IMG/VR virus record: IMGVR_UViG_3300010347_001588
Coordinates: 5,791-69,790 of that record
Strand: one strand, 5' to 3'
Origin: a virus
Taxonomy: Duplodnaviria > Caudoviricetes
Length of the DNA: 64,000 bases
Shown here in pieces: positions 1-64,000 of the stretch. The number at the start of each line of letters is the position of its first letter. The stretch's first letter is position 1. A program made the translations under genes and the position numbers. The notes beneath the pieces were generated by a model. That model was not told the DNA's origin, searched no databases, and saw nothing but the letters and a program-made list of their open reading frames with translations.

Positions 1-930
1 CATAATTTGTTCACGTATATTTTTAATTGTTTGATTTGGCTTATCATTTAAATACATGAACTCATTATTCTGTAATCTTTGAAACTCCCACTCATATATT
101 TTCCGTTCCTCTTCTGATAATGTATCCGGATGGCGCGCAATTTTATTTAACGATAATCGCGTATTAAAGGACAGTAACTTCATAAACAATGACATATTAT
201 TCATTTCCAGTGCAAATTGCGCAGTCGGTACTTTTAAATAAGATAGATTTTTCATAATACTTAAAAGAAAACTACTTTTACCCATTGATGATAAGGCAGC
301 AATTGTAGTGATAGCGCCTGGAGCTAACCCTTCCGTCAGATATCGATCCAGTTGTTCAAAACCACATGTATATTTATCTTGATGGCGAGATCGATAATCT
401 CGATATTCCTCCCCAACTTCTGCTAATGATTTGAATTGGGATTCAATACTGGAATAGGTCCCACGGACAATCTCTTGTAAATGATTAACCCGCTTTTCAA
501 TATCGCTAATCGTACTTTTGGGGTTTAAGCACGTCTTATAGATAGAGGAAATTGTAGTGTGTAAAACCGCAGCCTTTGTGGCATCCGTATGTAGTTGGGC
601 AATATGTTCATGGAAATTTTCTTCCGGGACGATATCATAGTTATCGATTAAATCTTTTAGAAATTCAAAATCAAGTTCATGTTTAATTGGGCAGGTTTTT
701 GATTTTAATAAGATTGAATCGATGTTAACCGTCATATTCGAATTAATCGATTCGATGATGCCCCACGCAACGACACGAAATTTTTCCGTTAAAAATCGAT
801 CATAGGGAACTTTCCGAACAAAGATTTCTCTATTTATTTCATCTTTAATCGCATTGGCGAGTATGAGGGCTTCATTCTCATAGTTTATCGGATATTCTAC
901 AAGTGTAGTAATTGGTGCTGTAGTGGTCAT
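1..930 (-). CDS. dnaB: Replicative DnaB-like helicase, N-terminal part (runs off the window edge; not in the ORF track)
   Basis: Manual translation from ATG at 930 (GGGGAG RBS upstream): MTTTAPITTLVEYPINYENEALILANAI...TCGFEQLDRYLTEGLAPGAITTIAALSSMGKSSF (Walker A)...QFALEM. The frame stays open to position 1. Confidence 0.88.
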   Translation of the reverse strand, partial: MTTTAPITTLVEYPINYENEALILANAIKDEINREIFVRKVPYDRFLTEKFRVVAWGIIESINSNMTVNIDSILLKSKTCPIKHELDFEFLKDLIDNYDIVPEENFHEHIAQLHTDATKAAVLHTTISSIYKTCLNPKSTISDIEKRVNHLQEIVRGTYSSIESQFKSLAEVGEEYRDYRSRHQDKYTCGFEQLDRYLTEGLAPGAITTIAALSSMGKSSFLLSIMKNLSYLKVPTAQFALEMNNMSLFMKLLSFNTRLSLNKIARHPDTLSEEERKIYEWEFQRLQNNEFMYLNDKPNQTIKNIREQIM

Positions 931-1015
931 AGACTCCCCAATATGTCTTTCTAATCATACTACGGACACACATACCACTACTAAATATTACCGTATGCGT
1001 GTCAATAAGATTTTG

Positions 1016-1180
1016 TTAATCTTTTGGTAACCCAAAATCGTCGTCAAACTCGCCTGCTACAAACCGTTCTACCAATTCTAAAATTACTGTATGCATAGAA
1101 ATATCGTAAAACTTACATTTATTATTGAGTCTAAAATATAATGGACCTGGTATGAACAATGTCATCTGATGTATTTTCAT
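1016..1180 (-). CDS. Small ribbon-helix-helix-like DNA-binding protein (54 aa, below the ORF-track cutoff)
   Basis: Manual translation MKIHQMTLFIPGPLYFRLNNKCKFYDISMHTVILELVERFVAGEFDDDFGLPKD; beta-strand plus two-helix pattern; start overlaps the stop of the upstream gene. Confidence 0.55.
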   Translation of the reverse strand: MKIHQMTLFIPGPLYFRLNNKCKFYDISMHTVILELVERFVAGEFDDDFGLPKD

Positions 1181-1917
1181 ATGAGTCCAGTGCTTGTTAT
1201 TAGACTATCAAATAATGCATGTGAATTAAAAAATGTCATAATATGACGTTTATATTTATTAATCATATCATATACTGCATGGTAAGAAATATTACGTTCT
1301 TTTGCTATCTGTGAACAGGTCTTACAGCCTAAAAAGAAATCTGCACATACCATTGCTGCTGTTGAATGCGGATAGGCTAGTTCCGCTTTTTTAGACATAA
1401 ATTCAATATAATCATTTATAATAATCATCGCATGCAAATAATGTTCCGTATTTCCACGTGACGAAAACCGTGGGTCAACTACATTTAAGTATTCGCCGAC
1501 AGCACTTTGAGTCACCTGTTTTAATTCCTTTGTTATCCAATGTTTCATACGTTTGAATAATGTTTTATTGATATAATATGAAAACGAAGCAATAGTCGAA
1601 TCATACTGTTTTAACAATAAGAAAAACATTAAATAGGTTTCTTGCAAAATATCCTCATACGAAAATGTTGTCATATCTCCTAATGCTGTTTTTTGCACCA
1701 ATTTTAATGTCTTATTCGCAACTTTCTTAATTAATGGATAATAAATAGTTGAAATAAAATCCATTGCTTCTTTTTGTAAAGGATGCTTACTATCCTGACA
1801 TATGTCAATTGCTAAACGAATACATTCATACAAATAAGCTTCGTCTTCAGGAGACCGGGTTTGAAACTGTTTACTAATTTGCAGACCACGCTCAAAATCC
1901 AATTTCCTCTGTTGCAT
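1177..1917 (-). CDS. Phage RNA polymerase sigma factor (sigma70 family, regions 2 and 4)
   Basis: Region-2-like YYPLIKKVA...YEDILQETYLMFFLLLKQYD...FSYYI; C-terminal HTH TCSQIAKERNISYHAVYDMINK. Confidence 0.75.
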   Translation of the reverse strand: MQQRKLDFERGLQISKQFQTRSPEDEAYLYECIRLAIDICQDSKHPLQKEAMDFISTIYYPLIKKVANKTLKLVQKTALGDMTTFSYEDILQETYLMFFLLLKQYDSTIASFSYYINKTLFKRMKHWITKELKQVTQSAVGEYLNVVDPRFSSRGNTEHYLHAMIIINDYIEFMSKKAELAYPHSTAAMVCADFFLGCKTCSQIAKERNISYHAVYDMINKYKRHIMTFFNSHALFDSLITSTGLI

Positions 1918-1959
1918 AGATGTTCATATAACCCTCCAAAATATCTACTATACATAGTT

Positions 1960-3387
1960 TTACATATTTTCTGAATACTCATTAATTAGTTTTTGGTAAA
2001 GCTCAATCCGCTTTTTTGTACTATATCTTAATAAGTATTTACGTTGACCATTCGCATTAATATATGCTAAATTATCACATATATCAACTACTAATGGCGT
2101 CTTCTTATTTTCAGATACCCTACGTATCCTTCCAATCTTTTGAATTAGTTTCGGCATATTACTGGTCGGACACGTCAAAATTAATGCGGATAATCTCGGA
2201 TAATCTAACCCTTCCGATGCAATTTTGTCATTTGCACAAATACATTGAATTGTATCATCTTTTTGTATTTCGGCCCAATCGACCTTTTTTCTATTTTCCC
2301 CAATAAGTAATATGGAGTTATATTCTAATGAGGTGAGATACTCATGTAAATATTTTAGATGCTTAATCCGAGAACTTAATATCAATGGAACGTACCCTAA
2401 TTCAATTAGTTCTTTTGCTTTATTAAGAATTAGTAAGTTTCGTTCTCGATGTTCTACCAATTTACCTAAAAATTTCGTATAATCTAATACATCTTCACGC
2501 TGTTTACCTGTCCATCGACGGGTAATATCTAATTCCATCGGGATATTGGTATTAACAATTTCAAAAGTAAATGTCGTGATACGATTCTTGATTGAACTCG
2601 GTTTTATGGATTTTAACTTTTCTCCAAATATATCAAATAACAAAAAATGTTTTTCGTCTTTCCGTTCTACTGTTCCAGTAACTCCAACACGATATTTCAT
2701 AGGTAGATGGTTAAGTACTGTTAAATAACTATTAGCAGGTACATGATGAGCCTCATCTACAATCACCATCCCAAATTTGTCAAAGTATGAAGGATCCTCC
2801 TGCATCTTAGTATAGGCACTATTTATGATGGCCGTAACGATATCGCCATCTTCCTTTTTATCCCCATCTAATCGACCAAGCACATAATTCCCACCTACAC
2901 GCTTTTGAATTTCAGATTCCCATTGTGTTCGTAAGCGATGCTCGTGCATTAGAATTAAGGTGGATACTTTTAATTGCGTAATCAATCCAAGCATGGCTAT
3001 GGTTTTCCCTGCACCAGGAGGTGCCTCAATTAACCCACCTTCATGTTTGATTAAAATATCAATAATATCCGTTTGTTGTTTTTCTAATGTCGTATCTCGT
3101 AGAAAACAATCAATGGGATACCCGCATTCTCGGTTATCTACGACACGTAAACGAATATTATTAGCCTTCAGAAACTTACATAATTTCTGCAACCCACCAC
3201 GTGGTATAATAATCCTATTCCCAGAGAAATCATAATGTTTAATATATCTAGGTGTAGTATATACAGACAACTTTAACTTTTTCTTTGCATAATATTCAGG
3301 ATTAGAATAGGTGAATAAGTTGCAAATTTGGGTTATATGTTGTGACACCTCATTAGGATTAATATATAATTTATCTCGAAGAATCAT
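1960..3387 (-). CDS. Superfamily 2 DNA helicase (UvsW-like)
   Basis: Walker A APPGAGKT, DEAH box (VDEAHH), motif III GVTGT, motif VI QKIGRIRR. Confidence 0.9.
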   Translation of the reverse strand: MILRDKLYINPNEVSQHITQICNLFTYSNPEYYAKKKLKLSVYTTPRYIKHYDFSGNRIIIPRGGLQKLCKFLKANNIRLRVVDNRECGYPIDCFLRDTTLEKQQTDIIDILIKHEGGLIEAPPGAGKTIAMLGLITQLKVSTLILMHEHRLRTQWESEIQKRVGGNYVLGRLDGDKKEDGDIVTAIINSAYTKMQEDPSYFDKFGMVIVDEAHHVPANSYLTVLNHLPMKYRVGVTGTVERKDEKHFLLFDIFGEKLKSIKPSSIKNRITTFTFEIVNTNIPMELDITRRWTGKQREDVLDYTKFLGKLVEHRERNLLILNKAKELIELGYVPLILSSRIKHLKYLHEYLTSLEYNSILLIGENRKKVDWAEIQKDDTIQCICANDKIASEGLDYPRLSALILTCPTSNMPKLIQKIGRIRRVSENKKTPLVVDICDNLAYINANGQRKYLLRYSTKKRIELYQKLINEYSENM

Positions 3388-3629
3388 TTATGGATTCTCC
3401 CAAACTCGTTTAGTTTAGTTTGCTGAACCACATCGATATTTTTTTGCAAATAATCCCGCGTAAGTACTAGTGACCGTTCAACGGTTGCACTAGTACTTAG
3501 ACTTTCATGGAACATGTGAAACCAGAGAGCACGCACTTCACTTTTAAGCTTATGAAACTTCTCCCGGTCTCGGACGTATAAATTAATTCTATGTACCATA
3601 TAGTTAAATAATTGTGAACTGATCGTCAA
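3384..3629 (-). CDS. Hypothetical protein (81 aa)
   Basis: Overlaps both neighbours in an operon-like arrangement; no motif recognised. Confidence 0.5.
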   Translation of the reverse strand: MTISSQLFNYMVHRINLYVRDREKFHKLKSEVRALWFHMFHESLSTSATVERSLVLTRDYLQKNIDVVQQTKLNEFGRIHK

Positions 3630-4686
3630 TAATGATTACACTATCATCTAAGAATTGGGTCTTATCTCCCTTTTGTTTTTTGAGTTGATGACGATCTGCA
3701 TCCCTTTTTAGGTTATTAATCCGAGATTGTAATACACGCGGAAGTTTGAGCCCAGCATTTACTAATGTCACACGAATCGATTTTTCTAGCGTTGGATCGA
3801 TGAACATCCCAAGGCGTGATATAGCACTACCAAAACTGGTCTTTAATATTTCAAATACACGCTTGGAGAAATTTGTATATTCAATATTAGTATTCGGGAC
3901 ATCCACATTTACAATGTATGCCAAGGTATCTTTATAATCATACCCTTCAATCAGATATGGTTCTAATAGACGTTCTTTTATCATGACATCCTCAAGTTTG
4001 AAATCTGCTGGAGAAAAACTAACCTCTTTAATATCTAACAAACCATTCCCATATTGTAGAATACGAAGAATTTCTGCGCGGTCAATTGAACCAAGACCAC
4101 TATGGCTAAACTTGTTATCTCGGAGAATATCCAAAACTCCCATGAATCTGGACATAATAAAATAATTAATTTTCTTCCACCAATTTGAACTGACCCCGAT
4201 TTTACTAATGAGATATTCATTATCTGCCAATACTAACATGTTTAGTGGTACGTGACGTAAATCTCGTAGAGTACGCATCGCATTATCTGCTGTAAGCATT
4301 CCAAGCATCTTTGGTGGTAATGTTGCAATAACACCACATTTATACCCATTCTCAATCAAGAATTCAGATACCGGAACTACCATTCCACCACCAGTTCCAC
4401 CACCTAATCCAACTATAATAATGTGCATTTTATTCATTTCAATGATACTATTTATAAATCCTTGAAATTTATTATAATTCTTTTCTAAGATTTGTTTACC
4501 TACTAACGGACTCCCACCAGTACCAGTCGTTTCTAATTGTAAACAATTCTGCGGTTTAATTCTCATATCACGCATATCAACAACATCTGAGTTAATATAA
4601 TACGTTTGAAATCCTAATGAATCAAATTCTGATGCGATTCGACATCCACATTGACCAATACCAATAATTTTGAATGCGTTAATCAT
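3604..4686 (-). CDS. Tubulin/FtsZ-family GTPase (TubZ/PhuZ-like)
   Basis: IIGIGQCGCRIA (T1 loop), signature GLGGGTGGG, T7-loop-like GSIDRAEI, acidic/hydrophobic C-terminal tail DDSVIIIDDQFTII. Confidence 0.9.
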   Translation of the reverse strand: MINAFKIIGIGQCGCRIASEFDSLGFQTYYINSDVVDMRDMRIKPQNCLQLETTGTGGSPLVGKQILEKNYNKFQGFINSIIEMNKMHIIIVGLGGGTGGGMVVPVSEFLIENGYKCGVIATLPPKMLGMLTADNAMRTLRDLRHVPLNMLVLADNEYLISKIGVSSNWWKKINYFIMSRFMGVLDILRDNKFSHSGLGSIDRAEILRILQYGNGLLDIKEVSFSPADFKLEDVMIKERLLEPYLIEGYDYKDTLAYIVNVDVPNTNIEYTNFSKRVFEILKTSFGSAISRLGMFIDPTLEKSIRVTLVNAGLKLPRVLQSRINNLKRDADRHQLKKQKGDKTQFLDDSVIIIDDQFTII

Positions 4687-4696
4687 AATTTTTCTC

Positions 4697-5110
4697 CTAA
4701 TTTTTTAAATGTAATTCTAATGTTTTTAAATAATTCTTAGTAATTTTATCACATATGTCAATATAGGTACAATTAATGCACCGTTTAAGATGATCAGCTA
4801 CTATCTGACTCACTTCGTTTTTGTAATCCTCGAGAATCTTTTTACCTTTCTTTGTGAGCACACACCCAGATAATAATATACGTTCGGTTTCATATGGGAC
4901 ATACTTAGTGATATCCATATCAGCTATTTCATCTTCCGTTACTTCTTCTCGTAACCTAAAAATAGCGTCCGAATCAAAAGTGGATACTTCTCGAACTAAA
5001 GGGATTCCAAGTTTACCTAAACATTCTGGGAGATTAGATTCAGATAATTTTTTACTGATAAGATGGTCAATACTATCCCCAAACGCTTGTAGATTTATCT
5101 TTACATTCAT
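4697..5110 (-). CDS. Hypothetical protein, possible winged-helix and Cys-cluster protein upstream of the tubulin gene
   Basis: LTKKGKKIL resembles the wing-end motif of wHTH proteins; CINCTYIDIC Cys cluster. Confidence 0.5.
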   Translation of the reverse strand: MNVKINLQAFGDSIDHLISKKLSESNLPECLGKLGIPLVREVSTFDSDAIFRLREEVTEDEIADMDITKYVPYETERILLSGCVLTKKGKKILEDYKNEVSQIVADHLKRCINCTYIDICDKITKNYLKTLELHLKN

Positions 5111-5168
5111 CGTGACCTCCCCAATATATTGCTCTATTTAAATACCATTAGTTCATGTGATTAAAACT

Positions 5169-5174
5169 TGTCAA
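5169..5174 (-). promoter_or_regulatory. Sigma70-type -35 hexamer upstream of the ORF137-tubulin operon
   Basis: TTGACA on the minus strand in the intergenic gap; no clear -10 element. Confidence 0.35.
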
Positions 5175-5203
5175 CAAAAATTTGCGCATCTTTTAAGAAA
5201 ATG

Positions 5204-5431
5204 TTATTGGATTGTTACATTTAGTTCTTCATACAAATAAGAACCTTTAATTTTTTTATGAAAAAATGTCCCAATCGACTTTGCGTTTACGAAAAGCTCA
5301 TATACATCCTCCGGTACATTAAAATACCTAAAATACTTACCGTTTCTAAACATAATAAAAAGTGTTTGAGTAGGTTTATCATATCCAATTGCTTGGATTA
5401 GTGAAGTATGGACATTCATCATATATGCCAT
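5204..5431 (-). CDS. KTSC domain protein
   Basis: SLIQAIGYD..TQTLFIMFRNGKYFRYFNVPEDVYELFVNAKSIGTFFHKKIK matches the KTSC pattern. Confidence 0.88.
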   Translation of the reverse strand: MAYMMNVHTSLIQAIGYDKPTQTLFIMFRNGKYFRYFNVPEDVYELFVNAKSIGTFFHKKIKGSYLYEELNVTIQ

Positions 5432-6348
5432 TATACTATACTCTCCAATAGTGGTTTTTCATGATACGTTGATTCTAATAATTCTTCCAAAGAACATTCG
5501 GCCGCATCCTTGTGCGTTTTCGGCAAAAAGCATACCGATACGTGTGAGGTGTGTAATAATGGTAATGCACTTTTAAGTAGTTCTAAACCAGCTGTATCAT
5601 TATCTGGAACTAATACGATATGTTTATATCTTTTTAAAGTTTTGAGTTGTTCTGGCATTAATCGATTAGAAAGACATGCAACACATTGGTTTTTTGTATG
5701 AGAAAAGATAATTGCATCAAAGATACCCTCAGTAATATATAATTTTTTATCTATGTCTGGATATAGATCAAGTCCTGCTAAAAGATGACTACGTGAGACT
5801 GGAGCATACCGTTTACTAGAACCGTATACACTCCGCATAAAATAATTTTGCAATATACCATCTTGATAAATCGGTATCAAAATCCAATTAGTATATCTAC
5901 CTTGCGTGACTACGGATATATGCCAACGATTCACATCCTCATAAGTCACCCCACGACGTTGTAAGTATAAATTATTATGCGCCAACCGATGAGGTGGTAA
6001 TTCTAAATCAGAAGTCATAGTAGGCTCCACTAACGTACGTTTACGGGCACGTACTATTTTAGTAGCCATATCTTCTGAATCTGGAGTAATCGTATTATAT
6101 TTATGTTTATGAACTAATACAAATGCCTCAATACCATGAATGCCCACACTATCTAATAACGTATAAATATTACCATGAAATCCACATCCAAAGCAATGGA
6201 TCGCTCCCGTTCTCACATGAATATACATGGATGGGTTTGTTTCCACATGTTCGGGATTAATGCATTTAATGCACACATTCTCCTGTCCCGCTTTTTTATA
6301 GTGGATTCCAAGATTCTCTAAAAGTGTTGGCACATCATAGTTTGTCAT
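5431..6348 (-). CDS. dnaG: DNA primase (CHC2 zinc finger plus TOPRIM)
   Basis: KCINPEHVETNPSM...HCFGCG zinc finger; ITEGIFDA and VPDND TOPRIM motifs. Confidence 0.9.
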   Translation of the reverse strand: MTNYDVPTLLENLGIHYKKAGQENVCIKCINPEHVETNPSMYIHVRTGAIHCFGCGFHGNIYTLLDSVGIHGIEAFVLVHKHKYNTITPDSEDMATKIVRARKRTLVEPTMTSDLELPPHRLAHNNLYLQRRGVTYEDVNRWHISVVTQGRYTNWILIPIYQDGILQNYFMRSVYGSSKRYAPVSRSHLLAGLDLYPDIDKKLYITEGIFDAIIFSHTKNQCVACLSNRLMPEQLKTLKRYKHIVLVPDNDTAGLELLKSALPLLHTSHVSVCFLPKTHKDAAECSLEELLESTYHEKPLLESIV

Positions 6349-6559
6349 AATTTCCGATAAGATTTAAATCGATAAGTTGTTGTACTAATTCGGGCGTGGT
6401 AAATTTATGGATGCCATGTTTAATACCCCATGCTTCCACTTCTGCTAATTTTTTAGGGGTTAGATAATACTTACTTCTTGCATGTATAGTGGATATTCTA
6501 TTAGTATCATACACATCAATGTCATACCCACTACACCGTATGGTATATTTAAATGCCAT
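6335..6559 (-). CDS. Hypothetical protein (74 aa)
   Basis: Tightly packed between the primase and loader genes. Confidence 0.55.
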   Translation of the reverse strand: MAFKYTIRCSGYDIDVYDTNRISTIHARSKYYLTPKKLAEVEAWGIKHGIHKFTTPELVQQLIDLNLIGNYDKL

Positions 6560-7245
6560 TATACTATGCTCCCTTGTATCTTCACAGCGATTGCCGCACG
6601 AACTACTAGATCCCTACATTGATCATATATAGAATTTATTTCTCGAATCTTCGTATTAGATGTACAAATAAACTTTTTTCCATCATTTAACGAGGCGTTC
6701 AACCAATGAAACAAATTTATTTTCGTGTATTCACCATGGGCATAACTTCGGGTAACATCGAAGGCATCATCTAAGATATATACCTCAGCGCTATTTAAAT
6801 CATCTAAGATATCTGATTTATTTTCAAAATCGGTGAAAATTGTTAATAAATTATGCATCGTAATAAATCGTACCTTGACTCCCGTACGAATCAGACTAAG
6901 ACCTAATAATACCGCAAAGGTGGTATGCCCTGCATTTGCTTCAGTACCATATATCCAAATGATTTGATACTTCTCAAACATCGTGTGTGGATTGGCGGCC
7001 ATTTCTTCTAGCCACTCCACAGGCTGTTTATTCTGGTCTCCAACTCTTTTTGCCTTCTCTCGATATGACTCAAACGTACAATCCAAATATTTTTTGGGAA
7101 TCCGTGAAAAGGTTAATAAGACATCGATCTTTGCTTGCATGTCCTTTTCTTTTCGACATTCACATGGTACTGCTTCTAATGTCCCTAAAGAGTTCTCTTT
7201 TATTAAGAATCCAGAACCATTACATTTGTTATATGGACATTTCAT
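6559..7245 (-). CDS. DnaC/IstB-like helicase loader with a degenerate Walker A
   Basis: N-terminal CxxxxC...CEC zinc site, SRIPKKYLDCTFESY motif, Walker B YILDDAF; Walker A reads GTEANAGHTT. Confidence 0.75.
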   Translation of the reverse strand: MKCPYNKCNGSGFLIKENSLGTLEAVPCECRKEKDMQAKIDVLLTFSRIPKKYLDCTFESYREKAKRVGDQNKQPVEWLEEMAANPHTMFEKYQIIWIYGTEANAGHTTFAVLLGLSLIRTGVKVRFITMHNLLTIFTDFENKSDILDDLNSAEVYILDDAFDVTRSYAHGEYTKINLFHWLNASLNDGKKFICTSNTKIREINSIYDQCRDLVVRAAIAVKIQGSIV

Positions 7246-7255
7246 TATTCGATCC

Positions 7256-7774
7256 TTAACTGATTTCTTTTCCTTCTATAATATTATCATAGATTCTAAT
7301 AAACTCATCTTCAAGCATGATAACATAACTCTCTTTATCTAACATAAATGAAAATAGAATTGACTTTTGATTCTTCCGATATACTTCTTCCAAAAAATTC
7401 AATTCTAATGTAATGGATGAAGTATTATGTGTTAATACCTGCAAATTGCTATCATTACGAATAAGTATATCCTTTTCTCTCAGAACTATAAAATTAATAG
7501 CTTGATTATAGTTTAATTTAAACCCAATTCGCAATGCTGGTATTTTGTTAATATTTTTGGCATTCGTAGCTAATTTAATAAACACCGATTTATTAAAGAC
7601 ATACTTATCCCGAGTAGTAAACTTATCCTCAAATAAAAAATAATCATTTGACACATCATTTTTCTTATTCCATAATGCGCCAGAATAAGTATGTCTCTTT
7701 CCGTTTATTTTATTAGCAAATTCCTTCTCCCGTTTCCGTGATACCCCTTTTATCTTTTTAGGTTTATAATACAT
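7256..7774 (-). CDS. PD-(D/E)xK-type nuclease, Holliday-junction-resolvase-like
   Basis: REKEFA...SGALWNKKNDV...FLFEDKFT pattern typical of phage resolvase-like nucleases. Confidence 0.65.
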   Translation of the reverse strand: MYYKPKKIKGVSRKREKEFANKINGKRHTYSGALWNKKNDVSNDYFLFEDKFTTRDKYVFNKSVFIKLATNAKNINKIPALRIGFKLNYNQAINFIVLREKDILIRNDSNLQVLTHNTSSITLELNFLEEVYRKNQKSILFSFMLDKESYVIMLEDEFIRIYDNIIEGKEIS

Positions 7775-7780
7775 AAATAA

Positions 7781-9220
7781 TCACCTGTGAAATAATTTCT
7801 TGTACACATCTGCATATGATTTAGGATAATTTTCGTTCATATATTCTAATACTTTATTCATACCATGAAACTTCATGTCATTATAAATATAATATGACCC
7901 AACACGTTCAATAATATTTTCTCTGATCGCTAAATACACTAATTCAGATCTATGATCAATTCCTATTGGTCTGAACTCATTCGGACAAAAATAATAATCA
8001 AATTCATACATCGAACTTGGATTATTTAATTTATTTTTTTCTGCTCGTAAACGTACTTTTTGTCCAAATGCCGTATCTTTAAATTCAGCACGTTCCCCAC
8101 TTGCTTTCAAAAAATGCTCGCGTTTTAACTCTAACGCAAGGGCAATGTGATGCTCTACAGCTTTCCCACCAGAAAATGTGTCCGGGCCTGATACGAACAT
8201 ACCTAAATTGGCGCGTACTTGGGAGATAATAAAAAATGCTGGCTTAAAGGCTTCTTTAGGATCCTCTAAATTACCAGCGGCAAAAGCGCTACAAACTTTT
8301 CGCATAAGCAGTCCGTTTTGACGTGCTTCAATCCCCATAGTAGCTTGATCTGCGTCTTTTTCATACACACGAAGGGGAATGGCAGCTTGTAGAGAATCCC
8401 ATACAATAATATCCGCCCCACGCGACTTAATGATTGGGATTACCATATCAATTCCTTCTTCAGTAAACTCAGGGTCCGCTACCAACAATCGGTCAATAAG
8501 TACTCCACATTCTTTCACATAATCCTTCGTAGGTAAGGAAGGAACCACAACAGAAGAAACTTCAATTCCTTCGAAATACTTTTCTAATTCTTTTATTCGG
8601 GCTTTTTTCGCTTTCGCATCAATTAAATCTGTATCACCAGAAATTTCATAATCATTTGAACTGGTAAGTGTTTCATACTCCACACATTTATCATTATAAT
8701 CAAGTTCATCAATTTTCTCGCCCGTCGCTTTATCAATATACGTATGGATGTTACGAGTAGTTTGTGCCTCTGTCGATAGACTACGTTCATAATCAAAGAA
8801 ACATGCAATACGACCTTCAGAATTTCCACAATTACAAAGGGGGATTGCACAAATATTCATTAATACATCAGTCCACCGATCCTTAACTTCCATTTCTCCG
8901 AACTCTGGTAATACACCACCACAATTTTTACATAGTCTTTGATTATATGCAATAGTTTGATACAATAAGGCATTTTTACCAGAGCTACGACCCCCAAATA
9001 GTAACTGCATTCGTCTATAGGCAAACCCACCACCAACAATATGGTCCACGCAAAATGAACCTGAAAAGAATCGTTGTAAGATACATGAATGTGCACGATC
9101 TAATGTTGTAATTTTAATTGTGTTATATTGCTTATTAATCTCCGTGATTACATTATTAACTACTGTTTTGGTTTCGCTCTCAGCTTTAGCAGTTTCGTTT
9201 TCGTTTACTCTTTTTCTCAT
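7781..9220 (-). CDS. recA: RecA/UvsX-like recombinase with two large insertions
   Basis: SGSFCVDHIVGGG, Walker A FGGRSSGKN, FFDYERSL, GVLIDRLLVADPE, WDSLQA, ISQVR, FSGGKAVEHHIAL. Confidence 0.88.
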   Translation of the reverse strand: MRKRVNENETAKAESETKTVVNNVITEINKQYNTIKITTLDRAHSCILQRFFSGSFCVDHIVGGGFAYRRMQLLFGGRSSGKNALLYQTIAYNQRLCKNCGGVLPEFGEMEVKDRWTDVLMNICAIPLCNCGNSEGRIACFFDYERSLSTEAQTTRNIHTYIDKATGEKIDELDYNDKCVEYETLTSSNDYEISGDTDLIDAKAKKARIKELEKYFEGIEVSSVVVPSLPTKDYVKECGVLIDRLLVADPEFTEEGIDMVIPIIKSRGADIIVWDSLQAAIPLRVYEKDADQATMGIEARQNGLLMRKVCSAFAAGNLEDPKEAFKPAFFIISQVRANLGMFVSGPDTFSGGKAVEHHIALALELKREHFLKASGERAEFKDTAFGQKVRLRAEKNKLNNPSSMYEFDYYFCPNEFRPIGIDHRSELVYLAIRENIIERVGSYYIYNDMKFHGMNKVLEYMNENYPKSYADVYKKLFHR

Positions 9221-9222
9221 GA

Positions 9223-10356
9223 TTATTCTCCTTCATTCTTATTTGGTACAATTAGCGATTCATAAATATAAACTTTATTTCCATTGATATCATCAGTTAA
9301 ACAATATAATCTTTTATCAGTAGAAACATGTAAATCAATATTCGGAGCATTAATACAATTTATATTTCGCATGAAACTCTTAATATTCGTAGTTATTTCG
9401 TAATTCTTTTTATATAGATTTTCTATATAACTAATCCGAACATTTCCAACTTTGTTATCATACCCACTATTAAAACATATAAAATCATCTTCAAATGTAA
9501 TATGACACGAATTAAAATTAAGTGGGTTTGTAAATGTTACAATCTTATTACATGCTTGTCTTAATTCTTTATTATCTACAGAACATATATGAGTCATATC
9601 TTTCAATTCGGGTAAGGCACTCGAATAGTTCACAATATTAATATCAGTTTTTCGTAGTGTGAATGCAAAATAGTCATTACTTACAATCACAATATTATCT
9701 TGGTCATAGATATTTAATTCGGTATCATAATCTAAATCCAAGGAAATCAATAAATCCAAAGAATAAAATGCTATTGGTAAGAAATCCTTTACTTTTTGTT
9801 GGTGGTTAATAATAACACATGTTTTTAAATTAGTTACAAAGAAATTACCATCGTAAAACACTGTCGAACTAATACTTGATTGCTCTTTCGCTGTTTTTCC
9901 ACCACATATTTTTAGTATCGAAAAATATTTTTTAAGATCGCCAAATTTTAACGAAAACAATACTTTTCGAGATTTTGCTAAATTTTGAAGCATGAATGAG
10001 AAGTCAGATTCAGGACCGTGAGCTAAATCATACGTATTTAAACCTTCCTGTATCTTCACCACTTTATCTAAAACAGTAATTTCAATAGTATCTGAAGTTG
10101 CGAAGTTCGCAATGTTCTGGAGTGTTTTTGCATCTAAGCGAATATCAATCGCGGCAAAATTTGACTCCGGATCCATAATTTTATAAAAGCATACATGTTG
10201 CCCATCAAATGTATAAAATTCTAAATCATGCCCTTTACCAATAATTTGAACTTGATCATACACATTCATTTCAGCGGATTTAGAATCAATTGCTAACGGT
10301 GCGACTGTGTTGAGTGCTTTCTTAAAACTTTCGAGTTGTAGTGTGAGTTTTTTCAT
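9223..10356 (-). CDS. DNA polymerase sliding clamp (beta/DnaN-like)
   Basis: About 377 aa with a clamp-like three-domain periodicity (FKKALNTV, FGDLKKYF, NKELRQAC helices each followed by beta strands); next to the polymerase; start at MKKLT after an AGGGG RBS. Confidence 0.65.
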   Translation of the reverse strand: MKKLTLQLESFKKALNTVAPLAIDSKSAEMNVYDQVQIIGKGHDLEFYTFDGQHVCFYKIMDPESNFAAIDIRLDAKTLQNIANFATSDTIEITVLDKVVKIQEGLNTYDLAHGPESDFSFMLQNLAKSRKVLFSLKFGDLKKYFSILKICGGKTAKEQSSISSTVFYDGNFFVTNLKTCVIINHQQKVKDFLPIAFYSLDLLISLDLDYDTELNIYDQDNIVIVSNDYFAFTLRKTDINIVNYSSALPELKDMTHICSVDNKELRQACNKIVTFTNPLNFNSCHITFEDDFICFNSGYDNKVGNVRISYIENLYKKNYEITTNIKSFMRNINCINAPNIDLHVSTDKRLYCLTDDINGNKVYIYESLIVPNKNEGE

Positions 10357-10373
10357 GTCATACCCCTTTAATA

Positions 10374-12899
10374 TTATTTTTGCCACTTATCTAATATATC
10401 TAAGTCTGCTTCCAAATCAATCGTTACTGATGGAATATTCTTTGTCAAGAAGTTTATAACATTTTCACTGACCTCCTCTACTTCTTCATAAGGTGATTCT
10501 ATTAATACGCTATCGTGCACTGTCCCAACAATCTTTGATTTTTTATTGGTTTCACGAAACCATCGGGCAATACGCAACATCCCAATAAAAAATATATCTC
10601 CAGCAGAACTCTGTATCGGTGTATTAACAGCCTTACGCAATTCTGCTTCTCTAACCGCTTCAATTGTACTTCTAACCCCAGGCAAGTATCTTCGCCGTTT
10701 GTATAAATTTTCCACATAACCATGTGTCATAGCAAATTGTTTTGTTTGATTAATCCATGTTTTTACATTGGGGTAGGATTTAAAAAACTTATCCATAAAT
10801 TCTACAGCTTTATCGATTTTAATATCCAATCGATTTGCTAAGGAAGTTGCACTCATTTGATAAACAATACCAAAATTGATACTCTTTGCTGCGGATCGAT
10901 ATTCACTATGTTTTGGATTTTTCTTATCAAATTCCTCTAGTGCAATATTAAACATAATACATGCAGTATATGTATGTAAATCTACTCCAGATTTAAATGC
11001 ATTTATCATGGAGACATCATGGGACATCATTGCAAGAATTCGTAATTCTATTTGTGATAAGTCACAGACAATTAATTTTGCTCCCTTTTTTGGTATAATC
11101 ATATTACGAATTTTATTATCTTGTGGTATCTGTTGTAAGTTTGGTGATGTGCACGTAAGACGAAATGTAGCTGCGAGTTGTTCGTATCGAGGGTGAACTC
11201 GCCCTGTCTGCTTATTGATTGCATCTTGATAGCCCTTTAAAAAGGTGGAAGTCATCTTTTGCAAACTACGATATTCTAGTAAATATTTGAGAATAGCTTT
11301 CTTTTTAGCATAATAATTAAGTGCTTCTTCATCAGTTGATGGTACATTCTTTTTTTGTGTGACAAATTGAGAGTTTGGTGTTAATTTTAAGTCCTCAAAT
11401 AATAGCTTGCGTAGATGATCTGGAGAATTTAAATTCAGTTCACGTTTCACTTTTTTATAAAATATGCTTTCAATTTGTTTCATGCGCTGACGATTTTCAT
11501 TCATTAACTGGTTTATATAGTCTAAATCAATACTAATTCCTGTTAAATGGATATCTGCCAAGACAAGTGATAATGGCATACTAATATCATAAAATGTAAA
11601 ACTATATAATTGATCAATGGTCGGTTTTAATTTTTTATAAATCCGAAATGTTACGTCGGCATCCATCGCAGAATAATATTGAAGTGGCGTTAGCCCTAAT
11701 TGTTTACATGACTCCAATACATATTTCTTATGCGGCGCATTGAATTGTTCTAATTCAATACTATTTGTGCTCTGTGCAATTTCAACTGTATCAAATAACA
11801 CCCCCTGTTGATGAATCTGTTCTTTCTTTTTCTCGTATAACATTTTCTGGGTCTTGACAATACCACCTGTATCATCTAATACATGCTGATATCCTCCTTC
11901 AGTAGTATATATCCATGCTAATGTTTTTAGCCCATATAGAGCAGCATTACTTTTCCCCTCAAAACTCGAAGAAATACAATGAAAAGCCAGCATGGTATCA
12001 AAAATTGGTAATTGTACATCAATACCAAGATTTTTGAAAAATGATAACTCAAATTGACTATTATGAAAAATCTTAATAATATTTTTTGATTCCAAAATAT
12101 CTTTTAATAAATTAAAATAAGGTATCACATTCTGCCATTTAATATGCACACCAGAACCACTCTGAATACAAAATGAGATATCTGTTATTGGTGAGTTATG
12201 TGCATCTGTACCTAATGTTTCAATATCAATAGCAACTTCCGGACTTTTTAATACCTCATTTAGATACTCTTTAATCTCAAATGGGTCATCTAGTGTTTTT
12301 AAGTTTAATTGTATTTTTCTAGGTCTTGTCTTGAAAACAAGAGATGCCGCCCGTTGAACATCATCAACAAAATCTTGTTGATACATTTTATCCTCATTGC
12401 GTAATAAAAACGATGGGTGGTATGTTGCCACAATGTAAGCATTATATAGATTATGATAAAATGTATACGCTCGCAATGCGGTCATTGGAGTTGTTATTTG
12501 TAATATCTGATGAACCGCACGACTTCCTAATAATAATATAACTTTTGGTTTTAATTTTAGAATCAATTCATGCGTAAAAACGGAACAACAGTCCAATTCT
12601 TTTGGTGAGGGTTCTCGATTTTTATTATCAGCACCAATTGGTCTGCACTTAACCGCATTACTAATATATACACTAACACCAATGGCATTTAGTACATTAC
12701 GCAGTAGTGCACCGGAACGCCCGATAAATGGAATACCTTGACGATCTTCTTCGAATCCGGGGGCTTCTCCAATAATTAAAATATTTGAATGAATATCTCC
12801 ACTACCGTAGATTAATGGAGTAGTAACCTGTGTATATAATCCACACTTATTGCAAAAGCTATTATTTAATCGTTTTATTAATTCTTCACGTGTATACAT
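10374..12899 (-). CDS. polA: Family A DNA polymerase with an N-terminal family-4 uracil-DNA glycosylase domain and a 3'-5' exonuclease
   Basis: UDG4 motifs CNKCGL, GEAPG, NAVKCRP, ATYHPS; exonuclease DIET, FHNSQFE, YSAMDAD; polymerase motifs A DLSQIELR, B RSAAKSINFGIVY, C VHDS. Confidence 0.95.
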   Translation of the reverse strand: MYTREELIKRLNNSFCNKCGLYTQVTTPLIYGSGDIHSNILIIGEAPGFEEDRQGIPFIGRSGALLRNVLNAIGVSVYISNAVKCRPIGADNKNREPSPKELDCCSVFTHELILKLKPKVILLLGSRAVHQILQITTPMTALRAYTFYHNLYNAYIVATYHPSFLLRNEDKMYQQDFVDDVQRAASLVFKTRPRKIQLNLKTLDDPFEIKEYLNEVLKSPEVAIDIETLGTDAHNSPITDISFCIQSGSGVHIKWQNVIPYFNLLKDILESKNIIKIFHNSQFELSFFKNLGIDVQLPIFDTMLAFHCISSSFEGKSNAALYGLKTLAWIYTTEGGYQHVLDDTGGIVKTQKMLYEKKKEQIHQQGVLFDTVEIAQSTNSIELEQFNAPHKKYVLESCKQLGLTPLQYYSAMDADVTFRIYKKLKPTIDQLYSFTFYDISMPLSLVLADIHLTGISIDLDYINQLMNENRQRMKQIESIFYKKVKRELNLNSPDHLRKLLFEDLKLTPNSQFVTQKKNVPSTDEEALNYYAKKKAILKYLLEYRSLQKMTSTFLKGYQDAINKQTGRVHPRYEQLAATFRLTCTSPNLQQIPQDNKIRNMIIPKKGAKLIVCDLSQIELRILAMMSHDVSMINAFKSGVDLHTYTACIMFNIALEEFDKKNPKHSEYRSAAKSINFGIVYQMSATSLANRLDIKIDKAVEFMDKFFKSYPNVKTWINQTKQFAMTHGYVENLYKRRRYLPGVRSTIEAVREAELRKAVNTPIQSSAGDIFFIGMLRIARWFRETNKKSKIVGTVHDSVLIESPYEEVEEVSENVINFLTKNIPSVTIDLEADLDILDKWQK

Positions 12900-13447
12900 T
12901 ATATCATACTCTTAACTTGATAATTCTTATTAATTGCTTTTAAGACTTCTTCTTGATATTTTGGTAATGCTAATTTCTTTTTGCTATGCAACTTCAAATA
13001 AAAATCCCGCGCAATTACAGATAAGACAAATGCATCAGCAATATCAGAATCACGAATTTCGAGATTATAGTTTTTGTAAATATCTAAAATAACAATATCT
13101 TTACCTTTGTTTTTACCAACACCACTAATATATTTCTTCAATTGCAAGGGTGCTACAGGAATAAAACTAATCCCCAATTTAAATAGATATAATTTTAATA
13201 CACCTGCCCATTCCCCTAAATCATATAGTCTTCCCGTTTCTCGGTATGCACCAGATTCAATGGCACAGTAACGAATATTTGGGGCATATTTCGTGACAAA
13301 TACACCAAATAAATTCTCAAGATGATACAGCCTTTCTACTCCCGATGTGGGAGTAGAAAGAGCACATGTATCCACTAATGCTAGTTTTTCATCAATAAGC
13401 GCCAAGCCTGTATGTGAAAGGCTTGGGTCTACCCCAAGATATAACAT
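12899..13447 (-). CDS. ruvC: RuvC-like Holliday junction resolvase
   Basis: YLGVDPSLSHTGLAL, AIES, DIADAFVL catalytic motifs. Confidence 0.88.
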   Translation of the reverse strand: MLYLGVDPSLSHTGLALIDEKLALVDTCALSTPTSGVERLYHLENLFGVFVTKYAPNIRYCAIESGAYRETGRLYDLGEWAGVLKLYLFKLGISFIPVAPLQLKKYISGVGKNKGKDIVILDIYKNYNLEIRDSDIADAFVLSVIARDFYLKLHSKKKLALPKYQEEVLKAINKNYQVKSMI

Positions 13448-13452
13448 ATATT

Positions 13453-14640
13453 TTAGGTTAATGAATATTTAGCACCACAACTTGGGCATACTTCTTCAAA
13501 ATACCCCATCATCGCTCCACAATTATCACACTCAATCTTTAAGATCTGTTGACAATGAGGACAGGTCTCAGCAGATTCAGGAACCTCTTTATGACAATGC
13601 CCACAGACTGTCATTGCTTCTGTCTTAACCGCACTCCGATGAATAGGATTTCGTGTGATTACTTTAGGCGTAACTTCTTGCGTTCTTGGGGTCTCGATAG
13701 CAGGTGTAGCAGCAGACTTAGCACCAACAGTAGGACTATTAATAATTATAGGATTAGTTGATTCAGTCTTTTGCTGCGCTTTTATTTTCTGGTATTCATC
13801 AAATTCAAGTTTTTCTTGCGAAACAAGCTCCCCATAGAAATCAATATTCATTGCGGAACTGATACGTTCCACTTTACTACGCAGGTGCGTCAAAATATAA
13901 TGTGCTGAAGATAACCGAATTAAAGTATTCAGATCCCAACGTTCATACGCTTGTTCCTCTTCAGTAACTGGTCCAGTAACCGCATATGGGGTCTTAATAC
14001 CAACTTTCATGATTTGAGTGACAACCTTACCACCACTATTAATCTTTTCATATATGATATCATAATCTACCAACGATCCGTTATTACTTTCCACATTATT
14101 TAATGCAGTCATGGAAGATACTTTAAATCGTACAACCTTAGTTTTCTTAAAGACCTTACACCACACATCCTCTTTTTGGAGGGTATCAATATATTCTGGA
14201 TTGCGATGTATTACATTGTAAATTGCTTCAATACTTGGTCTACTAGTACCTGTACCATTAAACGCTGGATTAAAGTAATTTGTCATAATATTAAACAATT
14301 CAGGATCTTTTGCTTTATAGGTAAAAACTTGACCATAGGCACCACGTTTAGATTCTAAAAAACCGCCACGACAGAAGTTTGTGGGATCTCCTAACATTCG
14401 ACCTAATATACTTGATCCTTCACTTTCATTCTTCACAATAAATGGACGAATCATATCATCATCACACATAATCCATGATATTTGATACGATTTAAAATTA
14501 TCTGACCCATCCAAAAATCTTAGAACTGCAGATTCTCCAGATTTAATTTTAACTTCTTTTGCGTACTCTTTCTCTTTAGCGGATTCTTCGTACGTGAATT
14601 CTTGTACAAATTTAGCTAGTTTGTTTGATTCATTGTTCAT
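13453..14640 (-). CDS. Probable single-stranded DNA-binding protein (gp32-like) with a C-terminal double zinc ribbon
   Basis: VKIKSGESAVLRFL pattern; location in the replication cluster; four CxxC pairs at the C-terminus. Confidence 0.55.
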   Translation of the reverse strand: MNNESNKLAKFVQEFTYEESAKEKEYAKEVKIKSGESAVLRFLDGSDNFKSYQISWIMCDDDMIRPFIVKNESEGSSILGRMLGDPTNFCRGGFLESKRGAYGQVFTYKAKDPELFNIMTNYFNPAFNGTGTSRPSIEAIYNVIHRNPEYIDTLQKEDVWCKVFKKTKVVRFKVSSMTALNNVESNNGSLVDYDIIYEKINSGGKVVTQIMKVGIKTPYAVTGPVTEEEQAYERWDLNTLIRLSSAHYILTHLRSKVERISSAMNIDFYGELVSQEKLEFDEYQKIKAQQKTESTNPIIINSPTVGAKSAATPAIETPRTQEVTPKVITRNPIHRSAVKTEAMTVCGHCHKEVPESAETCPHCQQILKIECDNCGAMMGYFEEVCPSCGAKYSLT

Positions 14641-14680
14641 CTTAACTCTCCTAAATTAAAAATTATATTCTCATTATTAA

Positions 14681-15142
14681 TTATGAGCTCTGTGGTAAAT
14701 ACAAATTAATATCCTTCATAGCATGCAATTTATAACTATAATTTTCTAATCCTTGAACAACACGTTTTAATAAATCCAATTTATAATTCTCATCCGCAAT
14801 CGTGTTCTTAAACCTCATATATTCTTCTTGATAATTTGTCAACAAAAATCTTTCTTTTGATTTTTCAGATTTATATTCCTTATCTGTAATATTATTTTCC
14901 TTTAATTTTAACGCTTTCCATAATTCAAATTCATCTTCAACCTTTTGCAACAATCTTTTTTGTGTATCATATAAAGAGCCATAGACAAAAATATTATGCG
15001 ATACTTTATTTAACTCATCCATAATTTTATGTAAATCAAGAGTATCAGTAATAATAATACTATTCTCATCAAATTCAATATCTTGTTCTTCTAATTCAAA
15101 ATACGATATACCTTCTTGAAATACTTTAAATTTACTTTTCAT
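14681..15142 (-). CDS. Helical protein, possible UvsY-like recombination mediator
   Basis: All-helical 153 aa protein next to SSB; C-terminal LDLLKRVVQGLENYSYKLHAM resembles the UvsY end. Confidence 0.45.
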   Translation of the reverse strand: MKSKFKVFQEGISYFELEEQDIEFDENSIIITDTLDLHKIMDELNKVSHNIFVYGSLYDTQKRLLQKVEDEFELWKALKLKENNITDKEYKSEKSKERFLLTNYQEEYMRFKNTIADENYKLDLLKRVVQGLENYSYKLHAMKDINLYLPQSS

Positions 15143-15146
15143 ACTC

Positions 15147-15332
15147 TTACCTTAGATTATTATTTTTTATACCATACATATTATATTTCTCTTCAATCCA
15201 TTCTTGAAATAACTGCGAACGATTCTTGTCAAATATTTTTTCTAATTCCTCCAATTTATCTAGATGTGTCCGTTTAAGCGAAATACTAAACGGAATAGCT
15301 TTCGCATCTTGGGATTTCTTATATCTACCCAT
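15147..15332 (-). CDS. Ribbon-helix-helix (CopG-like) regulator
   Basis: PFSISLKRTHLDKLEELEKIFDKNRSQLFQEWIEE. Confidence 0.7.
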   Translation of the reverse strand: MGRYKKSQDAKAIPFSISLKRTHLDKLEELEKIFDKNRSQLFQEWIEEKYNMYGIKNNNLR

Positions 15333-15362
15333 AGGAATACCTCAATCGCATGACCTACGAAC

Positions 15363-15390
15363 ACAATAGATAAACAGTGTACGTTGTCAA
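15363..15390 (-). promoter_or_regulatory. Sigma70-type promoter
   Basis: TTGACA-N16-TATTGT upstream of the RHH gene. Confidence 0.45.
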
Positions 15391-15391
15391 G

Positions 15392-17017
15392 CTATTTTAT
15401 TAATTTTTTATTAATTTTTTTCGTTGTTAACTTCCAACGCCCGTTATTTGGGATAATCAGAGTACGTGCGCCATTACTATACAAAATTGCAGATGCGTGC
15501 AACCATGAACTACCACCTTTTCTATTATAGAACAAACGCAATTTGGTAGATGTGCCTACTGTCATAATATCGCGCAACATACCGGGGGAATGTGTGTGCC
15601 CATAAATCCCTGGCCCATACGAGGTTTCCAATGCGATTAATGATGCACGACCACCATTATTCCCATGAGAGCCATGCACACCTAATTGTATATTATGAAG
15701 CTTAAAAGATTCGTCACATTCTAACCAAATCGTATTTTTTAGATCAAAATTAGTAGTTAAGTACTCTTTCAATGGATTTTTACCAAGTAATAATACTTTA
15801 GCTAAATTAAGAGATAAGAGATGATTTTCTTTATGTTCTATATGGGCATATTTACCATAGGCTAAAAAATCATCCAACCACATATCATGATTACCCTTCG
15901 TAATAATAAATTGAATATCCGAGAACTCAGTACATAAATTTTGTAAGAATTTCCCCACAGTATTCAATTCACCACGTAGGGTTTTCAAATTAGGGGGCAA
16001 TTGTAAGTTATAATATAAATTCCCCTCTTCATGATGGTTGATACTTGCACAATCAATTATATCATGTAGTACTACATATTTTGGTTTTAATGCTCTAATA
16101 CAATCTTTCCACGCTTTAATTGCCTGTAAATCCTCAAACCCACAATGTAAATCTCCCATAATAAACGCTGAAATAGGTTTCGTATATGTCTTATTCCCAC
16201 AATAATAAGTATCTAAATCATAAAATCCCCCTTTTGCGTCACAACGAACGGTTCTAATATAAAAATCTGTATCATTTTCAATTTCAACAATCAAGCCACC
16301 GCAGACATGATCCTGACGTGCCAATACATCAATTCGAGTATCTTTATAATTTGGTAATGTTAATACACCTGTAGAATATAAGACATGTGATACTTCAACA
16401 TTAGACGTTGGTACGGTTAACATTTGTTGTTTTGGGGACGCAATAATAAGCGATGTAGATTTTTTTCCATAACGAGCTAATGAGGTCAATGGATTAATTT
16501 GTCGTGGGCTTAATCTAAAATCAAATGCCTGAAGACGATTATTAAAAATCACATTAACATGCATGCTCTCCAGATATTCATTGAGCACCTCATCAAAGAT
16601 TTCATCTTTTTTATAAATACCACGCATCGGTAAGATGATTAATTGAGCCCCAAACGTAGAGCAGTAGGTATGAATTGAGGTCAAAAATGGTAAATTAACT
16701 GTAGCACCTGCAATAACTGCGGTAACGAAATAACGTTTCCTCGCTTTCCCACGTAAATCTAATACACTAGAAATATTATCTCGTGTGATACCTTCTATTT
16801 CTGATATCGTAATATTTAAGAGTTCCAACATCTTGGCACGAAACTCTTTAAAGGAATGAAAGAATTGAGCCCAATCTCGATCTGTATATTTAGAATAGTG
16901 ACGATAGTAATCTCGTGATAAATATCTTATGTTGGCCTCATCACCATTATTTTTCTTATACCGATCGATAATTTGTTTAAAATCGTTGACTAGATCTTCA
17001 ATAGTAACTTGTTTCAT
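15392..17017 (-). CDS. Calcineurin-like metallophosphoesterase with an N-terminal helical extension
   Basis: GDLHCG, HDIID, GNHD, HGSHG and GHTH metal-binding motifs all intact. Confidence 0.85.
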   Translation of the reverse strand: MKQVTIEDLVNDFKQIIDRYKKNNGDEANIRYLSRDYYRHYSKYTDRDWAQFFHSFKEFRAKMLELLNITISEIEGITRDNISSVLDLRGKARKRYFVTAVIAGATVNLPFLTSIHTYCSTFGAQLIILPMRGIYKKDEIFDEVLNEYLESMHVNVIFNNRLQAFDFRLSPRQINPLTSLARYGKKSTSLIIASPKQQMLTVPTSNVEVSHVLYSTGVLTLPNYKDTRIDVLARQDHVCGGLIVEIENDTDFYIRTVRCDAKGGFYDLDTYYCGNKTYTKPISAFIMGDLHCGFEDLQAIKAWKDCIRALKPKYVVLHDIIDCASINHHEEGNLYYNLQLPPNLKTLRGELNTVGKFLQNLCTEFSDIQFIITKGNHDMWLDDFLAYGKYAHIEHKENHLLSLNLAKVLLLGKNPLKEYLTTNFDLKNTIWLECDESFKLHNIQLGVHGSHGNNGGRASLIALETSYGPGIYGHTHSPGMLRDIMTVGTSTKLRLFYNRKGGSSWLHASAILYSNGARTLIIPNNGRWKLTTKKINKKLIK

Positions 17018-17078
17018 TCTCGTGTAGAATTGTATTAATAAATTATTTTACAGATGTAAGTTTATATCATTGACCTTT

Positions 17079-18287
17079 TTATTCTTTAATATCTAAAATG
17101 GTATAATCTGAGATAATTTTATCATCTTTTATATTCGGAAAATATGCTACTACTGAGTTATCATCTAATACATATAAAACAACTCCATATCCAATATTTG
17201 TTTTAATAAATGTTTTAAAATCAGCTTGCATTTGTGAAGATGGAATTAATTCGATTTCTTTTACCGTATCTGCTGGTATCGTCACGATTGCATTGATGTC
17301 TACTAAATATGCCGTTGCATTTGTACCATGAGTACGTAACAAAAATCCATGGTAGCCTTTAGGAATGGCGCGAAATAACCCCAAACCTATTGTACTGATG
17401 CAATTATCAACTACTGTAATTGGTCTAATTATTTCATCCGCGATTGAGTCCTCTTGTGCCGTCTTTATTCTGGAATTCACAAATACCGCAAACTTATGAA
17501 TTTCAGGGGATAACACCGTATATCTATCAATACGTAATACTTCTAAATGTTTGTGTAATTCTCTTTTATATGCCAATAAATCTACATCATACAGATTTGA
17601 CGGTAAAAATGGGGCAGTATCTGGGATTTCCTCGGGCGTATTAGGGGGATAGCATTCAATTGAGCATCTACATCCAGGGTGTGCTAATCCTATAATAATT
17701 TTAGGTGGATAATATGCTTCTTGCATTGAATTGGTATATGCTTGATCCCGTAATTCATCAAAGGTAAATATTCTGTTATTTAACATGTAACACACACCAA
17801 CAACACCGCCTTCCACTTTATCACAATTTTCATCACGATATTCGCCACCAAGAATCCATCGGAATTGATTATAGCCTAACGCATGTAAATAGTCGATCGT
17901 ATTCATACTATAATCAATGTGTTTTGGATCTGACTCAGCAAAAAATGATGAATCCGTTATTTCAGGAAAATATTCATTATAGACCAACATTTCTGGCGAT
18001 AGTTGTTGTGGTTCCTCTGGAGAAACCGGCTTTGTCTCTTGTGTGGAAGGTTGTGTTTTACGGACTTGTTTTTTAGGAAGCGTCGTAGCATCTTGTATTT
18101 GTTGGTCAATATACGTTGATTCATCCGGGGGTGTTTGGAGTATTACTGGTTCAGGTGGGGACGGTGGTTCTGTAGGCTCCTCGTGCATGAGCTCGCCAGG
18201 TGTAATATGAATTACATCTTTAAAAATATCATCAAACCACCCAGCTGTTTTATCTGTGGCATTAGTGGAGGAATTGTGTAGTGACAT
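17079..18287 (-). CDS. MuF (phage head morphogenesis)-like domain protein with a Pro-rich N-terminus
   Basis: GYNQFRW...ENC...VC..LNNRIF...AHPGCRCSI matches the MuF HPxCRC signature; start at MSLHN after a GAGGTGG RBS. Confidence 0.6.
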   Translation of the reverse strand: MSLHNSSTNATDKTAGWFDDIFKDVIHITPGELMHEEPTEPPSPPEPVILQTPPDESTYIDQQIQDATTLPKKQVRKTQPSTQETKPVSPEEPQQLSPEMLVYNEYFPEITDSSFFAESDPKHIDYSMNTIDYLHALGYNQFRWILGGEYRDENCDKVEGGVVGVCYMLNNRIFTFDELRDQAYTNSMQEAYYPPKIIIGLAHPGCRCSIECYPPNTPEEIPDTAPFLPSNLYDVDLLAYKRELHKHLEVLRIDRYTVLSPEIHKFAVFVNSRIKTAQEDSIADEIIRPITVVDNCISTIGLGLFRAIPKGYHGFLLRTHGTNATAYLVDINAIVTIPADTVKEIELIPSSQMQADFKTFIKTNIGYGVVLYVLDDNSVVAYFPNIKDDKIISDYTILDIKE

Positions 18288-19209
18288 CTTCCACCTCGGA
18301 TGGAGATACATAACCATCATCTTCAATTAAATCACTAAACATAGATAATATTTTCATGTATCCATAGCGTTGCATGAGTTTAAAAATGAGATTATCATCA
18401 GCATAGTTAAACGATTTTAATATTTTCTCGAAATCATCACGCAATTCCTTTTTATCAAAAGATTTCCACCGATTATTTTTGATGAATTCTTTGGTATCGG
18501 ATAGTTTAGCAATATCTTCATTTACTTCTTGTAATGATTTCGCAACGTCAGCATACAACTGTTGTGCTTCTTCTTTAGGTAATGATTTTACATAATCATA
18601 CAACAAGGTAAAATCGATACTATCACGTTTTGTCTTTTCAATATCTTGAACGACGTTCTGTATAAATCGCTCAGCTTTAGCTTTAGCATAGTCTAAAATA
18701 TCTTGTGATGAGATATTGTTAGGTAATTTCTGTGGTGGTTTTAACCACTTGTCAAAATAAATACTATACAACGCATCGTATTTAAGTAAGTTGAGATTTG
18801 CTACTTCATCTAATGAATAAAAATAGGCATCAAGCGCATGTTGAGAGTTTGGTACTAATTGCGTGAGCCAAAAACTTTCACGCCCTTTAGTGACGAGTTC
18901 GTCTAAAATGTCATCTTCTGACATCTTTTGATACATAGGATTGTATTTTTTCAGTAGGTCAATATCTATAATTATTTTGATATCTAAATCGGTGGTATTC
19001 GTATAGAAATAGGTGGCAAGAGAGGAACCAATTAATACATCTTTGACAAATAATTCATATTCGGCAATTTCTAATTCTTCAAAAAATCCAATCACAGAGG
19101 TAATAATAAATGATTTTACCGCTGGACGCAGCTTTTTTGTTTCATTGTTCCAAATGAATCGATCCAAAGATTTCTGTTGGTAATCCAATATTGATCCAAT
19201 CTTATACAT
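18262..19209 (-). CDS. Pol-beta superfamily nucleotidyltransferase
   Basis: LIGSSLATYFYTNTTDLDIKII (GS plus DxD) and a candidate third Asp in LDAYF. Confidence 0.8.
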   Translation of the reverse strand: MYKIGSILDYQQKSLDRFIWNNETKKLRPAVKSFIITSVIGFFEELEIAEYELFVKDVLIGSSLATYFYTNTTDLDIKIIIDIDLLKKYNPMYQKMSEDDILDELVTKGRESFWLTQLVPNSQHALDAYFYSLDEVANLNLLKYDALYSIYFDKWLKPPQKLPNNISSQDILDYAKAKAERFIQNVVQDIEKTKRDSIDFTLLYDYVKSLPKEEAQQLYADVAKSLQEVNEDIAKLSDTKEFIKNNRWKSFDKKELRDDFEKILKSFNYADDNLIFKLMQRYGYMKILSMFSDLIEDDGYVSPSEVEDVTTQFLH

Positions 19210-19232
19210 CGTACATTCCTTATCTAATCGTA

Positions 19233-19463
19233 TTAATAAAAATATACTGATATAGGAGACTTTTTATAGTAATCCGATAAGAATACTCCCTTATAGTCAT
19301 GACAGTAGTTAGTATCTACTAACACTAAAAAACATTCTTCACCATTATTTGAATAGGTGAATATCGTAAAATCTATTGGTATATTGCTTGGTAAATATTT
19401 CCCCAATAAGTCATTGATAAATAAATAGAATGTACCTAAGTCACTCATCAAATTCCATTTCAA
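19233..19463 (-). CDS. Hypothetical protein (76 aa)
   Basis: Co-oriented ORF in the operon; no motif recognised. Confidence 0.45.
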   Translation of the reverse strand: MKWNLMSDLGTFYLFINDLLGKYLPSNIPIDFTIFTYSNNGEECFLVLVDTNYCHDYKGVFLSDYYKKSPISVYFY

Positions 19464-19689
19464 TATCAGTTAGATCCTGAATTAACACATTACGGGTATG
19501 TACTAAGTTATCTACTGTGCCACGCAAATTAGATACTTCGACATCTTTTTCCAATAATAATCCATGAATTTGAGTGCAATGGTCTAATACAGCCCGTAAT
19601 GCGTCCTTAACTGAATGGTCATCTACATGATCGATCATATATTTTAACGACTCAGCTAATTCTTCAAATTTATTTAAAATTTGGGTCAT
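19441..19689 (-). CDS. Hypothetical coiled-coil protein (82 aa)
   Basis: Heptad pattern; acidic C-terminus. Confidence 0.55.
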   Translation of the reverse strand: MTQILNKFEELAESLKYMIDHVDDHSVKDALRAVLDHCTQIHGLLLEKDVEVSNLRGTVDNLVHTRNVLIQDLTDIEMEFDE

Positions 19690-19691
19690 TA

Positions 19692-20120
19692 TTATTTATC
19701 ACGCATGTCCTTATACAAATCTAATTTCTGGCGTATTTTTGCAAAATCTGATTTCTCGTAGTTTTCGGAGACATCTTTATGTAACAGCTTATACACACTT
19801 TCACGAGGGATAAGTTGTCGTCCACCAGTTTCCCATTTAACTTCTAAGATGTCACCAACATGATGCATTCCAATAACTTTCCCAATCCGCGAAGAATATT
19901 TTGATTTCACATAATCTCCAATTTGCACATCCTCTTCTTGGATGAATTCTGGGATTAAATCTTCACGATTTGCCATCCGAAATGTTTCTTTAATCGCACT
20001 ATTGGAATAGCGATATCCACGTTTTTTCATCCAATCATCAATTGCATCTACTGAGGCATTCTTGGATAATAATCGTAGTAATTCTGGTGCATGGTTAAAA
20101 CTATCTAAAAAATTCCGCAT
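19692..20120 (-). CDS. Hypothetical protein with an SH3/KOW-like beta barrel
   Basis: VQIGDYVKSKYSSRIGKVIG...LEVKWETGGRQLIP. Confidence 0.55.
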   Translation of the reverse strand: MRNFLDSFNHAPELLRLLSKNASVDAIDDWMKKRGYRYSNSAIKETFRMANREDLIPEFIQEEDVQIGDYVKSKYSSRIGKVIGMHHVGDILEVKWETGGRQLIPRESVYKLLHKDVSENYEKSDFAKIRQKLDLYKDMRDK

Positions 20121-20129
20121 ATACTTCTC

Positions 20130-20795
20130 CTACACTCCAAACGTGTAATTTATAATATTGTGCTCTACATTGATAATAGCACATTTAATTGGTTCGTCGA
20201 TACTCCTATACAATGAAATACCTGCAGGAACTTCTACTGCAGAAGTTCGCGTCCCACTAAAAATAATCATGTTACCACTCTCAAATTTGAAGTCATACCA
20301 TGATTTTTTTTCAGGATTATCAAATTTATAGAATTTGCTATTAGGATCATATTCACCAATAGTATATGTCACATCTGGGTCTTGTTGGGCTATAGGCTTA
20401 TATGGCTCAAGACCGCAATTGACGACATATAGATTATCATTAATTTTAATCATATGTGGTAAGGAGAGAAGAAATTCTATATACATCGGCACTTTTTGGG
20501 TTAATCTAAACCAGAGCGGTAAAAAGTCCCCACCACGCTCCTTAAATTGCGTACATAAGGTAAACTCATTTTGACCAAAAACACTATAAATGTTGGTCGT
20601 ATCTTTTATTAAATTCATCAAATCAATCGACTGCTGATGATTTTCATGTACAATATTCCCAGTAAAGATAACAATATCCTCAAAATTAACCATTTGCTGA
20701 AACAATAGATTTATTACTGATTGGTATTGTCCATATGCCTCACCAATGATAACAAATCTCTTAGGTTTTAATGACGACAAATCTAAAATTTTCAT
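20130..20795 (-). CDS. PPP/ApaH-family metallophosphoesterase homolog with eroded catalytic motifs
   Basis: GEAYG (cf. GDIHG), GNIVH (cf. GDLVD), GQNE (cf. GNHE), NCG (cf. HAG); start after an AAAGGAG RBS. Confidence 0.65.
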   Translation of the reverse strand: MKILDLSSLKPKRFVIIGEAYGQYQSVINLLFQQMVNFEDIVIFTGNIVHENHQQSIDLMNLIKDTTNIYSVFGQNEFTLCTQFKERGGDFLPLWFRLTQKVPMYIEFLLSLPHMIKINDNLYVVNCGLEPYKPIAQQDPDVTYTIGEYDPNSKFYKFDNPEKKSWYDFKFESGNMIIFSGTRTSAVEVPAGISLYRSIDEPIKCAIINVEHNIINYTFGV

Positions 20796-20806
20796 AGAGC
20801 GCTCCT

Positions 20807-23116
20807 TTAACCACATCGCGTATTCCCACAAAGTGGGTTGCTACATTCAATACACCCATTTCTATATACTAATTTACTCCCACATATTTCACACTTACCT
20901 GATGCCAATTCACCATCAGGAATATATACCTTTAACACACGAGCCAATACTTTACTAAACTTATCCAATCCACCTTTAGATTTTCTTAATGTATCGCACA
21001 GATGTGCAATCATAACCCCACTTCTAAGTGATAATGATACCATGCGAGCAAAATCATCATGGTCTTCATTATTAAATGTCTTGAGAATATTACCAATTAA
21101 GACTTCCCCATCATATTCAAAAGAATAGTGCCCAGACGTAACTTTTATAAGTTTGCCCGTAATAATATTCTTTGGTAAATTAACATCCTCAATCTTACCG
21201 CAGAAAATTTCAAAAGGTGACTTTAATGAATCATTTCCATCAACTGGAATCAAACCGACAAATGCAATCCACTTTTCCCCTTTCGACGTAATACGATGTA
21301 CATCACAATCTAACACCTGCGGTCTTTTGGGGGCATGGTGAAATACTAATTTTGATGGTCGGTCAGATCCCTTGTGAAGTAGCACACCCTCACGAGATCC
21401 ATCTCTATACACTGTAACTCCAATAATTCCCTTTTTATGAGCATTGATATAGACACCACTCACATCCTCTCGCGTAGATGTATATGGTAAATTAATAGTT
21501 TTTGATACAGATGTGCTACAATTACGAGATACACGTTCCAGAAATTCTAAATGTTCTAATGGATGAATATCACCTGCCACGACAAATACATGACGCATAT
21601 TTTCCGGTATTAACTCACAAGTCTGACAACTACCATTATGTTCCACAATATGCTTTAGAATGTGTGTCTTTTTCGTCTCATCATAATTGGAATCTAAATA
21701 TTCTTCAAAAACTGGGTCTGTGATATATACAGATTCATACTCTTTGTTGCCTACTTCAATTTTTCGTTCATATGTCAGTGCAAATACTGGTTCAATCCCA
21801 GAGGAACAATCCGCAATGAAGGAAATTGAACCAGTCGGAGCAATTGATGTGGTAACGACGTTTCGCACACCATAACGCTTGATATCTTTCTGTAATTTTC
21901 CTATGCTGATGTTTCGTACTTCTCCATCATGCTCAAAAAATCGAATAAAGGCATTCATGTAAATATCGTAATCAAATGCTTCACATGCACCTTTTTCTTT
22001 TGCTAATTCGACCGATTCTTGAATAGAACGCAACGTTAAATACTTAATCAATTCGTCCGCGAATTTATAACCACGTTCAGAATTATATGGGATTTCTTTT
22101 TTATATAATGCATGCGCAACTCCCATACATCCAAGCCCAATAGGACGTGCTTGCAATGTTAATTGGCGTATGCGATCTAATGGATAATGATTTAGATCAA
22201 TTAAGGTATCAATATACCTTACCGACTTTGTGATTAGCGCTTCGAATCCATCCCAATTAAATCTCTTCCCATGCACAAATTTTGAGACATTAATAGATCC
22301 TAAATTACATGACAGGTACGGAACACTCACAAACTCTGAACAGGGGTTGCTTAACACGTTTGTGCCCAAGTGTACAACTGGGCACTGTCGTGTCGCAATA
22401 TCACAATTAAAAATACCAGGTTCGCCCGATTTCCACGCACATTCAATAATAGTATCCCACAATCTTCTAGCAGAGACCACATTTCCATCAGTATCTTTTA
22501 ATGCGAATTCATGACCATCAACTCGATTTTTTACTATCCATGGTTCATCTGGATTAGTTTCTAATTGCTGATAGAATTTATCAGACACACGCACAGAAAA
22601 ATTTAATCGTGTGTACAACGACGTATCCAACTTAGCAGTCACAAAAGATAAAATATCTGGGTGGTCAATATCTAACATAGCCATCCCAGCACCACGACGT
22701 ACCCCACCTTGCATAATACTATCGAGCGTACTATTGATAACCCCAATAAATGGTAGTGGTCCGGATGATGGCCTATTAATCCCACTCACCAACTCACTAC
22801 TCCCACGTAATGCGGAGACATTATATCCTACACCGCCACCATTTTTGGTGACGATTGCGCATTCTTTGATTGCATCAAAGATACCTTCAATACTATCCTG
22901 TATATCCATAGTGAAACAAGAAGATAAAGTACCAATCTTTTCACCCTTCGTATTAAAGTTCATAAGTGTGGGAGATGAAGGAAGATATTCCATCGCTTGA
23001 ATATGCGGGAGCATATCAGGATATACTTCACACATTCGACGAGCAATATCATCCCATGAACCTTCGTGTGAGAGAAAATAACGCTGACGAAGAAAATGAA
23101 TAATAGACTCCTTCAT
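20807..23116 (-). CDS. nrdJ: Class II (adenosylcobalamin-dependent) ribonucleotide reductase
   Basis: PSSPTLMN, SSCF, NPCSE, CNLGSIN, IAPTGSIS, SSGIEP, SKTINLP, TVYRDGSR; C-terminal zinc ribbon ending NTRCG. Confidence 0.93.
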   Translation of the reverse strand: MKESIIHFLRQRYFLSHEGSWDDIARRMCEVYPDMLPHIQAMEYLPSSPTLMNFNTKGEKIGTLSSCFTMDIQDSIEGIFDAIKECAIVTKNGGGVGYNVSALRGSSELVSGINRPSSGPLPFIGVINSTLDSIMQGGVRRGAGMAMLDIDHPDILSFVTAKLDTSLYTRLNFSVRVSDKFYQQLETNPDEPWIVKNRVDGHEFALKDTDGNVVSARRLWDTIIECAWKSGEPGIFNCDIATRQCPVVHLGTNVLSNPCSEFVSVPYLSCNLGSINVSKFVHGKRFNWDGFEALITKSVRYIDTLIDLNHYPLDRIRQLTLQARPIGLGCMGVAHALYKKEIPYNSERGYKFADELIKYLTLRSIQESVELAKEKGACEAFDYDIYMNAFIRFFEHDGEVRNISIGKLQKDIKRYGVRNVVTTSIAPTGSISFIADCSSGIEPVFALTYERKIEVGNKEYESVYITDPVFEEYLDSNYDETKKTHILKHIVEHNGSCQTCELIPENMRHVFVVAGDIHPLEHLEFLERVSRNCSTSVSKTINLPYTSTREDVSGVYINAHKKGIIGVTVYRDGSREGVLLHKGSDRPSKLVFHHAPKRPQVLDCDVHRITSKGEKWIAFVGLIPVDGNDSLKSPFEIFCGKIEDVNLPKNIITGKLIKVTSGHYSFEYDGEVLIGNILKTFNNEDHDDFARMVSLSLRSGVMIAHLCDTLRKSKGGLDKFSKVLARVLKVYIPDGELASGKCEICGSKLVYRNGCIECSNPLCGNTRCG

Positions 23117-23133
23117 AACTCCTCCATGATATT

Positions 23134-23919
23134 TTATTCTACTGTAGATTCAGGTGATGGGTTACTTGTGTCAGATGAATCAACAGGTGAATTACTTGAT
23201 AAAGTTAATAATGTGCCAGATCGTAGAATGTTTTCTTCAATTGCATTAATTCGTTGTGCAAGTTCTAATCTCAAGTCCGCAATCAACGCTTTATACTCCG
23301 GTTTACTTTCGAATTCAAGAAAGACTAATATAATTTGATCGATTAGTTTTTGTAGCACTGATAGCTTATAGTTCAAAATTGCCCGAGATAATTCTTCCCG
23401 CTTGACCGGGAATAACTGTTCATGAATAATTTGTTGGATCTTTGTAATTGAATTCTCGATATCGTTTGCTAAACGATGTAATAATATATATTCTTGCTTT
23501 TCAGTATCATCTAATGCATCACATTCCAATTTATCAGATAAGACTTTTAAGCGTTGCTGAATAGGGTGCAATCTTTGGATTTTGGATTCTAATACGGCTT
23601 GTGATCCTGAAAAGATGTCAGCATCACCTTCCATAATACGTTCTACTAGTAGATTAGCTTCTTCGCTTGAATTCTCCATCAGATCAAGAATCTTTTTCTC
23701 TTTTGGCGCAATTAACCAATGATTCTTAAAATGCTTCTCCAATGTATCAATTGTAAACTGTGTTTGTGTACTAATCTCTTGTAAGGATACCTTATCTCTT
23801 GCACGAAGGAGATTTATTTCCATGTGGTTAGAACTAGTACAAATCGGACAGATTCTACTGCGTTTAATATACCGCCCAAATAGTTCGTTTGGAGATGATA
23901 TAGATGTAATTTCAGACAC
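23134..23919 (-). CDS. Hypothetical protein with a CxxC...HxxxH zinc finger and HTH (terminase small subunit candidate)
   Basis: RICPICTSSNHMEI...SLQEIS...LEKHFKNH followed by a long helical region. Confidence 0.45.
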   Translation of the reverse strand: MSEITSISSPNELFGRYIKRSRICPICTSSNHMEINLLRARDKVSLQEISTQTQFTIDTLEKHFKNHWLIAPKEKKILDLMENSSEEANLLVERIMEGDADIFSGSQAVLESKIQRLHPIQQRLKVLSDKLECDALDDTEKQEYILLHRLANDIENSITKIQQIIHEQLFPVKREELSRAILNYKLSVLQKLIDQIILVFLEFESKPEYKALIADLRLELAQRINAIEENILRSGTLLTLSSNSPVDSSDTSNPSPESTVE

Positions 23920-23943
23920 GACGACTACTCCAATAAGGTAAAT

Positions 23944-24336
23944 TTATTTCAAGGTAACTAACTTTAACGGATTCGAAATTTCATTTCGATGGTGGTCACA
24001 ATTCTCTTTATCCAGACAAATAATAATATGAGACGAATCAGTATAGACATCTACATCAAAATATTTTACGCTTTCACTAATTTCTGCCCGATGCTTACAC
24101 TTTAATAATACAGTTTGAATTGAAATATTAGGCTCTTTCATAATCTCTAAAAAATCACTTAGTGACAAAAATATATCATCCTTGTTCTCTACCAATAGCT
24201 TATATTCTGCATCAGCTAATTGCTGTTTTTGATTTTCAATTGCGTATCTTAAGTCTACAATCTTCTTCTTAGACGCTAAGAAAGTGGCTACTGTATGCTT
24301 TGACGTAAATCTCCGCCACAACCCAAAAATAGACAT
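23944..24336 (-). CDS. Hypothetical protein
   Basis: GGAGGGG RBS before MSIFG; no motif recognised. Confidence 0.55.
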   Translation of the reverse strand: MSIFGLWRRFTSKHTVATFLASKKKIVDLRYAIENQKQQLADAEYKLLVENKDDIFLSLSDFLEIMKEPNISIQTVLLKCKHRAEISESVKYFDVDVYTDSSHIIICLDKENCDHHRNEISNPLKLVTLK

Positions 24337-24351
24337 AATCCCCTCCACAAA

Positions 24352-25815
24352 TTAGTCTTGTTCTAATGTTATAACTTTCTGTAAATTACGATCCATGAAG
24401 GGATATGGTGACAGGAGATATGGCAATACCAGCCCGAATTTTCTAAGAAAAAATACCCGTGATGCAATACTTAATAATATAGTGTCATCATAATTGGGTA
24501 GTAGTTCTTTTAATTCAGTTTGAGCGAGGTTGGTCACATGGTAGGCATAATAATATTTTAAATAATTGTAGACAAATATATTATGTTTCTCATGCCCACC
24601 AGTTTCAAAATACATAGTAGAGGCTTTTTTGAGATTCGGAGCTTCAACTACCTTCTCAGCAGAGGTTTTTGTAAGCTCTAACCTCGTTGCTTGGCTTTGA
24701 TAATCTTTTAGTTGCACTTCAAAGGATACCAGTGCGCTATATAATACATCATATTCCTTATCAATATTCTTAATCTTAGTATTTATTACGGTTAAATCAT
24801 CAAACGAATAATTTCCTAATTGGATAAATTCGTCCTTTAACTGTTTATATTTGAACAGCGCATCGTCCAATAATTTACAAATATCCATATAGGCGTTATA
24901 AAAGGATTCATATTCACCTTGTATAATTACTTTCTTTTCTCGTAAAAATTCAGCATAGGTTGTATTTTGTGCCTCGACAGCTGATAAGAGTTCTAAATCA
25001 ACCTTATTAAGTAATGCCTTAGCTTTTTCTACCTTTTCCGAGATTTGCATTTTGCTCTCTTTGAGAGATTCAATTTGCCCTTCTAATACCTTCTGTTCAT
25101 TATCAAGGGCGTCTTTTGAATGTAAATATGTACGTAGTTTTGCTTCATCTGAAAGTAGTTTGTCACGTTCAGCAGTAAGCGTTTCTAATCTAGCCAAGAT
25201 GTCTTGAATCTTTGCTTTTAATGTCTCAATAGCAAGTTTTGCTTCGTCTGATGAGGCACAACTAGTTTGATTTTCTACGAAGTTATTGGCATGGTACGTT
25301 TCAAAGTCTTCTAAAATGGCGGTATGAATATATTGTGAATTAGTGGTCGATAACAACATCGGTTTGAAGAAGAAGTCATACTCATAATAGATATCATTTA
25401 TGCGTAGCGGTATAAATAACAATTTATAGAGTTGATCTTTTACAAGAAAATTTAAATCTTCCGGTATGGATACCCGATTTCCTCGTGCAACAATTGTATA
25501 TAGTACCTTATCACACTCAATCTCAAATTGCACTTCCAGGTCATTAGGAAGTATATAATACCGCATATCAAAAATATTTAATATTAACTCAACAACATAA
25601 AATGGTACTTTATTAACAACCTCAAAATCATATACGGTCTGTTGATTTGATGAGAGGAATGTAAACGAAAGTTTCCTAAATTTTGTTTTCTCCAACATTG
25701 AGAATTTATATACCAGTAAATCAAAAACAGATAGATACTTATCATTTGTGACATTAGTGTGGGCAATAAATTCATCAACAATTGGTTTAATTAACATGGG
25801 TGGTTTCTCCTTCAT
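24352..25815 (-). CDS. Long coiled-coil protein, possible degenerate SMC/SbcC paralog
   Basis: About 200 aa of heptads; the N-terminal region echoes SbcC head strands but has no Walker A. Confidence 0.55.
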   Translation of the reverse strand: MKEKPPMLIKPIVDEFIAHTNVTNDKYLSVFDLLVYKFSMLEKTKFRKLSFTFLSSNQQTVYDFEVVNKVPFYVVELILNIFDMRYYILPNDLEVQFEIECDKVLYTIVARGNRVSIPEDLNFLVKDQLYKLLFIPLRINDIYYEYDFFFKPMLLSTTNSQYIHTAILEDFETYHANNFVENQTSCASSDEAKLAIETLKAKIQDILARLETLTAERDKLLSDEAKLRTYLHSKDALDNEQKVLEGQIESLKESKMQISEKVEKAKALLNKVDLELLSAVEAQNTTYAEFLREKKVIIQGEYESFYNAYMDICKLLDDALFKYKQLKDEFIQLGNYSFDDLTVINTKIKNIDKEYDVLYSALVSFEVQLKDYQSQATRLELTKTSAEKVVEAPNLKKASTMYFETGGHEKHNIFVYNYLKYYYAYHVTNLAQTELKELLPNYDDTILLSIASRVFFLRKFGLVLPYLLSPYPFMDRNLQKVITLEQD

Positions 25816-27904
25816 GTAATATCATACTAATTCCATCATTATCTTTAGAGACTATAATATTATTCGGAAACAAGAACTGTTCTTCAGTGTGTGTAATCAC
25901 AAATATCTGAGAAAAATAATTGGCTAACGATAATATTGATTCCACCACTAAAGTTCGATTCTCTTGATCGAGTGCACCAAAGATTTCATCCAGAACAATA
26001 ATATTTACAGGACTTTGATTTGAGTATTGAATAATGCGACTGAGACCAAGCCGAAGACTTAATGCACATATGGTTGCCTCTCCACCACTTAACATATTAA
26101 ATTTTCGGCTTTTACCATCGATATTAAATATAATCATGATTTTACGTGATTTTTTATCCAAGTCTTCATATATTTTTACACTAAAATTAGGAAAAATATT
26201 ATACAATATCTCATTTGTGTAATATTCTAAACGACGAATTGACTCTTGAAATAGAAATGTTGGGATATCTTTATACACATTTTCTACAATCTCTAACAGA
26301 GAAAGTTCCTCCGCTAATAGCTCTTTTTTATTTTTCAATTCTTCAAGTTCGTTGGTGAGCGTAGTATATATTTCTCGTTTAGATTTTAATCTACCTTCGG
26401 TAACGAAAATATCCTTTAATTGATTTTGTAATTGTATTTTCTGTGTAGTCAATTGTGATATATCATAGTTATCTGTATGTAACACCTGTAATTGATTCTC
26501 CAGTTCCGTCTTCTGATTCTCAAGTAGTGCAATTTTTTCTGTAATTTCGTGCAAATGATTTTGTTCATAGGTAATCTTTTGTGTTAGCTCTGCTAATACC
26601 TGGGTTGCATTTGTAGATAATGTTTTAAAACGTGACTCTACCTCTACGAATTTTTCTAAGTCTCTTTTTGTATTCTGTAGTTTTAGTGTGTATTCTTGTA
26701 ATTGATTTTGTTGTTCAGTTCGATTGAGTTCTAAAGTTTTTGTTGTAGTCATTAGTGATGTAATTTCATTGGCAAGCTCAATCTTTTTTGCATCATAGTT
26801 CGCACGCAATTCATTAATATAGTCTGTCGTAATAGTCTGTTTACAGTAGCTACATATACCTGCTTTAATATTTGCATCATATGATTTAATAGATTCTTGC
26901 AATTGCCATATTTTCTTATTGGTATCATTCAATTTTTGTTCTATAGTCGTTAGTTCACTGCGCGATGAGGCAATCGTCTTTTCATAATCATCAATAAGTA
27001 TTTCAGACTGGAATTTAAAATCAGGTTTGTATTGACTATATACTAATTCTATCTCGGATAATTCTTTTTGTGTGCGTTCCTTTTGAGATTGCAATGTGGT
27101 AAGCGTAGTCTTAATTTGTAATTCAAGTTGCTTATGGGTATCTAATTCTTTAGTGATTGATTGTAATTCCTTTTGTAACGTAACTAGTTTATTACGATCC
27201 TCTAATTGATGTTCAATGGCTTGTAATTCTTGCTCAATCCTTGTTTTTGAGGCTACTAAATTCTCTAGTTGCGAAATTTCATTCGTAAGTGCCTCTAATG
27301 TGGTAGTATGCTGAACAAGCTTTGATACCACCATTTCATGTTCAACATTAAACTTTTTTCTGTCATCGCTTACATACTTATATGCATCACGCCAAATGTT
27401 TAACCCTAAAATCTTATCTAAATATTCTCTGCGTTCTGAAGGTGTTGAATTAATAAACGCAAACACATCCCCTTGTTGTACAAATAAGGATGAGGTAAAT
27501 AGCTTATGGTCGAGGCCCAAACTTTTTGTTAAAATATCTTGTGCTTCTTTTATTGATGACCCCACCCGTACATCATTGATATAAACATCAAGATAGGATG
27601 CAGATTTATTTCTCCCACGCTCTACGATATAAATGTCATTAGCAATCGAAAAGGTTAGCTTTACATATACATGCTTATTTTTTTCTAATGATGTATTCCA
27701 AATATCCTCGAGTGTGTCGAATTTTCCTTCACCGTAGAGTGCAAATAGGATTGCCATCACCAACGTGCTTTTACCTGCACCATTACTGGACATACTCCGA
27801 TTTGCTACGACCCCGTGAATCGAAATTACACCTAACGGGAAGTCAACATAGGAATAGTCTCTATACGAGCCAAACCCGCATAATTCGAATTTAATAAGAT
27901 GCAT
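25787..27904 (-). CDS. sbcC: SbcC/Rad50-like SMC ATPase
   Basis: NGAGKST, Q-loop VQQG, CSYC zinc hook, LSGGE signature, VLDE, ITH. Confidence 0.93.
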   Translation of the reverse strand: MHLIKFELCGFGSYRDYSYVDFPLGVISIHGVVANRSMSSNGAGKSTLVMAILFALYGEGKFDTLEDIWNTSLEKNKHVYVKLTFSIANDIYIVERGRNKSASYLDVYINDVRVGSSIKEAQDILTKSLGLDHKLFTSSLFVQQGDVFAFINSTPSERREYLDKILGLNIWRDAYKYVSDDRKKFNVEHEMVVSKLVQHTTTLEALTNEISQLENLVASKTRIEQELQAIEHQLEDRNKLVTLQKELQSITKELDTHKQLELQIKTTLTTLQSQKERTQKELSEIELVYSQYKPDFKFQSEILIDDYEKTIASSRSELTTIEQKLNDTNKKIWQLQESIKSYDANIKAGICSYCKQTITTDYINELRANYDAKKIELANEITSLMTTTKTLELNRTEQQNQLQEYTLKLQNTKRDLEKFVEVESRFKTLSTNATQVLAELTQKITYEQNHLHEITEKIALLENQKTELENQLQVLHTDNYDISQLTTQKIQLQNQLKDIFVTEGRLKSKREIYTTLTNELEELKNKKELLAEELSLLEIVENVYKDIPTFLFQESIRRLEYYTNEILYNIFPNFSVKIYEDLDKKSRKIMIIFNIDGKSRKFNMLSGGEATICALSLRLGLSRIIQYSNQSPVNIIVLDEIFGALDQENRTLVVESILSLANYFSQIFVITHTEEQFLFPNNIIVSKDNDGISMILHEGETTHVN

Positions 27905-27917
27905 AGTTCATATTCTC

Positions 27918-29048
27918 CTAATTCATCGTACTCATTTCTAAATATTTCTTACAACGCGGTAACACGTTTGTCTTCCAGTTTTTAGGTAATTTCTCTGATA
28001 CCCCATTTAGATAATCTTGTAAAATATCATCTAAACTACGACTCTGCTGATCCGGCAAAAAGTTATCGGTAATTGGTTTATGCGCATCTTTTGATGCTCC
28101 ACATATTATTTTACCGAATCGATATCGCTTTCGTTGTAGTTCAGACAATACTTCGTTGGTGGATCCTAATACATTCGATTCTACGGCAATAAACACGACA
28201 GTTCCCGTAGGATACCGTGTTTGTCTAATTGCAGTTACGGCATCGTCAATTGTTTTGGCTTTGATAAGTTTAAACTTTCTTATTTTTGTTAATGGAACAT
28301 AAGAAAATTCTAATGTGCGTTCATCACAGAGTAATACATACTTTGGTATCTCACAATCATCAGAGGTCATGTTTATCAATGCGCCTGGGTAATAGACACA
28401 TGATTCGCCAACTTTATATTGTTGGGGTGTATGTACATGTCCAAAGACATAATACAAATTACTTGCTGTTTTAGTAATATTCACACTGCTCACAAGATTT
28501 GAGATCATACGGGCTTCAGACCCAAATCCTGCATGCACTTCATGTAAGTGAGAAATTACAATATTTACTCTCGTTGGGTCAACCAGATCGTTTAGCGAAT
28601 TAAATGCGTCTTGTGTTTTATGGTACTTGTTTTGAAGCGATTCCCCAAACATAAATGGGATAAATATTCCATGTATGTTTGGGGACAAGTCTATTGTAGT
28701 AGTTTTCTCAATGATAGTAATATTTTTCAGGTTTAACGAATGAGCAAATACAAATGCGTGTGAATATTCAGATGCATCGTGGTTTCCAACAATAAAATAG
28801 GATTCAATACCTAAATTATCTAACTTATGAAACCACTCAATAACCCATTTGATATTTGTTGGGGTAGGTTTATTTGAGTGAAATAAATCTCCGCAGAAAA
28901 TAATTTTTGATACAGGATAGTGAGAAATGATATCTAAAATTTCAGTGAGAGCGTTTCTCGCATCCTGTTCGGACTCAAAAATAAAATTCTCTGTAATTGA
29001 CGAATAACGTTTATACCCTAAATGTGCATCGCTAAAAAATAGAATCAT
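27918..29048 (-). CDS. sbcD: SbcD/Mre11-like nuclease
   Basis: SDAHLG, GDLFH, GNHD, GHVH; next to sbcC. Confidence 0.92.
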   Translation of the reverse strand: MILFFSDAHLGYKRYSSITENFIFESEQDARNALTEILDIISHYPVSKIIFCGDLFHSNKPTPTNIKWVIEWFHKLDNLGIESYFIVGNHDASEYSHAFVFAHSLNLKNITIIEKTTTIDLSPNIHGIFIPFMFGESLQNKYHKTQDAFNSLNDLVDPTRVNIVISHLHEVHAGFGSEARMISNLVSSVNITKTASNLYYVFGHVHTPQQYKVGESCVYYPGALINMTSDDCEIPKYVLLCDERTLEFSYVPLTKIRKFKLIKAKTIDDAVTAIRQTRYPTGTVVFIAVESNVLGSTNEVLSELQRKRYRFGKIICGASKDAHKPITDNFLPDQQSRSLDDILQDYLNGVSEKLPKNWKTNVLPRCKKYLEMSTMN

Positions 29049-29547
29049 GTGCTACCCCCGTATTTGTGTGTTCTGAATGTGTTTGTGGACTATATAACAT
29101 TGCGTCATCATATGTCAACAACAAATTGTTCATCAACAACGAATATTCGCGCTCATCGAGATTATAATGTGCACATAACGCTTGCGAGTCTATCATACAA
29201 CCAAGTTGGTTGCACCATGCTAAATCTTCACGCACATGTTTTAATTTTGATCTAACATCTCTTGGCACCCAATCATCGCGTCGAATTTCATCTAAGATGG
29301 CACCTTGTATGCGTTTAATCGCATACGTAGAAAACTTATACCCTTTTGTCACATCATACTTTTCAACGGCTTGAATTAGACCAAAATATCCATAGGAAAC
29401 TAAATCGTCATATTCGTAGTTATACAAAAAACTACGTCGCTTCATACGACGAACTACGAAATGGATCAGATTAAGTGATTGCTCGATAATCTTATTTCGC
29501 AGTGCGATATCCCCGGTCTTGTGGTATTGTTGAAAAAGCTCGTCCAT
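29032..29547 (-). CDS. FliA/WhiG (sigma28)-like sigma factor with regions 2-3 only, no region 4
   Basis: LRNKIIEQ, DDLVSYGYFGLIQAVEKYD..KGYKFSTYAIKRIQGAILDEIRRDDWVPR; the ORF ends before any sigma4 HTH and overlaps the sbcD start. Confidence 0.85.
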   Translation of the reverse strand: MDELFQQYHKTGDIALRNKIIEQSLNLIHFVVRRMKRRSFLYNYEYDDLVSYGYFGLIQAVEKYDVTKGYKFSTYAIKRIQGAILDEIRRDDWVPRDVRSKLKHVREDLAWCNQLGCMIDSQALCAHYNLDEREYSLLMNNLLLTYDDAMLYSPQTHSEHTNTGVAHDSIF

Positions 29548-29570
29548 AACTACCCCCAATGTATAAAATT

Positions 29571-31361
29571 TTATGCTTCAATGATGCTGGTCACATCGTT
29601 CAAGAAACCTGAATGCTCACGTTCTAAGAAATATTCCCACTCAAACGCCACTTTGCATTTCGGGCATCGTATTACTTTTTTTCCTTGTTCGTTAAAAGGC
29701 TCTACCACTTCACCACACTCACAGGTATATGTATAATTACGCCAGTAGTACATTGACACACGCTCGGTTTCCGAAGTCTCAAGAATTGGAACAGGTACGA
29801 TACTTCGTTCACCGGGGATATATTTTGAATAGTCTATTTCTTCAGGCATCATCATTGGTTGTTGTGCACCTTGATATGAGGTGTTTTTAAATTTCCCGTT
29901 ATTTTTGTGTACATACAACGCAAAGTTAGTAAAATATTCTAACGTTGCATCGGATTGAGCAATTACCCCAGATTTAATGCGCGTTTCAAATTTTTCGACC
30001 ATATCTAAGAATTTATATATCCCCAATTTCTCTAACAGCATCTCAATATTCTTTTTCCTACGCTCATTGACGGACTCGTAGCGAGCATTTTTATTCGTTC
30101 GAACCCGCAATGTTTTGTAGTAAAATTTATATACTCTATCAGCTACAGATGCATCGTGAAATTTGTCAAGACAAAATTGTTTAAAATTGTGTTTTAAATT
30201 CGCTTGTATCGCTGTTCGCATAAAAAACTCCTTCACAAAAGATGGTGTGTAATACCCGTAAATCCCACGTTCGCGTTTTTTTATTAATTTGTCTACATTT
30301 TCTTTTACTACATCGGCGCCATATGTCTCAACTAAAAATCGCACAAAGTCATATAACTGTTGTACAGATTCCCAATCACGTAAGCTAAGAAAGAAATCTA
30401 AGATATATGCCCCATCAATCTGGTTAAATGTGTTCAGGCAATAGTCTCTCAATTGCTCTAAAAGACGCTTAGTGAGATCGTCCTCCGTCGCATTTTCTGT
30501 TGTATTTTCATAAGTAAACATTTCTTCAGAAAAATTGTTCAATTCCTGGTACTTGACAGCCGGTATTTTATTTTCAATAAACTCTAAATTCTCCTTACTC
30601 TTATATGCTTTTCCTTTAGCTTCTTTTGGAGGTTTCTCCAGAACAGAATTTTCCTTCCGAAAATGCGAAGCATTTTCGGAAGAGAAATTCCCAACCGGGG
30701 GTTTTTTATCTTCATTAATCTTTGATTCTATAGTCTCTGTATTAATAGAAATTACCGATTGGTTAGATGTAGAAATTACCAATTGGTGAGATGGGGTATT
30801 ATTGTAAACTTTTTTAGTCTTATTTTCTATATTATTAAAATGTACTTCTAAATCGTAATCGTCTATATTATCCATACTATATACTTTATCATCATGTTCG
30901 TTTATATTACTACTAGATACTTTTTTGTCGTTTTTGTTTATATTATTTATGACTGTGTTGATGGCGTGAGTAAGGATATCAAAGTTTAGGCTAATGTAGT
31001 GCGCACGTTCAAATTGGTGAAATGGTGATTTTCCGACCATTATGGTGACTAATTTTTTTGCTTGTAAAATTTTGATAGCGCGGTCGTATTGTCTTTCGGT
31101 GATGCGTATTTCGTCCCACCAGTCGCTACGTTGTTTGACGATCCATCGCCTGTGGTGGCGTTGCACTTTTGCGCGTGATGCCTTTGAGCCGTCTTTTTGT
31201 GGAAGAAACCAGTAGACGATTTGTGAGAGTAGTAATGCAGCGTATAAATCCTGTGTGATGTCGAAGTAGACTTTTTTGAAGTCGATAGTGTCGTTGGTTG
31301 TTTTTTCCCAAGCGACAAATGTGTTGAAATGTGGTGAGTGTGTTGATACAGTTTGTCTCAT
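29571..31361 (-). CDS. Replication initiator / replisome organizer (N-terminal wHTH, low-complexity linker, C-terminal zinc ribbon)
   Basis: AALLLSQIVYWF...DWWDEIRITERQYDRAIKIL...LV typical of phage initiators; CECG...CPKC at the end. Confidence 0.75.
   Translation of the reverse strand: MRQTVSTHSPHFNTFVAWEKTTNDTIDFKKVYFDITQDLYAALLLSQIVYWFLPQKDGSKASRAKVQRHHRRWIVKQRSDWWDEIRITERQYDRAIKILQAKKLVTIMVGKSPFHQFERAHYISLNFDILTHAINTVINNINKNDKKVSSSNINEHDDKVYSMDNIDDYDLEVHFNNIENKTKKVYNNTPSHQLVISTSNQSVISINTETIESKINEDKKPPVGNFSSENASHFRKENSVLEKPPKEAKGKAYKSKENLEFIENKIPAVKYQELNNFSEEMFTYENTTENATEDDLTKRLLEQLRDYCLNTFNQIDGAYILDFFLSLRDWESVQQLYDFVRFLVETYGADVVKENVDKLIKKRERGIYGYYTPSFVKEFFMRTAIQANLKHNFKQFCLDKFHDASVADRVYKFYYKTLRVRTNKNARYESVNERRKKNIEMLLEKLGIYKFLDMVEKFETRIKSGVIAQSDATLEYFTNFALYVHKNNGKFKNTSYQGAQQPMMMPEEIDYSKYIPGERSIVPVPILETSETERVSMYYWRNYTYTCECGEVVEPFNEQGKKVIRCPKCKVAFEWEYFLEREHSGFLNDVTSIIEA
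30746..30793 (+). repeat. 24-bp tandem repeat (2 copies, 2 mismatches) inside the initiator gene; candidate iteron
   Basis: tagaaattaccgattggttagatg / tagaaattaccaattggtgagatg, followed by a very AT-rich tract (about 30800-30950). Confidence 0.7.
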
Positions 31362-31435
31362 CTTCGCTACCCCTAGTGTTGGTATAAATAGTCTTATTGA
31401 TAAATGTAAATATGTTTACATTTTTTCTACTATAC

Positions 31436-31465
31436 AATGTATATGTATCTATGTCATTTTGTCAA
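31436..31465 (-). promoter_or_regulatory. Sigma70-type promoter for the initiator/left arm
   Basis: TTGACA-N18-TACATT. Confidence 0.55.
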
Positions 31466-31618
31466 GCGAAAATTTACAGGAAAATATGGTTCCTGTTGCA
31501 AACCAAATACGTGTCATATTTCTACAAGTTAATTGGAACGGTTTTTTCCACCCTTTTGTGAATATGACCAAGATCTTGGGCTTCTTCCGACAAATAAATC
31601 TAAAAATTTTTTTTGAAT

Positions 31619-31647
31619 AATTTAAAAAATTAGTTGACGATTGTCAA
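31619..31647 (-). promoter_or_regulatory. Second leftward sigma70-type promoter next to the IS left end
   Basis: TTGACA-N17-TAAATT; part of the inverted repeat ttgac-gatt-gtcaa. Confidence 0.4.
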
Positions 31648-31723
31648 GAAGTTATAGGGAATTGCCAAGAAAACCTCGTGGGCTTGCCCCGAGGATGAAT
31701 TGGCAAAATATTTTTTAAAAGAC

Positions 31724-31752
31724 TTGACAAATTACAAATATGATAGTATATT
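31724..31752 (+). promoter_or_regulatory. IS-internal sigma70 promoter
   Basis: TTGACA-N17-TATATT, then AGGAGG RBS at 31765-31770. Confidence 0.7.
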
Positions 31753-31776
31753 GTATATGTAGATAGGAGGTAAACA

Positions 31777-31938
31777 ATGAATACTCAAATAAATATAGCT
31801 TTACCCAAAGAATGGAAAGAAGAGTTAGAAAGACTTGCAAGAGTTTTTTCTGTTGAGGAAGAGGATACTTTAACTTACCTTGATTTAATTAGGCGAGCAG
31901 TTAAAGAAAAATATGAATTAAAAGAAATAGAAAAATGA
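31777..31938 (+). CDS. IS-borne small RHH-like protein (53 aa, below the ORF-track cutoff)
   Basis: MNTQINIALPKEWKEELERLARVFSVEEEDTLTYLDLIRRAVKEKYELKEIEK; strong RBS; ATGA overlap with tnpA. Confidence 0.7.
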   Translation: MNTQINIALPKEWKEELERLARVFSVEEEDTLTYLDLIRRAVKEKYELKEIEK

Positions 31939-32339
31939 GTAAATATAAGTCAACATCACATTGTCAATATCTGTGCCAGTACCACATTATTTTCTGCCCA
32001 AAGTTTCGGTACTCTGTTTTAAAAGGTAGTGTCGAAACCAGTTTAAAAGAAATATTGATAGATGTGGCAAATAGGTATGAATATGAAATCATACAGATGG
32101 AAGTGATGCCAGACCATATTCATATATTTGTTGGTGCTAAGCCAACTGTTGCTCCAATAGACATAATAAGAGTTTTTAAAAGTATTACCGCTATCGAACT
32201 GTTTAAGAAATACCCAACGTTAAAATCTTTTTACGGTAGATGTGGTTCTCTTTGGTCAGTAGGTAAATTTATATCCACTATTGGCAATGTTTCTGCTGAA
32301 ACAATCAAGAAATATATCGCAGACCAAAAAGGAAAATAA
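31935..32339 (+). CDS. tnpA: IS200/IS605 Y1 HUH transposase
   Basis: YHIIFCPKFR, HUH motif PDHIHIF, catalytic Tyr in IKKYIADQ. Confidence 0.96.
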   Translation: MSKYKSTSHCQYLCQYHIIFCPKFRYSVLKGSVETSLKEILIDVANRYEYEIIQMEVMPDHIHIFVGAKPTVAPIDIIRVFKSITAIELFKKYPTLKSFYGRCGSLWSVGKFISTIGNVSAETIKKYIADQKGK

Positions 32340-32342
32340 TAT

Positions 32343-33503
32343 ATGTTAATACAACGTGGATATAAATACAGAATTTTACCGACTAAAGAGCAAGAGAAAT
32401 CTCTGCTTCAATGTGGGGGTAATACCAGATTTTTATGGAACTACGTACTTAAAATCAACCAAGATTACTATAAAGAAACGGATAAGTTTAAATTTTATCA
32501 CGAGTTAGCTGTTTCGTTACCAAAACTTAAACAAGAATACCCTTTTCTTAAAGAATCGTTTTCACAGTCTTTACAAATGGTTTTACGACAATTTGATAAG
32601 GCACTGAAAGATTCTTTCAAGAAAGAAAAGGGATTCCCAACTTTTAAAAAGAAAATGTTGCTAAATGATAGTTTCACTTGCCCTCAGAAATGGAGATTGG
32701 GGAAAGGCTTTGTTTTTATTCCTAAAATTGGAGAAGTAAAATGGATAAAACACAGAGCAATGAAAGGCAAACCTAAATCAATTACGATTTCACAAGATGG
32801 TAGTAAATGGTATTGTTCAGTGTTGTGTGAATATGAGATTAAAGAAAGTAAGAAAAAAGTTGATACTATTGTTGGGTGTGATGTTGGGCTTAAAGAATTT
32901 GTTACCTTGTCAGATGGAACTATAATAAGCAATCCAAAGCATACTAAAAAATATGAAAAACAATTAGCAAAAGAGCAAAGGAGATTAAGCAAAAAACAAA
33001 AAGGAGGTAAAAACAGATTTAAACAAAGACTTAAAGTTAGAAAGATTCAAAACAAAATAAGAGATACTCGTAGGGATTTTCTACACAAAACTTCTAATTC
33101 GATAGCCAAGAAGTATGATGGGATAGTTGTAGAAGATTTAAACATCAAAGGAATGATGAAAAATCATTGTTTAGCTAAATCAATCGGTGATGTTTCATGG
33201 TCGGAGTTCAATAGACAACTTAAATACAAATGTAAATGGAGTTTTAAGCATTATATTAAAATCGGAAGATTTGCGCCTACAAGTAAAACATGTTCAAACT
33301 GTGGATGTGTTCAGGAAATGCCTTTGAGCAAAAGAGTTTTTGATTGTCCAGATTGTGGTATTTCTATAGATAGAGATTTAAACGCATCTCTAAATATCCT
33401 AAATATAGGTCTAAGTACGCTGGGGCACAGCGGAATTTACGCTTGTGAAGATGGTTCGTTAGAACTGTCGTTGAAGCAAGAAAAAGAATGCTTAGTAAAC
33501 TAA
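32343..33503 (+). CDS. tnpB: RNA-guided endonuclease TnpB
   Basis: GYKYRILPTKEQ HTH, RuvC-I GCDVGL, RuvC-II VEDL, CSNCG...CPDCG zinc finger, RuvC-III DRDLNASLNI. Confidence 0.96.
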   Translation: MLIQRGYKYRILPTKEQEKSLLQCGGNTRFLWNYVLKINQDYYKETDKFKFYHELAVSLPKLKQEYPFLKESFSQSLQMVLRQFDKALKDSFKKEKGFPTFKKKMLLNDSFTCPQKWRLGKGFVFIPKIGEVKWIKHRAMKGKPKSITISQDGSKWYCSVLCEYEIKESKKKVDTIVGCDVGLKEFVTLSDGTIISNPKHTKKYEKQLAKEQRRLSKKQKGGKNRFKQRLKVRKIQNKIRDTRRDFLHKTSNSIAKKYDGIVVEDLNIKGMMKNHCLAKSIGDVSWSEFNRQLKYKCKWSFKHYIKIGRFAPTSKTCSNCGCVQEMPLSKRVFDCPDCGISIDRDLNASLNILNIGLSTLGHSGIYACEDGSLELSLKQEKECLVN

Positions 33504-33538
33504 GCAGAAGCCACGGGGCAAGCCCCGTGGAGTGTCAC

Positions 33539-33688
33539 TATTAAAGAAATTGATTTATCGGGTATGGTTTTTAAAAATTCCAATGTATCTGTTTGGGCTA
33601 AAATCACATCATTGTCTGAATTAAAGGTATTTGAAAAAACTACCTTTAATTCATCAACAAGATCAAGTTTTAATTGTTTAGGCTTCAT
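33539..33688 (-). pseudogene. 5' stub of an N4/N6 DNA methyltransferase, cut by the IS right end
   Basis: DTLEFLKTIPDKSISLI resembles the xDCLExLKxIPDxSIDLIITSPPY start of beta-class MTases; AAGGTG RBS present. Confidence 0.7.
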
Positions 33689-33721
33689 ATTTCACCTTGA
33701 GAATGATTTTAAATAATACAA

Positions 33722-33750
33722 AAAATAATAAAGGACATAATATTTGTCAA
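33722..33750 (-). promoter_or_regulatory. Sigma70-type promoter of the MTase stub
   Basis: TTGACA-N17-TATTTT. Confidence 0.4.
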
Positions 33751-34115
33751 CAAATGTTTAGTGCGTCAAATTCAGCATGTTTAATCAACATCGCCGGCCA
33801 CGGACGGCCGGTGCTCTTCCCACAAAAGATTTTCGGCCGTTTCGCACAACTATTTCATAGACGAAGTACTTCGCTTTTTATCCAATTTTTGGAATATATA
33901 CGAAATATTTCGTCTATCCTCAATCTATATTCCCAATTACATCATATTTTTTCTTCTGTTAATATATTTTTCCTTCTCACCGCATCCTCTATCTCATAGT
34001 ATGTGCTTTCTTTTCTTATTATTTTCCCTCGTATTAGTCCGTGATTACGCACACATAACCACAAATAGTAGTTAACATATACATGCATACTCAAACCATT
34101 TTAAAGGCAGCGTAT

Positions 34116-34283
34116 ATGGAAAGAGCAATATTAAGCGTAAAAAATGCCGAATCGCAGCGCATAATAAAAGAGGCTCGTAAAAAGGCCATCGATGAAGGTC
34201 TCACTTTCAGCGAAACCGGTATTAGACTGCTTGAAAAATGGATCAACAACGAAATGCGTATTAAAAAAGAGGTTCGCAAGTGA
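34116..34283 (+). CDS. Small RHH-like protein coupled to the parA stub
   Basis: MERAILSVKNAESQRIIKEARKKAIDEGLTFSETGIRLLEKWIN; GTGA overlap with the parA start. Confidence 0.5.
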   Translation: MERAILSVKNAESQRIIKEARKKAIDEGLTFSETGIRLLEKWINNEMRIKKEVRK

Positions 34284-34500
34284 AAAAGATATGCGTCATT
34301 AATCAGAAAGGCGGGTCCGGCAAGACGACATTTTCCATTCTTTCCTGCCTTGCTCTTGCCAGGGTCGGCCGCAAAATTCTGGCGGTCGATTGCGATCCTC
34401 AGGCGGGTCTTACTAACTACCTTTCACGGAGCTAAGATATTTGCCTTGGGCTTTTTGATATCATCCTCGGCAGCAAGGAATTCAATATCATCAACTCGGT
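34280..34500 (+). pseudogene. parA: Truncated and frameshifted ParA/Soj ATPase
   Basis: GTG start: MKKICVINQKGGSGKTT...KILAVDCDPQAGLTNYLSRS* (stop at 34433-34435); GLFDIILG continues in a shifted frame. Confidence 0.85.
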
Positions 34501-34657
34501 CCAGGATAGTGGGGAAAACCGAACCGCCCAAGGGCTTGCTCCCGATGAGTTGGTCGCCTTTCTCATCGACGCCGAATGGGATGAGCGCTATAAACGGCCC
34601 TCGCGCGTCTGGTGAAGAACGCCTCGTTTCGCTATCGTGGACGCATCGAGGAAATCG
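34500..34657 (+). pseudogene. istB: Fragment of an IS21-family IstB helper ATPase N-terminus (frameshifted)
   Basis: PDELVAFLIDAEWDERYKR, then in a shifted frame LARLVKNASFRYRGRIEEI. Confidence 0.7.
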
Positions 34658-34667
34658 TTTGTGCTCT

Positions 34668-34731
34668 TGTAACGGCGCTAAAAGTGGCAGGTATTTTCCG
34701 GAATGGGTGGCAGGTTACGCCGGAATGTGCA
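34668..34731 (+). mobile_element. IS21-family-like terminal sequence
   Basis: Two tandem GTGGCAGG...CCGGAAT units (34684-34704 and 34707-34726) ending in GTGCA. Confidence 0.6.
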
Positions 34732-34861
34732 CCATGCGGGGTTTTTGTTTTTTATTTACTTAAAAACCGATTTATAACACTAATATTTAGTAATAAATCA
34801 ATGATTGTGTTATGAAACATGGATTTTCGTATGGATTTTAGTATATAAATGTGAGGTCGTT

Positions 34862-35443
34862 ATGGCGGAAATTGTAAAAGTTAATTCAAAGCGTGCACTG
34901 GTTATTTTATCTGAAGCAGATCTTATTGATCATGATTTAATACGTTGGGTGCGATCTGACTCGAAAGGATGGGGTAATAGGGATTTCATTTCGGTACAAC
35001 CTATCCAAACATGTGCATCGAAACTATATGTAGATGAATACCCGACTGATTCAGTATTTTTGGCTGAGAAAGTCTATAAACAAGGAAATGATGTGCATGT
35101 AGTATTACGGGTATATAGTAATAAGTCTCAGGATACCTTATATAATCATTATCCTTCTCAAACAATTTCTACTTCCCCAAATGTGGAACAGTATGTTGGG
35201 CAGAAAATTGCTAAAAAGCTGAATATCGAGTTTTTAGATCTTGCTGACTTAATTGATAATTTGGATATTTTGAGTGAAGAAGAAATTGTGATGTTAGATG
35301 AACTGTTATCGGATGAATTAGTAGACACCGAGGATGTTGCTGAAGAGGTTTCTGAAGAGAGTGGTCAATGTATCCTTTCATCTGATGATGATAATGATGT
35401 TGAACAGAATAAAGCGACAACGATTGTGGTTGAAATTAAATAA
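34862..35443 (+). CDS. Hypothetical protein with an acidic C-terminus (first gene of the right arm)
   Basis: GAGG RBS before MAEIVK. Confidence 0.65.
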   Translation: MAEIVKVNSKRALVILSEADLIDHDLIRWVRSDSKGWGNRDFISVQPIQTCASKLYVDEYPTDSVFLAEKVYKQGNDVHVVLRVYSNKSQDTLYNHYPSQTISTSPNVEQYVGQKIAKKLNIEFLDLADLIDNLDILSEEEIVMLDELLSDELVDTEDVAEEVSEESGQCILSSDDDNDVEQNKATTIVVEIK

Positions 35444-35455
35444 TTGCGATAATAG

Positions 35456-37045
35456 GTGGTATGTATGGGCTCGGTAGATAAACCAATTGATATACAGCGG
35501 GAAAAGAAGATTGTTTCTGATTTTCTTGATAAATTTAAATCGTCTCTATCAGGGGATAGGGATGCATTAGACTTATTCGAGATTTATGCGTCTCGATCTC
35601 CTTATACTGATAAAGTGCTTGCGGATGTTAATTATGATCGTGCTCAAGATGGATTACCTGAGTTAACGATGGATGATTATGAAAGGTTTGTCTCGCATTT
35701 AGAGAATGAATTTTTATTATATCGTACCTATGTCCTTGAGGGGACTCAGGGTAATTCTAATCAGCCTGCTATTGATGTATCACGAGAAAATTTAAATACG
35801 GGAAAATCGTATGAAGATCTTTATGGAAATCCCGTTTCGGTTGGTGATACAGTAGTATTATTACCGACTTGGCAAGGGCATTTTGACTTTATTCGTGAAT
35901 GGAAAGCGCAACGAGCGAAGACCAGCGCCGCAGAAGGTGTGCAACGGTATGTTCGTGCGGATGATCGTGGGTTTACTGATGAGTTTCAGTATGGGTTAGT
36001 CCCCACACAAAATGGGGCGTTTGTTCCTTATAAAGATATTTTGTTATATGAAAAAGTGAACGATCGACCCGTGCCGATGTTAATTGTGACGGTTGCTAAA
36101 AATGCAAAAGGTGAATGGGGATTATTGGCTATTGAGGATCCAAGACGTACTGGTTTTGATCGCTATATCGAGATGATGTATGGTGAATCAGATGTCACTT
36201 CACTGCAAGGTCTGAATACTTTTTTAAAAAATATTGTATCATTCGCAAAAGAAATGAGTGATGAGGATACAACTGTTAATGTTGCCGTGAAAGATGCTGG
36301 TACGTATTTGAATCAGATTTCACCTATCCTATCCTCTGGGGTGACGTTTGCACGTGAATCGGATGCGGGAGAATCGATTACATATCTTAATAGAGGTATG
36401 TCCGGCGCTCACGGTACTACACCAGAAGAAGCAACTCGGAATTTTATTACGTATCTTTTAGGTCAGTATGACGCAGTGGGTGTTGTGGTAGATATGGGAA
36501 AGCTTCCTAATCCTGATCGTGATCTATATGATGAGGAAATTGCAGAAGACTTACAAAGTAAGCGTAGTGATTATATTATGTGGTTCTTAGTCAAGTTACC
36601 TGATAAGAAAGTGTTAGTTCCATATTATGATGTAGTTCGTAAAGATCAAATGGATAAGTTAGAAAAGGATATGGCGGATTATTTTGGGATTAGCCTATCT
36701 GATTTAAATAAAGGTAATGAGATTTTGAATGTAACGCATCGGTCGAGTGATAATATTAAAATGTTTCGGGATGCGTGTATTTTGGTCAGGGCAAAAGTAT
36801 ATAATGATTGGTATCGAAAGTTTGGCACAACGACAAAAATTTCAATGGGGTTAGAAGCTTTTTTAGACCAAGTAGCAGGAGGGTCGAACAAGGTGTTCAA
36901 TAAAACCGATGGATCTGTGTATGAGGTATCAAATGACCAAGGCCGCTCGGATATGGTGTTGTTGAAAGATGAGGACGGTAATGAAGTTGCCGTCCCAAGT
37001 GATTCTCCAAGATTAAAAGATACATTTGTCCCAGTAGAGGAATAA
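35456..37045 (+). CDS. Hypothetical protein, probable virion or internal protein
   Basis: 529 aa acidic ORF upstream of the portal; short SH3-like segments. Confidence 0.55.
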   Translation: MVCMGSVDKPIDIQREKKIVSDFLDKFKSSLSGDRDALDLFEIYASRSPYTDKVLADVNYDRAQDGLPELTMDDYERFVSHLENEFLLYRTYVLEGTQGNSNQPAIDVSRENLNTGKSYEDLYGNPVSVGDTVVLLPTWQGHFDFIREWKAQRAKTSAAEGVQRYVRADDRGFTDEFQYGLVPTQNGAFVPYKDILLYEKVNDRPVPMLIVTVAKNAKGEWGLLAIEDPRRTGFDRYIEMMYGESDVTSLQGLNTFLKNIVSFAKEMSDEDTTVNVAVKDAGTYLNQISPILSSGVTFARESDAGESITYLNRGMSGAHGTTPEEATRNFITYLLGQYDAVGVVVDMGKLPNPDRDLYDEEIAEDLQSKRSDYIMWFLVKLPDKKVLVPYYDVVRKDQMDKLEKDMADYFGISLSDLNKGNEILNVTHRSSDNIKMFRDACILVRAKVYNDWYRKFGTTTKISMGLEAFLDQVAGGSNKVFNKTDGSVYEVSNDQGRSDMVLLKDEDGNEVAVPSDSPRLKDTFVPVEE

Positions 37046-37047
37046 TT

Positions 37048-40000
37048 ATGGATTTACGTCGATTTTTTACTAAGGTAGCGAATGAGCTAGATTTTTTGGT
37101 GCGTCAAGCTGAAGGTCGCACGTCTATACATTTATTTGAATGGTTACAATATTGGTTTTCTGGTACCAGTAATACTGATATGGTAATGGATACCATGTTA
37201 CCAATGTATTTACAGAAGGTATTAGAGTATGGGCAGGCGTATTTAAAGGCGTTAAAAGTTCCTGAAAACCGAGACTTGGAGAGTGTAAAAGCTGATTTAG
37301 ACTTATTAAAAAGTATGAATGATAATGAGTTGAGTCAGCATCGTGAGAAATTGCAAGAATTATTTTTAAAATATGCGCCGCAATATGTACTTAAAGAAGA
37401 TTTGTCTGGATATGCAAAAATTATTAAAGTGGATAAATATTCAGTAGGTGGTACGTATGTAGCCGATCCTAATGATGTCGTATCCGAATATAGTAAACTA
37501 GTCTCTAATAATCTAGAAAAAGAATTAAATAGAGCGATTGCCGAGGCTCATAAAGCGATTGACCTTGCACAAATAGATTTACAGTCGGAGAATTTAGGTG
37601 AATTTATTGGTGTCCAAGCACACTTGCAATTTGGGGTATCTAAAACAGCTGCAAACAAAGACGAATTTGATCTTACGGATGACGTGTGGGATCAATTAGA
37701 AGCTTCAGCACCGGAAGATATTGAGGGGGATTTAGTTGTTACTGATGATATTTCTTCAAAACCAGTTGAGGTTGGTGTTTCTCTCAAAGATGAAATGGCT
37801 CCTGAGCAGCCTACTCTTGCACCGTCATCACAGATAAATGTCCCAAAGACGGATGAGTTGCTTAGTCGAATAAAAGATACATATGGTAATTTTAATACAT
37901 TCTTCAAAGAGTTTGATAATGTTGTTGATCATACTCGTTCTGACGTATCCCAAATTTTGGTTGAGGCATCTCGCAACAATGTAGATAGGAATGAACTATC
38001 GTCTCGGGTATCAGAGGCTGTTAAGCCTTTTGTTAATATGGCAAAAGGTTTAGATATTACAGTACCTCAGAATTTTGTGAATGAAATTATACAGGTTGGT
38101 GGGCTTGATAAGACATCTTTATATAGCACGATGAGCAATGTGATTCAAGATTTAGTTTATGCACAGACCGTTAGTGATGGTCAAGGTAATAAACAAGAAT
38201 CGAAGATTAAGACTAAACAAGAAGCATTGCGGAAGGCAATTCAACGTCAAATTGATAAAATCAAAAAGAGTTTAGAGATCGCAGAAAATACGGCGTTACC
38301 GTTAGAAGACCGATTTCTTGCGATTGGGTGGATTTTAGGATATCATACAACTGATTTATTTAGTGGTAGCGGTGATTTACCGGGGCGTATGGGTGAGTTT
38401 TTAAAAGGGTTGCGTGAGACCCCTCGGATTATCTCAGAAGATATTGAAACACCTGATGGGAAGAGTTATTTAGATGTACGTGTAGTGGTTGAAGATACAA
38501 AGCTGGTTGATATTAAGAATACAATTGTGTCTGCGTTAACTTTATATTTTGAGCGGTGGGATCAATTACAAAAACTCTATAGTACATCTATTGAGCAACT
38601 TAGTGATATGATTGAGTCTAGTTTAGAATACATTAAAACAAGTAATGAGGGAATTCAGGAGGGTATTAAAAAATTCTCAACTGTAATACAGAATACTGAA
38701 AGGTTGGAAGAATATTTAAAACCACAGGATTTAAGTGTATTTGATGACTATATTAATGATTTAGAAACTAGGATTAAAAACGCTGAGCAATTCCAGACTA
38801 TCTTATCTGAAGCAGCAACGGGTGGTCTTGACAAGATCCAAACATTGGATGCGGAGTTTAAGAAAGTCATACCGTATGATTATTTTGGTTCGGCATATGC
38901 TGAGATTTTGAACCAATTATATGATTTAAAGAAGGAGATTAATGCGTCAGGTGTCAAGAATCCGGCTATATTTGCTGGTCTGGGTAAAGATGGGTATCTG
39001 CAAACGTTAGATCAGATTATTAGTAGTTTTGAAAAGGGTGCTCCAGATTTAGATGCGCTACAAAACCTGAAATATAATATAGAAAAAGCGTTGGGTCCAA
39101 ATCGAGATGTCCCAGTACATGGTAAAGACGTGATCCCTAATATTGAACGTGGTAAGACAATAAATATGGTGAAGAAGTTTGGTATGGAGGCTGTTAAAAA
39201 ATATCAAGCGTCGATACGGGATTTGAAAATAATTAAAGCGACATTACAAAGTGTGTATGATCAGACTAATGAAAATTTTCTTGTACGCAGTTTTAAATTA
39301 TATAATATTTGGAACCAATTAAAACCGACGTATAGAGATTTATTTTCAGACATGCGGTTGCAAAAATATAGTAAAACAATCGATGGTCTCTTATCTATTC
39401 TAATTAAGAATATTCGTGATGAACTTACGAATGGGAGTGATTCGATCTTACAATTACTGGATTCTAGTCGTAAAAATTTGAAGGGCTTACAAAAAAATCT
39501 CAAAGAATTTTCTACTACAATCACGACCAACATAAAATCAATCACGAGTCAATTAAATGTCCAATCCGATGGATTGGTCAAGTTAGTGGAATCAATTGTA
39601 TTACCTAAGCGTTCAGCACTTATGAGTGAAAACTTTTTGGATGTTTCTGTTTTTGATGAATTATTTAAAAGTGCTGATGCTACTACACAAGCAGTGTTTA
39701 GTCGTGATAGTATTACGCCAGGAACTTTTATTGGATATGGTGAATTAATACGTACTACAATTAAAATGTTGGATGACTGTGAAAAATCGTTAAAGTCATG
39801 TATCCCCAAAACAGGTAATCCTGGTATTGAGGATTATACATCTTCACCACCTGAGGGTAGTTCATTTTACCCTACAAAGATTGACGCCATCGATGTTACT
39901 ATGGGTGAGGATCAATCATTATTAGGTTTTGCATATAAACCAGCATTGAGTGCGTTGGCTGAGGAGATTAAATCGCTTACTACTCTATTTAACTCTAGAG

Positions 40001-40275
40001 GTACTTCGGATTCGAGAGAAAGAGCTACTTTAGAGAAACAATTGGCATATTTAAAGAAGTTGAAATATATGATTAATAATCAGGATTTATTAAAGAAATC
40101 TGGGGTTGCGTTAGCGCCACAAGAACAGACATATGTGGAGGCATTAATCGCACAATATGAAATGCGGAAGAGTCAAGCTCAGTCATCGATTGGAGAGAAG
40201 TTTAAATCCTATGCGGCAATTCGTGAAATGAAGGAGCGAAGGCAATTAGTCGAAAGTATGAGTGCGCTTAAATGA
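37048..40275 (+). CDS. Large alpha-helical hypothetical protein, probable internal head protein
   Basis: 1075 aa helical/coiled ORF directly upstream of the portal; no catalytic motif seen. Confidence 0.55.
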   Translation: MDLRRFFTKVANELDFLVRQAEGRTSIHLFEWLQYWFSGTSNTDMVMDTMLPMYLQKVLEYGQAYLKALKVPENRDLESVKADLDLLKSMNDNELSQHREKLQELFLKYAPQYVLKEDLSGYAKIIKVDKYSVGGTYVADPNDVVSEYSKLVSNNLEKELNRAIAEAHKAIDLAQIDLQSENLGEFIGVQAHLQFGVSKTAANKDEFDLTDDVWDQLEASAPEDIEGDLVVTDDISSKPVEVGVSLKDEMAPEQPTLAPSSQINVPKTDELLSRIKDTYGNFNTFFKEFDNVVDHTRSDVSQILVEASRNNVDRNELSSRVSEAVKPFVNMAKGLDITVPQNFVNEIIQVGGLDKTSLYSTMSNVIQDLVYAQTVSDGQGNKQESKIKTKQEALRKAIQRQIDKIKKSLEIAENTALPLEDRFLAIGWILGYHTTDLFSGSGDLPGRMGEFLKGLRETPRIISEDIETPDGKSYLDVRVVVEDTKLVDIKNTIVSALTLYFERWDQLQKLYSTSIEQLSDMIESSLEYIKTSNEGIQEGIKKFSTVIQNTERLEEYLKPQDLSVFDDYINDLETRIKNAEQFQTILSEAATGGLDKIQTLDAEFKKVIPYDYFGSAYAEILNQLYDLKKEINASGVKNPAIFAGLGKDGYLQTLDQIISSFEKGAPDLDALQNLKYNIEKALGPNRDVPVHGKDVIPNIERGKTINMVKKFGMEAVKKYQASIRDLKIIKATLQSVYDQTNENFLVRSFKLYNIWNQLKPTYRDLFSDMRLQKYSKTIDGLLSILIKNIRDELTNGSDSILQLLDSSRKNLKGLQKNLKEFSTTITTNIKSITSQLNVQSDGLVKLVESIVLPKRSALMSENFLDVSVFDELFKSADATTQAVFSRDSITPGTFIGYGELIRTTIKMLDDCEKSLKSCIPKTGNPGIEDYTSSPPEGSSFYPTKIDAIDVTMGEDQSLLGFAYKPALSALAEEIKSLTTLFNSRGTSDSRERATLEKQLAYLKKLKYMINNQDLLKKSGVALAPQEQTYVEALIAQYEMRKSQAQSSIGEKFKSYAAIREMKERRQLVESMSALK

Positions 40276-40303
40276 TTGTTATATTATGAGATGAAGGAGT
40301 CCT

Positions 40304-43300
40304 ATGAAAGAACAAAAACCGTTTGCACCACCCACTGAATTTCATAAAGTTCTACCACGTACGATTTTTGCGGAAGTACAATCTGATTTTTCGGAACGGC
40401 ATGGGGCTACTGGATTTACTGGCGGTACTGGTTATGGAATGGGTAACCCTCTTATACAAGGGTTTTTAGGTACACATAATATTTACCGTACGCCCGCCCG
40501 TCGATTTTATGACCCAGAAACGACGACATCTTCTATTTATTTACCACGAGCCTTCAAACAACGGAATCGGTGGAATCGTTTCTTTTTTGATCATGATGAG
40601 TTAGTTGGTGCGGTATTAACATTACATGCAGAATTACCACACTCCCGTGCTGAATTCTTATATGATGATAAAATGATTGCTATGCATGTTGAAGAGTGTG
40701 TGGAAACAATTGATTTATTTTCAATGTTACCGCTCATTGATTTAGAATATTTGAAGATTGGTGAAGTAGTTATTCATACGCCTTGGGATGATACGAAAGG
40801 CATGTGGAGTCATATTATTATACAGAATCCTGATTATATTGAGTTAACGTTTAGTCCATTTGCGGCGAATGAGGCAGTCATTGAGTTAGTCCCGAGTGAT
40901 GAATTAAAGAGGATTGTGTATAGTAATAAACCAGAGGATCAACAACTTAAAAAGATGCTTCCAAAAGAGATTGTGCGTAGGGTCCTCACAGGGAAGAATA
41001 TCATTTTGAATAATGAGGAAGTCACACATATAGCAAGACGAAGTAATCCTTATGATGAACGAGGGACTTCTATTATTAATCGGTTACATCGTTTATTGAT
41101 GTATGAGGATAAATTGCGCGAAGCGCAACTGACGATTGCTGATAATTTTATTTATCCGTTAAAATTGTTTAAACTTGGTGACCCACAAAAGGGTTGGGTT
41201 CCTGATGATTCGCATATGCGAGCATTAGCACAGGTGTTGTTACATGCAAACTTTGACCCAAACTTTGCGTTGATTTATCATTATGGCTTACAGGTTGAAT
41301 ATATTACGGTTGCTGATCGTGTGATGCGCTTGGATAAAGAATGGACTGAAATTAATGAGCGTAAGATGATTGGATTGGGGGTTAGTAAGCAATTTGTCAA
41401 TGCTGAAGTGACCTATTCATCAGCAAATGTTGGATTGCAGATCCAATTGGCACGTTATAAGGCGAAGCGTGATGTATTAGAAGGGTGGATTCGTAAGTTA
41501 TTACGCATTATGGCAAAGCGGAATGGGTGGTATCGACGGGATGCGAGGGAGATTGTTGGTCAATTTCGTGTGAGCAGAAAAGGCCCCGAATTAGAAGAAC
41601 GTCTTATTATGCCGGAGATTGTGTGGCATAAAAAGCTAATGATGCGTGATGACCAAAACTTCTTAACATTCTTAAATAATGTATATGCACAGGGGAAAGG
41701 CCCAATTTCAACGATTACTTTATTGATGGCAATGGGGTTAGATTTATCCGACGAATTACATAAAAAGCATATGCAAAAGAAGTTAGAAGAACAATATGGT
41801 GAATATATTCATCCCATGCAGACAGCCGCACCACCACCTCCCCCATTAATGGCGCGTATTAGAGATAGTTTATTTGGGCGTGAGAAGAAGGCAAAGCAAG
41901 AACAAGAGCCTGTATCAGAGAATATATTTGCCAATACGCCCGACTCGAATTTGCTTACTGGGTATAAACGTGATATCCAATATAAATCTGTGGAAGCGGT
42001 ATATGATGCTGATAATAAGATGGTTGCAGAGATTGCGCGTGATGCACAGTATATTTCAGATCGTGTGTGGGAAAACAATCTCAAATCTCCCCATGTTAGT
42101 CATGAATTTAATGTGTTGTATTCAACATTGAATACTCTCGTGAACGCTGCACTTGTGAAATATGGTGATGTTCAGAGTTCTGATTTAGAATTTGTAGAAA
42201 AACTGCATGATGTATATACCAAATGTTATTTACAAGGGAAGTTAGAATCGGTGATTGGGTTGCATCGTGTGCCTAGTTTGTTTACTGAACGATATTCAAT
42301 TGAGAATATCCAAAACTATTCAGATTTATTACTATTTGAGGAAATGCACGATTGGCTCACGAAAGTATTGCAATTTGATACGATAGATGTAAATCATAAA
42401 GTTTCACTATTACGTCACTTATTAAATACATGTTATGCAACTGGACAAATTATCGGGTTACAGGAGCATGGGATTTACAATGTGCGTGTGGCTAATGTAG
42501 AGGATAAAGATGGTGTTCGGTATGTGACGGATGAGCTTCTTAGTAAAGGGATGAATCTTGCGAATGTGATTTCACCAAATGGTGAAATATTGAAGTTTTA
42601 TCCATGTATTGTTGGGCATGGCACGACCGATCATGCGAATAGTGTGAGTAAGAACGTAAGTCGCACGCATTCGTTTGGTATTGGTGGGATAAATGTTGTG
42701 GATTGTCCTATTGATTATGTTGATGACCTACAGCGTGTTCTTTCTAAGTTACACCCCATCTTGTCACGGAAATATTCACGAATCGTTTTTGTGGATGATG
42801 TGACTAATATCAAAGAATGGGAAAATAGTCAATATGATCAACTTCGAGAAAAATTTTCAGATATGCAGAAAGAGGAATTTAATAAGATTTCTGATACGTT
42901 ATTAACTACATTGAAATATCAGAAGGCTGGATTTATCCCACATTTTGCTGTGGATAAAACGCTCTATATGTCGGAATGGATTGGTAATACTGATGAATCA
43001 TTAGTTAAGAAGTTTATGCAGAGTCTTGGGATGTATAATATCGATGTATCTTCTTTAGTTGATAAACGTAGTGTGTCTAAGATGTTTGATTTAACACCTC
43101 AAGATATCAATGAATATCAGTTGATGGGGTATATTTCAAAGATTTATGATAATAATTCTAATGTTGTTGGGTGGGCAGTAATCGCAGATAATATGACACG
43201 GTTAGCTCATAAAATCCCGATGAAATTAAAGTATGGATATATGTGGGATGAATCAGGTAAATGTGTATCATTAGGAAAAATTAGTATCGATGATTTAGTG

Positions 43301-43384
43301 AAACATAGTTTACATTATTGGGTTTCGTATCCACACAAATTAGATGATGAGATTGTTAAGATACTTAATGAGATGGTCAGTTAG
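40304..43384 (+). CDS. Portal protein with a long C-terminal extension
   Basis: FFFDHDELVGAVLTLHAELP, GEVV..PWD, THIARRSNPYDERGTSII.RL..LLMYEDKLREAQ..IADNFIYPLKLFKLGD resemble large-phage portals; poly-Pro linker, then about 500 extra aa. Confidence 0.75.
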   Translation: MKEQKPFAPPTEFHKVLPRTIFAEVQSDFSERHGATGFTGGTGYGMGNPLIQGFLGTHNIYRTPARRFYDPETTTSSIYLPRAFKQRNRWNRFFFDHDELVGAVLTLHAELPHSRAEFLYDDKMIAMHVEECVETIDLFSMLPLIDLEYLKIGEVVIHTPWDDTKGMWSHIIIQNPDYIELTFSPFAANEAVIELVPSDELKRIVYSNKPEDQQLKKMLPKEIVRRVLTGKNIILNNEEVTHIARRSNPYDERGTSIINRLHRLLMYEDKLREAQLTIADNFIYPLKLFKLGDPQKGWVPDDSHMRALAQVLLHANFDPNFALIYHYGLQVEYITVADRVMRLDKEWTEINERKMIGLGVSKQFVNAEVTYSSANVGLQIQLARYKAKRDVLEGWIRKLLRIMAKRNGWYRRDAREIVGQFRVSRKGPELEERLIMPEIVWHKKLMMRDDQNFLTFLNNVYAQGKGPISTITLLMAMGLDLSDELHKKHMQKKLEEQYGEYIHPMQTAAPPPPPLMARIRDSLFGREKKAKQEQEPVSENIFANTPDSNLLTGYKRDIQYKSVEAVYDADNKMVAEIARDAQYISDRVWENNLKSPHVSHEFNVLYSTLNTLVNAALVKYGDVQSSDLEFVEKLHDVYTKCYLQGKLESVIGLHRVPSLFTERYSIENIQNYSDLLLFEEMHDWLTKVLQFDTIDVNHKVSLLRHLLNTCYATGQIIGLQEHGIYNVRVANVEDKDGVRYVTDELLSKGMNLANVISPNGEILKFYPCIVGHGTTDHANSVSKNVSRTHSFGIGGINVVDCPIDYVDDLQRVLSKLHPILSRKYSRIVFVDDVTNIKEWENSQYDQLREKFSDMQKEEFNKISDTLLTTLKYQKAGFIPHFAVDKTLYMSEWIGNTDESLVKKFMQSLGMYNIDVSSLVDKRSVSKMFDLTPQDINEYQLMGYISKIYDNNSNVVGWAVIADNMTRLAHKIPMKLKYGYMWDESGKCVSLGKISIDDLVKHSLHYWVSYPHKLDDEIVKILNEMVS

Positions 43385-43402
43385 ACTATTTGAGGTAGTG
43401 GT

Positions 43403-44224
43403 ATGGGTACAACGAAACGTTCAGCATATAAACCAAACAAGATTTGGAAAAATCTTTATACCAAGTTGAAACAACAGGTTATAGATGCAACTTCTGTTGA
43501 TATGTTACCATCCGAGGATGATATCGAATATTTAACCGTGCTTGCGAATCGTGCGTGGATTAATATTCCCTCATTGTATAGTGAAATTATTGATAGGAAT
43601 ATGGAATTACACGATATGTTATTATCAAAACGTAATAAATTAATGCGTGAAGAGTCTGAAAGAATAGGTGATGGAGAAATAGTTACTGCCGATTTATCCT
43701 TAAAAAGACGTTTAAAAGCCGTTATTGCTTCTTTTACGGGTGCGGTTGATGGGTTTATTGAGGATGAGATTCGATATGCCATCTTAAATAATATGAACTC
43801 ATTTCTGGATGTGTGCCATAAGTACAGTACCTTATCTTCAGGTATCTTACAATCTATGAACAAGATTGCAGAAACATTAGATTTATTTAAAGATGTATTA
43901 GATTATGGTATTGACCCAAAGGTATCCCTAGATAAGGTAGTTACTCGTGTTTCTATGAATCCTAAAAAGATTGTAGATGTCCAACGTAGTTTAGATATGC
44001 TTGCGGATGAAATTGCAATATTGCCAATCGACGAAGATCGACGTACTGTACTATTTCGATTTTTGGAGCAATTAGTAAAGGATATTCAAGCGTGTTTGGA
44101 ATATGCGCCAATTCAGCGCATTGCCGAATCCACCGAGGAAATTATTCAGTACCAAGAAAAGCGTAAACCTTCTCGGCGTGTTATAACGGATCAGACTAGA
44201 AAGGATATTGTCGATGAACCGTGA
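43403..44224 (+). CDS. Hypothetical helical protein
   Basis: Operonic ORF in the head module. Confidence 0.55.
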   Translation: MGTTKRSAYKPNKIWKNLYTKLKQQVIDATSVDMLPSEDDIEYLTVLANRAWINIPSLYSEIIDRNMELHDMLLSKRNKLMREESERIGDGEIVTADLSLKRRLKAVIASFTGAVDGFIEDEIRYAILNNMNSFLDVCHKYSTLSSGILQSMNKIAETLDLFKDVLDYGIDPKVSLDKVVTRVSMNPKKIVDVQRSLDMLADEIAILPIDEDRRTVLFRFLEQLVKDIQACLEYAPIQRIAESTEEIIQYQEKRKPSRRVITDQTRKDIVDEP

Positions 44225-44747
44225 TCGTGCCTTGCGGCATATCGCACATAAGATAAATGCGATTTATAATTGTTATAATACTTCTGCTCATTATATACGT
44301 CGGGTAGACGATGTCTATAACGTATATGATAAAAAGTCTGGTCTACGATTGTATTCTGATGCGAATGAGTCAAAAGCGATTGGTGTTTTGCAATTTTTAG
44401 ATCGTCTTGCGAATATCTCAACACATAAAGAGTATGAGATTGTTGTATTGATGCGTTTAAATAATATTTGTACGCGTGAGAAGTTTATTAAGTATATCCA
44501 GCCTAAATTTAATTTAGATGATACAGAAATTGATCGTTTATTACGTTTAGCATTTCCTGATAAGTTGTTACCTGAAGAGGAGCAATTTATTAAGACAAGT
44601 ATTGATGTAGATCGATTTTATTCGGAGTTTAGTTCTGAGTGGGGTGAACTGGTAAAAGACTATAACTTTCGTCTTTCTTCAAGTGATGACAGACTCTTTT
44701 TCAATTTTGATAAATTAGTGCATAAATATGGTCTTGATCAACAATAG
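44208..44747 (+). CDS. Hypothetical protein
   Basis: Operonic ORF in the head module. Confidence 0.55.
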   Translation: MSMNRDRALRHIAHKINAIYNCYNTSAHYIRRVDDVYNVYDKKSGLRLYSDANESKAIGVLQFLDRLANISTHKEYEIVVLMRLNNICTREKFIKYIQPKFNLDDTEIDRLLRLAFPDKLLPEEEQFIKTSIDVDRFYSEFSSEWGELVKDYNFRLSSSDDRLFFNFDKLVHKYGLDQQ

Positions 44748-44838
44748 TAAGCAAATTTCATAGAATAAATTTCCTTAAAGATTACATAGATTTAGTTATT
44801 ATTAACGGTAAGAGGATTCTATTGCATAGGGGTTATTT

Positions 44839-45735
44839 ATGAGTCATAAACGTGGGATCGGACAACCAATTCGTTTAGCGAATCAGATTGATTCGAAAAC
44901 GAGAGATAAAATAGCTGAATTGATTGAAACAAAGCAAAGTGAGTATGTATTATCTCCAATATTAGAGGATTTTGTCTATACCACAACGCGTGCATTGGAT
45001 ATTGGTGATTATCATGGGACTAAAAATAAACGGGCATTGTGGGAACATGCAGTTAATAAGAATGATGACTTATTTAACTGGGATGAATTACATGATCCGA
45101 TCGAGATAGGTGGAGTTAGTATGCCTCGCTATCTCACCTTTCGCACGGCAGGTGTGTTTGTGAATCATCAATCAAAAGACCCGGAATCTGCTATTGGGCT
45201 TGTATTTGATAGTGTGGTTGTTGATGATGTCTATGATGATATGCATGTTGTTATTTTGATGGGGATTGATAAACATAAGGCCCCCAATATTGCACGGTCG
45301 TTGATGACATATCCCGAGCGTGTTGCTACTTCTATGGGTTGTATTATTAAATCTTCTCAGTGTACGTGTTGTGGGGAGATCATTGGGGATTATAATAATT
45401 TATGTAATTGTTTGCGATACCATCGTGGTGGTCGGAAGAATGGGCGTAAAGTTGCTGAGTTGTTACGTCAGATGGAATTTTATGAGCAGAGTATAGTGAC
45501 CTCCCCTGCTGCGCCTAAAAGTTTAGTGATTGATGCCCTTCACGGGTCTGGTCTTGTTCCTGGCGCGATTTTGAAAGTAGCTTCTACTGAACAAATTGAT
45601 GGGGTAGATCCTTTATTAGACGTTATGTATAATATTTATCAATCGATTCGTACTGCACGAACATGGCGTGAAAAGAAGCAATTAAACGATCGATTAGATA
45701 TTTTAATTTCCAAATTGCAAACATTGGTTGGGTAG
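44839..45735 (+). CDS. Prohead (capsid maturation) protease with a Cys-rich insertion
   Basis: VFVNHQ (His), ATSMGC (Ser), CTCC...CNC, FYEQSIVTSPA. Confidence 0.72.
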   Translation: MSHKRGIGQPIRLANQIDSKTRDKIAELIETKQSEYVLSPILEDFVYTTTRALDIGDYHGTKNKRALWEHAVNKNDDLFNWDELHDPIEIGGVSMPRYLTFRTAGVFVNHQSKDPESAIGLVFDSVVVDDVYDDMHVVILMGIDKHKAPNIARSLMTYPERVATSMGCIIKSSQCTCCGEIIGDYNNLCNCLRYHRGGRKNGRKVAELLRQMEFYEQSIVTSPAAPKSLVIDALHGSGLVPGAILKVASTEQIDGVDPLLDVMYNIYQSIRTARTWREKKQLNDRLDILISKLQTLVG

Positions 45736-45748
45736 AGGGTAGATATAT

Positions 45749-47116
45749 ATGGAATGGTATGTAGCACATGTAGGGTATAATCCTCGGTTACAAGTTCGTC
45801 CAAAGAACAAACCACAAAACGACGATTTAAACCGTATGATAGCTAATCTGCGTAAGCGTATTCAATTTGATGCAACTTGTGGAATTTCTAATATTGATTA
45901 TGCGGGTCATGAACGTTATATTTATTTACAGATTTATGATTTAGATAGTGCACTTGATACATTACGTAAAACCTACGGTATTCAATTTTCTGTGACTGCG
46001 CCCGTTGCGGATCGTGACTTAGGGCCTGGGGAAATGCGACCATTAAGTGATGTTGAGGCACGTGCATTACGTACTAAAGTGGTGCTTAAAGCAACCGATG
46101 TAGATGGAAAGGAAATTGAGTTCTCGATTGATCGCATATTAGATAATGTGTTTTCTGGTAATAGAGACCGGGATGATCAACTGATCAGTGTGATTTTGTC
46201 TAACAATTTGGTCTATGCAGAGCGGTTTGCTATTTATTTTCTGCCTAAAAATGAAAAGTTTTTATTTTATGCGCACGGAGATTCAGAAAATTATAAAGTG
46301 GATATTCAAAGTAGCGTGGGGATGGATATTCAGGATGCGACATTACAACTGAATCGTCTGATATCTCCAACTGTGATTCATATGGTAGGACTCTATAAAA
46401 GTTCTGCAACGCGATTGAGAGATGGAATTCAGATGGCTAATTTTTATTTACATCAAGAACCTCACGATATTTCACATGCTATCCCCCTACCGAATATCTT
46501 TAGTGTTATTGATTCAGCAAAAGTTATTTCGTATATCCAACAAGTTCGTGAAGCAGCAAAGAAGCAGTTTTTAGAATCATCTAATTTGATAGAATCTTCT
46601 CCGATGCAACAGAATAGCGCTAAGCAAAGTTCAACAAAATTTGCGGGAGAGAAAGAGTTTTCTAAGGATTTCATGAATCTTAATAGTTTGGATGAGTTAC
46701 AAGATTTATTTTCTGAAGGAGATGATACTGACCGACAAATTAATAACGTTGGTGTGAGTGTAGATCAGGGTATTTCGAATGAAGTGAATCGAAATGACGA
46801 ATTACCGCTCATTTATGGGATTGAATTAGATAGTCATGGTAAATTCATTGGATATTATTTTGATACGGTGAAAAATAGTGATTCAAAAGTAATGGTTCGA
46901 GGTACGATTTTTGATTTATTAGACGATGGTTATGAACTGAAACTAAAAGCAATTATTAAGGATGTTTGTGGGTCTATGGTTCTTGCCTACCCAAATATTG
47001 TATCTAACTTGTATGATGAAAATATTCTGTACCATACCGATGTACGTTTTTCATTTTTTTATGATCGGGCATATAATTTGAAATTAGCTCAGGGTACTGA
47101 GACAATAGAAGCATAG
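45749..47116 (+). CDS. Hypothetical protein with a NusG N-terminal (NGN)-like domain
   Basis: MEWYVAHV...RYIYLQI...RKTYGIQFSV...RPLSDVEARAL parallels the NusG pattern WYV...GYVFV...TPGV...PLSxxE. Confidence 0.45.
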   Translation: MEWYVAHVGYNPRLQVRPKNKPQNDDLNRMIANLRKRIQFDATCGISNIDYAGHERYIYLQIYDLDSALDTLRKTYGIQFSVTAPVADRDLGPGEMRPLSDVEARALRTKVVLKATDVDGKEIEFSIDRILDNVFSGNRDRDDQLISVILSNNLVYAERFAIYFLPKNEKFLFYAHGDSENYKVDIQSSVGMDIQDATLQLNRLISPTVIHMVGLYKSSATRLRDGIQMANFYLHQEPHDISHAIPLPNIFSVIDSAKVISYIQQVREAAKKQFLESSNLIESSPMQQNSAKQSSTKFAGEKEFSKDFMNLNSLDELQDLFSEGDDTDRQINNVGVSVDQGISNEVNRNDELPLIYGIELDSHGKFIGYYFDTVKNSDSKVMVRGTIFDLLDDGYELKLKAIIKDVCGSMVLAYPNIVSNLYDENILYHTDVRFSFFYDRAYNLKLAQGTETIEA

Positions 47117-47117
47117 C

Positions 47118-48968
47118 ATGGCAGAGCAAGAATCAATATTTGAAGGTGTGGGAATTGATATTTTTGTGCGAAAACAGCGCCCAGGGTCTTATGTGGGTGA
47201 GGGATATATTATAGATGTGTTTCAGAATGGTGTTAAATTAGAGACGATCTATAAAGAAACGAAAAAAGAGGTTGCGGAAGTTTTAAAAGACTATAAGCGG
47301 CAATATGGTACGGAGCGTGCCTTTCAGAATGAGATTCAGTATCATATTACCTATAAATCTAAAGATTTTGATAAGCGAGGCGTTATGGACACCTACGATA
47401 ACGTATTATTAAAAAAAGCTGCCCAAGTACATGAATTATTATACCGCGTGATTGACCCGAGTACGCCAGTCAAGGTGCGTCAAGCGGCTAATGCGCTTGT
47501 GGAGGGGACATTTGACGTACTACCAGAAACTCCACTTGGAGGGCCTAACGAAGAGGCATCACCTACTACCTTAGATACGGATATTAATGAGGATACATTA
47601 AGTTCTGTCATTATTAGAGAGGTCATTAAGTATTTTGTAGATATTGCACCCTCAACGTCAACTGGTAAAGCTGAATGGCCTCCGAAGGATGATCTATATA
47701 ATACCATGAAAAAGTGGTTTAGTACGGTGAAAAAGCGTATTCGTGAGTATGCGACTACGAATAATAAAAATTTAAATCTTGAGCAGATTGCTAAGAAAGT
47801 AGCGGATGTATTACAATCTGGAGATATTAATAAATTACAGCCATACTCAGATGAAAAACTATCCAGCGAAATTGCCGCAAAGATTAAGGAAATTTCAATA
47901 TTAAAAGTAGGTGGAGACACGGAAATGGGGTCTAAAGATTTAACCAGTGGTATTTTAGGGAAGGCAGCATGCACGAAATTAGACACATTAAAGAACAAAT
48001 TATTAAATGTTGTGTCAGAAAGTAATGCGTCAGGTGGGGTCGGTGAGAATGATATTGAACAGTATATTGAGCGGCTTGATTCTGATGAGGAAGGTATCTT
48101 ACATAATATTTTATCTAATAAAGGGGATAAAAACCATTCTGAGCAGGCATTACAATCATATTTAGAGAACGATTTAATTCGTACTAATAAGATTGATAGA
48201 TATGCTTCAGAATGTTGGGACTATATAACAAAGTATGCCGGAATTTCTACGTTAGAGAAAGTGTATGAAGAATGGGTAAATACGACGGATTTATCTCTCA
48301 AGGAAGCTCAGATTATTTATGATGTCGTTTCTAATCATATAAATGACTTATTTAATGTGCGTAGTGCGCGATTAACCCAAGTGTTCGCACAGCAAGAACC
48401 GGAGATAATCAGCCAGTTTGCATCTACGGTGAATGCTACCAAGGTAGACGCCCTAACATTTGAGAACTTACCTAATCTTCTGAAGGATTCTGTGTTTTTA
48501 AATGGTATACTGCCCGATTTTATTATATTTTATGTTCGAAGGTTTGGTGGGAATTCCCCTGAGACACGCCCGAGAACGTTCGATGTTTTATTGTCTTTTA
48601 TGCAGTCTACCGTAAATGGTTCATTAACATTGATTCAACCGTATGCGAGAGATATTCATGGTGTGATGATTAAAGCACTATCAACTATTATTGGTGACAA
48701 GAAGAGAAATAAGATTACGTCTCTTGCAAATGGTAATGAGGGTAGTTTAGAGGCGCTCGTACCACAACTGTTTGAATCGTACATGACGAAGGATAATGTA
48801 CAACATGCTATTGACTTATTAGTATCGAAGGGGGTGATCAAGAAAGAAGATCTATTTCATCCAAATTCACCTGAACTAGGTGCAAGTGCTTCACCTGTGG
48901 AGTCTCAAGAGCAACATACGATTGGGGAGTCTCAAGCACAAAATATGGCAGAGGAGGTAGTGCAATAA
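47118..48968 (+). CDS. Hypothetical virion protein sharing a 50-aa domain with ORF 50042
   Basis: YASECWDYITKYAGISTLEKVYEEW... motif repeated in the ORF at 50042. Confidence 0.55.
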   Translation: MAEQESIFEGVGIDIFVRKQRPGSYVGEGYIIDVFQNGVKLETIYKETKKEVAEVLKDYKRQYGTERAFQNEIQYHITYKSKDFDKRGVMDTYDNVLLKKAAQVHELLYRVIDPSTPVKVRQAANALVEGTFDVLPETPLGGPNEEASPTTLDTDINEDTLSSVIIREVIKYFVDIAPSTSTGKAEWPPKDDLYNTMKKWFSTVKKRIREYATTNNKNLNLEQIAKKVADVLQSGDINKLQPYSDEKLSSEIAAKIKEISILKVGGDTEMGSKDLTSGILGKAACTKLDTLKNKLLNVVSESNASGGVGENDIEQYIERLDSDEEGILHNILSNKGDKNHSEQALQSYLENDLIRTNKIDRYASECWDYITKYAGISTLEKVYEEWVNTTDLSLKEAQIIYDVVSNHINDLFNVRSARLTQVFAQQEPEIISQFASTVNATKVDALTFENLPNLLKDSVFLNGILPDFIIFYVRRFGGNSPETRPRTFDVLLSFMQSTVNGSLTLIQPYARDIHGVMIKALSTIIGDKKRNKITSLANGNEGSLEALVPQLFESYMTKDNVQHAIDLLVSKGVIKKEDLFHPNSPELGASASPVESQEQHTIGESQAQNMAEEVVQ

Positions 48969-48998
48969 GAGTTACGATTCCGTATATCGTATAGTTGA

Positions 48999-49844
48999 TT
49001 AATTAAATAGTATTTTATATACGAAAACTGGTAATGGTGAATAGGTGAAGTTATATTCGTGAATTAGTCGGTATGCAACTTTATTAGTTGGTTCGATAGT
49101 TTTAAGGGTATATTGATCTAGCACCGCTTTTATTTGTGATGTATCTAATATATGTGCAAGTGATATAAGACGACTACATACGTTTATGGAATCATCGACT
49201 GGAATTTTTTTTCCATTCTCATCTATATACCTGACACCGCGGAAATACCATTTTGTGACGCGGGGTAGTTGTTGATTGTTTTTTATTGCTTCTTTAATAA
49301 TAGGATCTCCAAAATTCTTTTTTAATGTATATAGTATTTCTTTTAAATTAGTGATATCGATAGTGGTAAAATGCTTTTTAGTTGAGTACATATAGTTTAA
49401 ATAGGTTTTATTTTCTATATATTCAAAAAAGATAGATATTGGCCATGTGAACCCTTTTAGGTTTCCTTCTGCTTCTTGTTGATAGGTGTTTATTAGCACT
49501 TGATATAATAATTCCATGTTTTCCGGAGTTTGTTCGTAGTGGTTTGTTAGGGCACCATTCGTAATAAAGTCCATGTAGAGTGTCTTTATCAAAACGTCTC
49601 GTAAGGTTATAGAGTCCAAGTTTTCTTTGATAACTGTTTCTACCTTTTTGAAGTCTATCCATTCCATATTACAGTAATCAAATGTGGATGTAAGATATAG
49701 CAATTTCCGAAATCGATTTGCATATATGTGCTCCATAACATATAGAATATATTGATACGGATTTTCCAGTTTGATATCCAGCAAACCCATTGGGGGCTTT
49801 AGATATTTGAGGCTACGTGTGTATGGTGAGAGTCTCTTTGACAT
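48999..49844 (-). CDS. Hypothetical protein on the opposite strand with its own promoter (moron-like)
   Basis: AAGGGG RBS before MSKRLSPY; Tyr/Ile-rich; no motif recognised. Confidence 0.6.
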   Translation of the reverse strand: MSKRLSPYTRSLKYLKPPMGLLDIKLENPYQYILYVMEHIYANRFRKLLYLTSTFDYCNMEWIDFKKVETVIKENLDSITLRDVLIKTLYMDFITNGALTNHYEQTPENMELLYQVLINTYQQEAEGNLKGFTWPISIFFEYIENKTYLNYMYSTKKHFTTIDITNLKEILYTLKKNFGDPIIKEAIKNNQQLPRVTKWYFRGVRYIDENGKKIPVDDSINVCSRLISLAHILDTSQIKAVLDQYTLKTIEPTNKVAYRLIHEYNFTYSPLPVFVYKILFN

Positions 49845-49873
49845 ATCGTTTTCCCCTTTTCTTATGATAATAT

Positions 49874-49902
49874 AATGTATAAAAATACTTGTCACATGTC
49901 AA
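49874..49902 (-). promoter_or_regulatory. Sigma70-type promoter
   Basis: TTGACA-N17-TACATT upstream of 49844. Confidence 0.65.
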
Positions 49903-50041
49903 CTATTTTTTAATTTTTTTGGTACTTTCATTTAATATTTTTTTATTTTTAGATATAAATTTGGGTTAAATTTTTATATTTTGTTATGATAATTTTTAGT
50001 ATTGGAGTATTGTAAATTAACTGGTACGGTAAGGTGGTTTT

Positions 50042-50596
50042 ATGGGCGTGTTTAAATCATCGGCACAAAAGTCAATCTCTGTGAAGCAATCTGGTAATTT
50101 ATATCAAGATTGTTGGAATTATATTTCTTCCTATGAAGGTGTTGATACATTAGAAAATGTCTACACAAAGTGGGCATCGAAAAATGATCTCGATTTATTT
50201 ACGGCTAAAGTTATATGGGATAAATTGATGACTAATATTAGTGATATGTATAAGCATACTGCGGATACGATTATTAATATCGAGGATAATGATGATGATA
50301 ATCCTGCAATTACTATGAAAGAGGTGTCGGATGAATTGAACAAGCGGGATATGACCACCAAGAATGTTGTGGCTCCACCTATGCCTAACGTAAGTATACC
50401 CCAGACCACCTCACCAACACAAACTCCATTGAGATCGATGAGTCCTGCGGTTGCGCCAACCAACAAGCCTAACGCACCGCTTGGACCTGCCGACGGGACT
50501 TCACCGCTTGAGAAGACATCCCCGTCTCCAATAAATAGCCCAGCTAATGCTAATAAGAATCAAGAACGTACCATCGTTGATTTATTAAGTGATTAA
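50042..50596 (+). CDS. Hypothetical protein: shared helical domain plus a Pro/Thr/Ser-rich tail
   Basis: LYQDCWNYISSYEGVDTLENVYTKW... paralogous to part of ORF 47118. Confidence 0.6.
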   Translation: MGVFKSSAQKSISVKQSGNLYQDCWNYISSYEGVDTLENVYTKWASKNDLDLFTAKVIWDKLMTNISDMYKHTADTIINIEDNDDDNPAITMKEVSDELNKRDMTTKNVVAPPMPNVSIPQTTSPTQTPLRSMSPAVAPTNKPNAPLGPADGTSPLEKTSPSPINSPANANKNQERTIVDLLSD

Positions 50597-50682
50597 CGAT
50601 ATTTTTTGGGTTGAGTACTTAAAAATTTTAATTTTTTCTTATACTTCTAGTGTACTGATATTAATATTATTATCAACATTAT

Positions 50683-52698
50683 ATGGCTGGACCTACAGTA
50701 GATAGCGCAAATTTTGACCCACTGGCAAATGTGCCGCCTGAGAGTGGCCCGGGGAGTAAAACGCCGCCCGATCCGCTCTACGGTGTGCAAACTCCTATTG
50801 GGGGTTCCAAGACATTACCTCAAGGTGAAAAAGGTGCGCCACCTAAGCCACCGGCAGGTGGTTTACCACCACTTGGAGGACCTCCTCTGGGAGGGCCGTC
50901 GCTTGGAGGACCGCCACCGATGTCTGCAGATATTGCTGATATGCAATTATTAACTCGTGGGTCGGAATCACTTGTTGAGGATATTGATACTTTAATCTCT
51001 AAAGATTCTAAATATAGCCATTCAGTAGAAGCGCTAATAAATGGCTTATTAGATATGGGTTGGGATATTGATCAATTGAAGAAATATATTCGGAAATCAA
51101 AGAAGCCCGCCAAAGAATTTTTTTCTGTAATAGTGAAATCATTGAAGTCTAATGGATTATTAGATACTGCTAATAAATTAGAACAAATGATATCAACTTC
51201 ATCTACTAATCTAGTAGGACAACCTGATACAACTGGTATAAAACCACCATTAAAACAATCAGAAAGAGGTATTTCTATGGGTAAAAGATTTATTGTGAGG
51301 AATGGTTCTGTAGAAGAAGCTCAATCTTCCGCAAGCGTAATCTTAGAAAATTTATTTAAAGCTATGCGAAAAGCTGCTTCTGCAATCCGTGAGTACGAAA
51401 CTGCGAACCTGATGTTAGTTGGGAAGATTGCTTTAGAGAAAGATGCTGTTGGTGATCTTGCTAAAGGTGATCTTGCTGCAGGTGATATGTTGGGTGAAGG
51501 TTTCGAGGAAGATGGTCTTGGTGAAGGGGTATCAGATTTAAAATCGGAAGTCAAAGAAAAACTGAACGAGATTGAATCTGCTATTTCTGAACTTAAGAAG
51601 ATTATCTCTGAGGGAGAGTCTGAATTATTGGATGTGGAATCTCCTTTGAATGCTGAAGAGTCATTATCATTAGAAGATGGTCTCAAAAAGGCAAAAGAAG
51701 TCCTGTCGAAGGCACGTTCAGTGTATGCTTGTGCGATTGAAGATAAGAAGAAAAAAGAAAAATCGAATGACGCAATGAGCATGGCACTTGGAAAGAAGAG
51801 TGCAGCTGAAGGTGAGAAAGACAAAAAAGACGACAAAAAGGACGAGAAAAAGGACGACAAAAAGAAGAAAGAGGATGATGATGAGGATGATGATTCGGAA
51901 GTGAAGAAAGATAAAGGAACTAAAAAAGAAAAAGACGCCGCGGAGCTTGGTGAAGATGCTTCCACACTTGAAGGTTTAATTAAGCGTGTGCGTGCAAAAC
52001 TTCTGAATGAAGTGGAAAAGAAAGAAGCGCAGTTATATCCGTTTAAAGACATCTCTGGGAATGCGTCAAAAGTTGATAATATCAATGAAACCTCGGCGCA
52101 GCAGGCTAAATCGACGAGTGATAAATTCATGAAGGGTGAAATGAAGAAAATGAAAGATAGCCCGACTGTGAATGCTGCTCCGTATTCGTATGATTCTATC
52201 CCTGTTTCGTCTGATGGTAAGAATGCTGCTCCTAAAAAAGTTTCTTCACTTGAAGAATCTAGTTTAATTAATAAGGCGAAATTAGCGGTTGAGCTTGCAT
52301 CACAACAGCAATTAAAAGGTCTTATTGAAAATCCTCTGAAGACTTCTATTGTGCGTGGTTTAGCTGAAGCAGGTATCGATCCTGCATTAGCTGAAACTGT
52401 GGTGCATAACGCATTTATTGATGCGTATGAAGATTCTCAGAAGATTATTATCAAAGAAGCGTTTGATAATTTTGTTCATAAAGATATCAACGAATTTATT
52501 AAGATTGCGAAGTTTGTACGTAAGTATTCTGGTGAGGGTGTGGTGGATGCTGCGATATCTTCTGAACAGGAACAGGCAAACAATGATGTAGTAAAGACTG
52601 CGAGTGTTGCGTTAAAACCGTCTAAGGTTTCTAACGTAAAGGATGATGAGATTAAAAAGTATTGGAACACTGTAAAGTATAACAGACGAGGATTTTAA
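50683..52698 (+). CDS. Probable capsid scaffolding protein
   Basis: Directly upstream of the decoration and capsid genes; Pro/Gly-rich N-terminus, coiled-coils, K/D/E tract. Confidence 0.55.
   Translation: MAGPTVDSANFDPLANVPPESGPGSKTPPDPLYGVQTPIGGSKTLPQGEKGAPPKPPAGGLPPLGGPPLGGPSLGGPPPMSADIADMQLLTRGSESLVEDIDTLISKDSKYSHSVEALINGLLDMGWDIDQLKKYIRKSKKPAKEFFSVIVKSLKSNGLLDTANKLEQMISTSSTNLVGQPDTTGIKPPLKQSERGISMGKRFIVRNGSVEEAQSSASVILENLFKAMRKAASAIREYETANLMLVGKIALEKDAVGDLAKGDLAAGDMLGEGFEEDGLGEGVSDLKSEVKEKLNEIESAISELKKIISEGESELLDVESPLNAEESLSLEDGLKKAKEVLSKARSVYACAIEDKKKKEKSNDAMSMALGKKSAAEGEKDKKDDKKDEKKDDKKKKEDDDEDDDSEVKKDKGTKKEKDAAELGEDASTLEGLIKRVRAKLLNEVEKKEAQLYPFKDISGNASKVDNINETSAQQAKSTSDKFMKGEMKKMKDSPTVNAAPYSYDSIPVSSDGKNAAPKKVSSLEESSLINKAKLAVELASQQQLKGLIENPLKTSIVRGLAEAGIDPALAETVVHNAFIDAYEDSQKIIIKEAFDNFVHKDINEFIKIAKFVRKYSGEGVVDAAISSEQEQANNDVVKTASVALKPSKVSNVKDDEIKKYWNTVKYNRRGF
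50850..50919 (+). repeat. In-frame 15-bp repeats encoding (PPLGG)n
   Basis: GGLPPLGGPPLGGPSLGGPPP. Confidence 0.75.
51817..51895 (+). repeat. In-frame 12-bp repeats encoding (DDKK/DEKK)n followed by poly-Asp/Glu
   Basis: aaagacgacaaaaaggacgagaaaaaggacgacaaaaag...gaggatgatgatgaggatgatgat. Confidence 0.75.
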
Positions 52699-52715
52699 CA
52701 TAAGGAGGAAAGTTT

Positions 52716-53432
52716 ATGAGTGAACTTCCTGGAATTGGGCGTAATGGTCTTATTAATTCTGTTCGCCGTTTAAGCGGTGGGACAAACCCTGGTTATCGGA
52801 AAGTCAGTTCAAGTGCAAGTTTTATTGCTGGTCAAGTTGCTGCACTTGGTTCTGATGCGAACGGCAACCCGGTGCTCGAAGTGGCTAATGCTACCAGTAA
52901 AAAAGTAGTTGGTATCTTTTTCTGCCATAAGACGAGCGTTTTTTATCAACCAGTAGTGTGTGAAGCACAGACATTTGGGGCGGGTGAGAATACAGCATTT
53001 GTGGTGTATTTGAATCATGCTAATCTTAAATCTGGTTCGATTGTTGTTGAAGATGTTAATGGTACTGATTATACCGTAACAACTGATTATACGGTTAATA
53101 CTACTAATGGTACTATTACGCGGACATCGACTGGATTCATTGGAGCGACTGATACGATATATGTAACGTATATGTATCAAGATATGTCGCTTACTGGAAT
53201 CGACCAGACTCTTGGTTCTGGCTGTGCGGCTACCATTGAGGATTTTGGTGAACTTGCGACGTTAGTATATGATACCTCTGTTGCATACAGCATAATGGCG
53301 AAGCTGTATAGTGATGCTAATGGGTATTTAACCACAACGAGTGGTGGTGGGGCTGTAGTTGGCTATGTAACGAAAGTTCCCACGGTTGATGATCCTGAGT
53401 TGCATTTCAAACTCAGTATTAATAATGCGTAA
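52716..53432 (+). CDS. Probable capsid decoration/cement protein with an Ig-like insertion
   Basis: Between the scaffold and MCP genes; Gly/Thr/Val beta-rich; TDYTVNTTNGTITR...IYVTYMY insert. Confidence 0.55.
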   Translation: MSELPGIGRNGLINSVRRLSGGTNPGYRKVSSSASFIAGQVAALGSDANGNPVLEVANATSKKVVGIFFCHKTSVFYQPVVCEAQTFGAGENTAFVVYLNHANLKSGSIVVEDVNGTDYTVTTDYTVNTTNGTITRTSTGFIGATDTIYVTYMYQDMSLTGIDQTLGSGCAATIEDFGELATLVYDTSVAYSIMAKLYSDANGYLTTTSGGGAVVGYVTKVPTVDDPELHFKLSINNA

Positions 53433-53446
53433 TGGAGGTATTATCT

Positions 53447-54592
53447 ATGTGGGCAAACGGAATGAAGAAGAAAACCGCATCGATTAAGCACAACGAAAAG
53501 CTTTTAAATCCTAAAGCTTTTGGTGGTTATGATAGTCGCGGTCGTGAAGTAGAATCTAAGTATGACATGTTTAACTCGAAAGGTGAAATGAATGCTTATG
53601 ATAAGAAAGAAGTTCTCGACAATCAAATAAAGTTTGCGAAACTTCGTGAAAAATATCAGAAATCGGCAGATCATTCCACCTTCTTTAATTCGGAAGAAAA
53701 GCAGCGCCTTGTTGAATCGGTGATGACTGGTTCGGAAGAAGATCGTTATAAATTCGCTGCTGAGATGATTCCGCTTATTCTGGAACGTCTGGACTATGAG
53801 GGCTTTATCCGTCAAGTTTTTAAGACGCATGAAGTGGCATATGGTCAGATTATTTCCTACGAAAAAGATATCAATGTGACTGCCCTTGTGATTCAGAATG
53901 ATGGTCATACCATTGCATCGGTAGTTAAGGGTGATCGTGTGTTCCCTCCGGAATTCTGGGTAACTGCATATCCTAAGATTGATGTTGCTGAAATTGCTCA
54001 GAGGCAGTTTGATATCGTTGAGCGTGCTCATGACAAAGCGGTGTTCCAGATCATGCTCCAAGAAGACCGGAATGGGCTTCGTGAGCTTTATAGCGCCGCT
54101 ACGCTTGAAAACTCAATGATCAATATTACTTCGACTATTAATAAGTCTGTATTAGAATCTCTGCAGCATGAGGTTGAAAGGCATCGTCTGCAAGTTGATA
54201 AGTTTATCATCAATCGTGCTGAGCTTGGTGATTTAAAGAAAAATATCAATGCGATGGAATTCGATCCTGTTACCTCACGGGATGTGTTAACAACTGGTGT
54301 GTTTAGTAGCATTTGGGGTGTTAACATTTATGTGAGTGCTGGTGTCGATGAGCCTGGCAAACAGAACGTGTCCGTACCTCCTGGAGTAGTGTTCGCAGTA
54401 ACTGAAGGTTCAACGCTTGGTGCAATGCCGATTCGTATCGGTCTTACCATGTACCCTGCTGATCAGTTTATGTTCGGTCAATTCCAGTATGGCTACCTGT
54501 TTGGGGAGCTTATTGGTATGACTGTTGTGAACCCTCGTGCGGTGGCTGTTGGGGTGAAGTCTTCTGCAACTATACCTGCTTGGTTAGCGTAA
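53447..54592 (+). CDS. Major capsid protein (HK97 fold)
   Basis: 381 aa; GGAGG RBS before MWANG; highly biased codons; LDYEGFIRQVF, EFDPVTSRDVLTTGVFSSIWGVNIYVS, GELIGMTVVNPRAV; followed by a strong terminator. Confidence 0.8.
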   Translation: MWANGMKKKTASIKHNEKLLNPKAFGGYDSRGREVESKYDMFNSKGEMNAYDKKEVLDNQIKFAKLREKYQKSADHSTFFNSEEKQRLVESVMTGSEEDRYKFAAEMIPLILERLDYEGFIRQVFKTHEVAYGQIISYEKDINVTALVIQNDGHTIASVVKGDRVFPPEFWVTAYPKIDVAEIAQRQFDIVERAHDKAVFQIMLQEDRNGLRELYSAATLENSMINITSTINKSVLESLQHEVERHRLQVDKFIINRAELGDLKKNINAMEFDPVTSRDVLTTGVFSSIWGVNIYVSAGVDEPGKQNVSVPPGVVFAVTEGSTLGAMPIRIGLTMYPADQFMFGQFQYGYLFGELIGMTVVNPRAVAVGVKSSATIPAWLA

Positions 54593-54602
54593 TTTTTATG
54601 AT

Positions 54603-54640
54603 AGAAAGAGAGCCCCGAAATGGGGCTCTCTTTCTCTTTG
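54603..54640 (+). terminator. Rho-independent terminator after the capsid gene
   Basis: 14-bp stem agaaagagagcccc-gaaat-ggggctctctttct followed by a T-rich tail. Confidence 0.88.
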
Positions 54641-54692
54641 AATGTAAAAATGTCGATACTATAGTATAAATCATAATACTAGGAGAAATGAT

Positions 54693-55514
54693 ATGAATTT
54701 AGAACATCAAGAACTTCTAAAACAAAAAATTATTGAAGATCAGAAGACTGTGGTGGATAGTGAGGTTAGTAATCCTGTGGAGCCTCAAGTTGGTAAATCT
54801 GAAAATACTATGAAGGAAAAAATTGCTGCTTTGGAAGCAGAAATTAGTTCCCTTTCTAATTCGAAGCCATATACCCCCGCTACCCAAAGTGCCACCTCAC
54901 CTAGAGTCTATGATGATGAATACGGTAATGAAACTTTCTATTATAAGAATATATCTGGTGGTCATATCGTATTGAGCGATTTAGCTGGTGGAATTAAGAT
55001 TGAAATAGGAGATGTGGTGGACTTATTGCAGTATGCTGATGTGGAGGCGATTCGCAAATCACGGGATTTGAAGATTACCTCCAATCCTAGATCGGGCGTT
55101 GCATGGTTAAAGCGTTTGACGGAAGGTGAATATTTTGAAGAAAAATCTAAGATTGCGGAAAATCTTAAGCGTAAATTAGCGTTACAAAGACAAGTAGCGC
55201 AGGATGCACAAGCAATCGAAGCTACCGTTACTCCTCCGATGAGCATGCCAGTGTCACCATCGCAAACTATATCAAACTCGATTAAAACGGCAGAAGTGAG
55301 AACAGACATTCAATCAAAGTTACATAAATTATCATTATTTTTTGATTCTAATCCTTCAGTTGCACAGTATGGTATTGACCCTATTTCCTTCATTGAGTGG
55401 GCAGATGCAGCACAGTTATCTCATGATGAGATTGATATGATTTTAGGTCATCCGAGTGTTATGAAGAGCCCGGATATTAAAACAGCATTGTTGAAAAAGA
55501 AGGCGAGTTTGTAA
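54693..55514 (+). CDS. Hypothetical virion-associated protein
   Basis: AGGAG RBS; located after the MCP gene. Confidence 0.6.
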   Translation: MNLEHQELLKQKIIEDQKTVVDSEVSNPVEPQVGKSENTMKEKIAALEAEISSLSNSKPYTPATQSATSPRVYDDEYGNETFYYKNISGGHIVLSDLAGGIKIEIGDVVDLLQYADVEAIRKSRDLKITSNPRSGVAWLKRLTEGEYFEEKSKIAENLKRKLALQRQVAQDAQAIEATVTPPMSMPVSPSQTISNSIKTAEVRTDIQSKLHKLSLFFDSNPSVAQYGIDPISFIEWADAAQLSHDEIDMILGHPSVMKSPDIKTALLKKKASL

Positions 55515-55517
55515 CAG

Positions 55518-56435
55518 ATGTTAGAATCATTTAATATTGTCCAACGAAATGATACGACGATTACCTTCACATCTTCGGAAATCGAAGATGCGGATTATGT
55601 GGTATTTGTAGTCTATGATACTTCCACTGGGGTATCATTATTAGATGATTATTATTGTTGGAAAACGACGACGTATGAATCATCTACTGGTGATATTTAT
55701 TTTGCGATTGATAACACGAAGTTATATCAATCCGATGCTACAAATATTAGCAATTATGGGGTGTTTAATCGGCGTAGTTTTTATGTGTTAACCTATATTG
55801 AATATCAAATGTTGATGGACTTATTGATACGTTTAGATTTAGTACGGCGTAGATTGCCAAATCCTGGATTTGGGGTGTCATCGGTTAATGATATTGGTCA
55901 GAATGGTATGGTGACCTTTTCTGGTGGTTTTGATAAGAAGATGACCGTTGGTGAAATTATGTATATGATGGCTGGTGCCATTGTTGAGATTAATGCATCA
56001 CCACCACGGACATTTTTTTGGCCTATGTTTTACGATTCAGAATCCGATTCGGTTTACAATCCATATTATAAGAATATGGGAGTACCATATGATATGCGTG
56101 ATTTAGTGGTTTTAGGCACACTAATTCGATGTCTGGTTGCCCTCGGAATTCTCGAAGTAGATATAAATTTTTCAACTACGGATTCTGGGTTGCAGATTAC
56201 ATTTGATCGTGTTGGGAGTATTAAAGGGTGGCACGATCAATTGTTGGCGGAATATAAAGAAATGAAATCCTTATTCAAATGGAACCATGCAAATCATGCG
56301 GGGATTGGGGTTGGTACCGCGCCGTGGGCTGTTTTTGGTATTTGGGGAACTTTAATGAACAACGTGCAGGCTGGTGGTGCCTTAGCATTATCTTCATTAT
56401 TAGGATTTAATCAGAGGGGGAATGTGCCACTATGA
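55518..56435 (+). CDS. Probable head-tail adaptor/neck protein
   Basis: Position after the capsid genes; helical C-half LVVLGTLIRCL...FSTTDSGLQITFDR...QLLAEYKEMK resembles adaptor proteins. Confidence 0.45.
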   Translation: MLESFNIVQRNDTTITFTSSEIEDADYVVFVVYDTSTGVSLLDDYYCWKTTTYESSTGDIYFAIDNTKLYQSDATNISNYGVFNRRSFYVLTYIEYQMLMDLLIRLDLVRRRLPNPGFGVSSVNDIGQNGMVTFSGGFDKKMTVGEIMYMMAGAIVEINASPPRTFFWPMFYDSESDSVYNPYYKNMGVPYDMRDLVVLGTLIRCLVALGILEVDINFSTTDSGLQITFDRVGSIKGWHDQLLAEYKEMKSLFKWNHANHAGIGVGTAPWAVFGIWGTLMNNVQAGGALALSSLLGFNQRGNVPL

Positions 56436-56653
56436 TTAATGAACATATTAACTATGAGACTGTAAATTTAAATGATCATACTCTCTTAGCAAAAATTCAT
56501 AAAGACCAATTTATTAATAGTCCTGTATTTATTGAGCATGTGGCTTCGGATTTGGGTATTGATAGTATTGCGTATAATTATCGAATTAATCAGGAGGGTA
56601 ATTTTATTAATATCTTTTTTCAGATTGATAACGGCGATAATGGTGGTGTATAG
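56432..56653 (+). CDS. Hypothetical protein (73 aa)
   Basis: ATGA overlap with the upstream gene. Confidence 0.5.
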   Translation: MINEHINYETVNLNDHTLLAKIHKDQFINSPVFIEHVASDLGIDSIAYNYRINQEGNFINIFFQIDNGDNGGV

Positions 56654-56874
56654 GTTTTTGCGAGGACTTTTCGTTTATAAATCATTCCTTGTACAGTTGC
56701 TTCATTGATTAATGTATCTATTTTTGTAAAACTTGATAATATTAATTGTTTTTCTTCTTCGGAGCAATTTAGTGTTTGTAATTGTTCCTGAAGTACTTTT
56801 TCTGCGAGAGATTTATCATAGAGTGAATGTTTGAGAACGAGATTGATGTTAATAGACTCATTTGATGGTTTCAT
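56620..56874 (-). CDS. Hypothetical protein (84 aa), opposite strand
   Basis: GAGG RBS; co-transcribed with 56878-57267. Confidence 0.5.
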   Translation of the reverse strand: MKPSNESININLVLKHSLYDKSLAEKVLQEQLQTLNCSEEEKQLILSSFTKIDTLINEATVQGMIYKRKVLAKTYTPPLSPLSI

Positions 56875-56877
56875 ACA

Positions 56878-57267
56878 TTACCTCTTGAATAGAATATTCA
56901 TGAGTAGTGTTGTAATCAATGATATACCTGCCAATAAGATAGAAATTAGCACTTTAATTTGTATGCGTTGAATGAGTTGTATAATTTCTGCTTTAATTAA
57001 TAACCTATTTGAATTGCAAGAGGATTCGAATTTTTCCTTTAATTCTTTTGTTTGGTCACATGTTTCATCCTCTAACTCTTGTTTTTGATTTCCCATCTCT
57101 TTCCATAGTAGGGAAGTTTCTTTTTCTATCAATGCTTGAATATTCGTGAATTTTTCACGTATATATTCGTTTTGCATATCAATCTTATCCAATCTTCGTT
57201 GGATTAGATCAGATGTTTCTTGTTGCTTTTTTAAAAGCTCTTGTATTTCGGGTATATCCATAGCCAT
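56878..57267 (-). CDS. Coiled-coil protein with one C-terminal transmembrane helix
   Basis: Heptads followed by IKVLISILLAGISLITTLLMNILFKR. Confidence 0.65.
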   Translation of the reverse strand: MAMDIPEIQELLKKQQETSDLIQRRLDKIDMQNEYIREKFTNIQALIEKETSLLWKEMGNQKQELEDETCDQTKELKEKFESSCNSNRLLIKAEIIQLIQRIQIKVLISILLAGISLITTLLMNILFKR

Positions 57268-57408
57268 AATTATTATCCTGTATATTAAATATCATGAAAT
57301 ATTTTTATTTTTTAGGATAGTACTATCTTAAAATAACAAATTTTAGTACTATTCTTACAAGTAGATTCCACGAATTGTGTGGGTAATATTTTTTATTGGA
57401 GGAATACG

Positions 57409-57612
57409 ATGAATTATTCTGGTACGATTTTATTCTTAACTGGTGATAAGACGAAAGCTATTGTGGCTGAAGGTGTGGTTGGTGATTCCTTTCGGAGTAA
57501 ACTGGCCTTTGTAGAGGCTAATTTATCCGCAAAGAGTGTTGGGGATACTATTACGTATTCGTATGACCAGACTTTTGGTTCAAATAATGGTTATAATATT
57601 ACTGTGATATAA
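57409..57612 (+). CDS. Hypothetical protein
   Basis: GGAGG RBS before MNYSG. Confidence 0.6.
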   Translation: MNYSGTILFLTGDKTKAIVAEGVVGDSFRSKLAFVEANLSAKSVGDTITYSYDQTFGSNNGYNITVI

Positions 57613-58686
57613 TTGATGGCGACACTACCGGAAAAGATTAAACTTATCGATTATTATTCCATCTTATTTCCTGAGTTGGATATTAAGACGTTTATTGAGA
57701 ATACCTTTATGGATTCGAAATTCGCCTCTATAGGTACGAATATGTCACAAGAAATATATAAACAGGCGGCTGGGCCACTAGAGATCCCACCAGTTTCAGA
57801 AGTGGCGGTGAAAGCCAAGCCGAATTTAGCTGAGCAATCTGGTATGGATGTTGGTGTGCCTATTGGACCGCCACCACCTATAATGGACACACCATTAGAC
57901 ACTAATAAGCCGATAAATCCTATGCCACCATCTCCGGTAGAAAATGGGGCGAAAGAACCTGAAGAAAAGAAAGAAAATGAATCTTTATCAGAAGACGTAA
58001 AGATTCGTTTATTATCTGAGTTGAATTCGCTTAAGTCTGATATTGATCACCTTAAAACACTAACCACTGTGGATGATGTTAAAAATTCGATTATTACTGA
58101 AGTAAAAAATATTCTAAAAGATTTACAGTCAGATGTGGAGGATTTTAAAGATCGAAAAGTACCGAAGCGAAAAACGACTGATTTAAATGGTGCTTATAAA
58201 CATCAAATTTATGCTATTGGTGTTGGAGTGCTAGATGAGATTTTACCTGAGTTATTTGAAGAAGTGCCTGAATATTCCTTATTATCGTTACAGGTTAGTC
58301 GATTTTTTATTGATGGTACTGTTGCTGATGGGTTGTTATCGATTTCATGTGAGGTCGATAAGAATGGAAACCGATATGATTTCTTAGTTGAATTACCTAT
58401 TTTAAATGGCTTAATTCATCATCCTATTCATATTACACATAATAGAAAGGTAATCCCGTTAACATCGGAAGCAATTCAAGAATTTTTGTTATCGAAATCG
58501 TATCGTAAGCCATATGTAAAAGAAGTAGAGAGGAAGAATTTATATTCGTATAATAATACTGAAACACATAAACGAGAGGATAAGCAAAAATATTACCCGA
58601 CGTTAAGTAATCTTGTAGGTCCTGTTGGGGTTCCTACAAAATCAAAGTGGGTAAATTATAAAACTATTGGGAGTAATACCATATGA
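57613..58686 (+). CDS. Hypothetical virion-associated protein with a Pro-rich linker
   Basis: Operonic; Pro-rich segment followed by a coiled-coil. Confidence 0.55.
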   Translation: MMATLPEKIKLIDYYSILFPELDIKTFIENTFMDSKFASIGTNMSQEIYKQAAGPLEIPPVSEVAVKAKPNLAEQSGMDVGVPIGPPPPIMDTPLDTNKPINPMPPSPVENGAKEPEEKKENESLSEDVKIRLLSELNSLKSDIDHLKTLTTVDDVKNSIITEVKNILKDLQSDVEDFKDRKVPKRKTTDLNGAYKHQIYAIGVGVLDEILPELFEEVPEYSLLSLQVSRFFIDGTVADGLLSISCEVDKNGNRYDFLVELPILNGLIHHPIHITHNRKVIPLTSEAIQEFLLSKSYRKPYVKEVERKNLYSYNNTETHKREDKQKYYPTLSNLVGPVGVPTKSKWVNYKTIGSNTI

Positions 58687-58925
58687 CCGACAAACAATCA
58701 GATAAATTTTATATTAAAGATTTAGTTTCTGCAACATATATTATGTATAATGGTGTGAAATTTGCGGATGGTTATGATGAATCGTCAGGGTGTTGGGTAT
58801 TTGAGGATCCAGAAACCTGTAAGAAATTAGATCTCCAATTGCGTAATGGGGATGCACAAGTTGAGATATTAAAATATGAAAGTGCTCGGCGTACATTATT
58901 AGGTATGGTTCGTGGAAGAAAATAA
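58683..58925 (+). CDS. Small phage protein, DUF5659-like
   Basis: FYIKDLVSATYI...G...WVFED...V....YESARRTL pattern. Confidence 0.5.
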   Translation: MTDKQSDKFYIKDLVSATYIMYNGVKFADGYDESSGCWVFEDPETCKKLDLQLRNGDAQVEILKYESARRTLLGMVRGRK

Positions 58926-59109
58926 TAACATAATGTCTATTCTTATGGAGATCTTGGATGAACTGACCAATGTTCGGGATCAGGTTAATTCTATTCAGCA
59001 TGAGTTAGCAGAGATTCGTGACCTGATCAGTCAATTAAGGTACCAAGATAATCACATAATGAGTAAAGTAAATTTATGGATGGAAACACTAAACCACGCC
59101 GAAAAATAA
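58912..59109 (+). CDS. Small coiled-coil protein
   Basis: Heptad repeats. Confidence 0.55.
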   Translation: MEENNNIMSILMEILDELTNVRDQVNSIQHELAEIRDLISQLRYQDNHIMSKVNLWMETLNHAEK

Positions 59110-59258
59110 TAGAAATTAAGACGATTCTTCCATATGATTTATATGAGCGGTATGTGCAGTACATACGCGCGGAAGGTTTTTCAATACGTGAGGGTACACT
59201 TTATTTAATTGAGCAATATGTCAAAGCTGTAGAAGATGATATGCGTAAAAACAAGTAA
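59076..59258 (+). CDS. Small RHH-like protein
   Basis: IKTILPYDLYERYVQYIRAEGFSIREGTLYLIEQYV. Confidence 0.5.
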   Translation: MDGNTKPRRKIIEIKTILPYDLYERYVQYIRAEGFSIREGTLYLIEQYVKAVEDDMRKNK

Positions 59259-59264
59259 ACGCTA

Positions 59265-59630
59265 ATGAATACGTGTACGATATATGGATATATAATGTTG
59301 GGTGATGGGACACCAGTTGAAGGGGTCCAAGTGATTTTCTCATTGGGTGATAGTCCTATCATGACTAGTTCTGGATATGCAATATCGCGGGATACGGTAA
59401 TTACTACTACGTCTTCGACAGGGTATTTTGCTATAGAGTTAGTGCAAAATATAGAAGTATTTGTGCAGATTCCATTTATAGGTTTTCGTGAACGTATCTT
59501 AGTTCCAACGGCTGAGTCCGCGTTGATCTGGAGTTTATGTGGGATTGACATGATTGATGTAGATGAAGGGGGCGATGTCAATACCCCCACCAATGTTGAA
59601 GTTAATGTGGATAATACAAATAATTGGTAA
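59265..59630 (+). CDS. Ig-like / carboxypeptidase-regulatory-like virion protein
   Basis: CTIYGYI...GTPVEGVQV...TTTSSTGYFAIEL pattern. Confidence 0.6.
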   Translation: MNTCTIYGYIMLGDGTPVEGVQVIFSLGDSPIMTSSGYAISRDTVITTTSSTGYFAIELVQNIEVFVQIPFIGFRERILVPTAESALIWSLCGIDMIDVDEGGDVNTPTNVEVNVDNTNNW

Positions 59631-60664
59631 AATCTATGCGGTGGACTTTAGAAAGACTCCCTAACATTAAAAAGGTTGTTGATAAATATAAAATTTATGA
59701 ACGCATTTTAGCACGAAATTTAGAAAAAATGCGTGGATCTGGGAGTCCTTGTACTTCATGGACTAATGTTGGTATTACGAAAATTGGCTTATTGAACCAA
59801 ACTGAAATTAAATGTTATTGTTGGTCTAATATGGATGGTACCAATGCGCAGATTGGAAATCCTGATAAGCGACATTTTTTATGTATGGGTACTGGCTTTC
59901 TTCGTGGGTATCAGAAGTATGGATATTGTGAAGAAGTTATTTCAACACCAAGTCCGGTAACGCTTTCGTCGGGGATTGTAATTTCCGGAAATCGAAATAG
60001 TACATTTATTCTATCGTCTACCAATTTATTAGAGGGTACAATTACCTCTCAACGATTTCAATTAGACAAATTCATTGAATTTGATCGATTTTTATGTAAT
60101 GATGCAATTGATGCCACAAAGAATACTGTAGTATATCAATATTCATTAGATGATATTACATGGAATGATATTACGGTGACACCGTCTACACATCCGTTAG
60201 GCAATAAATCTGGTAGTATTACAGGATTACAACGGGGGGATTCGATTCGATTTCGTGTAATTTTGCGGAAATCGCGTGTTGATGCACCATCTCCAAAGTT
60301 TAATTCATTACGTTTTCGTTATCGAACGATGTTGAAATTATGTGATATTGATCCTGCATTTGATGATATCCCAATCCCCGCATTTCTTGCATCACGCGAA
60401 CAGCAAACCCGTGAAATAACGCAAGGGGAACATGGTTGGACAGTTAAATTCCCGTTACGATGGTGGACGATGCCTGATTCAGGAATTTATAACGATTCGA
60501 TAATAAAATTCTTAAAAGGGACATTTAAAGATTATATTTTTGTAATAAAGAATTTATATGAATATACATATGGAGAAGATTTGAAACTATTACATTATGG
60601 ATTTGAGAGTGATTATATACGTGACTATACAGATTTATTAGGTATAGTTCATTTATTAGACTAA
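59624..60664 (+). CDS. Probable neck/head-closure protein with a Cys motif and an inserted beta domain
   Basis: CYCW...HFLCMGTGFLRGY motif; position before the tail genes. Confidence 0.45.
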   Translation: MVKSMRWTLERLPNIKKVVDKYKIYERILARNLEKMRGSGSPCTSWTNVGITKIGLLNQTEIKCYCWSNMDGTNAQIGNPDKRHFLCMGTGFLRGYQKYGYCEEVISTPSPVTLSSGIVISGNRNSTFILSSTNLLEGTITSQRFQLDKFIEFDRFLCNDAIDATKNTVVYQYSLDDITWNDITVTPSTHPLGNKSGSITGLQRGDSIRFRVILRKSRVDAPSPKFNSLRFRYRTMLKLCDIDPAFDDIPIPAFLASREQQTREITQGEHGWTVKFPLRWWTMPDSGIYNDSIIKFLKGTFKDYIFVIKNLYEYTYGEDLKLLHYGFESDYIRDYTDLLGIVHLLD

Positions 60665-60683
60665 CAATAAGTGGAGGCATTAT

Positions 60684-61121
60684 ATGTTAAATGTAGTATT
60701 TGCTAAATTAGAACGCAATTATACAAAACACGGGATGAGCTTAGCTAAAGCGCTTGATGTATGGCGTGAGGTACAATATAGTCCAGAAGAAATTCAGGAA
60801 CAGGTGGCAAGTGATATTAATATGGATATTTCGTTAAAAGTCGCTGAAGAGCTACATTCCTTGGCGAATAATAAAACTGATATGATTGCAACGGTTGATA
60901 CCAAGCCAGATAAATATCAGAAATTCGTCCCCCTGTCTTATAAGGACAAGCGCGTTCCACAATTGGTAAAATTTACGTCTACCATTAAAAACAATTATGT
61001 GAAAGTCGGTGAAGACTTATACCAAGATAAGAAGACGAAGAAATATTGGACATTAAAAGAATCATTAGATCAAAACGGCAAACGTGGGTTATATTTAGTT
61101 GCAGTAGAAGTAAAGGAGTAA
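60684..61121 (+). CDS. Hypothetical protein
   Basis: GGAGG RBS; operonic. Confidence 0.6.
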   Translation: MLNVVFAKLERNYTKHGMSLAKALDVWREVQYSPEEIQEQVASDINMDISLKVAEELHSLANNKTDMIATVDTKPDKYQKFVPLSYKDKRVPQLVKFTSTIKNNYVKVGEDLYQDKKTKKYWTLKESLDQNGKRGLYLVAVEVKE

Positions 61122-61125
61122 TCAT

Positions 61126-61407
61126 ATGGATGATATGGGATTATTTGCTAAAGTATCTTCATTAGAAGAGTTATGTATAAAAGTAGCTAATCTTGAAGTG
61201 TTACTTAGTAGTATAAAGGTTGCACCTGATAGTGTTACTGTGTATCCAGTCCGTTGTCCGGCAGTTGGGAGAAGTGAAGATTATTTGAAGGATAACGAGA
61301 ATAAAGCTGCATGTAGTTTTGGGAAATCTATGTGTAAATATTTAGTAAATGCAGAATTTCGTCTTGATACATATGCAAAATTTATTGAATGTAAGTTTAG
61401 CAAATAA
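61126..61407 (+). CDS. Small Cys-containing hypothetical protein
   Basis: AAGGAG RBS; four Cys in the C-terminal half. Confidence 0.55.
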   Translation: MDDMGLFAKVSSLEELCIKVANLEVLLSSIKVAPDSVTVYPVRCPAVGRSEDYLKDNENKAACSFGKSMCKYLVNAEFRLDTYAKFIECKFSK

Positions 61408-61409
61408 TT

Positions 61410-62099
61410 ATGGGATTAGAAAATCCAATTTATCCACATATTGCGTCCCCAAATGTACAAGGCTTTGCGTATTATAAAGTATTACGACAAAGTAGATATG
61501 TATTAGTTGAGATGATAAAGGAATTTTTTAACTCCTTATCTTCTACTCCACAAATTATGTGTCCAGAAGTTATACAATTTCAGGGTGATGAACTAAACGT
61601 ATTTCGTGACTTTCCGTATGGGGAACGGAAATTGCCGTTAGTAATAGTGGCTTCATCTGAAGGTAAAGAAAAGAAATATTATATTGGTTCGGACAGTTCT
61701 ATAGGTCAAACTTTAATTACAACCTCGTCTGGAAATGAAGTTGCATATGAGGTTTGTATTGGGGCGTTTCAGTACAATACTGTTCTATTTTTAGTCTGTG
61801 AATCGGTCGAACAACGGTTGATGCTGGCGGAGTTATTATTTCAATGTTTTACGAATCATTATCGTTGGCAGTATTTTTATAGTATTGATAAATTAACCTC
61901 ATTCTCAATTGTTCCGAATACTGGGAATATTACACTAGGGCGCGAGCAAGAAACGCAAGAAAAAGGCGCGATAAATTTATTATATGTGATGGATTTAACT
62001 ATGCCGACGCATGTAGAATATACGTACATGTATCCAGCGGTATATCCTACCGTTCAGAATTTTGAAATAGATGATCAATCTAATGTACTATCTGGATAG
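61410..62099 (+). CDS. Probable tail completion/terminator protein
   Basis: Directly upstream of the sheath gene; FRDFPYGERKLPLVIV pattern. Confidence 0.5.
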   Translation: MGLENPIYPHIASPNVQGFAYYKVLRQSRYVLVEMIKEFFNSLSSTPQIMCPEVIQFQGDELNVFRDFPYGERKLPLVIVASSEGKEKKYYIGSDSSIGQTLITTSSGNEVAYEVCIGAFQYNTVLFLVCESVEQRLMLAELLFQCFTNHYRWQYFYSIDKLTSFSIVPNTGNITLGREQETQEKGAINLLYVMDLTMPTHVEYTYMYPAVYPTVQNFEIDDQSNVLSG

Positions 62100-62196
62100 C
62101 ATGTAAAATTTTTGGGTCGCTTTGCTTAAAAATAGATAAATGATATGATAATTTACGATTAGTAACATGTAATTATTGCACGGCACGAGGTTTGCA

Positions 62197-63582
62197 ATGA
62201 CAGGATATAGATTACCGGGTACTATTATTGAAGATGTAACGAAGACTACGTCGTATACATCATTATCCACGCAACGAATTCCTTGTTTTATTGGTGTTGC
62301 TAGCCCCTATAAAACGGTTAAATATGAGGCGGTCGTACGATCGTCTACCGGGTTAGCGGATTCATTGGTATATTCCTCCGCTGGGATTTATACTATTACT
62401 GCGGTCGGCGCACAGCGTGGCCTTTCAAATTATATTGAGGGTGTACATTGGAATTTAATCGCAGATCAAATTGTATGGACTTCAAGTGGTATAGTTGCGG
62501 CTGGTGCGACCTATTATGTATCATATAAATATGTGAGACCTTTTGATCCTGACAATTTGACAGATAGTGAGTTAAATGATTATCGATATAAAGAATTTAC
62601 GCAATTTGATGAGGTAGTCGCGGATTTGGGTGAGGATATCCCTGATCATCCACTCGTCATGATTTGTAAGTTGGCACTTAGATATTATGGGCTACCTAAA
62701 ATTGCAGTGGTACAAGTATATGCGGATTCGACTACGTATTATGAGATGGCACTTGACCTTATTAAGTATCGATCTGTACATGATATCTGTCTATTAAATT
62801 CAAGTAGTACGGTACGTGCGTTAGGTGTTAACCACGTGCAAGTGTGTAGTCTGCCAGATAATGGTCGATATCGTATGTTGTGGACTGGTGCTCCTGTTGG
62901 TACTCCGATTGGTGATGAAACCGATTTAACATCTATTAGTGGCATGATCGCAGGTATTCGTTTTGAGCGTGTGGTATTTGTGAATGCGACTCGAGCTAAA
63001 TATTATTACATAGATCCGATCACCAATACTGAACAATATACAGTGGTCGATGGTGCCTTTATCGCAGCTGCCGTTGCCGCATATCGAGATTCGTTTACCT
63101 ATCCTGCTACGACTTTACTAAATAAAGTAATTGGTGGATTAACATTATTTACTGAAGACTACGATGATTATTATTCAGAATATATGTTAACTCAGGCTGG
63201 TGCGGCCAGCGCATTTGTGATGACTAATTCTGCTGGTGGTATGAAAGTGTTAGATGATTTGACCACGGATAATACCACTGTTGAACGGAATAACATTAAT
63301 ATAATTACAGCGAAAGATTATATTATGTTTGATGTGATTTTCCAAATGAATTCACAATTTCGTGGGACAGTCGTAACAAATCGTGAGTCATATAGTTCCA
63401 CGATCAGAGCGTTTTTATCATCGTTATTTGCGGGATATAGACGTAATGGAATCATTGAAGCAGTTGATCAGATTCGTGTAACATTACCATCCGATAGGCG
63501 TGATACTGTATATATATACTTTAGCTATTATGCAGTTTATACGCATAAATATACGGAAGGCGAATTAGCAATTGTAATATAA
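62197..63582 (+). CDS. Contractile tail sheath protein
   Basis: YRLPGTIIEDV, RIPCFIGVA, VVDGAFIAAAVAA, DDLTTD...ERNNINIITAKDYI; GAGG RBS before MTGY. Confidence 0.85.
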   Translation: MTGYRLPGTIIEDVTKTTSYTSLSTQRIPCFIGVASPYKTVKYEAVVRSSTGLADSLVYSSAGIYTITAVGAQRGLSNYIEGVHWNLIADQIVWTSSGIVAAGATYYVSYKYVRPFDPDNLTDSELNDYRYKEFTQFDEVVADLGEDIPDHPLVMICKLALRYYGLPKIAVVQVYADSTTYYEMALDLIKYRSVHDICLLNSSSTVRALGVNHVQVCSLPDNGRYRMLWTGAPVGTPIGDETDLTSISGMIAGIRFERVVFVNATRAKYYYIDPITNTEQYTVVDGAFIAAAVAAYRDSFTYPATTLLNKVIGGLTLFTEDYDDYYSEYMLTQAGAASAFVMTNSAGGMKVLDDLTTDNTTVERNNINIITAKDYIMFDVIFQMNSQFRGTVVTNRESYSSTIRAFLSSLFAGYRRNGIIEAVDQIRVTLPSDRRDTVYIYFSYYAVYTHKYTEGELAIVI

Positions 63583-63592
63583 GAGGTGATTT

Positions 63593-64000
63593 ATGGGTGA
63601 ATATACCGTACCTGGTAGCAGATTATTACCATTACATAATGTTGATGAATCAGCGACTACCCCACATTCTGTAATTCAATCAATTACGATGGGGATTCGT
63701 ATTGGGTCTAATAAATATGCTATTGGGGCTATTCATAAATTCTCGTTCAGAATGGAACGAGATGCAAAGCCAATTTATCAAATTGAACCATATCCCGACG
63801 TTCGTGGTGATGATACGAGTGCGAGTGGTCTTGGTGGTGCATTTGCCTCTGCGGAATTTGATGAAGATACTACCTATTGGCCTGGTGAAGCGATTGAAGT
63901 AATCCCTGGAAAAATGGGACCGATTAATATTACACTACATCGGTATGTCTTATATACTGCTAATCTTATGGCAGCGGTGTTGCGTGCAACTGGTAGTGGT
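63593..64000 (+). CDS. Tail tube protein, N-terminal part (runs off the window edge; not in the ORF track)
   Basis: GAGGTG RBS; MGEYTVPG...IGAIHKFSFRMERDAKPIYQIE...EAIEVIPG...ITLHRYVLY; follows the sheath gene. Confidence 0.75.
   Translation, partial: MGEYTVPGSRLLPLHNVDESATTPHSVIQSITMGIRIGSNKYAIGAIHKFSFRMERDAKPIYQIEPYPDVRGDDTSASGLGGAFASAEFDEDTTYWPGEAIEVIPGKMGPINITLHRYVLYTANLMAAVLRATGSG

What the first reader, a model, noticed from the sequence alone, without database searches (positions are those of the whole stretch)
3604..5174. Tubulin/FtsZ-family GTPase with an upstream wHTH-like partner in a phage lacking nucleus-type machinery
Seen: intact GGGTGGG, a T7-loop-like SIDRAE and an acidic/hydrophobic tail. 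A 137-aa ORF with a wHTH-like LTKKG motif and a Cys cluster lies just upstream, behind a TTGACA, and an 81-aa ORF lies downstream. Known: phage tubulins are either PhuZ (spindle of nucleus-forming jumbo phages, which encode their own multisubunit RNAPs) or TubZ (type III partition, with wHTH TubR encoded upstream). This window instead has sigma factors for host RNAP and a PolA. Inferred: this may be a new tubulin lineage for genome segregation or centring, or for interfering with host FtsZ. I saw no tubC-like iterons in 5110-5204.
Basis: partly seen in the sequence, partly recalled or inferred. Interest (0 to 1): 0.75.

Follow-up and report, generated by a model that had tools for sequence, protein, structure and literature searches.

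The report
New jumbo-phage tubulin gene cassette
An uncultured large phage carries an intact tubulin/FtsZ-type filament GTPase from a conserved, uncharacterised clade, flanked by two small conserved partner genes unlike those of the two known phage tubulin systems, which suggests a third way for phages to use a cytoskeleton.

Summary
Window 3604-4686 (-) encodes an intact 360-aa tubulin/FtsZ-superfamily GTPase (Pfam Tubulin 51 bits, cut-off 33). Its T1 (GQCG), T4 (GGGTGGG) and T7 (GSIDxxE) motifs are invariant across relatives. The AF2 model (pLDDT 90) matches TubZ best (Z 35.5), then CetZ and FtsZ (Z 28-31); PhuZ matches poorly.

The protein belongs to a tight clade of at least 78 clusters at 37-57% identity. 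All come from uncultured phage contigs up to 253 kb, and none is in cultured phages, PHROGs or 185k species genomes.

The window is only about 29% of a roughly 240-kb myovirus. Relatives 49-76% complete lack chimallin, a phiKZ-type RNAP subunit and an integrase.

The gene sits in a conserved, tightly packed cassette inside the replication module. A 137-aa protein lies upstream in 29 of 35 loci and an 80-aa protein downstream in 29 of 32. The upstream partner has four invariant cysteines and a confident fold with no PDB match (best Z 4.0). TubR-type winged-helix similarity was not detected. The downstream partner shows a ribbon-helix-helix-like pattern, which is unproven. No iterons lie nearby.

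Most likely this is a dynamic filament that positions replicating phage DNA, using new accessory proteins. Its deep phylogenetic placement is unresolved. I rate it a new variant of a known kind, of moderate to high interest.

The parts
3604..4686 (-). Tubulin/FtsZ-superfamily GTPase, 360 aa. It has a TubZ-like fold, a long C-terminal helix (residues 317-343) with a basic NNLKRD..R..KK.K stretch, and a disordered acidic/hydrophobic tail (344-360).
   Evidence: Pfam PF00091 at 51.4 bits. AF2 pLDDT 90.2. TubZ 4ei7 Z 35.5 over 334 residues; CetZ 31.5; FtsZ 28-30. G11 Q12 G14, G95-G99, D202 and E205 are invariant in 32 homologues.
4697..5110 (-). Upstream partner P, 137 aa. It has four invariant cysteines (C30, C111, C114, C120; LPxCxG ... 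CxxCx5C), so it is a probable structural metal (Zn) site, and its fold has no known match.
   Evidence: It lies directly upstream of the tubulin gene (gap -7 to +44 nt) in 29 of 35 testable non-redundant loci. Alignment A2. AF2 pLDDT 93.8. No Foldseek hit with E below 0.9 and best VIA Z 4.0. No Pfam or PDB sequence hit.
3384..3599 (-). Downstream partner D, 71 aa from ATG 3599 (the ORF is open back to TTG 3629, 81 aa). It shows a strand-helix-helix pattern resembling a ribbon-helix-helix DNA binder.
   Evidence: Present downstream of the tubulin gene in 29 of 32 testable loci. Alignment A3 with conserved IYVxD..F..L...I..LWY..yGe.LS. hhalign against the neighbouring true RHH family aligns in the RHH register but is not significant (probability 2.4%). 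No Pfam or PDB hit. Start site.
5111..5203 (-). 93-nt intergenic leader of the cassette. It holds TTGACA (5174-5169) and a GGAGG Shine-Dalgarno before the P start, and it has no iterons.
   Evidence: Sequence read. No promoter was called there. No repeat family. Upstream 9-mer repeats are no more frequent than in shuffles in 20 loci.

Best explanation
The gene encodes a functional, polymerising tubulin-superfamily GTPase of TubZ-like architecture. It defines a separate, uncharacterised clade found so far only in uncultured myoviruses of about 210-250 kb that rely on host RNA polymerase plus phage sigma factors. It is expressed with the replication genes as a tightly packed cassette: P (Cys4, new fold), then tubulin, then an optional sigma-r4/HTH-like protein, then D (RHH-like). 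Shown: the fold, intact nucleotide-binding loops T1-T6, conserved T7 acidic residues that complete the GTPase site of the next subunit, clade conservation, and cassette synteny. Inferred: GTP-dependent head-to-tail assembly into dynamic filaments that position, spread or segregate replicating phage genomes or the replication factory in a large infected cell that has no chimallin shell. Also inferred: the small DNA-binding-type proteins and/or P couple or regulate the filament, and the conserved acidic-hydrophobic C-terminal tip acts either as a self-assembly 'knuckle' (as in PhuZ) or as an adaptor-docking peptide (as in TubZ and FtsZ).
For: Family and fold. T1, T4 and T7 motifs and the tail are invariant in 32 sequences at 37-57% identity, which indicates purifying selection on catalysis and assembly. 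The clade has 78 clusters on contigs up to 253 kb. The context RecA, loader, primase, [KTSC], [RHH], P, tubulin, [V], D, helicase, sigma-like gene, DnaB recurs in loci L002-L017. Co-occurrence is 29 of 35 for P and 29 of 32 for D. Gene junctions suggest translational coupling. Chimallin and the phiKZ RNAP subunit are absent in relatives up to 76% complete, with a positive control. Sigma factors and PolA are present.
Against: There is no functional or expression data. No DNA site (iterons) was found near the cassette. P and D may simply be replication or transcription genes that sit beside the tubulin in a densely packed syntenic module. Six of 35 loci lack P and 3 of 32 lack D, yet their tubulins keep the tail. 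D's RHH nature is not statistically established. No complete genome was examined, so a shell protein could be encoded elsewhere. No multimer prediction could be run.
Confidence: 0.5

Rival explanations
1. This is a type III (TubZRC-like) partition system that maintains the phage as a low-copy plasmid prophage or in pseudolysogeny, as in Clostridium phage c-st. A non-homologous adaptor (D and/or the 55-aa RHH and/or P) would replace TubR, and the centromere would lie elsewhere in the genome.
For: TubZ is the best structural match, including the long C-terminal helix. The phage carries a full theta-type replication set: initiator, DnaB, loader and DnaG. RHH proteins are the centromere binders of type Ib and type II partition systems (established knowledge). 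An HTH protein follows the tubulin in 14 of 32 loci, as TubY follows TubZ in c-st. No integrase was found, which fits an extrachromosomal state. ParB_N proteins occur in two relatives, and IMG/VR labels one relative 'provirus'.
Against: No wHTH TubR was detected. No iteron array lies upstream in the window or in 20 relatives. No member of the clade was found in 185,579 species-representative prokaryotic genomes. The gene is embedded among lytic replication genes rather than next to a repressor or origin module. An exclusive clade with c-st TubZ costs 52.6 lnL units (p-AU 0.057).
Confidence: 0.2
2. It is a host-takeover factor. The phage tubulin would co-assemble with or cap host FtsZ to block division, or remodel cell shape as CetZ does, enlarging the cell for a jumbo-phage burst.
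For: Profile searches align the full length to FtsZ as well as to TubZ (75.8 against 75.5 bits). CetZ is the second-best structural class (Z 31.5). Phage inhibitors of FtsZ are known (established knowledge).
Against: Identity to FtsZ is only about 20%, and the score is 75 bits against the FtsZ equivalog cut-off of 295, so conserved longitudinal interfaces for co-polymerisation are unlikely. There is no FtsZ_C domain and no FtsA/ZipA-type C-terminal peptide. Linkage to replication genes and DNA-binding-type small proteins is conserved. The host is unknown.
Confidence: 0.1
3. It is a divergent PhuZ in a cryptic nucleus-forming lineage. The shell protein and other nucleus genes would lie in the unsequenced 24-70% of these genomes, or would be too divergent to detect.
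For: The AU test cannot reject a sister relation to phiKZ PhuZ (p 0.51). The acidic C-terminal tail is reminiscent of PhuZ. The genomes are jumbo-sized. All records examined are incomplete.
Against: PhuZ family models do not hit: phrog_4733 and PF22334 TubZ_C_2 give nothing, while the phiKZ control is positive. The structure is much closer to TubZ, CetZ and FtsZ than to PhuZ models (TM 0.50-0.55 against 0.78). Chimallin and the RNAP beta subunit are absent from four records at 29-76% completeness. Phage sigma factors imply use of host RNAP. The PhuZ branch is very long (1.88), so its placement carries little information.
Confidence: 0.05

Closest known systems
TubZ of type III plasmid/prophage partition systems (pBtoxis, pXO1 RepX, Clostridium phage c-st TubZRC/TubY)
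   Same: It is the best structural match (4ei7: Z 35.5, 334 residues, rmsd 3.5; Bt TubZ Z 33.5; c-st TubZ Z 30.2), and the match includes the long C-terminal helix followed by a flexible tail. The gene sits in an operon with small putative DNA-binding proteins. In 14 of 32 loci an HTH-type protein lies just downstream, recalling TubY. It is encoded by a mobile element.
   Different: Identity is only 16-21%, and sequence alignment to TubZ covers the N-domain only. The upstream gene is a Cys4 protein of unmatched fold with no detectable wHTH TubR similarity. There are no tubC-like iterons. The tail is acidic/hydrophobic, not the basic TubR-binding tail. The gene lies inside a lytic-type replication module of a roughly 240-kb myovirus.
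PhuZ of nucleus-forming jumbo phages (Chimalliviridae)
   Same: It is a jumbo-phage-encoded tubulin with an acidic C-terminal tail. A role in positioning phage DNA is plausible. A sister relation cannot be rejected statistically (p-AU 0.51).
   Different: It fails the PhuZ PHROG and the Pfam TubZ_C_2 model. Structural similarity is low (TM about 0.5). No chimallin or phiKZ-type RNAP was found in relatives up to 76% complete. These phages encode sigma factors and PolA.
FtsZ / archaeal CetZ
   Same: The full-length profile aligns to M. jannaschii FtsZ (75.8 bits). The T3 (GxGxxP), T4 and T7 (xxDxxD/E) loops are of FtsZ type. CetZ reaches Z 30-31.5.
   Different: It scores 75 bits against the FtsZ equivalog cut-off of 295. 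There is no FtsZ_C Pfam hit, and the T1 motif is GQCG, as in eukaryotic beta-tubulin, instead of GGGG(G/N). There is no membrane-tether peptide. The context is phage, not dcw.
Uncharacterised FtsZ/tubulin-like genes of other uncultured or large phages (e.g. BFVD A0A6J5RW92 'FtsZ' of an uncultured Caudovirales phage; the phage G tubulin-like GTPase, PMC12484599)
   Same: These are phage-borne tubulin homologues outside the PhuZ and TubZ paradigms with no assigned function. A0A6J5RW92 is the best viral structural match (E 3e-24, TM 0.77).
   Different: Identity is only 23%, and lengths differ (452 aa). tblastn against 50,697 deposited phage genomes gives no hit at E 1e-3.

Membership tests
Tubulin/FtsZ superfamily | GTPase-domain family model matched above its curated threshold | tested here: met
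   PF00091 scores 51.4 bits against a cut-off of 33, and 52.1 bits in the genome search.
Tubulin/FtsZ superfamily | Signature loops: T1 glycine-rich loop, T4 GGGTG(S/G)G, and T7 acidic residues that activate GTP hydrolysis in the neighbouring subunit | tested here: met
   GxGQCGxR, GGGTG and GxGSIDxxE (D202, E205) are invariant in 32 sequences.
Tubulin/FtsZ superfamily | Two-domain fold: Rossmann-type GTPase domain, core helix H7, and the C-terminal activation domain | tested here: met
   AF2 pLDDT 90.2 and pTM 0.87. More than 700 tubulin-family chains score Z of 8 or more; the top is TubZ at Z 35.5.
Tubulin/FtsZ superfamily | GTP-dependent polymerisation into protofilaments | not testable with these tools
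   This needs biochemistry or microscopy.
TubZRC type III partition system | TubZ-type architecture with a long C-terminal helix H11 and a flexible tail | tested here: met
   4ei7 aligns model residues 1-337 at Z 35.5. The model has helix 317-343 and a disordered 344-360.
TubZRC type III partition system | Winged-helix TubR adaptor encoded immediately upstream | tested here: inconclusive
   The upstream 137-aa protein has pLDDT 93.8, a best PDB Z of 4.0 and a MarR/wHTH Z of 2.2. hhalign against c-st and Bt TubR gives probability below 1%. No similarity was detected, but absence from the hit lists does not exclude a very divergent relation.
TubZRC type III partition system | tubC centromere: an array of direct repeats upstream of the operon | tested here: not met
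   There is no repeat family in 3300-5500 and no tandem array near the cassette. Upstream 9-mer repeats are no more frequent than in shuffles in 20 loci. A centromere elsewhere in the genome is not excluded.
TubZRC type III partition system | Phylogenetic membership in the TubZ clade | tested here: inconclusive
   In the ML tree the family and its unnamed sisters lie apart from both TubZ references. Forcing an exclusive clade with c-st TubZ costs 52.6 lnL units, p-AU 0.057.
PhuZ (phage spindle tubulin) | Match to PhuZ family models (PHROG 4733; Pfam TubZ_C_2 PF22334) | tested here: not met
   There are no PHROG hits at E of 0.01 or below, and PF22334 does not hit at E of 1 or below. The phiKZ PhuZ control hits both.
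PhuZ (phage spindle tubulin) | Co-occurrence with chimallin and virion/non-virion multisubunit RNAPs | tested here: inconclusive
   phrog_4795, PF25677 and phrog_2987 are absent from the window's record (29% complete) and from relatives 49, 65 and 76% complete, with the phiKZ control positive. No complete genome was available.
PhuZ (phage spindle tubulin) | Phylogenetic membership | tested here: inconclusive
   Only one PhuZ reference was used, on a very long branch (1.88). The sister relation is not rejected, p-AU 0.51.
FtsZ | Equivalog model TIGR00065 above cut-off, and an FtsZ_C domain | tested here: not met
   It scores 75.2 bits against a cut-off of 295.2. There is no FtsZ_C hit.
Ribbon-helix-helix DNA-binding proteins (for the downstream 71/81-aa protein) | RHH family model or profile match | tested here: inconclusive
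   There is no Pfam hit. hhalign against the neighbouring RHH family (NikA-like at 27.6 bits in L015) aligns in register, but probability is only 2.4%. The Atlas gives weak TraM and ParB_C leads below 0.9.

The most novel reading that the evidence does not exclude
This would be a third class of phage tubulin system. A TubZ-fold filament in shell-less jumbo phages would be coupled to a previously unseen Cys4 (zinc) adaptor fold and a small RHH-like DNA binder, and would organise the phage replication factory or distribute replicated genomes. That would make it a cytoskeleton-based genome-positioning machine distinct from both the PhuZ spindle and TubZRC partition.
Probability: 0.35. Interest if true: 0.75.

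Novelty: new variant of a known kind. Interest (0 to 1): 0.62.

Why it matters
The phage tubulins with an assigned role fall into two paradigms: the PhuZ spindle of nucleus-forming phages and TubZRC partition. Comparative work has tied jumbo-phage tubulin to multisubunit RNAPs and the nucleus (PMC7824862), and a 2026 review discusses only PhuZ (PMC13282480). The clade described here is widespread and strongly conserved (at least 78 clusters at 90% identity) and occurs in large environmental myoviruses that use host RNAP and show no shell gene. Its conserved partner genes are new, and one has no detectable structural relative. If the proteins work together, they offer a tractable three-protein system for asking how a shell-less jumbo phage organises replication in space. 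They would also add a new adaptor fold for tubulin-family filaments.

Tried and rejected
1. tblastn of the tubulin against 50,697 deposited phages and megablast of 20 kb of the window gave no match. tblastn against plasmids gave one marginal 65-residue hit in a C. botulinum plasmid.

2. A single-protein scan of IMG/VR found nothing. The alignment-based scan worked.

3. The partner P gave nothing in any search: Pfam, PHROG, PDB sequence profile, Foldseek, VIA wide, VIA second look and the ESM Atlas. The only sequence leads were insignificant: the DnaI N-terminal zinc domain at E 1.8 and a 17-19-residue stretch around LTKKG aligned to the TubR wing. Foldseek's weak list was dominated by MarR proteins, but with TM 0.2-0.29 and Z 2.2, so I rejected that as evidence for a wHTH.

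4. Word-based homologue searches for P found only 1 and then 6 proteins. They therefore could not show whether P occurs without the tubulin.

5. The deep phylogeny is unresolved. The basal split has 33% support, and AU tests reject neither a PhuZ sister relation nor, narrowly, a c-st TubZ sister relation. No archaeal FtsZ, CetZ or eukaryotic tubulin references could be fetched for the tree.

6. The contexts of the nearest outgroups (P0081, P0084, P0088) sit on contigs of 1.4-3.6 kb, too short to be informative. P0081 does show a primase-like gene, a 56-aa gene, the tubulin and a 197-aa gene, an order that resembles the family's.

7. The genome-contig scan found no clade member, only 22-23% identical proteins in Chloroflexota MAGs.

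Full report
WHAT IS THERE

The minus-strand ORF 3604-4686 encodes a 360-aa protein. It matches Pfam Tubulin (PF00091) at 51.4 bits against a cut-off of 33. It matches no PHROG family, and tblastn against 50,697 deposited phage genomes finds nothing.

The window is bases 5791-69790 of a 69,790-bp IMG/VR record. CheckV rates that record 29% complete, so the whole genome is about 240 kb. The window therefore shows less than a third of a jumbo phage. The phage is a myovirus, with portal, major head and tail-sheath PHROG hits. It carries:
- a UDG-exo-PolA fusion;
- RecA;
- an IstB/DnaC-like loader;
- DnaG and DnaB;
- two sigma-like genes, one with Sigma70_r2 at 59 bits.

THE PROTEIN

A search of 5.8 billion clustered proteins returned 78 clusters at 37-57% identity. 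Almost all are 356-366 aa, and they lie on contigs up to 252,876 bp. An exhaustive phmmer search of 1.8 billion representatives showed a tight family: four other full-length representatives score 249-355 bits. A gap follows, then 156 bits and lower.

In an alignment of 32 members (A1) the following are invariant or nearly so:
- T1, GxGQCGxR;
- T3-like, (T/S)G(T/S)GxSP;
- T4, GGGTG;
- the T6 DN motif;
- T7, GxGSIDxxE (D202 and E205 of the window protein).

These invariant columns are followed by a conserved basic helix, NNLKRDxxRxxxKKxK, and a terminal acidic/hydrophobic DxDFx(I/L).

The AF2 model is confident (pLDDT 90.2, pTM 0.87). It has a long helix at 317-343 and a disordered tail at 344-360.

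| Reference | Measure | Result |
|---|---|---|
| B. cereus TubZ 4ei7 | Foldseek; VIA-align | E 4.5e-23, TM 0.78; Z 35.5 over 334 residues |
| B. thuringiensis TubZ | VIA-align | Z 33.5 |
| CetZ | VIA-align | Z 30-31.5 |
| c-st TubZ | VIA-align | Z 30.2 |
| FtsZ | VIA-align | Z 27-30 |
| PhuZ models (BFVD) | TM-score | 0.50-0.55 |
| Uncultured-phage 'FtsZ' A0A6J5RW92 | TM-score, identity | 0.77, 23% (best viral match) |
| M. jannaschii FtsZ | Family profile, full length | 75.8 bits |
| pXO1 RepX/TubZ | Family profile, N-domain only | 75.5 bits |
| CetZ | Family profile | 71.7 bits |

NCBIfam's FtsZ equivalog scores 75 bits against a cut-off of 295. Neither FtsZ_C nor the phage TubZ_C_2 domain is hit, while phiKZ PhuZ used as a control hits TubZ_C_2 and phrog_4733.

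PHYLOGENY

I built an IQ-TREE tree (LG+G4) of 96 rows. It held 14 family members, 75 distant representatives, three other viral tubulins, and phiKZ PhuZ, c-st TubZ, pBtoxis TubZ and E. coli FtsZ, all fetched from annotated records.
- The family is monophyletic (SH-aLRT 96).
- It has unnamed metagenomic sisters (97).
- All four references fall on the other side of the tree.

The basal split is weak (33), and the AU tests were as follows:
- A sister relation to the long-branched phiKZ PhuZ is not rejected (p 0.51).
- An exclusive clade with c-st TubZ is only borderline disfavoured (delta lnL 52.6, p 0.057).

The honest statement is that this is a distinct clade whose deep placement is unresolved. 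It fails the family models of FtsZ and PhuZ, and it resembles TubZ most in structure.

GENE CONTEXT

In long relatives (L002-L017) the order is: RecA, x, DnaC-like loader, [DnaB], primase, [KTSC], [55-aa RHH], 135-145-aa P, TUBULIN, [116-217-aa V], about 75-85-aa D, ResIII helicase, about 245-aa sigma-like protein, about 55-aa protein, DnaB.

I used HMMs built iteratively on 61 loci, 48 of them non-redundant:

| Gene | Position | Present in testable loci |
|---|---|---|
| P | Directly upstream, gap -7 to +44 nt | 29 of 35 |
| D | Downstream | 29 of 32 |
| 55-aa RHH (NikA-like 27.6 bits, RHH_1 weak) | Upstream of P | 16 of 35 |
| V (weak sigma-70 region-4/HTH hits) | Between tubulin and D | 14 of 32 |

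The window has P and D only. The P stop codon overlaps a GGAG 10 nt before the tubulin ATG. The most likely D start, ATG 3599, lies 4 nt after the tubulin TAA.

THE PARTNERS

P (A2: 30 sequences, 23-39% identity) has invariant L22, P28, C30, G32, C111, C114 and C120. That gives LPxCxG plus CxxCx5C, a probable four-cysteine metal site.

P's AF2 model is very confident (pLDDT 93.8), yet it matches nothing:
- Foldseek gives no hit with E below 0.9.
- An all-against-48,161-chain VIA search gives a best Z of 4.0.
- MarR/wHTH chains reach Z 2.2.
- hhalign against c-st and B. thuringiensis TubR gives probability below 1%.
- PDB sequence profiles and the ESM Atlas give nothing.

So no winged-helix or TubR relationship could be detected for P, although a very divergent one is not excluded.

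D (A3) shows a strand-helix-helix pattern, IYVxD..F..L...I..LWY..YGexLS.s.il.kaL. hhalign puts it in register with the neighbouring RHH family, but without significance (probability 2.4%). Calling it RHH remains an inference.

CENTROMERE AND PROMOTER

No direct-repeat family or tandem array lies in or near the cassette. In the 260 nt upstream of the cassette in 20 loci, the best 9-mer recurs no more often than in shuffles. TTGACA at 5174-5169 is real, but it has no consensus -10 and was not called as a promoter.

NUCLEUS MACHINERY AND LIFESTYLE

- Chimallin models (phrog_4795, PF25677) and the phiKZ RNAP beta model (phrog_2987) hit phiKZ. They hit none of the window's record or three relatives that are 49, 65 and 76% complete.
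- No tyrosine integrase was found. ParB_N proteins occur in two relatives.
- No clade member occurs in 185,579 species-representative genomes. Only 22-23% identical proteins appear, in Chloroflexota MAGs.

This supports a phage without nucleus-type machinery, though without a closed genome it is not proof. It gives no positive sign of lysogeny.

LITERATURE

- Iyer et al. 2021 (PMC7824862) recognise two jumbo-phage tubulin types and correlate tubulin with multisubunit RNAP.
- The 2026 review of jumbo phages (PMC13282480) discusses only PhuZ.
- Phage G carries an uncharacterised tubulin-like GTPase (PMC12484599).

I found no description of this clade or of its partner genes.

INTERPRETATION

Shown:
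- an intact, selected tubulin-family GTPase of TubZ-like fold;
- a distinct clade;
- a conserved three- to five-gene cassette inside the replication module;
- a new-fold Cys4 neighbour;
- no chimallin or msRNAP in partial genomes.

Inferred: the protein undergoes GTP-driven polymerisation and has a role in positioning or distributing replicating phage DNA, with P and D as accessory factors (confidence about 0.5).

Rivals:
- c-st-like plasmid-prophage partition with non-homologous adaptors (0.2);
- interference with host division or shape (0.1);
- a cryptic nucleus-former (0.05).

Tubulins in loci that lack P or D keep the acidic tail. The tail is therefore more likely a self-assembly element, or a docking site for another conserved factor, than a P-specific handle.

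VERDICT

The finding is real, and it is a new variant of a known kind: a third, uncharacterised phage tubulin lineage with novel accessory genes. Interest is moderate to high for phage cell biology. Function is untested.

Noticed in passing
window 1016-1180 (-): A 54-aa ORF follows the sigma-like gene. It has an RHH-like strand-helix-helix pattern and an acidic tail, GEFDDDFGLPKD. Homologues sit at the same position in relatives (tails DGDFDTDFG, DGEFDDIFD, NGDFDEDFS). The (D/E)xDF tip resembles the tubulin's own DxDFxI tail, so the two may dock on a common partner. It has no Pfam hit.
   Followed up: partly
L002:14481-17516, L017:647-3181, L005:9259-11715: Relatives carry inteins or homing-endonuclease insertions (Hom_end_hint, LAGLIDADG) in DnaB, in the MJ0330_N-type protein and probably in the ResIII helicase (818 aa against about 480 aa). 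The window's copies appear to be intein-free.
   Followed up: no
L003:1-2522: The 239-kb relative encodes GTP cyclohydrolase I, QueF-like and DUF366 proteins next to the replication module. This suggests 7-deazaguanine DNA modification in this phage clade.
   Followed up: no
window 30746-30946: Two tandem repeat arrays (24 nt x 2.0 copies and 36 nt x 2.4 copies) lie inside the replication-initiator-like gene (29571-31361, phrog_9773 O-like), where plus-strand GC skew changes sign. They are candidate origin iterons, and also a candidate distant binding site if the tubulin system needs a DNA handle.
   Followed up: no
L075-L083 (Chloroflexota/Dehalococcoidia MAG contigs): These cellular MAGs encode distant (22-23% identity) tubulin-family proteins that share the unusual GQCG T1 motif with the phage clade. 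They could be an uncharacterised cellular relative or an unrecognised mobile element.
   Followed up: no
IMG/VR record behind L007 (178,984 bp; the same sample's JGI contig is 239,416 bp, L003): IMG/VR classes this relative as 'provirus'. This is presumably because about 60 kb of the contig was trimmed as host-like. It could be an artefact of host-like replication or metabolic genes rather than evidence of integration.
   Followed up: no
window 5204-5431 (-): A KTSC-domain protein (76.5 bits) is conserved between the primase and the tubulin cassette in many relatives. Its function is unknown.
   Followed up: no
P0018 (577 aa, 82,670-bp contig): One homologue is reported as a 577-aa protein combining Tubulin with polysaccharide-biosynthesis Pfam domains (PF01943, PF13440). 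This is most likely a gene-call fusion, but it was not inspected.
   Followed up: no
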